Below are positions 1 to 64,000 of a stretch of DNA of 64,000 nt, one piece after another. The position numbers and the translations under genes were made by a program. Position 1 is the first letter of the stretch. Each line of letters begins with the position of its first letter. The DNA comes from an uncultured Candidatus Binatia bacterium. GTDB taxonomy: Bacteria; Desulfobacterota; Binatia; UBA9968; JAJDTQ01. Where the stretch lies: NCBI GenBank assembly GCA_964291295.2, contig OZ219754.1:2208001-2272000 (forward strand). The letters run 5' to 3'. Below the pieces are notes generated by a model that had not been told where the DNA came from, did no database searches, and saw only the letters and a list, made by a program, of their open reading frames with translations.

Positions 1-896
1 TAGGCGCGGTCACGCCCGAGGCGGTCCGAGACGAATCCCCAGATGGCCGTGCTCGGAATCCGCGCCACCCCCACCAGGCTGAAGACGTTGGCGGCCAGCT
101 GCTTCGACAGTCCCGCGTGGACCAGATGAGCCACCGCGTGGGTGTACATGAGCGCCAGGCCGGTGCCGATTCCCAAGTGGCCCACGGCGATGGCCCAGAA
201 CGGAAACGAGGAGAGCGCCTGCGCGAGCGTCCATTCCCGCTTGGGCACCAGGCTCTCCGGCGGCCCCGCCGGCGTGTCCCCGGCCGCCGCCGAGTCGCCG
301 TCCGGAAGTTGCCCGATGTCCTCGGGGCGGGGTCTCTGGAACAGGGCGTTCACCGGCACGATGGTGGCCAGCACGGCGACTCCCAGCAGCAGCATGGCCG
401 CGCGCCAGCCGTGGCGGGTGATCACCGCCTGCATCACCGGGACAAGCAGGGTGCCGAAGCCCAGTCCCATGGTGGCCACGCCGATGGCCGCGCCGCGCCT
501 GCGCCGGAACCAGTGGGAGAGCAGGGCCGTATTGCTGACAAAGCCGATGCAGCCGATGCCGAGGCCCACCAGCAGGCCATAGCCGACATGGAAGTGCCAC
601 AGGGTCCGGCTGGCGCTCGACACCAGCAGGCCGACGCCGATGAGAACGCCGCCGACGGGCATGAGGATACGCGGCCCGAGACGGTCGTAGGCCCAGCCCA
701 CCAGCGGCGACGAAAAGCTGTAGATGACGCCATTCACCGAAGCGATGGCGCCCGTGGAGGCCCGGGACCACCGGAACGCCTCCACCAGCGCGATGTTGAA
801 GACGCTGAAGGAGGCCAGGATCCCCCGCATCAGCACCATGTTGAACAGGCAGATGGCGACGATGACGTAGCCGTAGAAGAGGGGGCGCCGCGCCAT
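1..896 (-). CDS. MFS transporter (3' end runs off the window)
   Basis: Own translation from ATG at 896: MARRPLFYGYVIVAICLFNMVLMRG...; MFS motif A-like GWAYDRLGPR and GFVSDRLGR; many hydrophobic helices; absent from the ORF track because there is no stop in the window. Confidence 0.88.
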   Translation of the reverse strand, partial: MARRPLFYGYVIVAICLFNMVLMRGILASFSVFNIALVEAFRWSRASTGAIASVNGVIYSFSSPLVGWAYDRLGPRILMPVGGVLIGVGLLVSSASRTLWHFHVGYGLLVGLGIGCIGFVSNTALLSHWFRRRRGAAIGVATMGLGFGTLLVPVMQAVITRHGWRAAMLLLGVAVLATIVPVNALFQRPRPEDIGQLPDGDSAAAGDTPAGPPESLVPKREWTLAQALSSFPFWAIAVGHLGIGTGLALMYTHAVAHLVHAGLSKQLAANVFSLVGVARIPSTAIWGFVSDRLGRDRA

Positions 897-901
897 GGGA
901 C

Positions 902-1843
902 TCAGGACCGCGTCCGGATATGCGGCAGCGCCTCCTCGGCGAACCGCTGCATCTGCTCCAGACGGTCGGGCCAGCGCGGCACCATGAACTGGAGCGCCAG
1001 GTGCTCCACCCCCGCCAAACGGTAGCGGCCGATGGCTTCCACGAGCTGGTCGGGAGTTCCCGCCAGCCGGTCCGGCTCCTGCGCCACCGGCTCCCGGGTT
1101 ACCTCGACGGGAAGGCAGCAGTGGAGCCGCAGGCTCTCCGGTGAACGTCCGGCTTCTTCGGCACAGCGCCGGGCGTGGTCGAAGCGCGCGGCCAGCGCAT
1201 CGGGCCGGATGCGCACGAAATAAGGGAACCACGCGTCGCCGTAGCGTCCCGCACGCCGCCGGGCCCGGCGTCCCTCGCCGCCGATCCAGACGGGGATGCC
1301 CCGGGGGCCCTGGGGCTTGGGCAGGAAGGCGATGTCCCGGAACTCGTGGAACTCGCCGGAAAAGCTCGCATGATCCGTGCTCCAGATCTCCTTCAGGACT
1401 TCGAGTTGCTCGTCGGTGCGGCGGCCCCGCTCCTCGAACGGCACCTGCAGCGCCGTGAACTCCTCTTCCATCCATCCCGCCCCGACGCCCAGGATGAACC
1501 GGCCGCCGGAAAGGTGGTCCAGGGTAACGGCGATCTTGGCCCAGACCAGGGGTTGGCGGTAGGGCAGCACCAGAACGCTGATGCCCAGCTCCACGCGGCT
1601 GGTGCAGGCGGCAAGAAAGGTGAGGCAGGTCAGGGAATCGAGGAACGGGCGGTCCGGCGGTACGATGAAGGCCCCGTCCCCGCCGTAGGGATAGGGCGTG
1701 TCGATGCGCCAGGGGATGATGATCCGGTCCGCCGCCCAGATGGAGTCGAAGCCCCAGGCTTCGGCGCTCCGGGCCGCCTGGCGCAAGGTCTCGGGACCGG
1801 CGGCGCGCCCTGAAATGGGCAGGAAAACTCCGATTTTCGTGAT
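902..1843 (-). CDS. LLM-class (luciferase-like), probably F420-dependent oxidoreductase
   Basis: GFDSIWAADRII, LDHLSGGRFILGVGAGWMEEEF, PVWIGG motifs; N-terminal strand KIGVFLP lies upstream of the TTG at 1786, so the start is uncertain (ATC at 1843 follows GGAG). Confidence 0.85.
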   Translation of the reverse strand: MTKIGVFLPISGRAAGPETLRQAARSAEAWGFDSIWAADRIIIPWRIDTPYPYGGDGAFIVPPDRPFLDSLTCLTFLAACTSRVELGISVLVLPYRQPLVWAKIAVTLDHLSGGRFILGVGAGWMEEEFTALQVPFEERGRRTDEQLEVLKEIWSTDHASFSGEFHEFRDIAFLPKPQGPRGIPVWIGGEGRRARRRAGRYGDAWFPYFVRIRPDALAARFDHARRCAEEAGRSPESLRLHCCLPVEVTREPVAQEPDRLAGTPDQLVEAIGRYRLAGVEHLALQFMVPRWPDRLEQMQRFAEEALPHIRTRS

Positions 1844-2334
1844 GTGGCTCCGTTCGAAGGGGATCGGTCCGTCCGTGACACGGATAGCCGAACGCGGCCG
1901 GCAGTGTCAAACCGCGTCCGTCCAGGACGGTCGCGCGCAGTGCGCGCACGGCGGCGGTTTCGTTGTTCGCATCGTTGAACGCGAGATTTGCGAGCGGGGC
2001 TGCGTGGTCCACGCGGCTTCCTGGTGCGATGGGCGCCGCGAATGCGCTTCCCGTCCACCGCGATGGTGCGGCCAACGTTCACTCTGGACACTTCGGGTTG
2101 ACTGTTCCGGCTTGACTGTTCTCCACGATTGGATTATGAGTCCGGAAAAATTCACCTGCGTCTCGCTGGACGGATCAGAATCGCGACTCGGAGCCGGCGG
2201 GATTGCAACGAGGCAGGGTCGCGTGGTCCATGCTGTGATCCCTACATTCTCAACGCGCATGCAGTGCCCTCCGGCCGGAGCCCCCGGCCAGTTCCTGTGC
2301 TTCGGTCCGTGCCCCTCCCGGCACCCTTTCACAT

Positions 2335-2348
2335 CCCCCCCCCCCCCC
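2335..2348 (+). repeat. C14 homopolymer upstream of lipoprotein gene
   Basis: 14 consecutive C, about 305 nt upstream of ATG 2653. Confidence 0.8.
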
Positions 2349-2652
2349 GACACACACAAGGGGGGCAAACCTGCAGACGCGGGCCACACGCCGGCCTGAG
2401 CATCTCGCCACCCCATAAACCTCCTCCCGTTTCAACTTCGTTTTCCTCCACTACTGCTTCGTTCTTCCCTGTTACCGCTTCGCTCCCATCCGCTCTGCGG
2501 CACCCTCCGTGCGGGGCGCCGCCATGGCTCGGACGGCCAATCTCCCTTCATCCGCCATAATTCCTCGTCGTCCATCAGGCACCCGTATCTGGACTGTCCC
2601 GGAACCTCCTGTACTCTCCTTCCGGGACCATCACCTGAAGGAGCTTTTTGTC

Positions 2653-3717
2653 ATGACTCGTACATTCACAATCCCTCGCAAGCTAGTCGTTGCCTGCTCC
2701 ATCCTGGCCCTCTCCACCGCCCTCTACGGCTGCTCGTCCAGTAGTGGTGGCGATGGCCTTGACGACGACGACGATGAACTCGTGACCGTAGACCTGCTGC
2801 CCTTTGCCACCCATACCGGCCCCCGGGCGGACGGCCTGGTCAAGGCGATGGTCACCGCGACGCCGGACAACGTCATAGCCGTCACGACCAACTCCGAAGA
2901 CAGCGATTCGGCCACCAAAGTCCATATCGTGCAAATCGATGCGAACGAGCAAGGCATACCGACCATCGACGCCGGCAACCGTCCGGTTGCCCAGCAACTC
3001 AAGGATGTCGGGGAAGCGCCGGCGGCCAGCGGCTTGACCGGACGTGTGTTCAGGCGCCCACTACCGCAGGGCGGAACGCAGGAGCTCGTTGTGTACACGG
3101 ATCGGAAGGCAACTCCCAGCGGAGGCCAGGCCGACGACACTTACTCCGTGCTGGGCTGGTGGACGAACGAGCCTCAGGCTGTTGACGGCACCTGGTACAC
3201 GAGCCCATTCTTTGTCTTTGGGGACGCTTACGTGGATGAAGGCTTGAGTGAGGTAACCGGAACCGCCACTTATGCCGGCCACGCAGTCGGGCGGTTCGGT
3301 TTGCGCCCCGTCAGCGAAACAGGAATTTCGATACGGTCAGGGCCATTTACTGCCACGGCAAACCTGACGGCGAACTTCGATACCGGAGAGCTTGGAGGTT
3401 CCATCACCAACTTCCGAGACCAGGAGGGATCTGCCATCCCAGGATGGATGTTGAGACTGAATCCGATGAACCTCGAAGAAGGCTGGCCATACAGAGGTGA
3501 TATCAGTGGTACCGGTCCTGCTGCTGGTGTTAGCTGGAGGGGCATCTGGTCAGCCTTGTTCACCGACGGAGTCACCACCAGTCCTTTCGTACCCAGTGGC
3601 CATCAACCCGAGCTGTTGATGGGCTTTCTCAATGCCCGATACGGTAAGAGAGAAGTCACCGACTCTACCTACGTAGTTCTCATCGGCGCGTATACAGCCG
3701 AAAGGCAGACACGGTAG
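2653..3717 (+). CDS. Surface lipoprotein with TbpB/transferrin-binding-like C-terminal beta-barrel
   Basis: GAAGGAG RBS; signal peptide with lipobox LYGC followed by SSSSGG and an acidic linker; C-terminal GTATYAGHAVG...FTATANLTANF...GGSITNF...GAYTAERQ pattern. Confidence 0.75.
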   Translation: MTRTFTIPRKLVVACSILALSTALYGCSSSSGGDGLDDDDDELVTVDLLPFATHTGPRADGLVKAMVTATPDNVIAVTTNSEDSDSATKVHIVQIDANEQGIPTIDAGNRPVAQQLKDVGEAPAASGLTGRVFRRPLPQGGTQELVVYTDRKATPSGGQADDTYSVLGWWTNEPQAVDGTWYTSPFFVFGDAYVDEGLSEVTGTATYAGHAVGRFGLRPVSETGISIRSGPFTATANLTANFDTGELGGSITNFRDQEGSAIPGWMLRLNPMNLEEGWPYRGDISGTGPAAGVSWRGIWSALFTDGVTTSPFVPSGHQPELLMGFLNARYGKREVTDSTYVVLIGAYTAERQTR

Positions 3718-3772
3718 AAACCCCGCCCGCCGTGTGTGGAGCTTCCAGGCTCTTCCCGCGGTCGCCGGGCAA

Positions 3773-3805
3773 CGAAGCCTCCCCGCCCGGCCGGGGAGGC
3801 CTTCG
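3773..3805 (+). terminator. GC-rich stem-loop downstream of lipoprotein gene
   Basis: GCCTCCCCG-cccggc-CGGGGAGGC, extendable by CGAA/TTCG; no strong U-tail. Confidence 0.4.
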
Positions 3806-4057
3806 CCCGGGCGGTAGCGGGCGCCGAGCCGCAGGTTCCGCCCGACCGACTCCGCCCTGCTGAGCCCGGCAGACGACGTGAGCACCGCCATGGGCCAGGG
3901 CCGCGTCGTTCTGGCGTCCGGTTGACCTGGACCATGCAAAGGGGCTATGGCCTGCTACATCGTGCGCAGGCGCGGATGGGTGCGGAGGCGGTTGGCGGCG
4001 CGGTCCGTCCTGCCAAGGCACGCGAACACCAGGACATACCGAGGGGAGAGCACCACC

Positions 4058-5827
4058 ATGGCGAAGGACGGCAGGGCGGAGAAGAAGCGGGCGGAGTACG
4101 GCTCGGACGTGGTCGTCGACATGCTCAAGGCTTTCGACATCGAGTATACGGCGTTCAATCCCGGAGCGAGCTTCCGCGGCATCCACGACTCCATCGTGAA
4201 CTACGGCGGCAACCACCATCCGGAGGTGATCTTCTGTTGCCACGAAGAGATCTCGGTGGCCATCTCCCACGGCTACGCCAAGGCCACGGGCAAGCCCATG
4301 GTGGCGATCCTGCACGACGTGGTGGGCCTTCAGCACGGCAGCATGGGGATCTTCAACGCCTGGTGCGACCGGGTTCCGGTGATCTGCCTGGGCGGCACCG
4401 GCCCGGTGGACACGACCATCCGCCGCCCCTGGATCGACTGGATCCACACCGCCCTGACCCAGGGCAACCAGGTGCGGGACTACACCAAGTGGGACGACCA
4501 GCCGGCCACGCTGGAGAGCGTTCCGGAGTCCTTCATTCGCGGTTACCGGCTGGCCGTGACCGAACCCACGGCGCCGGTCTACATCAACTACGACGCCGGC
4601 CTGCAGGAGATGGCGGTGGCGAAGCAGGTGGAGATACCCGACGTGAGCCGGTTCGCGCCCCAGGCCCCGGTGCAGGGAAATCCGGATGCCATGCGCCAGG
4701 CCGCGGAGTTGCTGGTGGGCGCCAGGGCGCCGCTCATCATCGCGGACTTCATGGGACGCAAGCCCGCGGCGGTGGCGGCGCTGGCCGAACTGGCGGAGCT
4801 GCTGGCCATCCCGGTCATCGACAAGGGCAACCGCCACAACATCGCCAACACCCATCCGCTGGATGTCACCAACGTCGCCGGCGAGTTCCTGAAGAAGGCC
4901 GACGTGGTGCTGGCGCTGGATGTCCAGGACCTCTACGGCTCGCTGACCCATGTGGACCGCACCACCCGGGAGATGGGCTATGTCATCCAGCCCGGCGCCC
5001 GGATCATCCATATCAACCTGAACGACATGCTGGTCCACAGCTGGGCCACGGACGTCCAGCCGCTGCAGCCCGTGGACGTTCCCATCAGCGCCGATACGGC
5101 CATCGCCCTGCCCGAACTCACCCGCCTGTGCCGCGAGCGGATGGGCCCCGACAGGTCGGCTGTGGAGGCCCGGGCCAGGGAGGTGAAGGCGGTGCACGAC
5201 GCCGCCCGCGCCCGCTGGCAGGAGGAGGCGCGGCAGACCCTCACCCGGAACGACATCTCCACCGCCTGTCTGGCCTATACGCTGGGCGAGGCGGTCAAGC
5301 GGGAGAACTGGGTGCTGGCCAACGGCAGCGCCAACGGCTGGGCGCGCAAGCTGTGGGACTGGACCCGGCCGGGCCAGTATCTGGGGCGCAGCGGCGGCGC
5401 CGGCGTGGGCTACGGCATGAGCGCGGCCATCGGGGTGGCGCTGGGCCACATGGGAACGGACAAGTTCTGCGTTGACATCCAGTCCGACGGCGACCTGCTG
5501 ATGACTTCCAGCGCCCTGTGGACCGCGGCCCACCACAGGATTCCGCTGCTCATCGTCATCCACAACAATCAGTCCTTCTACAACTCGGAAGAGCACGGCA
5601 TCAAGCTGGCGGAGTTTCGCAACCGCCCGGTGGAGAACGCCGGCATCGGCACCCACGTGAGCGATCCTCTGGTGGACTACGCCAAGATGGCCGAGTGCTT
5701 CGGCGTGTGGGGCGAGGGCCCCATCACCCGGCCGTCGGACCTGGGACCGGCGCTGGAACGGGCCTGCAAGGTGGTCAGGGAACAGCGCCTTCCCGCCTTG
5801 GTGGACGTGGTCTCGGAGCCGCGCTGA
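4058..5827 (+). CDS. Thiamine pyrophosphate-dependent enzyme (acetolactate synthase/benzoylformate decarboxylase-like)
   Basis: FNPGASFRGIHDS, CHEE catalytic Glu, C-terminal SDGD...HNN TPP-binding motif; GGAGAG RBS. Confidence 0.92.
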   Translation: MAKDGRAEKKRAEYGSDVVVDMLKAFDIEYTAFNPGASFRGIHDSIVNYGGNHHPEVIFCCHEEISVAISHGYAKATGKPMVAILHDVVGLQHGSMGIFNAWCDRVPVICLGGTGPVDTTIRRPWIDWIHTALTQGNQVRDYTKWDDQPATLESVPESFIRGYRLAVTEPTAPVYINYDAGLQEMAVAKQVEIPDVSRFAPQAPVQGNPDAMRQAAELLVGARAPLIIADFMGRKPAAVAALAELAELLAIPVIDKGNRHNIANTHPLDVTNVAGEFLKKADVVLALDVQDLYGSLTHVDRTTREMGYVIQPGARIIHINLNDMLVHSWATDVQPLQPVDVPISADTAIALPELTRLCRERMGPDRSAVEARAREVKAVHDAARARWQEEARQTLTRNDISTACLAYTLGEAVKRENWVLANGSANGWARKLWDWTRPGQYLGRSGGAGVGYGMSAAIGVALGHMGTDKFCVDIQSDGDLLMTSSALWTAAHHRIPLLIVIHNNQSFYNSEEHGIKLAEFRNRPVENAGIGTHVSDPLVDYAKMAECFGVWGEGPITRPSDLGPALERACKVVREQRLPALVDVVSEPR

Positions 5828-5949
5828 CGAACCCCGCGCGGGCCGCGCCGGTGCCGCGGTCCCGTTTCCGGGGCGGACAGGGGCGAGTGCGCGGTGCCGA
5901 GTCGGACTCGGGGCCGGACACGGACCTGGAAGGTCGCGCGGGAGCCCCG

Positions 5950-6050
5950 GGGAAGGTCTGACCAAGGTGATGGCGCGGCATTGAGCCGCACGCACCCTGT
6001 TGATCTTGTTGGTCCAGCCCCGGCGCACTCGGGGTTGTTCAGACCCTCAC
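5950..6050. mobile_element. IS5-type MITE, degenerate copy
   Basis: Starts GGGAAGGTCTGACC, ends TTGTTCAGACCCTCAC; internal sequence aligns with 33899-33986. Confidence 0.65.
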
Positions 6051-6239
6051 TGGCGGATTTTCGAGAGGTTTCCGGGGTTGGCGCCGGAGTCGCGCCGGGC
6101 GGGAGCCGGTCAGGGCGATTCGGAAGCGATCTTCGGAACGGCGGCAGTCCTGGGGACGGAAGCGGTTTTCGGAAGCCGTCGCGGACGCTTCACCAGGCAT
6201 GGCCTGGGTTCGACTCCGACCGCACCTCCCCGCCCCCTT

Positions 6240-8264
6240 TTACTGGAAGGCCCGGACGTAGGCCCGCTGCAGCCGTTCCACCCGGCTCGTGTAGAGCAGG
6301 CCGATGCGTGCGAACGCCTCCAGCGCGGCACCGTCCCCCTGGTCCATGGGGAAGTGGACGACCTTGCGGAATCGCTTGACTTCCTTCTGGGACGCCTCGG
6401 TCAGGTGCTCCACCGCCTGCTGCAGTTCCTCGCGCCCTTTCAGCACCTTGTTGAGGATGGGAAGCACCAGCACGTCGGCCTTGTCCTGAATGCGTGACAG
6501 GGCGGCGCTGGCCACCGGTACGACGTCGATGCCCAGGTCGGACAGGAAGTGGCTCAGACGCTGGCCCACCTGGTCCTTCAGGAACGCCTCGGGCATGGCC
6601 ACGGCGTGGCGCAGCCGCCGCCCCATCCAGCGCCAGCGGGTGGCGCCGGGGTAGACCTCGCGCCGCAGCTTCCTCAGATATTCCTTGCTCAACTCGCCCC
6701 AGCTCCGGGCCGCATCGGTGGTCTCCACGAAAGGTTCGGCAGCCACGGTCTCCGGGTCGCCGTGGGTGTGGTTGACATAGTCGTGGAAGTGCTTCTCGGA
6801 GATCATGTAGCTGATGGCGTAATCCAGCTTCTCGAAGTTGGGGCGGGGCCACATGACCTGGCGCAGGGTCCTGAGGAAGAACCGGCGCCGGGCGCGGTCG
6901 GTGGTGAAGATGTAGTACCGGACCGTTTTGGCCAGGATGCCGAGGATTTCGCGGCTCACGTGGCCGCGGCCCCGGCGGGTGTATTCGGGGCGGAACGCCG
7001 ACACCCCGGTGGCCAGCCGGGCGCCGTAGTTTTCGTACTTGTAGAGGCTCCGGATCAGCCAGTTGTAGCCTTGTTGCATCTCCTCGATGGACATCCGCTT
7101 GGGAACGAAGTTCAGGTCCGCCGAGCCGTGCCCCATCATCTGCGCGGAGTCGTAGGGAATCAGCCGGCCTTCCCTTTCCATGCGCTCGTAGAGGGGCGTC
7201 TTCTCGATGGCCGTCAGCACGCCGCTGGTGGTGAAGGCGATACCGGCCTCCTGCAGAAACTCGAACTGTTCCCGGAAGATGTCCTTGTCGTCGTTGTCGA
7301 AGCCGACGATCATGCCCGCCAGGATCGCCATGTTGTGGGACTGGATCCTGCGGATGCTCTCCATCAGCGGGCGATGGGTATTCTGCCGCTTCTGCGTCTC
7401 GGTGAGGCTGGCCACCCGGGGCGACTCGATGCCCAGGAACATGCTGGTGAAGTTGGCGTCGTGCAGCAACTGGAGCAGCCTGGGCTTCTCCGCCACGTTG
7501 ATGGTCATCTCCCCGGAGAAGTTGATGGGATAGTTCCGGGCGCGGCCGAAGTCCGCCACCGCGGTGAGCAGCTCTTCGGCATAGCGCATGTTGCCGATGA
7601 GGTTGGCGTCGGAGAAGCTGATGTGGATTCCGCCCACGGACTCCACCGCCTTGATCTCGCTGATGACGTGGTCCACGCTCTTGGTCCGCGGCACCCGTCC
7701 GTCGGTGATGATGATGTCGCAGAACTCGCACTTGAAGGGGCAGCCCCGGGTGGTCTGCAGGAAGTAGTACAGGTAGTCGTCCCGGGACGCCAGATCCACC
7801 CGCGGCACCGGCGACAGCGTGATGTCGACGTTGCCCTCCTGCTTGTAGAGGGCCTGATGACGGCCCGTCCGGAGGTCGTCGCAGAACTGCGGCCAGGTGA
7901 TCTCCACCTCGCCGTTGAAGACCACGTCGAACAGTCCGTCGGTGAAGCGCTCGGGACACAGGGAGGGATAGGGGCCTCCTGTCACCACCATCTTGCCCCG
8001 CTTTCGGAACGCCTGGGCGATATGCCGCGCCCGTTCGTACTGGATGTTCCAGCAGGCGATGGCGACCACGTCGGCATCGGTGTCGAATTGCAGCGGCCGG
8101 ACGTTCTCGTCCTGAAGTGCGACATCGAAGTCCGGCGGCGTCAGGGCCGCCACCGTCAGGAGCCCCAGCGGCGTCTGCGCGCAACGCTGCGGCAGGATGT
8201 CGGTAATGCCGGTCAGGCGCCACAGCGAGTTCGGAAAGCGCGGATTGACGAACAGGATCTTCAT
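6240..8264 (-). CDS. Cobalamin-binding radical SAM protein (DUF4070-type) with extra C-terminal domain
   Basis: N-terminal MKILFVNP...PLGLLTVAALTP B12-binding domain; TRGCPFKCEFC CxxxCxxC; FLGIES, GMIVGFDND. Confidence 0.92.
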   Translation of the reverse strand: MKILFVNPRFPNSLWRLTGITDILPQRCAQTPLGLLTVAALTPPDFDVALQDENVRPLQFDTDADVVAIACWNIQYERARHIAQAFRKRGKMVVTGGPYPSLCPERFTDGLFDVVFNGEVEITWPQFCDDLRTGRHQALYKQEGNVDITLSPVPRVDLASRDDYLYYFLQTTRGCPFKCEFCDIIITDGRVPRTKSVDHVISEIKAVESVGGIHISFSDANLIGNMRYAEELLTAVADFGRARNYPINFSGEMTINVAEKPRLLQLLHDANFTSMFLGIESPRVASLTETQKRQNTHRPLMESIRRIQSHNMAILAGMIVGFDNDDKDIFREQFEFLQEAGIAFTTSGVLTAIEKTPLYERMEREGRLIPYDSAQMMGHGSADLNFVPKRMSIEEMQQGYNWLIRSLYKYENYGARLATGVSAFRPEYTRRGRGHVSREILGILAKTVRYYIFTTDRARRRFFLRTLRQVMWPRPNFEKLDYAISYMISEKHFHDYVNHTHGDPETVAAEPFVETTDAARSWGELSKEYLRKLRREVYPGATRWRWMGRRLRHAVAMPEAFLKDQVGQRLSHFLSDLGIDVVPVASAALSRIQDKADVLVLPILNKVLKGREELQQAVEHLTEASQKEVKRFRKVVHFPMDQGDGAALEAFARIGLLYTSRVERLQRAYVRAFQ

Positions 8265-8421
8265 GGTGTGAGACTCCTCATCGGGTCGATGTCCCTGATG
8301 TGCTCCGTGTTTCCTCTTTGTCCCGGGATGGATTGGTGATAATCTGCGCCGAGAAAGGCCGCCCGTGCCGTCAGCAGACGCACCAACGCCACGTTAACAG
8401 CCGTCCGGCGGCGGTGTCAAG

Positions 8422-8491
8422 ATGATTATCCCGAATTGACTCTTCCGCATTGACTTTTCCGAACGGACTTTCCCGAACCGAGTCTCCCGAA
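8422..8491. repeat. Five imperfect 14-bp tandem repeats in the divergent radical SAM/ftsE intergenic region
   Basis: ATGATTATCCCGAA, TTGACTCTTCCGCA, TTGACTTTTCCGAA, CGGACTTTCCCGAA, CCGAGTCTCCCGAA. Confidence 0.6.
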
Positions 8492-8515
8492 TCTCGCGGA
8501 ACGCCGTCGATGTCC

Positions 8516-9202
8516 ATGATCCAGCTCCACAAGGTCTCCAGGGTGTACCCGCCGGATCATGCCGGGGTCAGGGAGATCACGTTCCAGGTGGAGCCGGGAG
8601 AGTTCCTGTTCCTGTGCGGGCCCAGCGGGGCCGGCAAGACCACGTTGTTGCGGCTTCTCTTCCGGGCGGAGCAGCCCACCGACGGCCAGGTCGTCGTGAG
8701 CGGGCGCAATATCTCGCGCCTGGCGGGCCGACCCCTGGCGGCGTTCCGGCGCAGCCTGGGCCTGGTCTTCCAGGACTTCAAGCTGATCCCGCACATGACC
8801 GCGCTGGAGAACGTCGCGCTGGCCGCGGACGTCACCGGCGTCCCTTGGCGCGCGAGCCGGCGAAAGGCCTTCCGGCTGTTGGCCGAGCTCGGGCTGCGGG
8901 AGAAATACGCCGTGCCGGCGCCGGCCCTGTCCGGCGGGGAACAGCAACGGGTGGCCATCGCCCGAGCCCTCGTCAACGATCCGGAGTTGGTGTTGGCGGA
9001 CGAGCCCACCGGCAACCTGGATCCGGAAATGGCCGAGGAGACCATGCGCCTGTTCGCGCGGATCCACCGGCAGGGCGCCACGGTGCTCGTGGCCACCCAC
9101 GATCACCGCTTCCCGCGGCGTTTTGGCGGGCGCGTCCTGATGATGCGCCAGGGGCGTCTGGCCGGCGTGGACGAACCGGCGCGGGCGGCTCCGGCGCCAT
9201 GA
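8516..9202 (+). CDS. ftsE: Cell division ABC ATPase FtsE
   Basis: GPSGAGKTT Walker [38 protein letters not shown]; upstream of an FtsX-like gene. Confidence 0.92.
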
Positions 9203-10100
9203 GATGGGCCGGCGTCCTGTTCGTGGCGGGCCGGGTCGCCAGGAGCCTGCGGCAGCTCTTCTGGACCCACCTGCTGACCGCCGGAATCGTGGCCATGACG
9301 CTGTCGGTGTTCGGCGGCTTCCTGATCTTGCAGGGGAACATCGGCCGGCTGGTGAAGGGCTGGATCGACGAGGTTCAGGTGTTGCCTATCTGAAGGACAG
9401 CGTCGACCCGGCGGCTGCGAACGTCATGCGGGCCAGGGTGGCGGCCTTTCCCGAAGTGGAGGCCGTGAGCTACGTTTCCAGGAAGCAGGCCTGGAATGCC
9501 TTCCGGAAGACCTTGGGGTCCCAGGCCGGGATTCTGGAAGGCCTGAATCCCGGCGTGCTTCCCGCCTCCCTGGACATCGAGTTGCGGCCCGCCTACGGGT
9601 CGCGCGACGCGGTGGTGCGCCGGGTTGCGGCCCTCGACGGTGTCCAGGACGTGGAGTATCCTGAAACCTGGCTCGACAAGGTGCGGCTCCTGATGGCCGG
9701 AATCGAATGGCTGAAATGGGCCCTCGGGGGTTTTCTCTTTCTGGTGGCCTTCCTGATCGTGGGAAGCGCCATCAAGCTCTCCGCCGCGGCCCGGCAGGAC
9801 GAGATCGAGATCATGCAACTGGTGGGGGCGTCGGATGGGTTGATCAAGGCCCCTTTCGTCATCGAGGGCATGATCCAGGGGCTGGTGGGGGCGGCCCTGG
9901 CGGTGGCGCTGCTCCAGGCGTCATTCTCGCTCCTCGCCGCGGACCTGCTGGCTCCGTTCGGGTCTCTCGTGGGCACCGGGGATCTGGTCTTCCTCGACGC
10001 CTGGCAGTGCGCGCTGTTGTTCCTGACGGGATGGCTGCCGGGAGTCGCCGGCAGCATGCTGTCGGTGAAAAGACTCCTGACCTGGCGCCATGCATGCCTT
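9199..10100 (+). CDS. ftsX: Cell division permease FtsX, frameshifted near 9380; 3' end approximate
   Basis: N-terminal TM (9199 frame) stops at 9393; the rest (VAYLKD...EIEIMQLVGASDGLIKAPFVIEG) continues in the -1 frame; no stop at the expected end. Confidence 0.8.
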
Positions 10101-11263
10101 GCGAACCAGGGGCTGCGGAATCAGGCGCCACGTCCTGGCCGCCGCCGTTCTTTGCCTGACGCTCACCGGCATGGGGCGGCCCGGGGCCGTGCTGGCCGAC
10201 GACCTTGCGGATCTCCGGCAGGGAAGGGCCGCGCTCGACAGCTTGCGGCGTGGAGAGTCGTCGGTATTGCAGGTGCTGGACGAAATCGACGCCTCGCTGG
10301 AACGCGGGCGGCGACAACTGGATACGCTGAACTCGCGGCTGCAACGGCGCGAACGCGATCTGGAGCGGGCGCAACGGGCGGCGCGTTCGGCCGCGGCGGC
10401 CCTGGACAACAGCCGGACCGCCTTCGCCCGCCGGGTGCGGGTGCTCTACAAGTGGCAGCGGGCCGGAACACCGTTCGTGCTGCTCAACGGCGGGTTTTCG
10501 GCGGCGGAGCTGATGCGGCGGAAGCGGCGCCTGAACACGGTGCTGGCCCGGGACCGCAATCTCGTTGCCGGGCTTTCGCGGCGCGTCCGCCGGAGCCGGG
10601 AGCTTCGCAGCGCGGCGGAAGCCCGGCGCCGGGAGCTGACCGGGGAGCGCGACGCGGTTGCGGCGTTGCGGGACGAGTTGAGGGAGGAGCGCGCGCAGGC
10701 ACGAGGCCCTCCGGGGCTTGCGCCGGGAGCGTGCCCTGCGGGAGCGGGCGCTGCGGGAGCTGGAGCAGGCCGCCCGCCGTCTCCAGGATGTCATCACCGG
10801 TTCCGAAGAGGACCGCGAGCCGGTCCGGGAGGGGGAGCCGGGCTTTGCCGCGGCCAGCGGCAGCCTGGACCCGCCGGTGGCCGGCAGGATCGTGAGCGGG
10901 TTCGGAGTCCACAGGCATCCGGACCTGGACGTCGAGGTGCACCGTCCGGGGATCGACATCGCCGCTCCGCCCGGCGCCGAGGTCCGGGCCGTGGCGAGCG
11001 GCACGGTGCTGTATGCCGATGGGTTGTCGGGCTATGGGAAGCTGCTCATCAGCGACCATGGCCAGCGCTATTTCACGGTATACGGCCATCTGTCGAAGCT
11101 TGAGAAGGCGGTGGGCGACCGGGTAGGGCGAGGCGAGCGGATCGCATGGATCGGCGACCGCGCATGGTCCGGACCGTCGCGTCTCTACTTCGAGATCAGA
11201 AAAGAGGGCAAGCCCGTCGACCCGGCTCCCTGGTTCCGCCGCCTGGCGGTGCGAAGAAGGTAG
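10090..11263 (+). CDS. envC: EnvC-like murein hydrolase activator (coiled coil plus M23 domain), frameshifted near 10695
   Basis: Signal peptide and coiled coil in the 10090 frame; M23 domain (GIDIAAP...GYGKLLISDHG..YFTVYGHL...LYFEIR) in the 10718 frame; the shift lies at a (GC)n run. Confidence 0.8.
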
Positions 11264-11319
11264 CCGCGGTTTGCGATGGTGTTGCCCGAGCACTAGAATC
11301 AACCCGAGGAGAGCCTGCG

Positions 11320-12612
11320 ATGAGACGACTGTGGAATGGAGAGTACCGACTGCCCGGGTGGTTTCTCGCCTTGGGCTGGATACTGTTGCTCGCGGGTCTG
11401 CTGGTGCCCCGGGTCGCCGCCGTGGGTTCCGGCGGGTATCGGAGCCTGGAGACTTTTGCGAACGTGGTCGCCATCGTCCGGCAGAACTACGTCAGGGAAG
11501 TGACGACCGAAACGCTCGTCAGCGGTGCCATCGAGGGGATGCTGAGTTCGCTGGATCCCTACAGCGCCTATCTGGCCGAGGAAGCGTACCGGGAGCTTCA
11601 GACCGAGACGGAAGGGCGTTTCGGCGGATTGGGACTGGAAGTCACCGTGCGCAACGGCTTCCTGACGGTGATATCGCCCATAGAGGACACCCCCGCGGCG
11701 CGGGCCGGCGTGCAGCCGGGCGATCAGATCATCGAGATCGACGATCAATCCACCGAAGACATCGGGCTTGCCGACGCCGTCACGCGGCTCCGGGGGCCCC
11801 GGGGTTCCAGCGTCACCATCTCGATCCGCAGGGTGGATCATGACAAGCCGCTGCGGTTCACCATCGTGCGGGATGTGATCGAGATCAACAGCGTGCGCGC
11901 GCACGTCCTGGAGAGTGGGTTCCTTTACGTGCGCATCGCCCAGTTCCAGGATCGCACGAGCGAGAACCTGAAGGCGGCCCTGGCGCGGGAGCTGCCCGAC
12001 GGCGAAGCCGTCAGAGGCCTCGTTCTCGATCTGCGGAACAATCCGGGCGGGCTTCTGGGCCAGGCCGTGGAAGTCTCCGACCTGTTCCTCGAATCGGGTC
12101 TGATCGTGTACACGGACGGGCGTCCGGGCCAGCAGAAGCAGAAGTTCTCCGCGAGCCCGCAAGGCTCCCGGACCGATTTTCCGATGGTGGTGCTGGTGAA
12201 CGGCGGCAGCGCCAGTGCCTCGGAGATCGTCGCCGGGGCTCTCCAGGATCACAAGCGGGCGCTGATTCTGGGTACCCGGACCTTCGGCAAGGGATCGGTG
12301 CAGACCATTCTCCCGCTGGACGGCCGTTCGGCGCTGCGGCTGACCACCGCGGAATACTTCACGCCCGACGGCCGTTCGATACATGAGACCGGAATCCGGC
12401 CCGATATCGTCATGGACCGGAAGGCGCGGCCGTCCGACCGGGCGGAAGCGTCCGGCGGGAGTTCCGAGACCGGCGGCCCGGAACCGGGAGCCATGCGCGG
12501 GGAGGGCATCGTGGAGCGGACAAGGAACGATCCGCAGGTGGGACGGGCGCTGGAGTTGCTCAAGGGTTGGGATCTGTTTCGCGGGCTCGCGGGCCCGGAC
12601 AAGGCCACCTGA
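11320..12612 (+). CDS. ctpA: Carboxyl-terminal processing protease, S41 family
   Basis: LDPYS, GGLGLEV, PDZ domain, LDLRNNPGG, SASASEIVAGALQD, TFGKGSVQ. Confidence 0.95.
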   Translation: MRRLWNGEYRLPGWFLALGWILLLAGLLVPRVAAVGSGGYRSLETFANVVAIVRQNYVREVTTETLVSGAIEGMLSSLDPYSAYLAEEAYRELQTETEGRFGGLGLEVTVRNGFLTVISPIEDTPAARAGVQPGDQIIEIDDQSTEDIGLADAVTRLRGPRGSSVTISIRRVDHDKPLRFTIVRDVIEINSVRAHVLESGFLYVRIAQFQDRTSENLKAALARELPDGEAVRGLVLDLRNNPGGLLGQAVEVSDLFLESGLIVYTDGRPGQQKQKFSASPQGSRTDFPMVVLVNGGSASASEIVAGALQDHKRALILGTRTFGKGSVQTILPLDGRSALRLTTAEYFTPDGRSIHETGIRPDIVMDRKARPSDRAEASGGSSETGGPEPGAMRGEGIVERTRNDPQVGRALELLKGWDLFRGLAGPDKAT

Positions 12613-13853
12613 TGCGGCCCGGTGCCAGTTCCCTTCCATTCTCCCGGCAACCCGCCGCCCGCCCGCCCGCGCCCCTCACGGTCAGCGAGCTCAACGAGAT
12701 CATCAGGAACCGTCTGGAAACGGGAATCGACGCCCTGTGGGTGGCTGGCGAGCTCTCCAACGTGCGGTTCCCCCCGTCCGGACACGTTTACTTCACCCTC
12801 AAGGACCACGAATCCCAGATCTCGGCGGTGCTGTTCCGCCGCCACGCCGAAAGCCTGCGCTTCCGCATGGAGGACGGCATGGAGGTGGTGTGTTCGGGGC
12901 GCGTGAGCCTGTACACGGTGCGCGGTGCGCTGCAGTTCTACGCGGCCGAGGTCGAGGCCCGCGGCAGGGGAGCGCTGGCCGTTGCCTTCGAGCAGTTGAA
13001 GACGCGGCTGTCCCGGGAAGGTCTGTTCGACCCCGATCGCAAGAAGCCGCTGCCGTTCCTGCCGCGCGCCATCGGCATCGTCACGTCGCTTCACGGGGCG
13101 GCCGTGCGTGACATGTTGAGCATCCTCGGCGAACGGTTCCCTGACCGCCGGGTGGTGATCCGGCCGGTGCGGGTGCAGGGCGAGGGCGCCGCCGACGAGA
13201 TCGCCCGGGGCATTGGCGAGCTCGACGCCGCCGGTGTGGTGGACGTCATGATCGTGGGCCGGGGCGGCGGCTCGCTGGAGGACCTCTGGGCCTTCAACGA
13301 GGAGGTGGTGGCTCGGGCCATCGCCTCGGCCCGGGTTCCCGTCGTGTCCGCGGTGGGCCACGAGATCGACGTGACCATCGCCGACTTCGTGGCCGACCAG
13401 CGCGCCGCCACCCCTACGGCCGCGGCTGAGATGGTGGTCCCTCTGCGGCCCGAACTGGCGCGCCAGGTGGCCGTGCTCGCGCGCCGGCTGCGCCGCAGCA
13501 CGGCGAGCCGCATGGAGCGGCGGCGCGAGAACCTGCGGCACTGGGTCCGCCGTCTCGCCGATCCCGGCCAGCGTCTCCGCCAGGGGCAGTTGCGCCTCGA
13601 CGAGATGGCGATGCGCCTGTGGCGCCGTCAGGAGGACCGGCTGGCGCGGTTGAGGGAGCGGCTGGGCCATCTCGCCGAGCGGCTGGGCGGTGTCGATCCG
13701 CGGGCGGTCTTGAGGCGCGGCTACAGCATCGTGTACCGGGCCGCGGATGGCGGCATCGTGAAGGAGGCCGCGTCGCTCCGGAAGGGTGATCGCCTGCGGG
13801 TGGATTTCGCGGCCGGGCGGGCGACATGCCGGGTCGAGGAGGTGGAAGAATAG
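12612..13853 (+). CDS. xseA: Exodeoxyribonuclease VII large subunit
   Basis: SGHVYFTLKD, RGGGSLEDLWAFNEE, SAVGHEID, ATPTAAAE. Confidence 0.96.
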   Translation: MRPGASSLPFSRQPAARPPAPLTVSELNEIIRNRLETGIDALWVAGELSNVRFPPSGHVYFTLKDHESQISAVLFRRHAESLRFRMEDGMEVVCSGRVSLYTVRGALQFYAAEVEARGRGALAVAFEQLKTRLSREGLFDPDRKKPLPFLPRAIGIVTSLHGAAVRDMLSILGERFPDRRVVIRPVRVQGEGAADEIARGIGELDAAGVVDVMIVGRGGGSLEDLWAFNEEVVARAIASARVPVVSAVGHEIDVTIADFVADQRAATPTAAAEMVVPLRPELARQVAVLARRLRRSTASRMERRRENLRHWVRRLADPGQRLRQGQLRLDEMAMRLWRRQEDRLARLRERLGHLAERLGGVDPRAVLRRGYSIVYRAADGGIVKEAASLRKGDRLRVDFAAGRATCRVEEVEE

Positions 13854-13922
13854 GCTGGCGCCACCGGGCCGGGGAAACGCGCAGCCAAGGGGGAGCCAGG
13901 ATCGCAGCCGGGGGGAGTCAGG

Positions 13923-14180
13923 ATGTCTCAGGAGGCAAAGGCGCAGGAGGAGAGGAGCTTCGAGGATTGTCTCGAGGCCCTCGAGAAGGTCGTGGAGCGC
14001 ATCGAGGGCGGCGAGTTGAATCTCGAGGAGTCGTTGGCGGCCTTCGAGGAAGGCGTGCGGCTGGTCCAGTCGTGCGACCGGAAGCTCGGTGACGTCGAGC
14101 GGCGCGTCGAGGTGCTCACGAAGGACGCGGAAGGCCGCGCCCGGCTGGAGGCGCTGGTGGGCGAGGAGGCGTCGGATTGA
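13923..14180 (+). CDS. xseB: Exodeoxyribonuclease VII small subunit
   Basis: SFEDCLEALEKVVERIEGGELNLEESLAAFEEG. Confidence 0.95.
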   Translation: MSQEAKAQEERSFEDCLEALEKVVERIEGGELNLEESLAAFEEGVRLVQSCDRKLGDVERRVEVLTKDAEGRARLEALVGEEASD

Positions 14181-14208
14181 CGCCGTCCGCCGCGGGAGCG
14201 CGAGAGCG

Positions 14209-14991
14209 GTGACGCGCGCCACGTCGGGCAGGGAACGGCTGGACCGGGTACTGCTGGAGTCGTCGTTGGCCAGGAGCCGCGAGGAGGCCCGGCGGTATAT
14301 TCTGGCCGGCGCGGTGCTGGTGGATGACCAGCCCGTAACCAAGGCCGGGGCGCTGGTCCGGCGCGGGTCGCGGGTGCGGGTCAAGGCCGCGTCCCGCTAC
14401 GTCAGCCGCGGGGGAGAGAAGCTTGACGCCGCCCTGGAACATTTCGGGTTGAGACCCGGGGGGCGGGTGGCGCTCGACGTGGGGGCGTCCACGGGGGGGT
14501 TCACCGACTGCCTGCTGGCCCATGGCGCCGCCCGGGTCTATGCGGTGGACGTGGGTTACGGGCAGTTCGACTGGCGGCTCCGGCAGGACCCCCGCGTTGT
14601 CCTGCGGGAGCGCACCAACATCCGCCGCCTGGAGCCCGATGCGCTCCCGGAGCGGCCGTCCCTGGCGGTGGTGGACGTTTCGTTCATCTCGCTTCGGCTG
14701 GTCCTGCCGCGGGTCTGCCTGCTCCTGTCACGGACTTTCGAGATCATGGCTCTCATCAAGCCGCAGTTCGAGGTGGGCAAGGGCAAGGTGGGCAAGGGCG
14801 GCGTGGTGCGTTCGGAGGAGGAGCACCGTCGGGTCATCGGCGAGATCGAGAGGGCGGTGGACGCCTTGGGGTTGGCGCACCGTCCGGTTTTCCAGTCGCC
14901 GCTGACCGGGCCCAAGGGGAACCGGGAGTTCTTCATCCACTGCGTTGCGGGGCCTTTCGGGGAGCGCTCCGAAAGCGGTTTCCGGGGTTGA
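14209..14991 (+). CDS. tlyA: TlyA-family rRNA 2'-O-methyltransferase
   Basis: S4 domain RLD, YVSRGGEKL, LDVGASTGGFTDCLL, DVSFISL, LIKPQFE, GPKGNREF; GTG start inferred. Confidence 0.93.
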   Translation: MTRATSGRERLDRVLLESSLARSREEARRYILAGAVLVDDQPVTKAGALVRRGSRVRVKAASRYVSRGGEKLDAALEHFGLRPGGRVALDVGASTGGFTDCLLAHGAARVYAVDVGYGQFDWRLRQDPRVVLRERTNIRRLEPDALPERPSLAVVDVSFISLRLVLPRVCLLLSRTFEIMALIKPQFEVGKGKVGKGGVVRSEEEHRRVIGEIERAVDALGLAHRPVFQSPLTGPKGNREFFIHCVAGPFGERSESGFRG

Positions 14992-15015
14992 CTTGGATAA
15001 CGGATTGGCTATAGT
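14988..15015 (+). promoter_or_regulatory. Sigma-70 promoter for rpsU operon
   Basis: TTGACT-16 nt-TATAGT, followed by AAGGAG RBS before rpsU. Confidence 0.7.
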
Positions 15016-15044
15016 TCGACTGACTAAAGGAGAGACCACATCGT

Positions 15045-15245
15045 ATGACAGGGGTTCGAATCAAGGACAACGAGTCCATCGAGAGCGCCATCCGGCGTTT
15101 CAAGAAGCAGTGCGAGAAAGCCGGGATTCTGGCGGAATTGCGCAAGCGGGAACACTATGAAAAGCCCAGCGTCAAGCGGAAGAGGAAGGCCATCGCAGCC
15201 AAGAAGCGTGCCATGAAGCGTGCCCGCAGTCATCAGTGGTACTAG
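15045..15245 (+). CDS. rpsU: 30S ribosomal protein S21
   Basis: [37 protein letters not shown]. Confidence 0.98.
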
Positions 15246-15381
15246 GCGGCCCGCGTGGCAACCCGGGACAACACGATGGCGGTGACCTGTCGAGTTTGAT
15301 CGGAGAGGGGCCTGGAGGATTTGCCGTGTGTCCTCTGTCCCGAAGAACGAGGTCTCCGAACGGCGACTCCCATAGGCCGTT

Positions 15382-15915
15382 GTGAACACCGTCGACGCAG
15401 CGCTGGCAGCAGTCCTGTGCGTATTTGCCGCGAGGGGGTACGTCAAAGGACTGTTCCGGGAAGTATTCGCTCTGCTGGGCCTTGCGGCCGGCTTCATCGT
15501 ATCCGTTCAGTACCATCAGCAGGTTTCCTTCTGGTTCGACTTCTGGCCCTACTCTCCGCTCGTCCTTCAGGGCATAGTCCTGGTTCTTCTTTTCCTCCTG
15601 GTTTACATCGCAACCAAATGGGTGGGGCATGTGCTCCACAGGTCGACGGTTCCCATGGCTCTCAGCGGCTACAACCGTTTCGGGGGGCTGCTGGCGGGAG
15701 GTTCCAGGGGCGCCCTGTTCCTGGGCGTGGGCTTGTTCTTCGTGGCATCCCAGTCCTGGGTTCCGCAGAGCATCCAGCCGCATTTCGACAGGGCGACCCT
15801 GGTCGCTCCCCTCTCCGGCTTCGGCGCATGGGTGGTGGCACGGGGTTCGGCTGTCGAGTGGCCCGGTGCGTCCGAACCGGATTCGACCGCGGACGATCCG
15901 CAACGTGAGGCATGA
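15382..15915 (+). CDS. cvpA: CvpA (colicin V production) family membrane protein
   Basis: NTVD...RGYVKGLFREVFALLG...NRFGGLLAG, four hydrophobic segments. Confidence 0.85.
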   Translation: MNTVDAALAAVLCVFAARGYVKGLFREVFALLGLAAGFIVSVQYHQQVSFWFDFWPYSPLVLQGIVLVLLFLLVYIATKWVGHVLHRSTVPMALSGYNRFGGLLAGGSRGALFLGVGLFFVASQSWVPQSIQPHFDRATLVAPLSGFGAWVVARGSAVEWPGASEPDSTADDPQREA

Positions 15916-17672
15916 TCTCGAATCGGACCACTCAAGAGGTTCGCACGCGGGCCTCCATCGTGGAGGTCGTCTCCGACTACGTTACCCTCAAGAAGGCCGG
16001 TCAGAACTACTCGGGACTGTGTCCCTTCCATTCCGAGAAGACGCCGTCGTTCACCGTCAACGAGGAGAAGGGCGTTTTCTACTGCTTCGGTTGCCAGGCC
16101 GGAGGCGACGTCTTCAAGTTCCTCATGCTCTACGACGGGCTCACCTTTCCCGAGTCCATCGAGCGGCTGGCGGAGCGCTACGGCATCCCCGTCGCGGCTT
16201 CCGAATCCGCCGGCGGCAGCCGGCGCCGCGACCTGTTCCGGCTGAACGAGACGGCGGCGGAGTTGTATCATGCATTGCTGGCGGAACCCTCCGGGGGGAC
16301 GCGCGCGCGCGCCTATCTGAAAAGACGCGGCGTGGATGAATCCCTGTGGCCGCGCTTCCGGCTCGGCTTCGCACCCCGGGGCGATGTGCTGACCGGCCGC
16401 TTCCGGCGCGAGGGAGTGGCGCCGGGGGATGCGCTGGAGGCGGGGCTGGTGGCGCAGCCGGTGCCGGGCACCTACCGCGACCGCTTCTTCGACCGGATCA
16501 TCTTTCCCATCACGGAACCGGGCGGCAAGGTCGTCGGCTTCGGCGGCCGGGTCATGGGCGGCGGTACCCCCAAGTATCTCAACTCGCCGGAGACGCCGCT
16601 CTTCCGCAAGAGTGCGCAGGTCTACGGCCTGAGGGAAGCGCGTGACGGCATACGGGCCAATGACCGTGTCGTGGTGGTGGAGGGCTATCTGGACGTGCTG
16701 GCGCTGGCGCAGTTCGGACGGACCGACGCCGTGGCCACCCTGGGGACCGCGCTGACGGCCGATCATCTGCGGCTCCTGGGCCGTTACACCCGTAACGTGA
16801 CGGCGCTCTTCGACGGTGATGCCGCGGGACGCAACGCCGCGGCCCGCAGTTTCGAGGTGTTCCAGCAGGCGGGCCTATGGGGCCATGCGGCGTTCCTCCC
16901 CGAAGGCTCGGACCCGGACACGTTCGTCAGGAGCCAGGGAAAGGATGCGCTGGACCGCGTGCTGGAACGCGCCGTGCCGGTGGTGGACTTCTATCTGAAC
17001 TGGCTGCGGGAGCGCCATGGCGGTGACCTCGGCGGCAGGAGCCGTCTGGCCAACGAGGTCAGCCGGATGCTCGCGAAAGTCACCAACCCGCTGGATCGCG
17101 AGTTGCTGGCGCGGCGGTCGGCGGATCTGCTGGGCATTCGCGAGGAGTCCTTGCGCCGGCATGCCGGCGCGGAAGCCGCGGCCCGCCCGGAAGGCCGTGG
17201 CCGGCGGCCGGAGCACCGGGCCCTGGGGGAAGACCGCGCGGAGGCTGTGCTGGTGGCCCTGATGCTGCGGTTTCCGTCGGTGGTGCGGGCGTTGCGGGAA
17301 GAACCCCTGGACAAGCTGGTGACCGACAGGTGGCGCGAGGTGATGCGGCGGATCCTTGAGACTTCCGGGACCGGCGGCGCGCCGGCGGCGGGCGCGCTCA
17401 CCGAGGGCCTGCAACCGGAGTTGGCGGCCGAGATCAGTGCGTTGGTGCTCTGGGGTCAGGAGATCGACGAGAAAGAGCGGGATCGAATGACCGCGGACTG
17501 TCTGTTTCACTTGCAGCGGCGCTATTTGAGCCGGCTCGATCAGGAACTGTGCAGAGCGATTCGTGTGGCGGAAGAGACCCGTGACGACAAGGCCAAGAAA
17601 GAGAGGATGCGGCAATGGCAGGAGGTCATGCAAAGGAAACTCCGCTTGGAACGCGCGAGGCCGGGTCTGTAG
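15912..17672 (+). CDS. dnaG: DNA primase
   Basis: [11 protein letters not shown]...YCFGC zinc finger, [32 protein letters not shown]. Confidence 0.97.
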
Positions 17673-19468
17673 ACGGCAGGCCGGTCAGAACCGCCCCGGG
17701 GGGCGCATCCCGAACCCGCCAGACGAAGCGGGAGCAGGACGTCAGGCGGCTGATCGATCTCGGCAAGGAGAAGGGCTATCTGACCTACGATCAGGTGAAC
17801 GACATGCTGTCCCCGGAGGCGGTGACGCCGGAGCAGCTTGATGACGTCATGTCCATTTTCGACGAGATGGATATCGAGGTTGTGGACACCAACCAGCGGG
17901 TGGCGTTGAGTGCGCGGGCGGAGGACGGAGCCGCCGGTGCGCTGGCGGAGGCGGAGGTCGAACTCGACGCGGAGGCCGAGGCCGCCGACAAGACCGGCGA
18001 CCCGGTGCGCATGTACCTGCGGGAGATGGGCAACGTGTCGCTGCTCACCCGTGACGGCGAAGTGGAGATCGCCAAGAAGATCGAGGAGGGCGAAGGGGTC
18101 GTGGCCGACTGCGCGCTGTCGTGCTCGGTGGCGGTCCAGCATGTGCTCGATCTGGCCGGGAGGATCGAACGCGGTGAGGTTCGCGTCCACGAGGTGATCA
18201 AGGACGTGGACGTGGAGGGAGGCTGCGTGGAGGAAGAGGTGCACGAGCGCCGTCTCCTGGACCGCATCGACAAGCTGCGGCGTGCGGTGCGGGAGAGCGA
18301 GGGGCTGCGGCAGAAGGTTCGCAAGCGCAACACCGCGGCCGTCAGATCGGGATTCGAGCGCCAACTGAAGCGGTGTCGCACGAAGATGCTCCGGTACCTG
18401 AAGGACCTGCGCCTCAACCGGCATCAGATCGACGCCGTGGTGAACAGGCTGAAGGGCGACCTGCGCCGCATCGAATCGGCGAAATCCAGGGTCGAGGGTT
18501 ACGAAAGACAGACGGGCAGGTCCGCCCGGGAGATCCTCGACATGGCGCCCGGGAACGGCGGCAAGGAGACATGGCAAAGGACCGTCGGTACCTTTCGAAT
18601 GAGCCTGAAGGCTTTCCGGGAAATGCAGGAGAACATCCGCAGGGCCCGGGAAGATGTGCGTGGGACCGAGCAGCGGCTGGAGATGTCGGGCGAGGAGATC
18701 CGGCAGCGGGTCCGGTCCATTCAAGAGGGCGAGGTCCGGGCCGACCTCGCCAAGCAGCAGTTGATCGAGGCCAATCTGCGTCTGGTGGTGAGCATCGCCA
18801 AGAAGTACACCAACCGGGGCCTGCAGTTTCTCGACCTGATCCAGGAAGGCAACATCGGCCTGATGAAGGCGGTGGAAAAGTTCGAGTACCAGCGCGGCTA
18901 CAAGTTCTCCACCTACGCCACCTGGTGGATCCGTCAATCCATCACCCGGGCCATCGCCGACCAGGCGCGCACCATTCGCATTCCGGTGCACATGATCGAA
19001 ACCATCAACAAGCTGATCCGCACCTCGCGCCATCTCGTGCAGGAGATCGGCCGCGAGCCCTCTCCCGAGGAGATCGCAGCCAGGATGGAGATCCCGCTGG
19101 ACAAGGTTCTGAAGGTCCTGAAGATCGCCAAGGAACCCATCTCCCTGGAAACGCCGGTGGGCGAGGACGAAGACAGCCACCTGTGCGATTTTATCGAGGA
19201 CAAGCGGGTGGCGCCGCCCTCCGACGCGGTTGTCAATCTCAACCTCGAGGAACAGACCCGCAAGGCGCTGGCCACCCTGACGCCGCGCGAGGAGCACGTT
19301 CTGCGGCTGCGGTTCGGCATCGGCGAGAAGTCGGACCACACCTTGGAGGAGGTGGGTCAGAAATTCCTCGTCACCCGTGAACGCATTCGCCAGATCGAGG
19401 CCAAGGCCTTGCGCAAGCTGCGCAATCCTAGTAGAAGCAGAAGACTCAAGAGTTTCATGGAAGGCTAG
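17615..19468 (+). CDS. rpoD: RNA polymerase primary sigma factor RpoD
   Basis: Region 1.1 [76 protein letters not shown]; start overlaps dnaG. Confidence 0.97.
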
Positions 19469-19540
19469 GACGCCGCGCCTTCCGGCTCCGAGCCTTCCTG
19501 CCCCGCGCGGGTTCCCCTCGCCGGCCGCACGAACTCCTCC

Positions 19541-19614
19541 GGGCCCATAGCTCAGTTGGTTAGAGCCACCGGCTCATAACCGGAAGGTCCCTGGTTCGAG
19601 TCCAGGTGGGCCCA
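19541..19614 (+). tRNA. tRNA with CAT anticodon, probably tRNA-Ile2 (lysidine); CCA not encoded
   Basis: GGGCCCA/TGGGCCC acceptor stem, TAGCTCAGTTGGTTAGAGC D arm, CCGG-CTCATAA-CCGG anticodon arm, GGTTCGAGTCC T arm; position after rpoD matches E. coli ileX. Confidence 0.93.
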
Positions 19615-19794
19615 CTCATTCCTCTCTCGTCCATTCTCTCCCGTCCATCCGTTGGTTCGGACAGGCCTCCGGCACCCTGTGACCACCCGTGCCGTCACGC
19701 ATCAGCGAGGGAGAGGCCTGCCGCCTCGCCCGTGAACGCACCCGCACCGCCGGCGGGGCATTGCCCTGCGGTCTCCCGGCGGGCGGGCGGCGAC

Positions 19795-20997
19795 TCAGGG
19801 CCGCGCGGTCGCCGGGACCGGGACGTTGTCCGAGCGGATGACGATATAGATGAGCGCGGCCGACGCCAGCAGGATCAGGCTCATGATCCGCAGGAAGCCG
19901 TCGTAGTCGCCGTACATGTCGAAGTAGACGCTCGCCAGTATCGGTCCTCCGGCGGAACCCACCTGGTGCACGATGAAGCTCAGGCCCAGGATGAGTCCCG
20001 CGAGCCGCGGCCCCACCATCTCGAAGAACATGACGTTCTGAACCCCGATGGTGCCGAAGGTCGGTCCCATGGCCAGCGCCACCACGGCGTAGAAGACCAG
20101 CGGGTTGGCCATGTCGAGAGACAGGGCCAGGGTGCCGACGCCGCGGAAGACATAGGTGAGGGCCAGTGCCGGCGCGCGGCCGCAACGGTCGGAGAGCCAG
20201 CCGAAGGTCACCGCGGAGACGGCGGCGGCGATCCCGAAGACGCTGACGGCGATGGCTCCGGTGGCGTGGTCGAAGTCCTTGCTGAGCGCGATCCCCACCA
20301 GGTGCACGCTCTGGAACAGGGCCATGCCGCAGGAGAACCGCGCCGCGAACAGCAGCAGCATGTTGCGGTCCCGCAGGTAGGGGAGGCAGCTTCCCCAGTT
20401 CGCGGCCTCCCGCCGGCCGCCGGAAGAGGGGGCCGGATCGCGCGCGCCGATCCAGCCGAACGGGAAGGCCACCACCAGCAGCAGCACGCCGCACGCCATG
20501 GCCGCCACCCGCCAGTCGTGGCGCTCGATGAGGAAATACAGCAGCGGTGCCAGGAAGAAGGGACTCAACGGCGACGCCGTCTGGACGACGCTCACCGCCA
20601 GCCCCCGGCTGCCGGCGTCATAGTGCTTCGCCACCAGCAGCGAGAGGATCACCAGCCCGCAGGCCCCCTTGGCCATGCCGGTCATGATCCCGAAGGTGAG
20701 GGAAAGTTGCCAGAGGTTCTGTGACAGGCCCATGCCCAGGAAGCCGGCGGCCATGAGCAGCACACCGCCCAGGATCACCGGGCGGGTGCCGAGGTCATCG
20801 GCCTTCTTGCCGAACAGCACGCCGCCGACGCCCCAGCCCACCATCGCGAACACGTAGGGGATCGTCGCGGTGGTGCGTGACCAGCCGAACGCCGTCTCGA
20901 TGGGAGTCAGGAACAGGCTGAAGGCGTTCATGCTGATGGACGTGATGACCACGACCACGGCGGACATGATAACGATGGCGATGCGGGGGAGTTTCAT
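19795..20997 (-). CDS. MFS transporter
   Basis: About 12 hydrophobic helices; GKKADDLGTR and GWLSDRCGR motif A variants. Confidence 0.9.
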   Translation of the reverse strand: MKLPRIAIVIMSAVVVVITSISMNAFSLFLTPIETAFGWSRTTATIPYVFAMVGWGVGGVLFGKKADDLGTRPVILGGVLLMAAGFLGMGLSQNLWQLSLTFGIMTGMAKGACGLVILSLLVAKHYDAGSRGLAVSVVQTASPLSPFFLAPLLYFLIERHDWRVAAMACGVLLLVVAFPFGWIGARDPAPSSGGRREAANWGSCLPYLRDRNMLLLFAARFSCGMALFQSVHLVGIALSKDFDHATGAIAVSVFGIAAAVSAVTFGWLSDRCGRAPALALTYVFRGVGTLALSLDMANPLVFYAVVALAMGPTFGTIGVQNVMFFEMVGPRLAGLILGLSFIVHQVGSAGGPILASVYFDMYGDYDGFLRIMSLILLASAALIYIVIRSDNVPVPATARP

Positions 20998-21254
20998 GCT
21001 TTTCTCACGGGCGTGAGCGGATGCCGGGCGACAGGGCCGGCCTGGCGGGTCATGCGCGGCAGCCGCGTTTCCGGCGGAATCGCCTGGCCGCGGGGTGCCG
21101 TCGCGGGGCGCCGCGTCGTGGTAGGCGGAGAGCCGCGGGGTTCGAAGGGTCGGGATTCGGCAAGGGCGGACGCTCAAAGGGCGGACGGGGCCGACCCCTG
21201 TGCGGATCGCGAGTCTGTCCCACGCGCTGCCCGCGTTCCCCTGGATGCCCGCGC

Positions 21255-22343
21255 CTACAGGCCGTAGAGCGCCTTGGGATTGTGATACAGGATGTTGTCC
21301 TTCCGTTCCTGGCTGATGGCGTCCATCTTCTTCAGGTCGAGGATGGCGTCCATTTCGCTGGACGGATCCGTGTGGCCGTAGTCGGTGCCGATGACCAGGC
21401 CCCCCTCGCCCGTGAACTTGAGGACGTAGGGGATGTCGTCGTTGGTCTGGCAGGTGACGTAGATGCCGTACCGGGCGAACAGATCCCGGGGAAATTCCCG
21501 CCCGGCCGCCTGGTAGCGGTTCTCGGCCTCCAGGTAGATCCAGGGGACCCACTGGGAGGAGGCTTCGATGAAGCCCCACCGGAGGTCCGGAAAGACCTGG
21601 GGAATCTCGCTTATGATGAGGCCCAGGCATGCGGTGACCGTGGGCGCCCGGAACATGGCGAATCGGCCCGCCGCGGTCGGGCGGTAGGTGTCGCAGTTGG
21701 CAGGATTGCCATTGGCGATGTGCACGGCGATGGACATGTCCAGGTCGCTTGCCGCCTGGTAGACGGGATAGAAGTACGGGTCGGTCATGTCCCGCTCTCC
21801 CTCCAGAGGACGCATGCACACCGCCACCGCGCCATCCTCCCTGGCCTGCCTGATCTGGGACACCGCCTCGTCCAGGGCCAGCACCGGCACCACGCAGGAC
21901 CAGCGCAGCCGGCCCTGGCTCTGCCGGTAGATGTCCCCGAGCCAGCGGTTCCAGCTCCGGCACAGGGCGACTTCCTTGTCCGGCCGGGTGGTGATCTGTT
22001 CGATCCAGAAGGTGTTGTGGAGCACCTGTACGTCCACCCCCAGCCGGTTCATATGGTCGAGCCTGAGCTGGACGTCGTCCAGTTCCCGGGCGGCCCGGGA
22101 CGATTCGACGTTTCTTCCGAACTGGTCCGACAGGTCCCTCAGTTGCTGCTCGCTGTAGGTGGGGAAGCGGAATCCGCGGATCTTCTCGTCGATGACCCAG
22201 TACTGGAGCGTGGGCTCCTGAGGTGACGCGAAAAGCACGGGGCGGTATTTCTCCTCTGACGGCTCCAGATAGTCCCATGTGTGCTCGGTTTCGATCACAT
22301 GGGCATCCGCATCGATGACAGGGACCTGTTCCTGGCTGGACAT
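21255..22343 (-). CDS. Amidohydrolase-2 family protein
   Basis: IDADAHV, YFYPVYQAASDLDMSIAVH, FIEA...WVP, GTDYGHTD, NPKALYGL. Confidence 0.9.
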   Translation of the reverse strand: MSSQEQVPVIDADAHVIETEHTWDYLEPSEEKYRPVLFASPQEPTLQYWVIDEKIRGFRFPTYSEQQLRDLSDQFGRNVESSRAARELDDVQLRLDHMNRLGVDVQVLHNTFWIEQITTRPDKEVALCRSWNRWLGDIYRQSQGRLRWSCVVPVLALDEAVSQIRQAREDGAVAVCMRPLEGERDMTDPYFYPVYQAASDLDMSIAVHIANGNPANCDTYRPTAAGRFAMFRAPTVTACLGLIISEIPQVFPDLRWGFIEASSQWVPWIYLEAENRYQAAGREFPRDLFARYGIYVTCQTNDDIPYVLKFTGEGGLVIGTDYGHTDPSSEMDAILDLKKMDAISQERKDNILYHNPKALYGL

Positions 22344-22570
22344 GGCGCGACTCCTTGATACGCGGCCGGGCATCCCGGATCGCAAGTGCTGTTCCCGGCA
22401 CCCTGTGGCCCGCCGGCGGGCGTGTCACCGTCAAGTTCGACCAACGGCCATCGTTTGTCAACCGTCCAGAGGGTCCCGACCAGGACTATCCCACGCTGAG
22501 TGTTTGTGCGAGGGGGGCGGGTTTGTGTCAGGCACCGGCGTTCTTGCGCTGGGGCAGTCCTACCTGGGGG

Positions 22571-22880
22571 ATGTTGGAACGCATCAGCAAGGGGGCGAGC
22601 GCGATCCATGGTGAGGCACCGGAAGGGTATTCGCTGTCGGAGGTGGAGGTACGTCTGGTGAAGCCGGAGGAGCGTCCGGACTGGGACGTGCTGATGGACA
22701 GGTATCATTATCTGGGCTTTCGCCGTCTGGCAGGCCGCGGCCTTCGTGATGTGGCGACCTTCAGATGCCGTTGGCTGGGCTTGGCGGCGTGGCAGAACGG
22801 CGCCTTCAAGTGCCGATCGCGGGACCGTTGGACGGGCTGGCGGTCGAAGCAGCAGTTCCAGCGTCCGGGTCTGATCGCGA
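22571..22880 (+). pseudogene. Truncated DUF4338-domain transposase-associated fragment (IS remnant)
   Basis: EVRLVKPEERPDWDVLMDRYHYLG...GRGLR.VA....WLGL..W...AFKC..RDRWTGW; homology stops abruptly. Confidence 0.7.
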
Positions 22881-22921
22881 AGCAGCCAAGCTATCGCCGC
22901 CGTTACCCGGCCCTGACCGGC

Positions 22922-22975
22922 GACCGCAGTCGGAGGGTCCCGGCCCCAGACCGCCGTCGGAGGATCCCGGCCCCA
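22922..22975. repeat. 27-bp imperfect tandem duplication
   Basis: GACCGCAGTCGGAGGGTCCCGGCCCCA / GACCGCCGTCGGAGGATCCCGGCCCCA. Confidence 0.75.
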
Positions 22976-22986
22976 ACCACGCCCGC

Positions 22987-23140
22987 AGGCTACCCGACCG
23001 TCCAAACCCATCCCCCGCTCACCCCGCAGGCGATCATCCCTCCACATTACCCCTACACCGACAACCACCAGGAAGGCGCCCAACACCCTTCCGCCCCGCC
23101 CTCATCTCAACACAACCTCCCCGGCATGGGAAAGTCCTGC
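22987..23140 (+). repeat. 154-bp direct repeat, copy 1 (left island boundary)
   Basis: Ungapped alignment with 27081-27234, 8 mismatches by manual count. Confidence 0.95.
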
Positions 23141-23389
23141 CGGGGAACCCGGGGTGGGTTGACGAAGGCCGCGCCAGGTAATATGTGACACGCATGGTGA
23201 CAGGCGTTCGCGGAAGTCCGGATTGCAGAGGTTCAAGACCGGGACGTTGCCGGGATGGTGGCCCGTTTCGCCGATGGCGAGGGAATCGCCGACACTGCCT
23301 GTGCGAGGCTGTCCGGGGCGCTGGGGCAGACGGTTGGAGCGATAGCGGTTTATCGACGATGTACGAGCAATAATGGAACCGGAGAGGCC

Positions 23390-24406
23390 ATGAGCCCCGA
23401 ATTCGAATACCTGGATCGTGAAGTACCACGAGGAACTTTCTTTGATGTCATATTTGCGGTGATCCTTTTTCTGGTTTCCGGGTTCAGCGCATACACGACC
23501 TATCTCGGCTTCTCGAAGGATCTGCCGCTCTACATGAGCCTCCCGATCGCGGCAATCATTGGCTTGGGACTTTTGGGGATCAACTTCAAGATCCGGGAGG
23601 CAAGAATCGCCGATAACCCTCTCGGTTGGTCGTTCCTCGTATTCTCTATCGTCTTCGTGTTCAGTTTCATCAGCAATACCAACGCGTTTTACTCGCGACT
23701 CATCGAGGACGATATCGTGCGGGAAGCGCAGGAAGAAGCGTGGTCTATGTTCGACAGAGAGAGTATGAAGGCGCTCTCGTTGATCGACGATAATCCGCAA
23801 TACCAGAGCGAGCTTGCAACTATCGCGGAGGTAGAAAACGAACTCACCAAGCTCAGGGAACAGATTACCGACCCGCGCAACCTGGGACTCGGGCCGCGTG
23901 CCCAAGCGCACTTGAGACGGATCGAAGAGCTTCTGGAAACCAAATCTACCGATACGGTGCCCCCTTCGCCGGAGCGGCCTGAACGGGAGCACGAGCAATA
24001 CGCAGAGAAGCTTGAGAGACACATTCGAGAGCTTGTCGACGAACGCCAGCGTCGAGGGGACGTCCACAAACATGTGTCCCTCCACGACGATGTCTCACGG
24101 AAAAGGAATGCTCACCAAAAGCGTGTGGATGAGAAAGACTGGCACAGAGGCCATACGGATGAAATGCACCGCGATCTGAAATCCATCGAGAATCAGGTTA
24201 ACCGGCACTTGTCTCCGGTTCCGAAACTGGAGCTCGATGACATCAACGACAAAGCGGACGAAGTTGGAAAATTCAAATACACTTGGCGAAATTTCGTGCA
24301 AGCGGTAAGCCCGGTTGCGATCGCCCTTTCCGTTATATTGGGTGCCCTGCTCGATATCCTGGCCCCGATGATGTCCATCGCATTTTACCGTCCTCAATAC
24401 GATTAG
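23390..24406 (+). CDS. Membrane protein: three N-terminal TM, long helical/coiled-coil domain, C-terminal TM (DUF4407-like architecture)
   Basis: GGAGAGG RBS; hydrophobic segments in about residues 17-100; charged helical middle with GLGPRA; C-terminal VAIALSVILGALLDILAPMMSIAFY. Confidence 0.8.
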   Translation: MSPEFEYLDREVPRGTFFDVIFAVILFLVSGFSAYTTYLGFSKDLPLYMSLPIAAIIGLGLLGINFKIREARIADNPLGWSFLVFSIVFVFSFISNTNAFYSRLIEDDIVREAQEEAWSMFDRESMKALSLIDDNPQYQSELATIAEVENELTKLREQITDPRNLGLGPRAQAHLRRIEELLETKSTDTVPPSPERPEREHEQYAEKLERHIRELVDERQRRGDVHKHVSLHDDVSRKRNAHQKRVDEKDWHRGHTDEMHRDLKSIENQVNRHLSPVPKLELDDINDKADEVGKFKYTWRNFVQAVSPVAIALSVILGALLDILAPMMSIAFYRPQYD

Positions 24407-24418
24407 GAGGTTCATTGG

Positions 24419-25408
24419 ATGCCCGAGACGAATCCTCAGAATGAGCCGATGCCTGTCCCCATCCGGCCGATACGTGTCGACGAAAATGACAGGTTGAACC
24501 CGAATCGTATCGTACCACCTCTCCCGCAGGGCGGGTACTGCCTGTTTACTGCTGGCGTCGTTGGATCTGGAAAGTCCACGCTCCAACACGCTCTGGTTCA
24601 CCGGCTCTACACGGACGAGCGCGTCGATCTCACGTTCAAGAATGAAGACGGAGAAACAAGCCCCAATGGCGAACTCCTGGATTGGATCAACAGATTCGAC
24701 CGTGGCGAATTTCCCGAGCGCACCCCCAAAGGTACACTCCAGACCTTCTTCATCGAATTCGGCCAGAGCGGCCAGAGCCGCCGACCGGTCAAGCTTAGCT
24801 TCGTCGAGATCCCGGGCGAAGACTTTTCGGCCATTCTGCCGCAGAAGGGCCGACCTGATTACGAACCGCGCCTGTCTTCGGAGCTGGAGCACCTTCTGAC
24901 AGCAAAGGATATCAATAAGCTGTTTATCCTGGTAGCTGATACGACTCGGCACGATCCCGCGACGGCCTTGAAGAAGTCGTCGGACGAGCGGGACCAACGT
25001 CTCTACGAAGACATGGTGTTCAGCGAATTGATCACCTATATGCGGGAACTAGGCCTGAATCGAATCAAGCTTCTTTTCGTTGCCGCGAAATGGGATGCTG
25101 CTCCGAACCGTAACCTCGATCCAAAGCGGTTCTTCGGACAGCATTTTCCTCAGGCCAGGTCCGCTCTTCGTCGCTTCGAAAAAGCTCAGGTTCAATACAT
25201 TCGATTCACAGTAGGAAATGTCCGGATCAGTGGAGACGAAACGGAGGGTTTCGCGCGAACCCCAATCGTGGAGAAGCACGATTTCCTACCCATCAGCCGC
25301 GTGATCCAGTGGATCCACACACACGCGACCGAGCGATCCTTGCCGGGCTACCCAACGGTTCGCTTGACGCTTTGGCAAAAGATCAAGCGATGGGCAGCAA
25401 CGACTTGA
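24419..25408 (+). CDS. TRAFAC-class P-loop GTPase (conflict-system type)
   Basis: AGGAGG RBS; G1 GVVGSGKST, G2-like FPERT, G3 variant EIPGE, G4 AKWD. Confidence 0.85.
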   Translation: MPETNPQNEPMPVPIRPIRVDENDRLNPNRIVPPLPQGGYCLFTAGVVGSGKSTLQHALVHRLYTDERVDLTFKNEDGETSPNGELLDWINRFDRGEFPERTPKGTLQTFFIEFGQSGQSRRPVKLSFVEIPGEDFSAILPQKGRPDYEPRLSSELEHLLTAKDINKLFILVADTTRHDPATALKKSSDERDQRLYEDMVFSELITYMRELGLNRIKLLFVAAKWDAAPNRNLDPKRFFGQHFPQARSALRRFEKAQVQYIRFTVGNVRISGDETEGFARTPIVEKHDFLPISRVIQWIHTHATERSLPGYPTVRLTLWQKIKRWAATT

Positions 25409-26286
25409 AGTCTCCGGCCCTTTTTGTCTGCGGCACGCCTAGCGATCGATACGGATTCGAGTGCAGAACGCTCGACGGACCGCAGGTTCCAGATGGGTTT
25501 GCCAGATACTTGGACGACATCCCGGCTGAGAAATTTCCCAAGCGAGGAGATGCGACGCATTTCTTCTTTCGCGACAAGGATGAGGGCTGGGCGATGTACG
25601 CCGAGTATCGCTCAATCCATCCCAACGACGCAGATCACAACCGTGGCGCATTCATCGCCGTGGGCTGCTGGTCGAATGCGGCACTCACGCCCGATCAGGC
25701 GATGGAAGCCCTGTTCCGTATCGAGGACGTCCACCGCGATCTTGCGGAGAGGCGCGACCCGGACACCGATTCGTTCTCCCCCGACTTTCAATTGCCTGAA
25801 TACGCGGCACCCAACCTTGTAGTGCTGGATCGTGACCAGGTCGATCGGTCCCGGTTGGCTGATCTGTTTTGTCAGGCCGCAGCGGGCCGAGGGACATACA
25901 GCGGCCAATCCGGATCGGTGACCCTTACGTCCAAAGAGGTTGGCCAAGGCTTGCTCGCGCAGTTCTGCGCGCCGCCACCGGAGGCGGAACCTGCTCCTCC
26001 CGACCCGGGAAGCTGGCAAACGCGCTTGGATGAGGTGATACGGTACGGTATGGACGAATCACTGCAGACACGCCAAGCGCTCCGGAAACTGTCGAAGCTG
26101 GAAGACCAGCGTGCGAAGGTGCTCAAGTCCTTGACCCGGAGTTCGCGACGCGCTTCCGGGGCCGGAACGCGCCGGGGCGCCAGTACTGGGCCGCACATGA
26201 CGATCCGGGAGATTATCTTTTTCTCCCTCTGCGCGACGATTTGGACAGCAGTTGCAGTTGTATTGACAGTGATCTTCGCCACATGA
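25390..26286 (+). CDS. Uncharacterised GTPase-associated protein with C-terminal membrane anchor
   Basis: Overlaps the GTPase stop; N-terminal alpha/beta domain (LFVCGTP...YAEYRSIHP...RGAFIAVG), Pro-rich linker, short coiled coil, C-terminal TM IIFFSLCATIWTAVAVVLTVIF. Confidence 0.75.
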   Translation: MGSNDLKSPALFVCGTPSDRYGFECRTLDGPQVPDGFARYLDDIPAEKFPKRGDATHFFFRDKDEGWAMYAEYRSIHPNDADHNRGAFIAVGCWSNAALTPDQAMEALFRIEDVHRDLAERRDPDTDSFSPDFQLPEYAAPNLVVLDRDQVDRSRLADLFCQAAAGRGTYSGQSGSVTLTSKEVGQGLLAQFCAPPPEAEPAPPDPGSWQTRLDEVIRYGMDESLQTRQALRKLSKLEDQRAKVLKSLTRSSRRASGAGTRRGASTGPHMTIREIIFFSLCATIWTAVAVVLTVIFAT

Positions 26287-26632
26287 TTGTCAAGTGGCGC
26301 CGGAAAATCGGGCAGATTTCCAACTCGACTTTGTGCATTACGAGGCGAAGAAAAGCGCGTAATGCATACGCCTTGAGCGGGAAATCGAGCCGTCGCGGGG
26401 CAGGGCACCCGAACCGCCAGCCCGCGGCAAGCCCATGGAGATGGACATGGGGCTCTGATTATGGCGCGATCCGTCTTCCGATATCTGCGCAACATCGCCC
26501 GGCATTCCTGGTAGCGGCTGCCACTGGAGCCAAGTGATGATGCCAGGAGCAGTTCCGGACGATACATCCCTGCCGCGGCGTGCGGCCATGAATGCCGGGA
26601 ATGCGCGATGCTGGAACTGCCGTTGAAGATGA

Positions 26633-27042
26633 TTACTGAAACAGCCAGGAGCCGATCGCACACCACGACATGGCAGTCAACACGAAGGCCGCCCAGTTCG
26701 AGAACAGGTCTGCACCCCTTCGAACAAGCCGGAAATCATTCCAGTTGATCTTCTCCCGTTGATCTTCAAGTATGAAACCCGGGCTCCGTGCACTTTAAGC
26801 TCCTCCTCCATCTTCCCATCGTCCTGCAGGTGAAAGTATCTCAGGACGTACCAATCGACATGGGCGAGAACCACCGTTACGCCGAGAACGATCATGCCCC
26901 ATTCATCCGACGGTCTTATGCCGAAGATCTCGAGATTCTTCGGATCGGCGCTTGCCGCTGCGGCTACGACCACAACACCCGCAAGCGCCAGAGTGTTGCA
27001 CCGGCTGGCTCTCCCAGCTTCTCGGTGGTATTGACCGCGCAC
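26633..27042 (-). pseudogene. Small membrane protein disrupted by a 14-nt tandem duplication
   Basis: NTLALAGVVVVAAA...IVLGVTVVLAHV.WYVLRY in one frame, ADLFSNWAAFVLTAMSWCAIGSWLFQ* in another; junction TCCAGTTGATCTTC/TCCCGTTGATCTTC at 26740-26767. Confidence 0.6.
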
Positions 27043-27080
27043 TTCCGATCCTGCGGTGGGTACACGTACTCCAGGCCGAG

Positions 27081-27234
27081 AGGCTACCCGACCGCCCAAA
27101 CCCATCCCCCGCTCGCCCCGCCGGCGATCATCCCTCCACATTACCCCTACACCGACAACCACCAGGAAGGCGCCCAACACCCTTCCGCCCCGCCTTCATC
27201 TCAACACAACATTCCCGGCATGGAATAGTCCTGC
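27081..27234 (+). repeat. 154-bp direct repeat, copy 2 (right island boundary)
   Basis: Matches 22987-23140. Confidence 0.95.
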
Positions 27235-27339
27235 GGTCCCGACCTTCCGCGGCCTTGCCACCCGCCGCGGTCCCCCCGTCCGTCCCGGAAACCGCCGCGC
27301 GGTCCGGCGCGTTCGCTCTTTCCACCCCGGCACCCCCGC

Positions 27340-28218
27340 TCAGGCCAAGGCCGCGACCCAACACAGCGCCACCACCGCGGCCGCCGCCAGACCGGTCCGG
27401 GTCTGGACGCGGATGCTCTCCGGGCGGTCCATGGTCCGTGCCAGCAGGGCACCGGAGACGCCGCCGGCGGCGAATCCCCAGAGATGGGCCCAGATGTCCA
27501 CCCGCGGTCCTCCGGTGCCGAACATGGCGAGGACCGCCAGGCCGGCCGCCACCGGCACCCAGGCCAGCTTGCCCCGCAGGCCGCGCCGCTGCCGCCGGAC
27601 CACTCCCGTGCCGCCGAGAACGCCCAGGGCGCCGAAGACCGCGGTGGACGCGCCGATGGAAACATGGTCGAAGCCGTGAAACCAGGCGTTGCACAGATTT
27701 CCCAGTGCGCCCGCGCCCAGCACCAGGGCCGTGCCGACTCCGGGCCCTTCGGCCCGGCAGACCGCGGTGAGAAAGAACAGCAGGGCGACGGCATTGGCGC
27801 CCACGTGGGCCAGGTCGGCGTGCAGGGTGAGGGCGGTGACCGTGCGCCACAGCTCGCCGCCAAGGATCAGGTCGGCGGATGCGCTGCCGCGCTCGATCCA
27901 GGGCACCGACCCTTGGGTCCATGCGGCAAGGGAGAAAAAGGCCAGCAGCCCCGCGGCCACTGCCGCACCGGTGTAGAGGGGTGCCTGGCCGGGCCAGGGC
28001 TGTTCCTGCGGTATCGGGGTCCGGCTCTCGTTTTCGTAGTCCCAGAGTTCGGTGACCGCCTGTTCCAGGTGTCGGGAAGGGACCGACAGGACCCAGCCGC
28101 TGGAGGTGTGCGCCAGACGCGGAGCCAGCCCTTCCGCCTCAAGCACCAGCGCCCATTCCTCGATCTGGCGCAGGTCCGACGTCCTGCGTACGATGATTTC
28201 CCGTTGTGACTGTATCAT
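27340..28218 (-). CDS. Rhomboid family intramembrane serine protease
   Basis: WRTVTALTLHADLAHVGAN, GASTAVFG catalytic Ser, AHLWG catalytic His. Confidence 0.92.
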   Translation of the reverse strand: MIQSQREIIVRRTSDLRQIEEWALVLEAEGLAPRLAHTSSGWVLSVPSRHLEQAVTELWDYENESRTPIPQEQPWPGQAPLYTGAAVAAGLLAFFSLAAWTQGSVPWIERGSASADLILGGELWRTVTALTLHADLAHVGANAVALLFFLTAVCRAEGPGVGTALVLGAGALGNLCNAWFHGFDHVSIGASTAVFGALGVLGGTGVVRRQRRGLRGKLAWVPVAAGLAVLAMFGTGGPRVDIWAHLWGFAAGGVSGALLARTMDRPESIRVQTRTGLAAAAVVALCWVAALA

Positions 28219-28278
28219 GGCGGCTGCGCGTCTCCGTTTCAAATATCGAACACGGGCGGCGGCTTCAACCGGGGAGCC

Positions 28279-29151
28279 CTACCGGAACGTGATGAGGGCG
28301 ACGCCGGTGACGATCAGCGCCGCTCCGGCCGCCACCCGGGCGTTGAGGGTCTCGAGGTCGCGCAGGAAGATCGCGCTGAAGAGCACGATGAACAGCGGGT
28401 TGGTATTGATGAGCGGGACCACCACCGACACATCGCCCTGGCTCAGGGCGATGTAACCCAGCAGTTGGGCGGTGGCGGACACCACCGCGGCGGCGCCGTA
28501 GAAGGGCAGGCACTTCCGGTCGCCCCGGAATGTGGGGCGCAGTTGCCCGGTGGCCACCAGGCTGAGCGAGAACACCACGAGAGAGGTGGTGATGGTGATG
28601 GCGGTGGCGACGAAAGGGTTGGGCATGATCCGCAGCCCGGTCTTGCGGAAGTTCTGCGAAATCGCCGTGAGCAGGGCCGCGCTCAGCGGATACGCCAGGT
28701 GAACGGCTTTCCACTCGCTCTCTCCCTCCCGCCGGGCCGCGGTGAGCCAGACCCCCAGGACGCTCAGCAGCGCTCCCGGATAGACCGCGAGGGCGGGTCG
28801 CTCGCCGAGAAAGGTGAAGGCCAGGGCGATGGCGAACAGCGGGGTCACGCTGCGCACCGGGCCGGCGCGGGAAGCGCCCAGCCGGACGATGCCGGTATAG
28901 TGGAGAAAGCGCACGGCGGCGGGCTGGATCAGCCCGCTGATGACGAAGTACCGGGTGGCGCCGGTGTACAGCAGGCCCGGGGGGAAGAGGCGCCAGATGG
29001 CGATCCAGATCGCCGCCGTGCTCAGCGCGAACCCCATGAGCGCGGCCAGCGCCACGCTGGCGTAACGCGAGCCCCGGCGCACCAGGATCGCCTCGGAGCC
29101 CCAGGCCATGGACGACGTCAGGGCAAGAAACTCCGGGCCCGGGACGATCAT
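28279..29151 (-). CDS. EamA/DMT family transporter
   Basis: Two EamA repeats, PLFAIALAFTFLGE, PLFIVLFSAIFL..LE. Confidence 0.9.
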   Translation of the reverse strand: MIVPGPEFLALTSSMAWGSEAILVRRGSRYASVALAALMGFALSTAAIWIAIWRLFPPGLLYTGATRYFVISGLIQPAAVRFLHYTGIVRLGASRAGPVRSVTPLFAIALAFTFLGERPALAVYPGALLSVLGVWLTAARREGESEWKAVHLAYPLSAALLTAISQNFRKTGLRIMPNPFVATAITITTSLVVFSLSLVATGQLRPTFRGDRKCLPFYGAAAVVSATAQLLGYIALSQGDVSVVVPLINTNPLFIVLFSAIFLRDLETLNARVAAGAALIVTGVALITFR

Positions 29152-29167
29152 GGGCGAAGCGTGGGGT

Positions 29168-30016
29168 TCAATCCAGGACGAGCGGCGTGTCGTCGCGGTT
29201 GGCCCACTCGCCCATGGAGCCATCGTAGTTGCGCGCCCGCTCGTAACCCAGCAGCTTCAGGACGAAGACTCCGTGCGCCGCACGGATGCCGCCCTGTCAA
29301 TAGGTGACCACTTCCCGGTCAGGTGGCACCCCCGCCCGTTCCAGCAGGCTCCGCAGCTCCCCGGCCTCCTTCAGGGTCTTGTAGGGGTTTTCCTGGAGAA
29401 AGTTGAGCCATTCCAGGTGCACCGCTCCCGGCAGGTGGCCCGCCCGCCGGTTGCCGCGGTCGTTGGCCCCGGTCCACTCGCCGTCCGACCGCACGTCCAG
29501 GTAGACCAGGTCCGGATTGCCGAGGTTGGCCTTGCCGTAGTCCAGCGTGCACACCAGATCGGGGTTCGTCCTGGGGTTGAAGAGCGCGCCCCGGGGTTCG
29601 GGCACGTCCAGGGTCGTGGGCCGCCCTTCATGGAACCACTTGCGCCAGCCGCCGTTGAGCACGGTCACGTCGGTGTGGCCGTAGTAGTTCAGCACCCACC
29701 ACAGGCGGGCGGCCCACAGGGAGCCGTTGCTGTCGTAGGCCACCACCCGCGTGCCCGCGCCGATGCCCAGACTCTCCATCACCTCCCTGGCGGTGTCCGG
29801 GGGCGCCACCCGCGGATACCGGTGGGGGTCTCGGGCGAATTCCGGCTGCTTGATGTAGTGGTGCACGCGCATGCCCACGGCGCCCTTGATGTGGGCGCGT
29901 CGGTAGGCGTCGAAGGGGTCGCAGTCGACGATCCGAAGGCCGGGGTCGTCGAGGTGCCGTTCCAGCCAGTCCGTCTCCGCCAGCAGTTCCGGGCGTGCGT
30001 AGCCTTCCTGTGTCAT
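29168..30016 (-). CDS. Selenocysteine-containing tandem-domain rhodanese/sulfurtransferase
   Basis: In-frame TGA (29297-29299) in VVTY-U-QGGIRAA at the catalytic Cys position; reading continues to the rhodanese signature RNYDGSMGEW and a stop at 29168. Confidence 0.9.
29270..29286 (-). promoter_or_regulatory. Bacterial SECIS-like hairpin of the sulfurtransferase
   Basis: UCCGUGC-GGC-GCACGGA; apical loop starts with G, 17 nt after UGA. Confidence 0.75.
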
Positions 30017-30198
30017 CCGTATTCCTCCCGGTGGCGCCGGTCCGGCGCATGGCGCTCCCCCGACGGGAGGGCCGCAGGGAACCGGGCCAGCGTGTCGCAT
30101 CTGTACCAGATGACGCGACGGCGCGCGAGGACGAGGGCATTCGGGTTGAACTGTCGCGCATCCTGGGCGAGAATGGCATCCGTTCGTATTTCGGGGGT

Positions 30199-31275
30199 AT
30201 GCCGATGTCCATGTTCATTGATGCCGACGCTCACGTGATCGAGACCGAGCAGACTTGGGAGTTCATGGAGGAAGGGGACCGGCGGTTCGCGCCGGACCTG
30301 CTGGTCTCCCGGCGCAGCGGCCTGCAGTACTGGCGCATCGACGAGCGGGTGGTGCCCAACACCAACATCGGCCTCAACACCACCGCCGGGTCGCGTGAGC
30401 TCGCCGACGTGCGGGCGCGGATCGCGCACATGGACGCGTTGTCGGTGGACGTCCAGGTCATCTATCCGACGCTGTTCCTGCGCCCCCTGACGGCCCGGGC
30501 CGACGTGGAACGGGCACTCTGCCGGGGTTACAACCGCTGGCTTGCGGAGATCTGGAAGCAGGGGGGCGGGCGCATCCGCTGGGTGGTGCTGGCGCCGGCG
30601 CGGTCCATGGACCGCGCCATCGAGGAGATCCGTTTCGGCAAGGCCCACGGCGCCTGCGGCGTCTTCATGCACGGCTTCGAGGGGGACCGGCTGCTCTCGG
30701 ACGACACCTTCTTCCCCCTCTACCAGGAGGCCAGTGATCTCGACATGCCCATCTGCATCCACGCCGGCGGCGGCAACCTGGATCACTACGACCTGTTCGC
30801 CCAGGACGTGTTCTCGCGCTTCAAGCTCCCGGCGGTGGGAGCGTTCAACAATCTCATCTACAAGGGCGTCCCCGACATGTTCCCGGAGCTTCGCTGGTGC
30901 TTCGTGGAGACCACGTCCCAGTGGGTTCCCTATGCGTTGAACGACCTTCGGATCCGCACGACCGCCGAACTGGCCTTTCGCCGGAAGCACGCCGGCAGCA
31001 GCCTGGCCGGGGTGCGCGGTGCCCCCCGGGAGCTTGCCGACGGGAACCTGCTGAGGGACAACCGCATCTACGTGGCCTGTCAGACCACCGATGACCTGCC
31101 CTATGTGATCGAGCACGCCGGCGAGGACAACATCATCGTGGGAACCGACTACGGGCACGCCGACTACTCCAACGACATGGAGGCCATCGCCAGGCTGGCC
31201 GGCGAGGGCATGCTTCCCGAAGGCTTGGGAACCAGGATCCTGAGTGACAACCCCCGGCGTCTCTACGGCCTGTAG
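30199..31275 (+). CDS. Amidohydrolase-2 family protein
   Basis: IDADAHVIE, FFPLYQEASDLDMPICIH, GTDYGHAD, NPRRLYGL. Confidence 0.9.
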   Translation: MPMSMFIDADAHVIETEQTWEFMEEGDRRFAPDLLVSRRSGLQYWRIDERVVPNTNIGLNTTAGSRELADVRARIAHMDALSVDVQVIYPTLFLRPLTARADVERALCRGYNRWLAEIWKQGGGRIRWVVLAPARSMDRAIEEIRFGKAHGACGVFMHGFEGDRLLSDDTFFPLYQEASDLDMPICIHAGGGNLDHYDLFAQDVFSRFKLPAVGAFNNLIYKGVPDMFPELRWCFVETTSQWVPYALNDLRIRTTAELAFRRKHAGSSLAGVRGAPRELADGNLLRDNRIYVACQTTDDLPYVIEHAGEDNIIVGTDYGHADYSNDMEAIARLAGEGMLPEGLGTRILSDNPRRLYGL

Positions 31276-31402
31276 GAGACTGCGTCACAGGACGCTCCGG
31301 GAGGTGGCCGGTGGGAGGGGATGCCCGGATTCGCGTCCAGCATGCCGGAAACGTGCCGCGCCCCGGGCGGGCGACCGCTGACCGCAGTCCGGGAGGAGTA
31401 CC

Positions 31403-32143
31403 ATGTCGAAGATCATTGCCCGCGCGCTTGCGCAGGAGCGGGACGGCGTACCGGGCTTCATCGCCTCGCCGGAGAGGTCGGGTCCGGGCCCGGCCCTGCT
31501 CATCATCCATCACCACTATGGCGTGACCGGCCACCTCAAGCACATGGCCTGCGAGTTCGCCGAGGCCGGGTACAGCGCCATGGTGCCCGCTCTCTACGAC
31601 CTGCTGGGCTTCCCCGACCACCACGGCGTCCAGCAGCAGATCTCCGACGGGCGCTTCGTGGAGATTCTGGACCAGGGCTGGCGATACCTCTGCGGGCGCG
31701 GCGACGTGGACGAGAACCGCGTGGCGGTCATGGGTCTGTGCATGGGCGGGCGCATCGGTATCCACTTCGTCGCGGCCACGCCCCGGGTCGCCGCGTTCCT
31801 GGGCTACTATCCTTCGGTGCGGGACGAGGGGCCGAGCGAGCTCCGGCCGCGGCATCCCGATGAATCCGCCCGGGAGATCCACTGCCCGTCGCTGATCCTG
31901 TTCGGGGGCCGGGACCGGGTCGCTCCGGTGCCGGTCCAGGAACGGCTGCGGGCCGCCTTCCTGGAAGGCACGCCCGACGTGGAGTGGCACTTCTTCCCGC
32001 CCGCCGGCCACGGCTTCGCGCTGGCCGACGGCGATGCCTACGATCCTGCGCTGGCGAAACTCATCTGGCCGCTGTCCGTGAACTTTCTGGACCGGGTGCT
32101 GGGAAGGGAGCCGGCGGCCATCGGGAAGCACGCGATTGCCTGA
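31403..32143 (+). CDS. Dienelactone hydrolase family protein
   Basis: GLCMGG nucleophile Cys, GGRD, AGHGF triad residues. Confidence 0.92.
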   Translation: MSKIIARALAQERDGVPGFIASPERSGPGPALLIIHHHYGVTGHLKHMACEFAEAGYSAMVPALYDLLGFPDHHGVQQQISDGRFVEILDQGWRYLCGRGDVDENRVAVMGLCMGGRIGIHFVAATPRVAAFLGYYPSVRDEGPSELRPRHPDESAREIHCPSLILFGGRDRVAPVPVQERLRAAFLEGTPDVEWHFFPPAGHGFALADGDAYDPALAKLIWPLSVNFLDRVLGREPAAIGKHAIA

Positions 32144-32222
32144 CCCTCCGGGGAGCGGACACCGCGGGCGGCCGATGCCCGTACGGGTGCGGAAGCGGGA
32201 AACCGGGAAACGGGCGAAACCG

Positions 32223-33668
32223 TCAGACCGCGGCTGGCGGTCTGCGCCGGTGCCATCCGGCGGCCTGCTCGCAGGCGTGGGCGGCGCGCAGCACCCGTCC
32301 TTCCCGAAAACGCGGCCCCACCAGCTGGAGCCCGATGGGCAGGCCGCCGGAGGAGAACCCGCCGTTGACGCTGAGGGCCGGCAGCCCGGTGAGGTTGAAC
32401 GGCGTGGTGAAGAGGGAACGGAAGTTCACGCCCGGACTTTCCAGCCGGATCTCCTCTCCGTCCACCTCCATCACCGCGCGCTGCGACTCCTCGATGGTGG
32501 GGGCCGGCACCGGGGCGGTGGGTGCGGCGATGAGGTCCACGTTCGCGAAGGCTTCGTCGAACTCCCGGCACAGGAGGCGACGAAGGCGCTGGGCGGCAAC
32601 GTAGGCATGGGCGGGGATCAGCATGGCGCCGATGTTCTGAAACAGCAGGCGCGCGCTGTACTCACGCGGCCTCGCGGCGAGCCAGGGCAGGTGTTCCCCC
32701 ACGTTCTCCGGCCGCGTGATGCAGGGCCAGACCACTCGCGTCATGTCCAGATGGGGCACCTCCACCTCCACCAGGCGGGCGCCCAGGGTTTCCATCAGGC
32801 GCTGTGACTCGGTGAACGCCTGCCGGACCGCCTTCGTCATGTACCGGTCGAAGTAGTCCTTGACCACGCCCACCCGCAGGCCCTCGATGCCGGCGGTCAG
32901 TTCTTCGCCGTAATCCGGAACCGGTTCGTCCGCGCTGACGGGATCCTTGGGGTCCCGGCCGGCAACGGCCTGCAGGATCAGCGCGCAGTCCCGCACCGTC
33001 TTGCCGAACACCCCCACATGATTGGTGCTGAAACCGCCGTCCCCTGGCACGTGTCCGAACCGGCTGATGCGCCCCCAGGTGGGCTTGAATCCCGCGATGC
33101 CGCACAGCGACGCCGGGTTTCGCACCGAGCCGCCGTTGTCGGTGCCGATGGAGCCCAGGCACAGGCTCGCGGCCACCCCCGCGGCCGACCCGCCGCTGGA
33201 GCCCCCGGCGATCCGCTCCGTGTCCCAGGGATTTCGGGTGGTGCCGTAGAACGGATTGATGGTGGTGCCGCCGTTGGCCCACTCGTGCATGTTGGTCTTG
33301 CCCAGGATCACCGCGCCCGCATCCCGGAGCCGCGCCACCACCGTGGCGTCGTGATCCGGAACCCACCCCTCCAGCACCCTGGATCCCGCGGTGGTGCGGA
33401 TTCCGCTGGTGGCGAGGTTGTCCTTGATGGACAGGGGGATGCCGTGCAGCGGGCCGCGATACGCTCTGCCCCGTATCGCCGCCTCCGCCGCCCGGGCATC
33501 CGCCAGCGCCCGCTCCCGCGCCACCGTGACATACGCCACCAGCTCCGGATTCAGGCGGTCCATGCGTGCCAGCATGCGTTCGGTGAGTTCCACCGGAGAG
33601 AGGTCGCCGTTCCTGATCCGGGCTGCGGCCGCGTCGATGGTCAACTCCGTCAGGTCGTGGTCGGTCAT
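32223..33668 (-). CDS. Amidase signature family enzyme
   Basis: GPLHGIPLSIKD, GGSSGGSAA, GTDNGGSVRNPA. Confidence 0.93.
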   Translation of the reverse strand: MTDHDLTELTIDAAAARIRNGDLSPVELTERMLARMDRLNPELVAYVTVARERALADARAAEAAIRGRAYRGPLHGIPLSIKDNLATSGIRTTAGSRVLEGWVPDHDATVVARLRDAGAVILGKTNMHEWANGGTTINPFYGTTRNPWDTERIAGGSSGGSAAGVAASLCLGSIGTDNGGSVRNPASLCGIAGFKPTWGRISRFGHVPGDGGFSTNHVGVFGKTVRDCALILQAVAGRDPKDPVSADEPVPDYGEELTAGIEGLRVGVVKDYFDRYMTKAVRQAFTESQRLMETLGARLVEVEVPHLDMTRVVWPCITRPENVGEHLPWLAARPREYSARLLFQNIGAMLIPAHAYVAAQRLRRLLCREFDEAFANVDLIAAPTAPVPAPTIEESQRAVMEVDGEEIRLESPGVNFRSLFTTPFNLTGLPALSVNGGFSSGGLPIGLQLVGPRFREGRVLRAAHACEQAAGWHRRRPPAAV

Positions 33669-33898
33669 GGTTCCTCCGGGAGACGGGCTGTCGCCGGCAC
33701 CCCGCCGGGTCACGGTGAGCCTAAGCGCACACCGGTCGTGAATCAACCGCGGTGTTCCGGTCGAGCGGATCGTTGCCCGACGTGACTTGGCTTTCGGCCG
33801 CCGCACAGGTACATCCTTTCGGGTGTCCGTCCCTGCCGGTTGCAATGTCCTGTTGCGGGAGGCGGCTACGGATGGTCTCGCAGGGATCGCCCGTGCAA

Positions 33899-33986
33899 GG
33901 GAAGGTCTGAACAGGGTGATGGCTCGACAGTGAGCGGCCCGCAACCTGTGGATCCCATTGTTTCAGCCCCGGGTTCAGACCTTCCC
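33899..33986. mobile_element. IS5-type MITE (88 bp)
   Basis: Perfect 14-bp terminal inverted repeats GGGAAGGTCTGAAC/GTTCAGACCTTCCC; non-coding; second copy at 5950-6050. Confidence 0.75.
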
Positions 33987-34140
33987 AGGGAGAATCGTCT
34001 GGCCAGGCTTCTGACCGGACCTGCGCGGACGGGATCGTGGAGTCGACGGTGGGGTTTCCTGCGCCAGCGGGGTTCCCTGTCCCGGGGACATGAAAGGGTT
34101 GCCGGGAGCGTTTCCGGGTCAACCGCAAGGTATCGGTGAG

Positions 34141-35061
34141 ATGCGAATTGCCGCAGTGGATCTGGTCAGCAACACCTGCTTCCCGGCCTTGGCTGCTCAG
34201 GAGTTGGGGTTCTATCGGGAAGAGGGCGCCGACGTGGAGATCGAACTGGTGTCCCAGATCGGCGCCACGCGGGCACTCCGGGAGGGCGGCGCGGACGCCA
34301 TGATCGCGGGGTCGGTGCACGACCTGTTGCGGGAGTTTCCCTGTTGGCGCGGCGCCAGGCTGCTGGTGGCGCTGTCTCAGGGAACCCCGTGGCTGCTGAC
34401 GGTGCGGGCGGACCTGGCGGCGGAGCGGGGAGACATCCAGGCACTCAAGGGCCTGCGTCTGACCGCGGCGGAGGGGCCGGATCTGGTGTTCAAGGCGCTG
34501 CTGGCGGCCGCAGGGCTGGATCCGGCGAAAGACGTGCGCCTCGTGCACCTGCCGGGTTCCGAGGCCCGGGACGTGTCGTTCGGCGTCCATGCCGCCCGCG
34601 GCCTGGAGTCCGGGCGGATCGACGGCTTCTGGTCCAACGCCATGGGCAGTGCCGTGGCCGTGTCGCTGGGGGTCGGCAAGCTCCACGTGGACGTGCGCCG
34701 GGGCGACGACCCCGGGGAGATCCGTCACTGCACCTTCGCCGGTGTCGGCACCACGGACGCCTTCATCGAGCGGGAACCGGAGCAGGCGGCGGCCGTGGTC
34801 CGCGCCATCGTGAAGGCGCAGAAGGCGTTGCGCGCGGACCCGTCCCGGGCCGCCCGGGTGGGCCGGGGACTCTTCCCGAAGGACGCGGCCGAACTCATCA
34901 CCGGCATCGTCGAGCGCGACGTGCGGTTCTACCAGCCGGCCATCTCCGAGACGGCGGTGGCGAAGCTCAATGCCTTTGCCCGGTCCGCCGGCCATCTGCC
35001 GGGGCTGGTGCCCTACGAGCAGGTGGCGGCGGTGCAATTCCGCCACCTGTGGGAGGATTGA
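34141..35061 (+). CDS. NMT1/THI5/SsuA-type substrate-binding protein (no evident signal peptide, no adjacent permease)
   Basis: PALAAQELGFYREEGADVEI, ALREGGAD, VVRAIVKAQKAL pattern. Confidence 0.82.
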   Translation: MRIAAVDLVSNTCFPALAAQELGFYREEGADVEIELVSQIGATRALREGGADAMIAGSVHDLLREFPCWRGARLLVALSQGTPWLLTVRADLAAERGDIQALKGLRLTAAEGPDLVFKALLAAAGLDPAKDVRLVHLPGSEARDVSFGVHAARGLESGRIDGFWSNAMGSAVAVSLGVGKLHVDVRRGDDPGEIRHCTFAGVGTTDAFIEREPEQAAAVVRAIVKAQKALRADPSRAARVGRGLFPKDAAELITGIVERDVRFYQPAISETAVAKLNAFARSAGHLPGLVPYEQVAAVQFRHLWED

Positions 35062-35228
35062 CACCCCGCCGCCCGCGGCAAGACGCCCCCGGGAGTCGAT
35101 CCGTACCACGCAGCCGGTCCTGTCGGATCACTCATGAAGGGGACGGAATCATACGTTTGTGCTCTTCCGTCACCCCCAGTCCGGACATGGCGTGACGGGA
35201 GGATCAAAAAATTCGCGTGCCGGGTCCA

Positions 35229-35534
35229 TCACGCCGGCTGATACCGCCGGACGTCGATCTCATCGGCGCGTGCTCGCATCCGCGCGGCGTCGTGCCATGC
35301 CTGCATCCGCAACAGCAGATCCATGCTCACGCCGAAGGCCTTCTCGACCCGCAAAGCCATTTCCGGCGACAGCGACGCGTTGCCGTTCAACAGGTCCGAG
35401 AGCGTCGCGCGGCGCACGCCGAGAATCCGCGCCCCAGCGGCAATACTCAATCCGAACTCCTCGATCACTTCGATCCGGATAAAGGCGCCAGGATGCGAAG
35501 GGGTCATCCCGGTCTTGATGCCGTGATCGGTCAT
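35229..35534 (-). CDS. higA: HigA antitoxin (HTH)
   Basis: HPGAFI...LGVRRATLSDLLNG..SLSPEMALRVEKAFG...LLRMQ. Confidence 0.92.
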   Translation of the reverse strand: MTDHGIKTGMTPSHPGAFIRIEVIEEFGLSIAAGARILGVRRATLSDLLNGNASLSPEMALRVEKAFGVSMDLLLRMQAWHDAARMRARADEIDVRRYQPA

Positions 35535-35824
35535 CAGTGGTAATCCTCCAGGTTCACGTATTCGATCCCGCCGTGCCGTTCCTCGAAGGTGACCCGCCAA
35601 TTGGCCGACACCGATACGCTCCACTCGTTGCGGCGTTCACCGGACAGTCGGTGAACCCGCCAGCCGGGCGGCGCTTCCCGGATGAAGCCCTCCACGTTCT
35701 CGGCCAGGACCAGCGCGGTCATGATGCCGCGCACCCGTTCCATGAGGCTTTGTTTCAGCAATCGAGAGGAGTCGTTCTCGAAAAGCTGGCGCAGTCCCCG
35801 ATGACGGATGGAAGGGATGACCAT
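35534..35824 (-). CDS. higB: HigB/RelE-family toxin
   Basis: IRHRGLRQLFE...HRLSGERRNEWSVSVSANWRVTF...LEDYH; TGATG coupling to higA. Confidence 0.92.
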   Translation of the reverse strand: MVIPSIRHRGLRQLFENDSSRLLKQSLMERVRGIMTALVLAENVEGFIREAPPGWRVHRLSGERRNEWSVSVSANWRVTFEERHGGIEYVNLEDYH

Positions 35825-35832
35825 GCCCATGT

Positions 35833-35849
35833 GTACGGCATGACCGTAC
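35833..35849. promoter_or_regulatory. Palindromic operator upstream of higBA
   Basis: GTACGG-N5-CCGTAC immediately upstream of the toxin start. Confidence 0.6.
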
Positions 35850-36491
35850 GAACCGCAAAAGTGTGGGCGACCGGAGAACGAACGGTCGGGCACGGCGGCG
35901 CGAGCCCGTTTCTGTCGCCCTGGTCGGCGTCAGGTCTCGCTTGTGCGCCCGCACCACTCGCGCATCCCGCCGCCAGTGCCAGGATGGCCGGACAGGGGGA
36001 AACCGGGTTTGCGAGGGCGTGTGCGTATCGCGCGACCATGACATTATCCTTTCCTTCGTCAAGCCGCGTCGGCCGCCCCGATCATGTCGAGGAGCGAATG
36101 ATGACGATGCGACGCCGCGAACACGCCGCTCCTTCCAGCCGGCACTGTACCATGACGTGGCCCTGCCCGTCGTCGGACAGCAACCCGATCAGAAGCCGCC
36201 GCTCCGTGCCCGGCTTCGCTCCCATGAAGTGCATCCCGGGTCGGTGTCGGTGGGGATGGCAGCCGTGGTTCCCCGTGCGTTCGAGCAGGGCGCGGGCGTC
36301 CACGCGCACCGTCGCCGGCGGATTCGCGGGATTGCGGCATTTGATAGGGCCTGGGCTTGATCTACCATGGTGGCACCGTTTCGGCGGACCGCCGCCGGGA
36401 CACATACCCGGGACTTGCGGGAAGCTGGAGACGCGGAGCAGGACATGGGGCAAGGGGCGGTGCGCCGCCCCTTCGAGGAAGGAGTTGAGCC

Positions 36492-37625
36492 ATGAGGGAT
36501 GGATTTCGTGTCATCGATTCGGACCGGCATATCATGGAGCCGTCGGACGTCTACGACCGCTACATGCCGGAGAAGTTCCGCGGGAGGGTCAAGATCACCG
36601 GACCCAACCAGTCCGGGCGCTTCGTGGACGGCAAGGCCGTCTCGGATTCGGACCGGCGCCCCGACCGGGAGGTCACGGACCATGGTTTCATCTTCGCCAG
36701 CAACAAGTCCTGGCGGGAGACATTTGCCGAAGCCATCGCCACGGGTTTCGATCCCGCTTCCAACCTCCGCGACATGGACCGGGAAGGCATCGACCTGAGC
36801 GTGCTGTTCCCCACCATGGGCCTCTACGTCATGTGGCGCTCGGACATCGACCCGGAGTTGAGCGCGGCCATCTGCCGGGCCTACAACACCTGGCTCGCGG
36901 AGTATTGCAGCCACGACGCGTCGCGGCTGCGCGGCGTCATGCTGCTGCCGCTGCAGGATCCCGCACGGGCCGTGGAGGAGCTGCGGCATGCCCGCGAGAC
37001 CCTTGGCCTGCTGGGCATCTTCTGGCGTCCCAACAAGCTCTGCGGCCGCACGCTGGCGAGTCCCGACTACTTTCCCGTCTACGAGGCGGCCCAGGATCTG
37101 GGCGTCACCGTCTGCGTCCACGAAGGCGCGCGCACGGTGCTGGAACAGGCCGGCAGCGACCGCTACAGCGAATTCGGTCGCCACGTGGCCTGTCATCCCC
37201 TGGAGCAGATGCTCGCGTGCCTGAGCTTTTGCGGCGACGGCGTGCTGGAGCGGTTTCCCGCCCTGAAGGTGGCCTATCTGGAGTCCGGCTGCGGCTGGGT
37301 GCCGTTCTGGCTTGAGCGCATGGACGAGCATTGGGAGCACGAGTCCCACGGCTCCGCCAGAACCACCCCCGAAAAACCCAGCTTCTACTTCCACCGACAG
37401 TGCTGGGTGAGTTGCGAGGCCGGGGAAGAGCTGGTGCCGAGCTTCGTGGAGCACGTGGGCAACGACCGCCTGACCATGGCCACGGACTATCCCCACAGCG
37501 ATTGCATCGACAAGTGGCCGGACCTCACCGTCGGTGCCCTGAGCGCCAACGAGAAGCTGTCGCAGGAGACCCGCCGCAAGATCCTGTGGGACAATCCGGC
37601 GCGGATGTACGGTCTGGAGGCGTAG
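36492..37625 (+). CDS. Amidohydrolase-2 family protein
   Basis: IDSDRHIME, YFPVYEAAQDL...VH, LESGCGWVPFWL, ATDYPHSD, NPARMYGL. Confidence 0.92.
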   Translation: MRDGFRVIDSDRHIMEPSDVYDRYMPEKFRGRVKITGPNQSGRFVDGKAVSDSDRRPDREVTDHGFIFASNKSWRETFAEAIATGFDPASNLRDMDREGIDLSVLFPTMGLYVMWRSDIDPELSAAICRAYNTWLAEYCSHDASRLRGVMLLPLQDPARAVEELRHARETLGLLGIFWRPNKLCGRTLASPDYFPVYEAAQDLGVTVCVHEGARTVLEQAGSDRYSEFGRHVACHPLEQMLACLSFCGDGVLERFPALKVAYLESGCGWVPFWLERMDEHWEHESHGSARTTPEKPSFYFHRQCWVSCEAGEELVPSFVEHVGNDRLTMATDYPHSDCIDKWPDLTVGALSANEKLSQETRRKILWDNPARMYGLEA

Positions 37626-37627
37626 GG

Positions 37628-38653
37628 ATGGCGCGATTCCGGGTCGTCTACTGTGGCAGCAACGATGTGCCCGCCGACCTCATCGAGCCGGTCCTGCGGG
37701 AGGCCGACGCGGAGATGGTGGTGGCCCGGCCCACCAGCGACGAGGAGGTGGCGGAGGCCGGGCGCGACGCCGACGGCATGATCTTTCACGGCGCCCTGCC
37801 GCTCACCCGCGAGATCATCTCGAAGCTCGACCGCTGCAAGGTCATCTGCCGCACCGGCGTGGGCGTGGACCGACTGGACCTGGCCGCGGCCAGGGAGCAC
37901 GGCATCGTCGTGTGCAACGCCGCCGGCTGCAACGCCATCGAGGTGGCGGAGCAGATGATCGGGCTCATGATCGCCATCTCCCGCAAGCTCGTGCGCATGA
38001 ACCAGTACGTGCGCGAGGGCCGCTGGCGCCGCCACACCGCCGAACTCCATGCCTACCGCGGTCCGGTGGCGCGCATTGCCGGCCAGACCCTGGGGATCGT
38101 CGGCCTCGGCCACGTCGGACGCCAGGTGGCGCCCCGGGCCCAGGGCATGAAAATGAACGTCCAGGCCGCGGACCCCTATGTGGCCGCGGTCATTGCCGAG
38201 GCCATGGACGTCCGGCTGGTCGCCTTCGACGAACTGGTTCGCAGCTCGGACGTCATCACCCTGCACGCCCCGCTGGTGCCGGCCACCCGCCGGATGTTCG
38301 GCCGGGAACAGTTCGCGGCCATGAAGAACAGCGCCTATCTCATCAACTGCGCCCGGGGCGGGCTGGTGGACACCGGCGCCCTCCACGAGGCCCTCACCAC
38401 CGGTCAGATCGCCGGGGCGGCCCTGGACGTTACCGACCCCGAACCCCTGCCCGCCGACCATCCGCTGCTGATGCTGCCCAATGTCATTGTCACCTGCCAC
38501 ACCGCCGCCAACTCCAACGAGTCCTATGTCGATTGCCAGACCCACGCCGCCCGGGAAGTGGTGCGGGTGCTCCGGGGCGAGCCTCCCACCACCGCCATCG
38601 ACGACCCATGGCTGCTGACCGACGCCCAGGATCGGGGCTTCGGCGGCGTGTGA
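37628..38653 (+). CDS. D-isomer-specific 2-hydroxyacid dehydrogenase (CtBP/SerA-like)
   Basis: GVGVD, GIVGLGHVG, LINCARG, ALDV..PEP, catalytic H in CHTA. Confidence 0.92.
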   Translation: MARFRVVYCGSNDVPADLIEPVLREADAEMVVARPTSDEEVAEAGRDADGMIFHGALPLTREIISKLDRCKVICRTGVGVDRLDLAAAREHGIVVCNAAGCNAIEVAEQMIGLMIAISRKLVRMNQYVREGRWRRHTAELHAYRGPVARIAGQTLGIVGLGHVGRQVAPRAQGMKMNVQAADPYVAAVIAEAMDVRLVAFDELVRSSDVITLHAPLVPATRRMFGREQFAAMKNSAYLINCARGGLVDTGALHEALTTGQIAGAALDVTDPEPLPADHPLLMLPNVIVTCHTAANSNESYVDCQTHAAREVVRVLRGEPPTTAIDDPWLLTDAQDRGFGGV

Positions 38654-38803
38654 CGTTGCGGGGTAGAACGGCGGCGGAACGGCGGCGCGAAGGCCGGTCG
38701 AAGAGAACACCGCCCTCGGGCGGGTTGCCCTCGTGTCCGTGCCCTTGAGTCCGGGCGTTGCCGGCGCCACCGATGGATGCTCGTCCATCCCCCGCCGGCG
38801 GGA

Positions 38804-41128
38804 TCATTCCGCAGGTGATGGTCCTTGCGCTTTCCGGATCGCCTGCCACAGCTTCGGTGCGGTGTAGGGCATGTCGATGTGGTCGATGCCCAGGGGGGAG
38901 AGGGCGTCCATGACGGCGTTGGCCACGGCCGGGGGCGCACCGTTGGTGCCGGCCTCGCCCACGCCCTTGACGCCCAGCGGGTTGAAGGGATTGGGAGTCT
39001 CGGTCTCGCCGAGGACCAGGGGCGGCATGGTGGAGGCGCGCGGTACCGCGTAGTCCATGAGGGTGCCGGTCCTGGGCTGGCCCGCCTCGTCGAAGACCAT
39101 CTGTTCGCACAGCGCTTCGCCGAGGCCCTGGGCGAGGCCGCCGTGGACCTGGCCTTCCACGATCAATGGGTTCAACACGACGCCGATGTCGTCCACCAGC
39201 ACCAGTTTCTCCACGGTCAGTTCGCCAGTGTCGGTATCAATGCGCACCAGCGCCACGTGGGCGCCGAAACCCCAAGCCTCCCGGTCGGGGTCGAAGAAGG
39301 CGACTTCGTGGAGACCGGGATCCATCCCCGCCGGCGTCCCCTTGGCGTGAGCCGCTCCGGCCACTTGGCGCCAGCTCACGTTTCGTTCCGGCACGCCGGC
39401 CACCGCGAAGCCCCCGTCCACCTGGACCACGTCGTCCGGCGCCGCTTCCATGAGGTTGGCGGCGACGGCCCGAGCCTTGGCGATGACGCGTTCGACGGCC
39501 CGGCTCAGGGCGCCGCCGCCCATGACCGCGCTGCGGCTGCCGAAGGTGCCGGTGCCCTGCTGGATGGCCATGGTGTCGCCGTGGCGTACCACCACGCTTT
39601 CCACGGGTACCTTGAGTTTCTCGGCGGCCACCTGGGCCCACACGGTTTCGTGCCCCTGCCCGTGCGAACTGGAACCCGTCAGCACGGTCACCTCGCCGGT
39701 GCGGTCCACCCGAACGGCGCCGCTTTCGAACCCGGCACCGCCGCTGGGCTCCACGAAGGTGGAGACCCCCACTCCCGCCAGTTCGCCGCGCCCCCGGGCC
39801 TCGTCGCGCCGGCGCAGGAGCTGGTCGTAGTCGGACAGACGCAGCGCTTCGTCGAGGGACTTCTCGTAGTCCCCGGAGTCGTAGGTGACGCCCACGCCGG
39901 TGCGGTAGGGAAACTGGTCCGGCTGGATGAAGTTCCTGCGGCGGAGTTCCAGGGGGTCCAGGCCCAGATCCCGGGCCGCCTTGTCCGCCAGCCGCTCGAT
40001 GTTGAGCACCGATTCGGGACGGCCGGCGCCGCGGTACGGCCCGGTGGGCACGGTGTTGGTAAAGGCGGAGACGACCTCCACCCGGACGTCCTGGATGCGG
40101 TAGCAGCCGGGGGCCATGACCAGCATGCGCTGGGGCGGCCCGGCGGTGGCGGAGTGCAGGTAGGCGCCGAGGTTCGCCACCACCCGCACCTTGAGGCCGA
40201 GCATCCTGCCGTCCCTGCTCAGCGCCAGTTCCGAGGTCATGGCCTGGTCGCGGCCCTGGCAGGTGGTGAGGAAATCCTCGCTGCGGGTGGCCATCCACTT
40301 GACCGGCCGCCCCAGCTTTCGGGCCAGATGGCAGACCAGGACGTCTTCCCGGTAGACGCAGCCCTTGCTGCCGAAACCGCCCCCCACGTCCGGGGCGATG
40401 ACCCGGATGCGGTTCTCGGGAAAGCCCAGCGAGTTGGCCAGGTCCGCGCGTGAACGGTGCGGCCCCTGGGTGGAGAGCCATACCGTGAGTTCGTTCCTGA
40501 TGGGGTCGGGGTTTGCCAGGACTCCCCGCGCCTCCATTGACATGGCCACCAGCCGCGGGCTCTTCATGTGCAGGCGGACGATGTGGTCCGCCTCGGCGAA
40601 CGCCTTGTCCACGTCGCCGTTCTCCCGCTTCAGGGTGTAGCAGTGGTTGGTGCCGAGTTCCTCGTGTGCCAGCGCGGCGCCTTCCTCGAGCGCGGCCTCG
40701 GCGTCGGTGACCACCGGCAGCGGTTCGTAGCTGACGCCGATGGCGGCGGCGGCGTCTTCCGCCAGGGCGCGGCTCTCGGCCACCACGGCCGCTATCGGCG
40801 CGCCCACCGCGTGGACCACACCCCGGGCCAGCACGGGATGCTCCGGCATGTTCATGTCCGGCGTCAGCATGGGCGCGCGCAGGCGCAGGTCGCCGGTGTC
40901 GCCGCCGGTCACCACACAGACCACGCCGGGCATGGAAGCGGCTTCGCCGGTGTCAACGGACAGGATCCGGGCGTGGGGATGAGTGCTCCGGTGAATCGCC
41001 ACGTGCAGGATGCCCGGCAGCTTCACGTCATCCACGTAACAGCCCCGGCCGGTGAGCAGGGGCGGATCCTCGACCCGGGGGATGGCGGCGCCGATCAGGC
41101 CGCGGGAACTGCTTTGCTCTGTGCTCAT
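38804..41128 (-). CDS. Xanthine dehydrogenase-family molybdopterin subunit (CoxL-like, not form I CODH)
   Basis: PRVED..LLTG.G.YVDD, GGGFGSK, PYRGAGRPE, GQGHET, KGVGEAG. Confidence 0.93.
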   Translation of the reverse strand: MSTEQSSSRGLIGAAIPRVEDPPLLTGRGCYVDDVKLPGILHVAIHRSTHPHARILSVDTGEAASMPGVVCVVTGGDTGDLRLRAPMLTPDMNMPEHPVLARGVVHAVGAPIAAVVAESRALAEDAAAAIGVSYEPLPVVTDAEAALEEGAALAHEELGTNHCYTLKRENGDVDKAFAEADHIVRLHMKSPRLVAMSMEARGVLANPDPIRNELTVWLSTQGPHRSRADLANSLGFPENRIRVIAPDVGGGFGSKGCVYREDVLVCHLARKLGRPVKWMATRSEDFLTTCQGRDQAMTSELALSRDGRMLGLKVRVVANLGAYLHSATAGPPQRMLVMAPGCYRIQDVRVEVVSAFTNTVPTGPYRGAGRPESVLNIERLADKAARDLGLDPLELRRRNFIQPDQFPYRTGVGVTYDSGDYEKSLDEALRLSDYDQLLRRRDEARGRGELAGVGVSTFVEPSGGAGFESGAVRVDRTGEVTVLTGSSSHGQGHETVWAQVAAEKLKVPVESVVVRHGDTMAIQQGTGTFGSRSAVMGGGALSRAVERVIAKARAVAANLMEAAPDDVVQVDGGFAVAGVPERNVSWRQVAGAAHAKGTPAGMDPGLHEVAFFDPDREAWGFGAHVALVRIDTDTGELTVEKLVLVDDIGVVLNPLIVEGQVHGGLAQGLGEALCEQMVFDEAGQPRTGTLMDYAVPRASTMPPLVLGETETPNPFNPLGVKGVGEAGTNGAPPAVANAVMDALSPLGIDHIDMPYTAPKLWQAIRKAQGPSPAE

Positions 41129-41156
41129 GGATCGTCCTCGAAGGTTGGGGCGAGCG

Positions 41157-42035
41157 TCACGTTGCCCCGCCGAGGTCCCGTTCCCGCGCCGCCTTGATGG
41201 TGCGGCGGGCGCAGACCACGGCCATGTGGCGCTTGTAGTCGGCGTCGGCGTAGGAGTCGGCGTGCGGATCGATGCCGTCCGCGGCCCGCCCGGCCGCCGC
41301 TTCCACCACCTCCGGCGTCAGCGCCCGGCCCGCCAGGGCGGCCTCGGCCGCGGTTGCCCGGTGGGGGGTGCCGGCCACGCCTCCCAGCACCAGCCGCGCC
41401 CCGGTGCAGGCGCCGGTGCCGTCCACCGACAGCGCCGCCGCCGCGCTCACCACCACGTAACCGGAGGCCGGGTGAGGCAGCTTGGCGTAGCTCGTCCTGG
41501 CAGGGGGGGCGGGCAACGGGATGCGTACCGCGGTGAGGATCTCGTGAGGTTCCAGCGCGGTGGTGAAGAAATCCACGAAAAAGTCGTCAACCCCCACGGT
41601 CCGCTCGCCCCCGGACGAGGCCAGCACGAAGGAGGCGTCGAGGGCGGTCAGGGTCACCGGCAGGTCGGCGGCCGGGTCGGCGTGGGCCACGCTGCCGCCC
41701 AGGGTGCCGCGGTTCCGCACCTGCAGGTCGCCGATGACCGAGGCCGTGTCCGTCAGTCCCGGAAGCAGGTCGCGCACGATTTCCGACGCGCCCACTTCGG
41801 CGTGGGTGGTGAGGGCGCCGATGACCAGCGCCTCCCCTTCCAGCCGGATGCCGCTCAGGCCCGGTATGCGGCGCAGGTCGATGAGCACCTCGGGATGGGT
41901 CAGCCGGAGTTTCATGGCCGGAATCAGGCTGTGGCCTCCCGCCAGCACCTTGCCGTCCTCGCCGTGTTCCCGCAGCAGAGTGAAGGCTTCCTGAAGGGAG
42001 TGCGGCGCGTGATATCCGAAGCTAGCGGGATGCAT
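41157..42035 (-). CDS. Xanthine dehydrogenase-family FAD subunit (CoxM-like)
   Basis: [35 protein letters not shown]. Confidence 0.93.
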
Positions 42036-42516
42036 GTGCTCCCCTCATCTGCTCGGCGGCTCGGCGGATGGCCTTGACGATGTTCACATAACCGGTACAG
42101 CGGCACAGGTTTCCTTCCAGCGCGTGCTTGACGGCGTCCTCGTCGGGGTCCGGATCGGTCTCCAGCAGGTGGGCCGCGGTCATCACCATGCCCGGCGTGC
42201 AGTAGCCGCACTGAAGTCCGTGCTGCTCCTGGAAGGCCGCCTGCACGGGATGCAGGGTGGTGCCGTCCGCCATGCCCTCGATGGTCGTGACCGCGGCGCC
42301 GTCGGCCTGCACCGCGAGCACCGTGCACGACTTCACCGCGGCACCGTTCAGGTGCACCGTGCAGGCGCCGCACTGGCTGGTGTCGCAACCCACATGGGTG
42401 CCGGTGAGCCCGAGGTGCTCGCGCAGGAAATGAACCAGCAGCAGCCGCGGTTCCACCTCGGCCGCGCGGCCCTCTCCGTTGACGGTGATCTGGATGGGTA
42501 TTGCGGGATGTTCCAT
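42022..42516 (-). CDS. Xanthine dehydrogenase-family 2Fe-2S subunit (CoxS-like)
   Basis: [10 protein letters not shown]...[18 protein letters not shown]. Confidence 0.95.
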
Positions 42517-42595
42517 GGTTTCCTCGTCAGCGGCGCGTCTTCCCGGAGGAGCGGCGCATGGACCCGGCCGCCGGCGCTTCGCGTGACCCGGCGGG

Positions 42596-43885
42596 TCAGG
42601 ACCGCTCGTTCACCGGCACCGCCTTGCCGTTCACCGGTTCCGCGGGGTTGCCGGCGTGCGCGCCCGCCTGGCCGCCGCGCTTCCGGGCGCGGCGTTTGCG
42701 GGCCGGTCGCTTCCGTGCGGTTTCGGCGGCGTCCGGTTTCGCACCCCGTTTCCGGTCCGCCGGGCTGCCCGACGGCCGCGGGATGGGCTTGCCCAGGATG
42801 TTTTCGATGGCCCGCACCGACTGGCTGTCGGCGTCGGTGGCGAAGCTGGTGGCTCGTCCCACTGCGCTCATCCGCGCGGTGCGGCCGATGCGGTGGACGT
42901 AGTCTTCGGGCGTGTAGGGGAGATCGTAGTTGATGACGTGGCCGATGTTGTCGATGTCCAGACCCCGGGCGGCGATGTCGGTGGCCACCAGGATCCGGTA
43001 GCGGCCCCGGCGGAATCCCTCCAGTGCGGCCCGGCGTCGTTCCAGCGACAGGTTGCCATGGATCTCGGCGGCCCGGTGACCGCTGCGCCGCAGGGTTTCG
43101 GCGATGAGGTCGGCGCGGTTCTTGGTACGGGTGAACACCAGTACCGATTCGTCGTTGTTCTTCAGCAGGGAAAGCAGCAGGGAGGTCTTGGCCCCCGGTG
43201 TGGTGGTGTGAAGCGTGTGGGCGACGCCGTCCGCCGGGGTTGCCGGCCTGGCCACGACGGCGTGAAACGGATCGCGCAGGGACATGCGCGCCAACTCCTC
43301 CAGGTCCGTGGGAAGCGTCGCGGAATAGAGAAAGCTCTGCCGGCCCGGCGGCAGCGCGTCGATGATCTGGTTCAACTGGTCGGCGAATCCCATGTCGAGC
43401 ATGCGGTCGGCCTCGTCCAGCACCACCACCTCGACCTCCCTCAGGTCGAGGTGGCCGTCCCACATGAGATCGAGCAGCCGGCCGGGTGTGGCCACGACGA
43501 TCTCGGGATGTTGCCTGAGACCGCGGATCTGGGCCTGCATGTCGGCACCCCCCACCACGGTGGTGGCATAGACACGCAGCGAGCGCCCGAGCTGGTCGAT
43601 GGTCTCCTGTATCTGGAAGGCAAGCTCACGGGTGGGAGCGAGGATCAATCCACGGGGCGGCCCCGGCGGCGAGCCGGCGAGCCGTTCCACCATGGGAATC
43701 ACGAAGGCCGCGGTCTTGCCCGTGCCGGTCTGCGCGCAGCCCAGGATGTCGCAGCCCTCCAGGGCGGAGGGCAGGGCCAGTTGCTGGATGGGAGTGGGAG
43801 AGGCGAAGCCGACCTTGGCGAGATCCTTGAGCATCGGGTCGGACAAACCGAAGGCGTTGAAATTCGTACTGTCTGATTCCGGCAT
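42596..43885 (-). CDS. DEAD-box RNA helicase (RhlE-like)
   Basis: [47 protein letters not shown]. Confidence 0.96.
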
Positions 43886-44133
43886 GAAAGATGTTCCGTA
43901 CTGAGGCTGGATTCTCGTGTCCGCGGCGCTGCGGCCTCGGTTTCCGGGGCGCCGTCTTGTCGATGCAACCGGGCGAAGCGATCGACCCGCGGCGATTGAC
44001 CGAAGCGATTGAAGTGGCGGGGCTCGGTCAACCGCCGGGCACGGCGAGGGTGGACGGCCGGCAGCCTTGTCCGCCCGTCGCGCCCTCCAGGACGATGAAA
44101 TGGGTGACAGAAAGCGACGACAGGATCCAGGCC

Positions 44134-44325
44134 CTAGAGTTCGTCGATGCGGGGCTGCGGACCGGGGACGATGTCGGCGATGTCGGGATCGACATCATCG
44201 TCGCGTTCCGGCCGGTCCTGCCGGGCTTCCCTGCGTTCGGCGCGCCGCCTGGCCTTTTCCTCTTTCTTCTCCTGTTTCGCGCGTTCCCGTTGCCGCTTGG
44301 CAAAGGTGGTTCGTGGTTGAGCCAT
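44134..44325 (-). CDS. Small basic/acidic protein
   Basis: GAGG RBS; TTFAKRQRERAKQEKKEEK basic helix followed by DPDIADIVPGPQP. Confidence 0.75.
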   Translation of the reverse strand: MAQPRTTFAKRQRERAKQEKKEEKARRRAERREARQDRPERDDDVDPDIADIVPGPQPRIDEL

Positions 44326-44334
44326 GCCCTCAGT

Positions 44335-44865
44335 CTAACGCGTCTCGGTGCGAACGCCAAACGGCGGCGGTGCCGGCATCGACAGCCCGTCGACGAATTC
44401 GACGCCGGGTATCCTGTGGAGCTCGGCCGGAGCGATCTTCAGCTTGGACGAACGGCTCCCCGAGCCGAGTATGACGTACTCCCGCGACAGCAGGTTCGGG
44501 TCCGCATAGACCGCAAGTCCGGCAGGCAGCGCGAACGCGGTGACCCCGCCGATCATCATCCCGGTGAGTCCCCGGGTCGCTTCGGCGGAGGCGAACGACG
44601 CCCTTGAGACACCCATCAGCCGTTTGACCGTCCTGTTCACGTCGAGTCGCGCGGAAGCCTGCACGACGCACGCGCAGTAGCTGGGTTCGCCGCGTCTGGA
44701 GGCCACGAGGATGGTGTTGCCGCTGGTCTCCGGCGGGTAGCCGTAGCGCTCGCAGAACGCGGCGGTGTCGGCGAATGCGGGGTCGATGCGGACGAGCTCG
44801 TATGAAACCCCGAGTTCGCCCAGGACGGCCAGGACCCGCGCCTCGATGCCGGTGGAAACGTCCAT
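44335..44865 (-). CDS. YbaK/EbsC (aminoacyl-tRNA editing-like) protein
   Basis: ADTAAFCERYG..., ASFAS...TGMMIGGVT, GSGSRSSKL; TGATG coupling to the upstream gene. Confidence 0.88.
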   Translation of the reverse strand: MDVSTGIEARVLAVLGELGVSYELVRIDPAFADTAAFCERYGYPPETSGNTILVASRRGEPSYCACVVQASARLDVNRTVKRLMGVSRASFASAEATRGLTGMMIGGVTAFALPAGLAVYADPNLLSREYVILGSGSRSSKLKIAPAELHRIPGVEFVDGLSMPAPPPFGVRTETR

Positions 44866-47156
44866 CAGCCGCCCGGCTCCATCAGCCGGTACACCCGCTC
44901 GGGGTTCATGGGAAGGTCGCGGGCCACGATGCCCACGGCCTTCCTCAACGCGGCCGCGACGGCGGGGGCCACCGGCGCCAGGCCGCCCTCGGCCATGCCC
45001 TTGCTGCCGAAGGGGCCGGGGCCGTCCCGGTTCTCGATCAGGACCGAGTCCAGCACCGCCGGCAGGTCCCTGAACCGGGGCAGGGCGTAGTCGATGACGC
45101 CGGGGTTCTGCAACAGGGCGCCGTCGAACACCTGTTCCTCGGTGAGCGTGTTGCCCATGCCGAACATGATGGAGCCCTGCTCCTGGCCTTCGCACCGCAG
45201 TGGATGCATGGCCTGTCCGATATCCGCGGCGGAGACGTAGTTCAGGCAGCGCACCTTGCCGGTGTCCGGATCCACCGCCACCACCGCGATGCCGGCGTTG
45301 ATCTCCCAGGTGCGGATATCGATGCGGTCCCGGGTGAGGGCCTTGTCCATGCCCCGGCCCACCAGCGTGCCGGTGGTTCCCTCGGCCAGCTCTTCGAGGC
45401 TCAACACCGGCTCGCCGTCACTCGTGAACGCCCCGCCCTCCAGGGCGAGGCTCCGGCGGTCCCGGTCCGACAGCGCCGCCGCCTTTTCCAGCAACAGCTC
45501 CCGCAACTCCTCGGACGCCCGCTTCACGGCATTGCCCATGAGCACGGTGATGCGGCTGCCGTAGACGCCGGAGGCACCGGGCGTGTTGCTGGTGTCGTAG
45601 GGGGCGATGGTGATCCTGTCGATGGCCACCCCGAGCACCTCGGCCGCGGTCTGGGCCAGTACCGTCCTGGCACCGCCGCCGATCTCCGGAGCGTTGGCGT
45701 AGACGGTGAAGCGGGCGTCTTCGTTGAACACGACCCGGGCGTTGTACCGGGTAGTGGAAAGGTCCTTGATGGCGCAGGCGACGCCGGTGCCGATCTTTTC
45801 GCCGGCCTGCGCCAGGGACTCCGGGGCCCGCGTCCGACGGGCCTGTTCGAAGAGTTCCAGGCAGGCGGTGAACGCTCCATGCGGATTGCCGTCCAGCGGC
45901 GGCCCGCCGAGCACGTATTTCTCCCCGGCCCGCAGCAGGTTCTTGAGCCGGAACTCGATGGGGTCGTAGCCGAGCTCGGTGCAGATGTGGTCGGTGTGGG
46001 CCTCGCAGGCCCATCCGAGCTGCACACTGCCGATGCCGCGGAAGGCGCCCGCCGGCACCTTGTTGGTGTAGACCGAAAAGCAGTCGGCCCGGGCGTGCTC
46101 GACCCGGTAGGGTCCCACGGAACGGAACGCCGCCTTGCGCGTCACCTGGATGCCGAAGTCGGCGTAGGCGCCGGTATCCAGGTGGATCTTCGCCTCCCGG
46201 CAAAGCAGGGTGCCGTCCTGCCGCAGTCCCGTGCGGATCTCGATCTCGGCGGGATGGCGCCGGGCGGTGAATGCGGTCTCCTCCATGGAGAGGCGAAGCT
46301 GCACCGCCGCCCCGGAGGCGGCGGCGGCCAGGACCGCCAGGTGCTCGACACCGATGTGGCCCTTGGCCCCGAAGCCGCCGCCGACGTACGGCACCTTCAC
46401 CGTCACCTGTTCCTCCCGGAGGCCGAACATGCGCGCCAGTTCGTCGCGCACCGGAAAGGGAGCCTGCGACGAGGTGTGCACGGTAACGGACCTGTCGTCC
46501 ACGGCGGCGACGGCGCAGTGGGGCTCCATGGGATAGTGGAACAGGGACGGGAAGGAGAAATGGTCCTCGATGACGCGGGCGGCCTCGCGGAAGGCCCGCT
46601 CCGGGTCGCCCGCCACGAAATGGGTGCCGCCGCAGTTGTTGCGGCCGTAGTCGTGGTCGAAGTCGTCCTCGCCTTCGCGGTCGTAGGCGGCATCGGCGTC
46701 GTGCACCGTCGTGCCCCCTGCCAGCGCCGACATCATCTCCGACACCGGCGGCAGCGGCGTGTAGCGGACCTCCACCTGCGCTGCCGCCGCCGCGGCCTCG
46801 GTCTCGCTGTCGGCCACCACGATGGCGACCGGCTCGCCCTGGAACCGCACCTTGTCATGGGCCAGCACCGGCCGGTCCTTGACGGCCTGGCCGTACGGCC
46901 TGACGGTCCGCAGGCATCCCAGCCTGTTGAAGTCGAGGCGGTCATGAGTCACGACAGCGCGCACGCCCGGGGCCGCAAGTGCGGCCTCGAGGTGGATTCC
47001 GTCGATGCGCGCGTGCGCATGGGGACTGCCGACCACCGTGGCGAACTTCATCCCCGGGAGGGTGAGGTCCGCCGCAAAGACCGCGCTGCCGGTCACTTTT
47101 TCGTCCGCATCGAGGCTGCGCACCGATTGGCCCACGTATTTCATGGAACGATTCAT
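44865..47156 (-). CDS. Xanthine dehydrogenase-family molybdopterin subunit (stand-alone)
   Basis: DADEKVTG.A.FAAD, MEPH, VGGGFGAK, GAFRGIG, GPFGSKGMAE. Confidence 0.92.
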   Translation of the reverse strand: MNRSMKYVGQSVRSLDADEKVTGSAVFAADLTLPGMKFATVVGSPHAHARIDGIHLEAALAAPGVRAVVTHDRLDFNRLGCLRTVRPYGQAVKDRPVLAHDKVRFQGEPVAIVVADSETEAAAAAAQVEVRYTPLPPVSEMMSALAGGTTVHDADAAYDREGEDDFDHDYGRNNCGGTHFVAGDPERAFREAARVIEDHFSFPSLFHYPMEPHCAVAAVDDRSVTVHTSSQAPFPVRDELARMFGLREEQVTVKVPYVGGGFGAKGHIGVEHLAVLAAAASGAAVQLRLSMEETAFTARRHPAEIEIRTGLRQDGTLLCREAKIHLDTGAYADFGIQVTRKAAFRSVGPYRVEHARADCFSVYTNKVPAGAFRGIGSVQLGWACEAHTDHICTELGYDPIEFRLKNLLRAGEKYVLGGPPLDGNPHGAFTACLELFEQARRTRAPESLAQAGEKIGTGVACAIKDLSTTRYNARVVFNEDARFTVYANAPEIGGGARTVLAQTAAEVLGVAIDRITIAPYDTSNTPGASGVYGSRITVLMGNAVKRASEELRELLLEKAAALSDRDRRSLALEGGAFTSDGEPVLSLEELAEGTTGTLVGRGMDKALTRDRIDIRTWEINAGIAVVAVDPDTGKVRCLNYVSAADIGQAMHPLRCEGQEQGSIMFGMGNTLTEEQVFDGALLQNPGVIDYALPRFRDLPAVLDSVLIENRDGPGPFGSKGMAEGGLAPVAPAVAAALRKAVGIVARDLPMNPERVYRLMEPGG

Positions 47157-47390
47157 CGAAGGAACTCCGTCATGGAAGGAACACCGGAACCGGGGTGTCC
47201 GTCTTCTATAGCGAACCCGCCGCCGCGCCGAAACCGCTGCGACCGTGAAAACGGCGCGTTCAAGACGCGTCCGGCCGGCGGGCCGGTTCGCCAGACATGT
47301 CCCGGCCGTGGCGAAAGCAACCGTATGTTGATAGACTCCCGGGTTCGGCATGACAAGCCGACTGCCTGCCTTGCGTTCGGGGAGGTCCGA

Positions 47391-47417
47391 GGAATTCACG
47401 GAATTCATGGAATTCGC
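47391..47417. repeat. Three 9-bp tandem repeats in the divergent region before gltB
   Basis: GGAATTCAC GGAATTCAT GGAATTCGC. Confidence 0.6.
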
Positions 47418-47590
47418 GGTGAGACCGGCGGTGTCGTCAAAACCGGCGGGCCGCGGGGCGTCTCCCTGACAGGAAACGACGTGCCAGCTACTGAAACCCG
47501 GATGGTTTTGTGCTACTCCGGCTTGTTTCTCGGGCTTGTTTCGGATACCGGCAAGACTCCTGTCAGCCGTCTTGCAGAGAGCTGTTGGAC

Positions 47591-50500
47591 ATGAAGAAGC
47601 AGTACCAGGGACTCTATGACCCCGCGTATGAACACGATGCCTGCGGCGTGGGGGTGGTGGCCAATCTCGACGGCCGGAAGTCTCACGACATCATTCGCCA
47701 CGCGGTCGAGGTGCTTGTCAACCTGGAGCATCGCGGGGCCTGCGGATGCGACCCCCATACCGGTGACGGCGCGGGTATCCTGTTCCAGATTCCCCACGCC
47801 TTCTTTCATCGGCATTGCCGGCCCATGGGCATCGCCCTGCCCGCTCCGGGCGAGTACGGCGTCGGCATGGTCTTCCTGCCGCGGCAGACGGAAGCGCACC
47901 GGTGGTGCGAGCGGGTCATCGAAGAGACCGTCGGCGCCGAAGGCCAGGAGTTTCTGGGATGGCGCGACGTACCCGTGGATTTCACCCAGGCCGGAGACGT
48001 GGCCACCCGGGTGGCGCCGCTGATCCGGCAGTTCTTTGTCGGCGCCGGCCCGGAGACGGCCACCCGGGACCGGTTCGAGCGCAAGCTCTACGTGATCCGC
48101 AAGGTCATCGAGAACGCGGTGGACAGCGGACTCGCTCCCGAGGTCCGGGACGACTTCTACATCTCCAGCCTGTCCAGCAGGACCGTGGTCTACAAGGGCC
48201 TGTTGCGGGCCGATCAACTGGATTCCTTCTACCGCGACCTCTCCGACGATTCCATCGTCTCGGCCCTGGCCCTGGTGCACTCGCGCTACAGCACCAACAC
48301 GCTGGGCTCGTGGCGGCTGGCGCATCCCTACCGGATGCTGTGCCACAACGGCGAGATCAACACCATCCGGGGCAACCAGAACTGGATGCGCGCGCGGGAA
48401 GCGTTGTTCTCGTCGCCGCTGTTCGGGGACGACATGGCCAAGCTGATGCCGATCATCCGCGAGGGGGCCAGCGATTCCGCGGGATTCGACAACGCCCTGG
48501 AACTGTTGGTGTTCACCGGCCGGTCCCTGCCCCATGCCCTGATGATGATGATTCCCGAGGCCTGGGAAAACCACGAGACCATGTCCGACGAGAAGAAGGC
48601 CTTCTACGCCTATCACGCCTGCCTCATGGAGCCTTGGGACGGTCCCGCGCTCATCGCGGCCTGCGACGGCGACCGGGTGTGCACCACGCTGGACCGGAAC
48701 GGACTGCGGCCCTTCCGTTACGTGGTCACCCGGGACAACTTCATCGTCGGCGCCTCGGAGGCGGGGGTGCTCGACCTGCCCGCCGAGCGCATCCTGACAC
48801 GAGGCCGCCTGCAGCCGGGCCGGTTGTTCCTGATCGATACGCTCGAAGGCCGCATTGTCGCCGACGACGAGATCAAGCACGAGATCAGCACGCGCCGCCC
48901 CTATCGCCGGTGGCTTTCCCGGGAGATGGTGGCGCTGGAAGACCTGCCCGAGCCGGAAGAGACGCCGGGCCTCGACATGGAGACGCTCGCGGAACGCCAA
49001 CGGGCCTTCGGATTCACCAGCGAGGAACTGAAGATCCTCGTCGGCCCCATGGCGGTCCGGGGAGAGGAACCGGTGGGCTCCATGGGCAACGACGCCCCGC
49101 TCGCGGTGCTGTCCAACCGGCCCCAGTTGCTCTTTCACTACTTCAAGCAACTCTTCGCCCAGGTGACCAATCCGCCCCTGGACGCCATCCGTGAAGAGCT
49201 GGTGACCGCCCTGCGGACCTCGGTCGGTTCGGAGCGGGATCTCTTTGCCGAGACCGCTGAACATTGCCGCCAGCTCCAGCTCGCGCGGCCGATCCTGTCC
49301 AATGGCGAGACCGCCCGCATCAAGTCCCTGGACCGCCCCGGACTCAAGGCGGAGACTCTTGCCGCGGTGTTCCCGAAGTCGGCGTCCGCCGGCGCGCTGA
49401 CCGATGCCGTGGAGGCGCTGTGCGCCGAGGCCGGCCGCGCCGTCAAGGACCGGGGCGCGACGGTGCTGGTGCTGTCCGACCGCGGTGTCGGCCCGGACCG
49501 GGTCCAGATCCCGAGCCTGCTGGCCGCCGCGGCGGTCCATCACCACCTCATCCGGGAGGGGCTCCGGACCCGCGCCGCCCTGGTGGTGGAGTCGGGCGAG
49601 CCCAGGGAGGTCATGCATTGCTGCCTGCTCGTCGGCTACGGGGCCAATGCGGTGAACCCCTACCTGGCCCTGGAGACGGTGGAGTGGATGTGCCGCGACG
49701 GCCTGATTCCGGACGTGGACGGCAAGAAGGCCCGGGAAAACCTGCTCAAGGCCCTGTGCAAGGGCGTGCTGAAGACCATGTCCAAGATGGGCATCTCCAC
49801 CATCAAGTCCTATCACGGCGCGCAGATCTTCGAGGCCATCGGGCTGAAGCAGGCGGTCATCGACCGCTACTTCACCTGGACGGCCTCGCGCATCGAAGGC
49901 ATCGGCCTCGACGAAATCGAGCAGGAGTACCGCCTGCACCACCATCACGGCTATCCGGAGCGCACGGTTGCCGGCGACGGCGCACTGGATGTGGGTGGCT
50001 ACTATCAATGGCGCAAGGACGGGGAGCACCACCTCTTCAACCCGCATACCATCGCGCTGCTGCAGACCTCCACGCAAACCGGCGACTACGGATTGTTCCG
50101 GGAATATTCGCGGCAGATCGACGACCAGACCCGGCTGCTGGGGACGCTTCGGGGCCTGTTCGAGTTCAGGTCGGCGCAGCCGTCCGTGCCCATCGACGAG
50201 GTGGAACCGGCGTCGGAGATCGTCAAGCGGTTCTCCACCGGGGCCATGTCCTACGGCTCCATCAGCAAGGAGGCCCACGAGAGCCTGGCCATCGCCATGA
50301 ACCGCATCGGCGGCCGCAGCAACTCGGGCGAGGGCGGCGAGGACCCGGACCGCTACCACCCCGACGCCGACGGCAACTGGCGCAACAGCGCCATCAAGCA
50401 GGTCGCTTCCGGGCGCTTCGGCGTCACCAGCAACTATCTGGTCAACTGCACCGACCTGCAGATCAAGATGGCCCAGGGGGCCAAGCCGGGCGAGGGCGGA

Positions 50501-52141
50501 CAACTGCCCGGTCACAAGGTGTTCGAGGCCATCGCCCGGGTGCGGAAATCCACCCCGGGCGTGGGGCTCATCTCCCCGCCGCCGCACCACGACATCTACT
50601 CCATCGAGGACCTGGCCCAGTTGATCCACGATCTCAAGTGCGCCAACGACCGTGCGCGCGTCCACGTCAAACTGGTGGCCGAAGTGGGCGTCGGCACGGT
50701 GGCCGCGGGCGTCTCCAAGGGCAAGGCGGACGTGGTGCTGATCAGCGGCTACGACGGCGGCACCGGCGCCTCTCCGGAGTCCTCGATGAAACACGCCGGC
50801 GTCCCTTGGGAGCTGGGGGTTGCCGAGACGCAGCAGGTGCTGGTGCGGAACGATCTGCGGGGCCGCATCGTCGTGCAGACCGACGGGCAGCTCAAGACCG
50901 GACGGGACGTGGCCGTCGCCTGCCTGCTGGGCGCGGAGGAGTTCGGCTTCGCCACCACTGCACTGGTGGTCAGCGGCTGCATCATGCTGCGCAAATGCCA
51001 TCTCAACACCTGCTCGGTGGGGGTGGCGACGCAGGACGCGGAGCTGCGAAAGAAGTTCACCGGCAAGCCGGAACATGTCGTCAACTTCATGATGTTCATC
51101 GCCGAGCAGTTGCGGGAGGTCATGGCGGAGCTGGGTTTCCGCACCGTCAACGAGATGGTCGGGCGCGCCGACTGCCTCGACACCCGCAAGGCCATCGAAC
51201 ACTGGAAGGCCAAGGGACTGGACTTCTCCAGGCTGCTCGCATCGGTGGAGGTGCCGTCGTCGGTGGCCCGGTACTGCCGCGAGACGCAGGACCACGGGCT
51301 GGACAAGAAGCTCGACCAGCGGCTCATCGAAGCGGCCCGGGAAGCTCTCGAGGAGCGCAACCCGGTGGTCATCCGCCACGAGATCCACAACATCGACCGC
51401 ACCGCGGGGACCTTGCTCAGCGCCGAGGTGTCGCGCCGTTACGGCGAGGAGGGACTGCCCCGGGGCACCATCCGGGTCGATCTCTTCGGTTCCGCCGGGC
51501 AGAGCTTCGGCGCGTTCCTGGCTCCGGGCGTCTCGCTCTTCCTTGAGGGGGAGTCCAACGACTACACCGGCAAGGGGCTGTCCGGCGGCGTCATGGCGGT
51601 CTATCCCCCCGAGAACGCCGCGTTCAATCCCACCGAGAACATCATCATCGGCAATGTGGCCCTCTACGGCGCCACCGGCGGCCAGGCCTTCTTCCGCGGT
51701 CGCGCCGGCGAACGTTTCGCGGTGCGCAACAGCGGCGCCGAAACCGTCGTCGAAGGCGTCGGCGACCACGGTTGCGAGTACATGACCGGCGGCCGCGTGG
51801 TGGTGCTGGGGCCGGTGGGGCGCAACTTCGCCGCCGGCATGAGCGGCGGCGTCGCCTACGTGCTGGATGAGGACGGCGTCTTCCCGGGGCTGTGCAACCG
51901 GCAGATGGTGGACCTGGAGCCTCTGGAGGACGCAGAGGATGTCGCACACCTCCGTCGCCTCATCGAGGCCCACGTGGAGCATACCGGCAGCGACCGGGGC
52001 GCCCGGGTGCTGGAGCGCTGGCCGCGAGGGTCGTTCGTGAAGGTCATGCCGGTGGACTACCGCCGGGCCTTGCAGGAGATGGCCGCCCGCGCGGCGCAGG
52101 TGGCCGAATCCGCCGGAGCGGCGGCGTCCGCTTCGGCTTGA
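47591..52141 (+). CDS. gltB: Glutamate synthase large subunit
   Basis: EHDACGVG Ntn Cys, [41 protein letters not shown] 3Fe-4S, C-terminal GXGXG repeats. Confidence 0.98.
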
Positions 52142-52222
52142 GCGGTCGCGCCCACCCAAGCCATACAGGTTCAGGATCGAAGGGCAGGGGGCGTTGCCGG
52201 GAGACGTCTCCGGGTTGTCGTT

Positions 52223-53719
<1,497 letters not shown>

Positions 53720-53726
53720 GCGGGCC

Positions 53727-54644
53727 TCACGTCCACGCCAGCAGGAACACCCCACCGACGATCAGCACGGCGCCCGCGCCGTCCCGTAACCGCACCACCT
53801 CGATGCCCTTCAGGGTGAAGTGCGCCAGCGCGAAGGTGACCAGGGGCTGGATGTTCCAGATGGGTCCCACGATCACTGCCGGTGCGTGGACCACCGCCAG
53901 GAAGGTGAGAAGGGTGCCGATGCCGTGGACGATGCCGGAAAGGGCGAAGCAAACGGTGCCCGCCAGGGGCACCCCGCGCCAGACGATGCGGACGCGCACG
54001 GCCCGGCCGAGCAGCCCGAGGAACAGCAGTCCGGTGACCTGGGTGATCACGGCGCCGACGATGGGGTCGCCGCCCTGCAGCACGCCGAGCCGCTTGAGGA
54101 TCGGCCCCAGGCTGTAGAAGACGAAGGAGAGGGCGGCATTGCCCAGGCCCGCCAGGGGCGCGGCGGATTCCGCGGCGGCCCCCGTGGCGCGAGTGATGAG
54201 AAGGATGCCGGCAACGATGACGGCGACCCCGCCGAAGGTTCCGATGGTGGCGGATTCGCCCAGGAAGGTGACGCCGATCACCGCGGTGAGCAGCGGCGAC
54301 GCGTTCTTGATGGACTGCGCGCGGGAGGCGCCGATCTGGTCGATGGCCCGGAGCAGGAAGACGCGGCCGAAGAAGGCGCCCACCGCGCCCAGGAGGACAA
54401 AGGTGGCGACCGCGGCCAGAGGGACCGGCAGGCCCCCGGCGCCGTAGCCGACCACCCAAACCAGCAGCAGGAACGCCACCATGGCGAGTTGCTGCACGGT
54501 CACCGCGGCATCCACGTTGGAGTGGACCAGGCCGCGCTTCACCAGCGGGGGCACCAGCCCCCAGACGATGCCCCCGGCCAGGGCGTAAATGATCCCGAGT
54601 CCCACGCCGGCAGGCTGCTTCCAGGTCAAGCGGCCCCGGCCCAT
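53727..54644 (-). CDS. EamA/DMT family transporter
   Basis: About 10 hydrophobic helices, PLLTAVIGVTFLGE. Confidence 0.88.
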   Translation of the reverse strand: MGRGRLTWKQPAGVGLGIIYALAGGIVWGLVPPLVKRGLVHSNVDAAVTVQQLAMVAFLLLVWVVGYGAGGLPVPLAAVATFVLLGAVGAFFGRVFLLRAIDQIGASRAQSIKNASPLLTAVIGVTFLGESATIGTFGGVAVIVAGILLITRATGAAAESAAPLAGLGNAALSFVFYSLGPILKRLGVLQGGDPIVGAVITQVTGLLFLGLLGRAVRVRIVWRGVPLAGTVCFALSGIVHGIGTLLTFLAVVHAPAVIVGPIWNIQPLVTFALAHFTLKGIEVVRLRDGAGAVLIVGGVFLLAWT

Positions 54645-54672
54645 GGCGCGGGGACGGCCAAGACCTCAGGCC

Positions 54673-55101
54673 TCACTGGGCGGGCAACACCTTGATGCGG
54701 ATGGTGTGCGCCATCTTCGCCCCAAGGGAGCGATGGAGGCCGTCGGCGAACTGCAGGGTCAGCGTGTAGCCGCCGGGGTCGAGAGTGAGCGTGGTTTCGG
54801 TCTCGCCCTTGCCGAAATGCAAGTGGGTCCTGTCCGTCGGGATCACCTTTCCCCCGCGCATGGGCCCCTTGTTGATGAGGATGTGGTGATGCCCGGTCCC
54901 CGCCACCACGCCGCCGGCGGGCTTGATCGCCATGCCATCCACTCCCATCACGACTTTCACCGGGCTCCGGACTTCCGCCCCGTCCTTCGGCTCGATGAAA
55001 AAGACCCGCTTCTCCGGCTCGGCTCCCGCCGCATGACCCGCCAGCGACAGGAATCCCGCCAGCGCCACCACCGCGAATCGACGCACTCCCGGCCCGTTCA
55101 T
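54673..55101 (-). CDS. Secreted DUF4399-family protein
   Basis: Signal peptide; VFFIEPKDGA, TGHHHILI, HLHFGKGETE, LTLQFADG.H. Confidence 0.85.
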   Translation of the reverse strand: MNGPGVRRFAVVALAGFLSLAGHAAGAEPEKRVFFIEPKDGAEVRSPVKVVMGVDGMAIKPAGGVVAGTGHHHILINKGPMRGGKVIPTDRTHLHFGKGETETTLTLDPGGYTLTLQFADGLHRSLGAKMAHTIRIKVLPAQ

Positions 55102-55363
55102 GGTGAACTCCTTTCTCTTCAAAGCCTGGCTGCAACCGCGCCGGCCATGCGCGGCGGCGCGGCGCATGGTTCAGTCGCCTGCAGTTGCAGGCCAGTGTTA
55201 CCAAGGACCACTCGACCTCCAGTTGCTCAAGCCCCCCTCAACAGGAATTGCCGAAATTCCATCCCCTGCGCTACCCCGCCGAATACGGGCTCCATTGCGG
55301 CCCGGTCGTCGAACGCGCACACCGTGACCGGGACCTCCGCCATTCGGGCCGGTCTGCTTGATG

Positions 55364-55717
55364 TCACTGTCGCACCCGAATACGCGAGTCCTCGACGATC
55401 CAAAGCTGACCGGCGAGCGTTGTGTCGGACAGCGCATGGAGCAGCCGGGCTCCGATTTCCAGGATAGGGTTGCGAGACCGAGTGCTTGGTCGAAACACGA
55501 CAAGTCCGGAATAGGCGTCGGGCGGATATGTCCGGATGTCCGCAAAATCCGTATCAAGCGTCACGAAGGCCCGGCCTTCGCGCCTGCAGACCGATGCAAG
55601 GGTTGAGTCCCGCGCTCCCTTGAGATCCTGGTCGAATGCCGTCACCGCGTCGTACCCGGCTGCTCGGAAGAGATCCACCAGATTGACGGGAAGATTCTCG
55701 TCCAGCTTGAACCGCAT
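55364..55717 (-). CDS. DUF5615 PIN-like toxin
   Basis: MRFKLDENLP...GARD...EGRAFVTLDTDFAD. Confidence 0.88.
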   Translation of the reverse strand: MRFKLDENLPVNLVDLFRAAGYDAVTAFDQDLKGARDSTLASVCRREGRAFVTLDTDFADIRTYPPDAYSGLVVFRPSTRSRNPILEIGARLLHALSDTTLAGQLWIVEDSRIRVRQ

Positions 55718-55955
55718 GCCGACCTTCCTGTTGCCGGAGCGCTACGACCCGCTCGTTGGCCAGGACGGCGGCATAGCAAAGCGCTGCACGCACCGCTTCG
55801 CGAGAAACCGAAGGATAACTCCTTGCGATGCTGTCGGCGTCCAGACCGTCCGCCAGATTGTCCAGCACGGTTGTCACCAGAACGCGAGTACCCGAGATGC
55901 ACGCCTTGCCGTGGCAGATTTCAGGGTCCACGGTGATGTGGTCTCGCCAGTTCAT
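55554..55955 (-). CDS. DUF433 antitoxin (C-terminal read-through into toxin gene)
   Basis: ITVDPEICHGKACISGTRV.V..VLD.LA.G......YP; GAGGGG RBS; homology ends near 55735 but the frame continues to 55554. Confidence 0.85.
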   Translation of the reverse strand: MNWRDHITVDPEICHGKACISGTRVLVTTVLDNLADGLDADSIARSYPSVSREAVRAALCYAAVLANERVVALRQQEGRHAVQAGRESSRQSGGSLPSSRVRRGDGIRPGSQGSAGLNPCIGLQARRPGLRDA

Positions 55956-56240
55956 GGTTTTCCCTCCTCTTTCCGCACGCATGCCCCGGACCTCATCCCG
56001 CCCTGAGGTCTGGGGACTCCCTTGCAGGCCTTCCAGGTCGCGCTCTCATCCCGCTCTCATCCAATCGAATGGTTCTGAAATTGCATTGTCAGTTCAACTT
56101 TACCACCTGGAGTCGGGATTGGGCAGGGACCCGGGCTGATTCCGCCGATTTCGACACGCATGCCGTTGACATCTCCTCGGGCGGGCCGATGGGGTGCCGC
56201 TCGCCGCTTTGGCTCATCACATGATATGCAGAGAAACCAT

Positions 56241-56287
56241 GTGAAGTTTGGAGATCGCGTGAAGTTTGGAGATCGCGTGAAGTTTGG
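56241..56287. repeat. 18-bp tandem repeat (about 2.6 copies)
   Basis: GTGAAGTTTGGAGATCGC x2 plus GTGAAGTTTGG, upstream of the TPP-enzyme pair. Confidence 0.85.
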
Positions 56288-56353
56288 TGCGTGGTCCTTT
56301 CAACACCACGGAGTACCACCCGGTCACGGAAAGGCATTTCAGAAAGGCACTTC

Positions 56354-58120
56354 ATGTCGAAGATACGGAAATCGGAACAGCGGTGGCAGTCGGACATCGT
56401 GGTCGATCTCATGAAGCTGTACGAAATCCCCTACGTCGCCCTCAATCCGGGGGCCAGCTACCGGGGGCTCCACGACTCCATGGTGAACTACGGCGAGAAC
56501 GAGCCGGAGATGCTGCTCTGCAACCACGAGAAGATCGCCGTGCAGATCGCCCACGGCTATGCGAAGGCTTCGGGGAAGCCCATGGCCGCCATCGTGCATG
56601 ACGTGGTGGGACTGCTGCACGCGCCCATGGGCATCTACTACGCCTACATCGACCGATGCCCGGTGTTCGTCATCGGCGCCACCGGCCCCATGGACGAAAA
56701 GTACCGGCGTCCCTTCATCGACTGGATCCACACGGCCTTCGCCCAGGGCGACGCGGTGCGGAACTTCACGAAGTGGGACTATCAGCCCGGCGGCATTCAC
56801 GGTGTGCCCGACTCCTTCGCCCGGGCCTACTCGATCATGATGACCGAGCCCCGGGGTCCCGTCTACATGTGCTACGACTCGGTGCTGCAGGAAAGCCCGC
56901 TCACCGAGGAAGTGCCGATTCCGCCGGCGTCCGCGGTCAAGGTGCCGTCGCGCATCGCGCCCGAGCCGGCGGCGGTGGCCGAGGCCGCGGAGTTGCTGGT
57001 GCGGGCCGACAACCCCTTGCTGCTCACCGAGTACGCCGCGCGCATGCCCGAGGGCTTCGAGCCCACGGTGGCGCTGGCGGAAACGGTGGGGGCGTCGGTG
57101 TTCGACGTCTGCAAGCGGCTGGGCTTCCCCAACCGCCATCCCCTGAACATGAGCTTCAACCCGGACGCTTTCGCCGGCGTGGACTTGGTGATGGCGCTGG
57201 ACGTGGTGGACTGGACCCGGGGCTCCCACCGGCTCAACACCCGGACCCGCGAGATCACGGTGGTGACGGCGCCGGACTGCAAGTGGGTCGACGCCGGCTT
57301 CGCCGACATCGAGATCAGCAAGTGGGCCACCGACTACAACAAGCACAACAACTGGGATCTGCGGGTGATGGGGGACACCTCCATCACCATCCCCGAGCTC
57401 ACCCGGGCGTGCCGCTCTCTCATCGAGGCCGATCCGGCGCTGCGGGAACGGGTGGAGGAACGCCGGCAGTGCCTGGCCGACAAGCACGAGCGTCAGTGGC
57501 GGCAGTGGCAGCAGCAGGTGGAGTCGGAGCGGGACCAGCGGCCCATGACCGAATCCCGGCTGGCCTGCGAGGTGTGGCAGGCCATCAAGGACGAAGACTG
57601 GGTGCTGACCGCCGGGACCCTGAAGGACTGGGTGCAGAAGATCTGGGACTTCGACCGGCCCTACCGCCATCCGGGCCGGGAGCTGGGGACCGGAACCCAG
57701 ATCGGCATGTCCATCGGTGTGGCCCTGGCTCACAAGGGACAGGGGCGGCTGGTGGTGGATCTCCAGCCCGACGGCGACCTGATGTTCGACCTGGGGGCGC
57801 TGTGGATGCCGGTCAAGTACGACATTCCCATGCTGGTGATCATGTACAACAACCGCGCCTACTACAACGACTGGGCACACCAGATACACATGGCCCATCA
57901 GCGCGGCACCGACCCGGCCCGGGCGTACATCGGCATGGACCTGGAGGCGCCGCCGCCGGACTTCGCGCACATCGCCCGAGGCATGGGCTGGTACGCCGAA
58001 GGCCCCATCGAGGACCCCGCGGAGGTGGCGCCGGCGGTGCGCCGGGCCATCGCGCAGGTCAAGGCCGGCAAGCCGGCGCTGGTGGATCCCATCGTCTGGC
58101 GCCGTGACATCGACACCTGA
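56354..58120 (+). CDS. Thiamine pyrophosphate-dependent enzyme, paralog 2
   Basis: LNPGASYRGLHDS, NHEK, QPDGDLMF...YNN. Confidence 0.92.
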   Translation: MSKIRKSEQRWQSDIVVDLMKLYEIPYVALNPGASYRGLHDSMVNYGENEPEMLLCNHEKIAVQIAHGYAKASGKPMAAIVHDVVGLLHAPMGIYYAYIDRCPVFVIGATGPMDEKYRRPFIDWIHTAFAQGDAVRNFTKWDYQPGGIHGVPDSFARAYSIMMTEPRGPVYMCYDSVLQESPLTEEVPIPPASAVKVPSRIAPEPAAVAEAAELLVRADNPLLLTEYAARMPEGFEPTVALAETVGASVFDVCKRLGFPNRHPLNMSFNPDAFAGVDLVMALDVVDWTRGSHRLNTRTREITVVTAPDCKWVDAGFADIEISKWATDYNKHNNWDLRVMGDTSITIPELTRACRSLIEADPALRERVEERRQCLADKHERQWRQWQQQVESERDQRPMTESRLACEVWQAIKDEDWVLTAGTLKDWVQKIWDFDRPYRHPGRELGTGTQIGMSIGVALAHKGQGRLVVDLQPDGDLMFDLGALWMPVKYDIPMLVIMYNNRAYYNDWAHQIHMAHQRGTDPARAYIGMDLEAPPPDFAHIARGMGWYAEGPIEDPAEVAPAVRRAIAQVKAGKPALVDPIVWRRDIDT

Positions 58121-58152
58121 GCGGCGGGGTCTCGCCCGTTCCGTATCCACCG

Positions 58153-58184
58153 ACCCTCGTTCCCGGCAAGGCGGGAACGAGGGT
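58153..58184. repeat. Perfect 13-bp stem-loop (REP-like) between tandem TPP genes
   Basis: ACCCTCGTTCCCG-gcaagg-CGGGAACGAGGGT. Confidence 0.75.
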
Positions 58185-58211
58185 TCTCCCGAACGAACGA
58201 AGGAAGCCGAT

Positions 58212-59996
58212 ATGAGCAAAGCCGAGAGGATCGAGGCGTCCGCCATCAAGAAGTCGGACCGCAGGTGGCAGTCGGACGTCGTCGTGGACATGGTCAAGCG
58301 CTACGGGTTCGAGTACATCGCGCTCAATCCCGGCGCCAGCTATCGGGGACTCCATGACTCCCTGGTGAACTACGGCGAGAACGATCCGCCCATGATGCTC
58401 TGCAACCACGAGAAGATCGCGGTGCAGATCGCCCACGGCTACGCCCGGGCCAGCGGCAAGCCGATGATCGCCATCGTCCACGACCTGGTGGGGCTGCTGC
58501 ACGCGCCCATGGGCATCTACTACGCCTATCTCGACCGGGCGCCCATCTTCATCATCGGCGCCACCGGCCCCATGGAAGAGCCCAAGCGGCGCCCGTTCAT
58601 CGACTGGATCCATTCAGCCAGCGTCCAGGGCGAGGCCGTCCGCCACTATGTGAAGTGGGATTCCCAGCCCACCACCATCGACGCCGTCCCCGGCGCCTTC
58701 GCCCGCGCCTACGCCGTCATGATGAGCGGCAAGCAGGGCCCCATCTACATGTGCTACGACGCCGGCCTTCAGGAGGCGGTGCTGGACCACGACGTGGCGA
58801 TGCCGCCGGAGGACAATGTGCGCGTACCCGCGCCGGCCATGGCGGACCCGGCGGCGCTGGAGAAGGCCGCGGACACGCTGGCCGCGGCCAGGCGCCCGGT
58901 CATCGTGGCGGACTTTGCCGCCCGCCCGCCCCACGGCTGGGACCACGTGGTGGAACTGGCGGAGACCCTGGGGGCGGCGGTGTGGGACTGTGATTCGCGC
59001 CTCAATTTTCCGAGCGCGCATCCGCTGAATCTCAGCATGGACAGCGAAGGCTGCTACAAGGACGCGGACGTGGTGCTGACGCTGGACATCGCGGATTTCG
59101 AGAAGCCCACCCACGTGCGCGACATCGCCACCCGCACGGTGGTCGGCATGGTGCCGGACGACGCCACCTGGATCGACATCGGCTACACCGACACCGAGAT
59201 CAGCAAGTGGGCGATGACCTACGCCCGGCCGTTCCATGCGCACCAGCGCATGACCGCGGACCCGGTGACGGCGGCGCCGGCGTTGACGAAGCTCCTGAAG
59301 GAGCGCATCGCCCGGATACCCGGCCGAGCCGGGGAGATCGCCAGGCGGACCGAGGAGGTGGGCCGACGCCACGCCGAGGTCCGGGCCGAGTGGCGGCGGC
59401 AGGCGCGGGAGGATCGCTGGGACGCCGTGCCCATGACCGTGCCGCGCCTGGCGCTGGAGGTGTGGGAAGCCATCAAGGACGAGGACTGGGTGTTGACCTC
59501 CGGCACGCTGCACGACTGGGCGCGCCGGCTGTGGAACTTCGACCGGCCCTACCGCCACGGCGGGCGCGAGCTGGGTACCGGCACGCAGATCGGCCTCGCC
59601 CTGGGCGTGGCCTTGGCCCACAAGGGGAGCGGCAGGCTGGTGGTGGATCTCCAGCCCGACGGCGACCTCATGTTCGATGCCGGCAGCCTCTGGATAGCCG
59701 CCAAGTACGAGATCCCCATGCTCATCGTGATGTACAACAACCGCGCCTACTACAACGACTGGAACCACCAGATCGTCATGGCACGGAACCGCGGCACCGA
59801 TCCGTCGCGCGCGCACATCGGCATGGATCTGTGCGGACCCGATCCCGACTTCGCGACCTTGGCCCGCTCCATGGGCTGGTACGGCGAAGGTCCCATCGAG
59901 GACGCCGACGCTCTGCGGCCGGCGCTGGATCGGGCCATTGAGCAGGTCCGGCGCGGGAAGCCGGCGCTGGTGGACACCGTGACCCAGCGGCGCTGA
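58212..59996 (+). CDS. Thiamine pyrophosphate-dependent enzyme, paralog 3
   Basis: Same motifs as the upstream paralog; AAGGAAG RBS. Confidence 0.92.
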   Translation: MSKAERIEASAIKKSDRRWQSDVVVDMVKRYGFEYIALNPGASYRGLHDSLVNYGENDPPMMLCNHEKIAVQIAHGYARASGKPMIAIVHDLVGLLHAPMGIYYAYLDRAPIFIIGATGPMEEPKRRPFIDWIHSASVQGEAVRHYVKWDSQPTTIDAVPGAFARAYAVMMSGKQGPIYMCYDAGLQEAVLDHDVAMPPEDNVRVPAPAMADPAALEKAADTLAAARRPVIVADFAARPPHGWDHVVELAETLGAAVWDCDSRLNFPSAHPLNLSMDSEGCYKDADVVLTLDIADFEKPTHVRDIATRTVVGMVPDDATWIDIGYTDTEISKWAMTYARPFHAHQRMTADPVTAAPALTKLLKERIARIPGRAGEIARRTEEVGRRHAEVRAEWRRQAREDRWDAVPMTVPRLALEVWEAIKDEDWVLTSGTLHDWARRLWNFDRPYRHGGRELGTGTQIGLALGVALAHKGSGRLVVDLQPDGDLMFDAGSLWIAAKYEIPMLIVMYNNRAYYNDWNHQIVMARNRGTDPSRAHIGMDLCGPDPDFATLARSMGWYGEGPIEDADALRPALDRAIEQVRRGKPALVDTVTQRR

Positions 59997-60108
59997 ACCG
60001 GAGCGCCATGCGGTCTGCCGGGGAACGGCGCACCACCGGTTTCCGCGGCTGCGGTATCTCTGCCTTTTCCCTGCCGCATCCCTGCGTTGCCGGGCGGTTC
60101 TGACGGCA

Positions 60109-60489
60109 ATGCCGTACGAGTACGATGACATAAGGGGCTGCGAGCGGCTCATCGTCCGGGTGGCCCTGGGCCTCGACCCGGCCACGGCCGCGGACGTGGA
60201 GCGCTACGGCGCCGCGTCCGTCCTGTGGAGCCTCTACCACCGCCTTCGGGAAGACCAGCGGGAGGTCTTCCTGGTCGGCTTGGGAAACGCGCTGGAGAAG
60301 AACGCGAGCCGCAAGGCCCTGTCGCGGCTGGCGCTGTTCGCGTCCAATCCGATGCTGGGCTTGGACCACAGCGTCGACATCCTCGGAGACTGGTTCATCA
60401 AGAACAGGAAGGCGGACCCGGGCCTGTACGAGGCCCTCGACGTCTGCTGGCGCCGCCGTTTCAACCGCGGATTCGACGACGAGGCCTGA
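60109..60489 (+). CDS. Hypothetical helical protein
   Basis: 126-aa ORF with host-like GC3 bias filling the gap between convergent genes; no motif recognised. Confidence 0.65.
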   Translation: MPYEYDDIRGCERLIVRVALGLDPATAADVERYGAASVLWSLYHRLREDQREVFLVGLGNALEKNASRKALSRLALFASNPMLGLDHSVDILGDWFIKNRKADPGLYEALDVCWRRRFNRGFDDEA

Positions 60490-60496
60490 CCGGGGG

Positions 60497-61318
60497 CTAC
60501 GCTTCGAAGAAGGCCAGGGTGCGCACCTCGATGCTCTCCCGCGGCGGCGCATCCGCCGGGGTGCCGGGAGGGTCGAAGGCGGAATGGGCGGAAAAGCGCG
60601 CCCTCCCGTCTTTCTTCGAGTCGTAGCACTTGAAGACGATGGCCTCGTCCGGCTGCATTTCCGGGAAGTAGTGGAAGCGGTGGTCGGGATTGTAGGTCAG
60701 GTGGTAGGTCTCGCCGAGCCGGTGGGGATGCGGCCGCACGGTCGGAATGAGATCCTCGGCGGCGATGCTCCGGGCGTCGCACATGGCCAGCGGCGCGCGC
60801 AGCACCGGCTCACGCATGCCGCGCCAGACCTGCACCACCGCGAAGCGGCGTTGGAGCAGTTCCGCCGCCTCGTCCGGCAGCAGATCCCGCACCCGCTCCG
60901 GACCGGACCACTCGGTGTAGTCGTTGTGGACGCTCCGCACCGGCCCCTTGGCTCCCCTTTCCGCATGGCCGGACCGCAGCGTATGGTCGAAGACCAGCAC
61001 CCGGTGCGCCCCGGTGTGCTCCTTGATCAGCGCTTCCACTTCGGGATAGTACACCGCCCGCACCTCGTCCTCGTCGAAGAAGTCGGTCATCTTCGTGGAC
61101 TGCGGCTTCAGGGCGAAACCGTTGCGTTCGATGGAGAGTTCGGGGTGGCGGCGCCCGTTTCGGACCCGCACCTGGTGCGTCTCGTACTTCCGCTCCTTGT
61201 GCGGATAGCCGAGGCTGGGTCTGTCGAAGGTGGTGACGGGCCTGGGGCCGGTGTGGGTCATGTAGTTGAAGCTGGCCTCGACGGTGTCATCAAGGGTTTC
61301 CGCTGCGGCTGTGGCCAT
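60497..61318 (-). CDS. CmcJ/NvfI-family oxidoreductase (Fe/2-oxoglutarate-like)
   Basis: GF.L, YYPEV..LIK..TGA.RV.VFDHTLR, VHNDYT, PLAMCD, HSAF, RESIEVR; AAGGAG RBS. Confidence 0.85.
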   Translation of the reverse strand: MATAAAETLDDTVEASFNYMTHTGPRPVTTFDRPSLGYPHKERKYETHQVRVRNGRRHPELSIERNGFALKPQSTKMTDFFDEDEVRAVYYPEVEALIKEHTGAHRVLVFDHTLRSGHAERGAKGPVRSVHNDYTEWSGPERVRDLLPDEAAELLQRRFAVVQVWRGMREPVLRAPLAMCDARSIAAEDLIPTVRPHPHRLGETYHLTYNPDHRFHYFPEMQPDEAIVFKCYDSKKDGRARFSAHSAFDPPGTPADAPPRESIEVRTLAFFEA

Positions 61319-61493
61319 TGGCGTCTCCTTCGGGACCGCGGCGTGTTCTCTTCCGTGCGGTTCCTGGTTCCCGGCGTGCCGGGTCATGGCAACGTTCCGG
61401 CGGATCGGGCGATACCGCGCTGCCGCCGGGACGGAAAATATCCGGTGACGGTGGTACAAGTCAGCCGGCGGTACAAGTCAAGAGTCGATTTCC

Positions 61494-61511
61494 CGGCCGC
61501 GACCGCGGCCG
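61494..61511 (-). promoter_or_regulatory. Bacterial SECIS-like hairpin of the UXX-star protein
   Basis: CGGCCGC-GGUC-GCGGCCG; loop starts 16 nt after UGA; GGUC loop resembles the E. coli fdhF SECIS apex. Confidence 0.8.
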
Positions 61512-61736
61512 CTACACCGTTCAGCTTCCGCCGAAGCCGATGGTGATCCGGCCGTTCTCCACGATGACCGGGATCTCGCGCCGTCCGCCGTTGAGAGCCA
61601 TCATGCGACGGAGGCCGTCCTCGTCATCCAGCACGTTGATATAATCGAAGGGCACGTTGCGGTCCGAGTAGTCCCGACGGGCACTCGACGTGTAGTCACA
61701 GTGATCGTGGCCGAAGATCGATACCTTGTCCGGCAT
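61512..61736 (-). CDS. UXX-star glutaredoxin-like selenoprotein (74 aa)
   Basis: MPDKVSIFGHDHCDYT...REIPVIV...IGFGGS-TGA-ACG-GTG-TAG (U-T-V-stop); AAAGGA RBS. Confidence 0.88.
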
Positions 61737-61888
61737 GGCGCATCCTTTCCGGCGGCGTTTGGGGATTGTCTTTACCCGTATCGCCAAACGCGGCTTTTGG
61801 CAATCGCCCGGGACGGGCGGCGGCGGTTCGCCCCGGGCGGGGCGGAGCCGGCGGACCGCGGGCGGCGAAAAACCCGCTCCGGGGAGCA

Positions 61889-62160
61889 TGTTCCAAAGGA
61901 AGATTGACGGCCTGTCCAACCCACTGTAGTAGCCGAGGCGCACCAGGGTCCGCTTCACGAACTCGCAGGTGTCGGCTCGCTCGGTCGGGTGAAAATCCAA
62001 AGGCATGCTCGCCTCGACGAAGGCCGCGACCTGCTCGATAGTCCCCATGCGTTCCGTTCGAAGTGCCACGATCATTTCCTGATGATCCCCGACTCCTCTG
62101 CTTCAGGCTCACTTTGCATTGGATCCGCTTCACGTTTTCGGGCTGACTTTGCATTGGACA
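61889..62160 (-). mobile_element. Internally deleted IS remnant (IS481-like TGT ends)
   Basis: Ends TGTCCAATGCAAAG (62160, minus) and TGTTCCAAAGGAAG (61889, plus); 22-bp internal repeat at 62102-62123 and 62137-62158; transposase N-terminus MIVALRTERMGTIEQVAAFVE...EFVKRTLVRLGY. Confidence 0.65.
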
Positions 62161-62289
62161 AGATCAGTGCTTGCACGGTCAGCCGCTCTGTAGTAGTGAC
62201 TGCCCGAGATGAAATAGAAGGACGCCTTGACGAACGAAGCTTGACGTTTGCTGAGTGCCTGCGGATGTTGCAGGAGGGCAGTTCCGTGG

Positions 62290-62348
62290 CATCGTACCAA
62301 GGCCCATCGTACCAAGGCCCATCCTACCAAGGCCCATCGTGCCAAGGC
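62290..62348. repeat. 15-bp tandem repeat x4 just upstream of lipoprotein RBS
   Basis: CATCGTACCAAGGCC x2, CATCCTACCAAGGCC, CATCGTGCCAAGGC. Confidence 0.9.
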
Positions 62349-62374
62349 TTTTGAAGGCGGCAAAGGAGATCGTA

Positions 62375-64000
62375 ATGGAAAGGACGAGGACATTGATGTA
62401 CAGGATGATGTACGGGAATGTGGCGACGGTCTTGTGCGCGGTGGTGCTGGCCATGGGTCTTGCGGCATGCGGCGGCAGCAGCAACAACCGGACCCCGGAC
62501 ACTCCTACCCCCCCCCCCCCCCCCCCCGCTGACGGAAGTTGAGACGATCCTGAAGGAGGCTCGGACGGCGGCCATGACGGCATCCGGCAAGGCCATGACG
62601 GCGTCAGACAACGCCGGGACGTCGGCCGATGAGGCGGAAACGGCGACCATGGGTCTGGTGTTCCACCCTGTTCCCAAGAGGGAGATGACGGCGAAGAGCT
62701 ACGCGGAGGAGGCCCGGACCGCGGCCAACATGGCGAAGGCCGAGTACGACAAGGCCAAGATGGAGTCGGACAAGGCCGCGGCCACGAGCGACGTGCGTGC
62801 GGCCGCCAAGGCCAAAGTCGCAGCCGAGGCGGCTCAGGCGAAGGCCGAGGCTCAGGCGGCGACAGCCGCCGAAAAGGCGAAGATGGCGAAGGAAGCTGCG
62901 GCCAGGGAGGTCCGGCATGTCGAGGGAATGACCTACGAGTACGGCGGCACGCGCATCACCGCCGATGCCCCCAAGGTCACCGTCAAGACCGGGGGCAAGA
63001 CGGTGGAGAGCGGCAAGGCCGGGGACATCTCAGACGATTCAACTCGTTATTCAAAGGCCCCCGTCGCCTACGTGGCGGCAACGGATACCAAGCCGGAGGT
63101 GGCTGCCCGGACGGGATTCTATGGTCGCCTAATCAAGATCGGTTCCTACACCGACTCGGAGCAGGTCGGTTCCAGCATCGACTCGGAGGAGCTGGGTTCC
63201 ACCACCGAATCGGAGCAGTTCCGTCTCTGGCTGGTGGACAAATATATCACCAACACCAAGGCGGTGAAGGCCTACCGCAAGGACAGCGGTACTAACGGCG
63301 CCGAGTTCACGGCCCCGGTCACGGCAGAAAATCCGTTCGGCTCGCGCACCGTTGACAGCAAGACCTACAAGATCATGCGGGCGGAGGGGGAGTTCTATCG
63401 TGTCGACACCGAGGAGCATACGAAATTCGACAAGACGAATGCCAATGACTGGATCAATGTGACGCACACGGACGCGAACGCGGGCGTGGGGGTCTACTAC
63501 TACACGGATAGCAGCGGGAAAAAGGTCTATCTTCTGAGCACCGGAGCCGAGGGTGCCACGGGACTCAAGTACCGTCCGTTGCTCGTCTACGATGTGCCGG
63601 ATTTCCCGGAGGCGAAGCCCTACGAGCACATGAACTTCGGCATGTGGACCAAGAAGTCAAATCGGACCCACCTTGGCATCGCATTCGTCCAGGCGCTGCC
63701 GGGCAAGGGGCCGACCCCGACCGCCAACATGCCAAGCTTCGGCACCGCCACCTACGAGGGCCATGCATATTATCAAATCCGCGCCAAGAACAACGCTCGA
63801 ACCGTCGGCGGTTTTGCTGGAAACGCAACTACAACGGTGGATTTCGAGGAAAGCACCATCAAGACGGAAATGCACATAGTGTCTATCTATCCGAATAGGG
63901 CCAAACTTGTCCACGGACATCTCATCCCTTTCGCCACACTCCACGGCACCATCGACGGGAACCGGTTCTCGGGCAGTAAAGTGACCAATGTCAACACCGT
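62375..64000 (+). CDS. Large surface lipoprotein (Ala-rich coiled coil plus TbpB-like barrel), out of frame at a C20 tract; runs off the window
   Basis: AAGGAG RBS, lipobox LAAC-GGSS; after the C-run a different frame stays open to the window end (LTEVETILKEARTAA...HMNFGMW...GTATYEG...VDF...LHGTIDGNRFSG). Confidence 0.8.
62508..62527 (+). repeat. C20 homopolymer within lipoprotein CDS
   Basis: 20 consecutive C encoding poly-Pro; C19 or C22 would restore the frame. Confidence 0.85.

Follow-up and report, generated by a model that had tools for sequence, protein, structure and literature searches.

What do the three genes g1, g2 and g3 encode, and do they belong to a bacterial defence system? 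A sequence-only reading of the 64,000-nt stretch of DNA analysed here (the window) had singled them out as a possible membrane-anchored GTPase system. Our ORF calls agree with the layout it described, in which three co-oriented genes are separated by a 12-nt gap (g1 stop to g2 start) and then overlap, by 19 nt between g2 and g3 when g3 is started at the ATG common to its homologues (Table 1). The GC profile likewise bears out the remark that the genes are poorer in GC than their flanks, with values of 0.52-0.61 across positions 23500-26999 and 0.66-0.73 in most flanking bins.

Table 1. Features of the locus, in window coordinates.
Feature	Position	Strand	Remarks
g1	23390..24406	+	338 aa; ATG at 23390 after GGAGAGG, inside ORF 23255-24406
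g2	24419..25408	+	329 aa; GGAGG 8 nt upstream of the start
g3	25390..26286	+	298 aa; ATG at 25390 within ORF 25309-26286
Strain-specific low-GC segment	22465..27354	.	About 4.9 kb; amidohydrolase gene on one side, rhomboid-family gene on the other
g2 G1/Walker A, GVVGSGKS	24554..24577	+	Residues 46-53; G46, G51 and K52 invariant
g2 G3/Walker B with Glu, FVEIPGE	24800..24820	+	Residues 128-134; G133 and E134 invariant, E130 nearly so
g2 G4, AKWD	25085..25096	+	Residues 223-226; D226 invariant, K224 and W225 nearly so
g3 N-terminal domain	25390..25953	+	Residues 1-188; predicted longin-like alpha/beta fold (AlphaFold2)
g3 C-terminal transmembrane anchor	26203..26283	+	Residues about 272-298; from hydropathy, basic stretch before it
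Left repeat copy	22977..23140	+	164 nt; dispersed host repeat family
Right repeat copy	27071..27234	+	93-95% identical to the left copy

Homology with five genomes of the same genus ends at position 22464 (22382 in one of them, G023) and restarts at 27355-27357. The genes around the module in the window are of amidohydrolase, rhomboid and EamA type, and in G023 the amidohydrolase and rhomboid-family genes lie about 135 bp apart. Among the contigs aligned to the region, X1 and X2 contain the island. On contig X3 the flanks are about 95% alike and covered at high depth, the island interior is uncovered and no reliable contig spans the gap; this coverage does not point to an empty site. Promoter and terminator scans of the locus stayed at chance level.

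On its sequence, g2 is assigned as a soluble TRAFAC GTPase of the DO-GTPase family described by the Aravind group, as had been proposed. It matches Pfam PF19975 (DO-GTPase1) over profile positions 3-215 of 271 (E 7.4e-10; 39 bits, cut-off 27), and its Walker B motif contains the conserved Glu that defines the family according to the accessible text of PMC7159879. All of the motifs listed in the earlier reading of this P-loop protein, namely G1, a G2-like element, a Glu-bearing G3 and G4, were found, and the linked g2 homologues keep them (GVVGSGKS, FVEIPGE and AKWD in 17/17, FPERT in 15/17). The protein has no hydrophobic stretch by hydropathy, its N-terminus is devoid of Cys pairs and of a zinc ribbon, and PDB sequence profiles returned generic P-loop matches only. 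A six-frame search of the genome with PF19975 yielded g2 as the single match, and no second GTPase was detected in the genome by this search or at any of the 16 linked loci, in line with the suggestion of a single-GTPase variant. PF19975 was matched at E <= 1e-4 by 78 of 129 representative relatives of g2, and some PF19975-type relatives carry a fused TIR, nSTAND-LRR or Schlafen-type domain of the kind typical of conflict systems. In the tree, all 16 linked GTPases fall inside one 33-row clade (SH-like support 91), separate from the canonical DO-GTPase1/2 and the ZnR/GAP1-N2-type GTPases.

The layout of g3 comprises an N-domain, a Pro-rich linker, a coiled-coil region, a basic stretch and a C-terminal transmembrane segment. 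A confident structure model and hydropathy both agree with its earlier description as an alpha/beta protein with a Pro linker, coiled coil and membrane anchor, and one C-terminal transmembrane segment is found in 45/47 family members. The AlphaFold2 model of the N-domain (pLDDT 82.5, pTM 0.84) contains, by DSSP, the elements E10-18, E22-27, H37-42, E55-62, E67-75, E88-95, H101-120 and H150-165. Their order, beta-beta-alpha-beta-beta-beta-alpha-alpha, is that of longin domains, which are built on a five-stranded sheet. [quoted passage not shown] We predict a longin-like fold for the modelled N-domain. TagF (PDB 9t0n, 6iz8, 2qnu) and g3 share 11-15% identity, g3 has no Pfam TagF match, and g3 has in addition a coiled-coil part and a membrane-spanning anchor. 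Searches for g3 relatives gave 13 and 38 clusters, which overlap, and the N-domain displays the motifs FVCGTPSD..GFE, LPG.P..YLD and NPNDxxxNRGA with G22, P34, L41, P78, D80, R85 and G86 invariant. No family was found for g3 in Pfam (E up to 10), NCBIfam, PADLOC or PHROGs, and PDB sequence profiles gave no match to g3 or to GAP1-N2.

Hydropathy analysis of g1 revealed four hydrophobic stretches (residues about 17-40, 46-67, 79-100 and 303-331), which agrees with the proposed arrangement: three membrane spans near the N-terminus, then ~200 aa of helical domain and a single span at the C-terminus. The positive-inside rule places the helical domain outside the cytoplasm, which would favour a sensor role over an effector role. 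An alignment of homologues, which number 82 clusters, revealed a conserved polar motif, FSFISNTNAFY, within the third segment and a further motif, LLDILAP, within the fourth. No family was found for g1 in Pfam, NCBIfam, PADLOC or PHROGs, nor any match in PDB sequence profiles. DUF4407 had been put forward as a candidate family, and the architecture as then described fits g1. With the DUF4407 HMM (PF14362), none of 27 relatives of g1 gave a match at E <= 1, nor did the genome in any frame; the cut-off was exceeded in 0/61 and 1/401 genomes (the one weakly), not enough to build a profile. In language-model space, the clusters closest to g1 (score 0.96) are auto-named 'DUF4407 domain-containing', and PF14362 itself is not common among them. 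The DUF4407 assignment was thus not upheld by HMM, and it is these language-model look-alikes that point towards it.

Conserved linkage of the three genes was found wherever the contig was long enough. A metagenome scan was run with the g1 alignment, and the g1-g2-g3 order on one strand is present in 16/23 related loci (L012 and L013 being near-copies); the other 7 end at contig edges and there are no counter-examples. Gene junctions in the linked loci are tight or overlapping. Pairwise identity averages 49% for g1, 44% for g2 and 34% for g3, so that g1 is the most and g3 the least conserved protein, which fits a fast-evolving sensor or adaptor combined with a conserved output. The module was not found in any of the 40 relatives searched, and DO-GTPase1 occurs in 4/401 genomes of the phylum. 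DNA homology to two of the related loci, L009 and L010, is limited to positions 23370-26016, and no flanking gene is common to the 16 loci, apart from those on near-copy contigs and a DruA-like fragment. The three-gene unit is horizontally acquired, and with its variable insertion site we regard its mobility and accessory status as established.

Inspection of the neighbourhoods identified defence genes within 5 kb of the module in 5/8 loci having at least 4 kb of flank, as a raw count. They include a HamB fragment, a type I methyltransferase and PDC-M21C (L009), a pAgo fragment and PD-Lambda-3_B (L018), AbiEi/AbiEii (L023), the SNase-type C3a212 (L016) and TIR-TPR (L013). No recognised intact defence gene adjoins the module in the other three well-flanked loci (L010, L011 and L019) or in the window. 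As stated in the sequence-only reading, no recognisable enzymatic effector is present in the trio, and none is conserved nearby among the 16 loci. A check against PADLOC-DB 2.0.0 matched no system model, with no hit for g1 or g3 and mad8 at E 0.048 as the only hit for g2. A system of this make-up was not encountered in the literature searched; the source-data neighbourhood tables of PMC7159879 could list the arrangement, and the accessible part of its supplementary files makes no mention of DUF4407, DO-GTPase or GAP1-N2.

The closest described relatives are the GTPase-centric DO-GTPase/GAP1 conflict systems (Kaur, Burroughs, Iyer and Aravind 2020, PMC7159879). As far as the accessible text of that study goes, the trio has in common with them a TRAFAC GTPase from the family bearing the Walker B Glu, a partner gene directly downstream, membrane association and mobile, sporadic neighbourhoods. 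In those systems GASH accompanies GAP1-N1 and an FNIII-repeat protein accompanies GAP1-N2, together with variable effector domains, while a second paralogous GTPase (38%) and an N-terminal zinc ribbon (60%) are frequent and not obligatory (PMC7159879, same portion). In contrast, the trio has a single GTPase with no zinc ribbon, a g3 in which GAP1-N, -M and -C all go undetected, and neither a GASH or FNIII protein (by Pfam) nor a variable enzymatic effector; its fixed upstream gene product is a helical protein with 3+1 transmembrane segments, g1. A canonical example at locus L037 reads PNP-EAD1, GASH, DO-GTPase2, DO-GTPase1, GAP1-N1..EAD1; compact alphaproteobacterial loci (L038, L039) encode a coiled-coil protein, an FGE-sulfatase-like protein, a ZnR-GTPase and GAP1-N2, with no transmembrane segment.

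Could the trio nevertheless be an ordinary, very divergent GAP1-N2-type DO-GTPase system, in which g3 is a truncated GAP1 with an N-domain too diverged for sequence detection and g1 is one of the variable transmembrane components recorded in that study? The position of g3 directly downstream of the GTPase is that of GAP1, and GAP1 of N2-type systems often has C-terminal transmembrane segments fused to it (PMC7159879, in the text accessible). The Pfam-bearing language-model neighbours of g3(1-195) are all GAP1-N1/N2 (scores 0.81-0.87), although ESM Atlas scores below 0.9 count as leads only. By eye FTSxPSxxGxGYR resembles CGTPSDxxGFE, and the sole segment of one hhalign run pairs both at the same position. 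However, the GAP1-N1/N2 HMMs (PF20012, PF20013) matched neither g3 nor its 13 + 6 relatives with the E limit set at 10 or 1, and a six-frame search of the genome with PF20013 gave nothing. Alignment of 60 g3 N-domains with 12 GAP1-N2 domains by hhalign yielded no match (E 0.56, probability 0.1%), other hhalign runs of g3 against GAP1 sequences or profiles were not significant (E 0.33, 0.087 and 0.8), and the 38 matches of the g3 N-domain profile to longer proteins, all at E <= 1e-34, offered no bridge to GAP1. Together with the separate GTPase clade and the missing GAP1-M, GAP1-C, FNIII, GASH and zinc ribbon, these results make a divergent GAP1 system unlikely in our view. The proposed GAP1-type partnership of g3 thus found no match by HMM or profile-profile comparison, leaving the language-model look-alikes as its pointers, and the designation of a DO-GTPase/GAP1-type system draws on g2 and gene position only.

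The membrane-bound character of two of the three proteins, their long helical or coiled-coil parts and the lack of a nuclease or other killing enzyme would also suit a membrane-stress or remodelling module outside immunity, in which the GTPase organises g1 and g3 for inner-membrane repair or reshaping. The sporadic accessory distribution described above, the low-GC insertion at a variable site and the frequent defence neighbours argue against such a role, as does the absence of psp or other envelope-stress genes beside the module at any of the 16 loci, and we consider it improbable. Transposase genes or fragments near the module in L009, L010 and L023, and a DruA/DUF4338-like fragment adjoining it in the window with a similar one in L010, raise the further alternative of cargo, for example an addiction-like or exclusion module, that benefits a mobile element or acts in inter-bacterial or host competition and has no part in phage defence; the best Foldseek match, TagF, is itself a T6SS regulator. 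On the other hand, no conserved mobility gene accompanies the module and no T6SS genes are adjacent to it. Plasmid and phage collections (searched with g1) and an IMG/VR scan contained no match to the module, a BFVD fold search gave 0 at E <= 0.001, and a GAP1 protein had no match on plasmids. We regard a cargo function as very unlikely.

On balance, the trio appears to form a membrane GTPase module that has three components, is self-contained and moves horizontally. It would be a compact variant of the DO-GTPase conflict (defence) systems, and this version of a predicted bacterial defence system has probably not been described before. Gene context points to the defence or anti-phage role, and we also infer the binding of g2 to g3, the role of g1 and the trigger. 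In the mechanism we propose, g2 would act as a cytoplasmic GTP switch, and the C-terminal helix of g3 would hold this protein in the inner membrane with the longin-like domain facing the cytoplasm, where that domain may bind g2 and either control its nucleotide state or keep it at the membrane. The predicted fold would be one used as a GTPase platform by MglB, FLCN/FNIP, DENN, Mon1-Ccz1 and SR-alpha, and the invariant Arg85-Gly86 loop may contribute to catalysis or to contacts. The catalytic arginines of FLCN and Nprl2 sit in longin domains. g1, with conserved polar residues within its transmembrane helices, could serve as the membrane-embedded output or co-sensor. With no enzyme present, the membrane itself would be the target of the output, perhaps by permeabilisation or depolarisation (abortive infection) or by blocking entry.

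Longin R-SNAREs such as VAMP7, Sec22 and Ykt6 consist of a longin domain, a coiled-coil segment and a C-terminal membrane anchor. g3 would have the same order of parts, which is an analogy of architecture alone with no evidence of membrane fusion. It is tempting, if distinctly speculative, to picture bacteria using, for immunity or conflict, a dedicated module whose tail-anchored longin-SNARE-like protein controls a membrane-localised DO-family TRAFAC GTPase and thereby gates a polytopic membrane partner. Longin and roadblock domains serve GTPases as platforms (PMC3747258 and PMC3521125, in the portions accessible). Such platforms (MglB-MglA; FLCN-FNIP and GATOR1 with Rag; DENN and Mon1-Ccz1 with Rab; SRX with SR-beta) share with the g3 N-domain the predicted fold, the element order and the genetic pairing with a P-loop GTPase; they differ in having no sequence similarity to it, and the partner g2 is of the DO-GTPase family, not Ras-like.

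The g1 and g3 families are described here for the first time. The longin-like fold provides the concrete hypothesis that g3 is a GTPase regulator or membrane tether, and bears on the debated origin of the eukaryotic longin-type GTPase regulators and longin-SNARE-like architectures. If GAP1-N domains share a longin-type fold, such platforms would be native to and widespread in bacterial immunity, beyond roadblock/MglB, and g1-g2-g3 would be their minimal enzyme-free form. Should the trio defend its host, a membrane-level mechanism would be indicated, no enzyme being involved. The part of the literature searched contained no experiments on DO-GTPase systems, and the enzyme-free trio offers the simplest handle on the function of the switch.

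The module had also been called repeat-bounded. Direct repeats of 164 nt do lie on both sides of it, but they belong to a dispersed host family and not to the system. The repeat showed no excess folding relative to shuffles (z = 0.06) and corresponds to no Rfam family. It was not found in L009 or L010 and has 13 matches in this genome, which identifies it as a feature of the host genome.

The three co-oriented genes at window positions 23390-26286 constitute a conserved, mobile operon encoding a polytopic membrane protein (g1), a DO-family GTPase (g2) and a tail-anchored protein with a predicted longin-like domain (g3). The sequence-only reading had described a 12-nt gap followed by an overlap and a GC content below that of the flanks; both are borne out, with 12 nt between g1 and g2, a 19-nt g2-g3 overlap, and GC of 0.52-0.61 across the trio versus 0.66-0.73 in most flanking bins. 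Its proposal of a linked three-gene system was examined in 23 related loci, two from a genome scan (L009, a Gammaproteobacteria MAG, and L010, labelled Alphaproteobacteria) and 21 from a metagenome scan with the g1 alignment, the near-identical L012 and L013 being counted once. Profile searches of all ORFs recovered all three genes, ordered g1-g2-g3 on a single strand, in 15 loci; in one more, the contig starts with g2-g3. The other seven stop within g1 or g2, and no contig that continues far enough lacks a partner, confirming the linkage. The GC content of the loci spans 0.38 to 0.67, and all-against-all ORF comparison of 16 loci found no further gene common to their flanks, except in the near-copy pair and for a DruA-like fragment common to the window and L010.

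Coordinates of the trio, its surroundings and features of compared loci (window positions unless a locus is named)
Feature	Position	Strand	Remarks
g1	start ATG 23390	+	338 aa; GGAGAGG precedes start
g2	start 12 nt past g1 stop	+	329 aa; GGAGG precedes start
g3	start ATG 25390	+	298 aa; start common to homologues; 19-nt overlap with g2
Direct repeat copies	22977-23140 and 27071-27234		C-rich, 164 nt; most similar pair of the family, bracketing the island
Variable amidohydrolase-rhomboid intergenic site	22383-27356		135 bp to 1.8 kb; compared with same-genus genomes G023, G010, G005, G022, G014
Truncated DruA/DUF4338-like ORF	22355-23185	+	left edge of island
tRNA-Met (CAT)	19541-19615	+
Amidohydrolase-type gene, left	21255-22385	-
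Amidohydrolase-type gene, right	29995-31275	+
Divergent g1/g2/g3 contigs, runs X1 and X2	23420-25660
DruA-like fragment, L010	1414-2190		upstream of system; 54% identity over 68 aa
HamB C-terminal fragment, L009	3979-4644		E 3e-54, directly upstream; also type I methyltransferase (E 1e-256), PDC-M21C
pAgo C-terminal fragment, L018	8337-8927		E 7e-92; also PD-Lambda-3_B (E 1e-75)
AbiEi/AbiEii, L023			also transposase and RHS protein
SNase-type C3a212, L016
TIR-TPR protein, L013
Compact alphaproteobacterial system, L038	4884-8395	+	ZnR-GTPase and short GAP1-N2 protein
Compact alphaproteobacterial system, L039	6307-10222	-	ZnR-GTPase and short GAP1-N2 protein

The P-loop protein with Glu in G3 noticed earlier is a member of a known GTPase family. 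Pfam DO-GTPase1 (PF19975) matches g2 at E 7.4e-10 (39 bits; cut-off 27), and the DO-GTPase2 profile falls below its cut-off. In Kaur et al. 2020 (PMC7159879), a conserved Walker B glutamate defines the TRAFAC family DO-GTPase; the Walker B of g2 reads FVEIPGE, with G133 and E134 invariant in the alignment. G1, G3 and G4 (KWD) are kept in all 17 linked g2 homologues and the switch-I-like P-x-R-T in 15. This is the genome's only DO-GTPase, and across the phylum members of the family turned up in 4 of 401 genomes. Of 1.84 billion representatives searched exhaustively, 130 came out as relatives at E <= 0.001, 13 of them at E <= 1e-30. PF19975 matched 78 of 129 relatives at E <= 1e-4. Some distant relatives (P0188, P0201, P0196, P0186, P0123, P0211 and P0222) are fused to TIR, nSTAND-LRR, Schlafen/AlbA_2 plus HATPase_c_4, or PKD domains. 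In a FastTree analysis of 130 GTPases, a single clade of 33 rows (SH-like support 91) held the 16 linked sequences and was separate from a canonical DO-GTPase1/2 pair and two ZnR-GTPases of GAP1-N2 systems, the support being local only and the canonical rows lying on long branches. DO-GTPase1-like proteins form large clades in this tree.

Hydropathy of g1 gave three N-terminal hydrophobic segments and one C-terminal segment, separated by about 200 charged, helix-type residues, in agreement with the architecture first read from the sequence. Its 82 homologue clusters are all unnamed, and its mean pairwise identity (49%) is the highest of the three, followed by g2 (44%) and g3 (34%). Invariant polar residues occupy the third transmembrane segment (S92, S95, N96, T97 and N98), D322 and P326 are invariant in the fourth, and the helical domain carries the motifs QITDPxNPGLG and GxFxYTWxNF. 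The only clearly basic loop lies between segments 2 and 3 (mean 3.6 K/R versus 1.4 D/E); by the positive-inside rule, the helical domain would thus, with low confidence, lie outside the cytoplasm. ESM Atlas neighbours of g1 (0.96) are auto-named DUF4407, the family put forward for comparison, yet PF14362 (DUF4407) matched none of 27 g1 relatives and nothing in the genome.

The third protein has a single, C-terminal hydrophobic segment; g2 has none. Word-indexed searches found 13 close g3 relatives, and searching with an N-domain profile returned 38 longer relatives; none has a name or Pfam domain. Family members have in common an N-domain of about 185 aa (motifs FFvCGTPSD..GFE, LPG.P..YLD and NPNDxxxNRGA), then a variable coiled-coil/low-complexity part and one C-terminal transmembrane segment, which 45 of 47 members possess; 1-28 residues follow this segment in the window's subgroup and at least 48 in other members. 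The suggested GAP1-type partner was not recovered: Pfam HMMs do not support GAP1 homology, and neither does an hhalign comparison of 60 g3 N-domains with 12 GAP1-N2 domains (E 0.56). GAP1 kinship is hinted at only by a motif resemblance seen by eye and by ESM Atlas neighbours (0.81-0.87), all of which bear GAP1-N. A confident predicted model of g3(1-188) (pLDDT 82.5, pTM 0.84), with element order beta-beta-alpha-beta-beta-beta-alpha-alpha, suggests a longin-like fold. Foldseek against PDB ranked TagF first (E 4.2e-4, probability 0.98), followed by P. aeruginosa TagF, the Lst4 longin domain, FLCN-FNIP2, DENND1B and SEDL.

By analogy with FLCN and Nprl2, the invariant R85-G86 loop of g3 could be an arginine finger. 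Two papers (PMC3747258; PMC3521125) describe longin and roadblock domains as GTPase platforms, and the words longin, roadblock, DENN and TagF are absent from the Kaur et al. 2020 text (PMC7159879). We propose that the longin-like domain of g3 would bind g2, regulating or tethering it, that g1 may serve as membrane output or co-sensor, and that the system would act at the membrane in conflict with phages or other elements. A canonical DO-GTPase system used for comparison (L037) comprises PNP-EAD1, GASH, DO-GTPase2, DO-GTPase1 and GAP1-N1..EAD1; the compact operons L038 and L039 encode a coiled-coil protein, an FGE-sulfatase-like protein, a ZnR-GTPase and a short GAP1-N2 protein, and have no transmembrane segment. 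Within one family (f4), 10 of 13 genomes proved to have GAP1-N2. No system of the trio's composition was found in the literature searched, where three works use the term DO-GTPase, and one might be listed in the source-data tables behind Kaur et al. We rate the GTPase family as known, and the fixed partners and the model-based fold assignment of g3 as new.

The description of the island as repeat-bounded holds, with one caveat. A 164-nt direct repeat (93-95% identical) does bracket the trio, but it is dispersed, with 13 matches in the 3.7-Mb genome (76-100% alike), among them the copies L003-L008, and is absent at L009 and L010, the two closest related loci; it has no Rfam family, and its folding is not above expectation (z = 0.06). 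Between the amidohydrolase gene on the left and the rhomboid-family gene on the right lie about 135 bp in G023 and 0.95-1.8 kb in four other same-genus genomes. Homology to these genomes ends at 22464 and restarts at 27355, so about 4.9 kb at a variable site is specific to this genome, and the GTPase was not found in the 40 other genomes searched (24 from this genus, 16 from this order). Similarity at the DNA level to L009 and L010 is confined to 23370-26016, so the trio itself is the travelling unit. The DruA/DUF4338-like ORF matches PF14236 at E 5.6e-7 over profile positions 33-124 of 297, and related pieces also occur at other repeat copies of the genome (L003, L006, L007) and, as a fragment, at L010. 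The window's sole tRNA gene does not adjoin the island, sitting 3 kb to its left. Two paralogous amidohydrolase-type genes stand on either side; each of five related genomes holds 20-47 matches to the left one, which therefore belongs to a large paralogue family. Sequencing runs X1 and X2 contain, beside island-identical contigs, g1/g2/g3 contigs with many differences (90-95% alike), suggesting that a different strain or organism in the study carries a second, related copy.

Searches of plasmid, phage and IMG/VR collections did not turn up the module. As a raw count, defence-type genes lie within 5 kb in five of the eight loci having at least 4 kb of flank; L010, L011 and L019 have none within that distance. 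Truncated defence genes adjoin the module at L009 (HamB, the Hachiman helicase) and at L018 (pAgo, beside a PD-Lambda-3_B gene), and these two neighbourhoods look like eroding defence islands.
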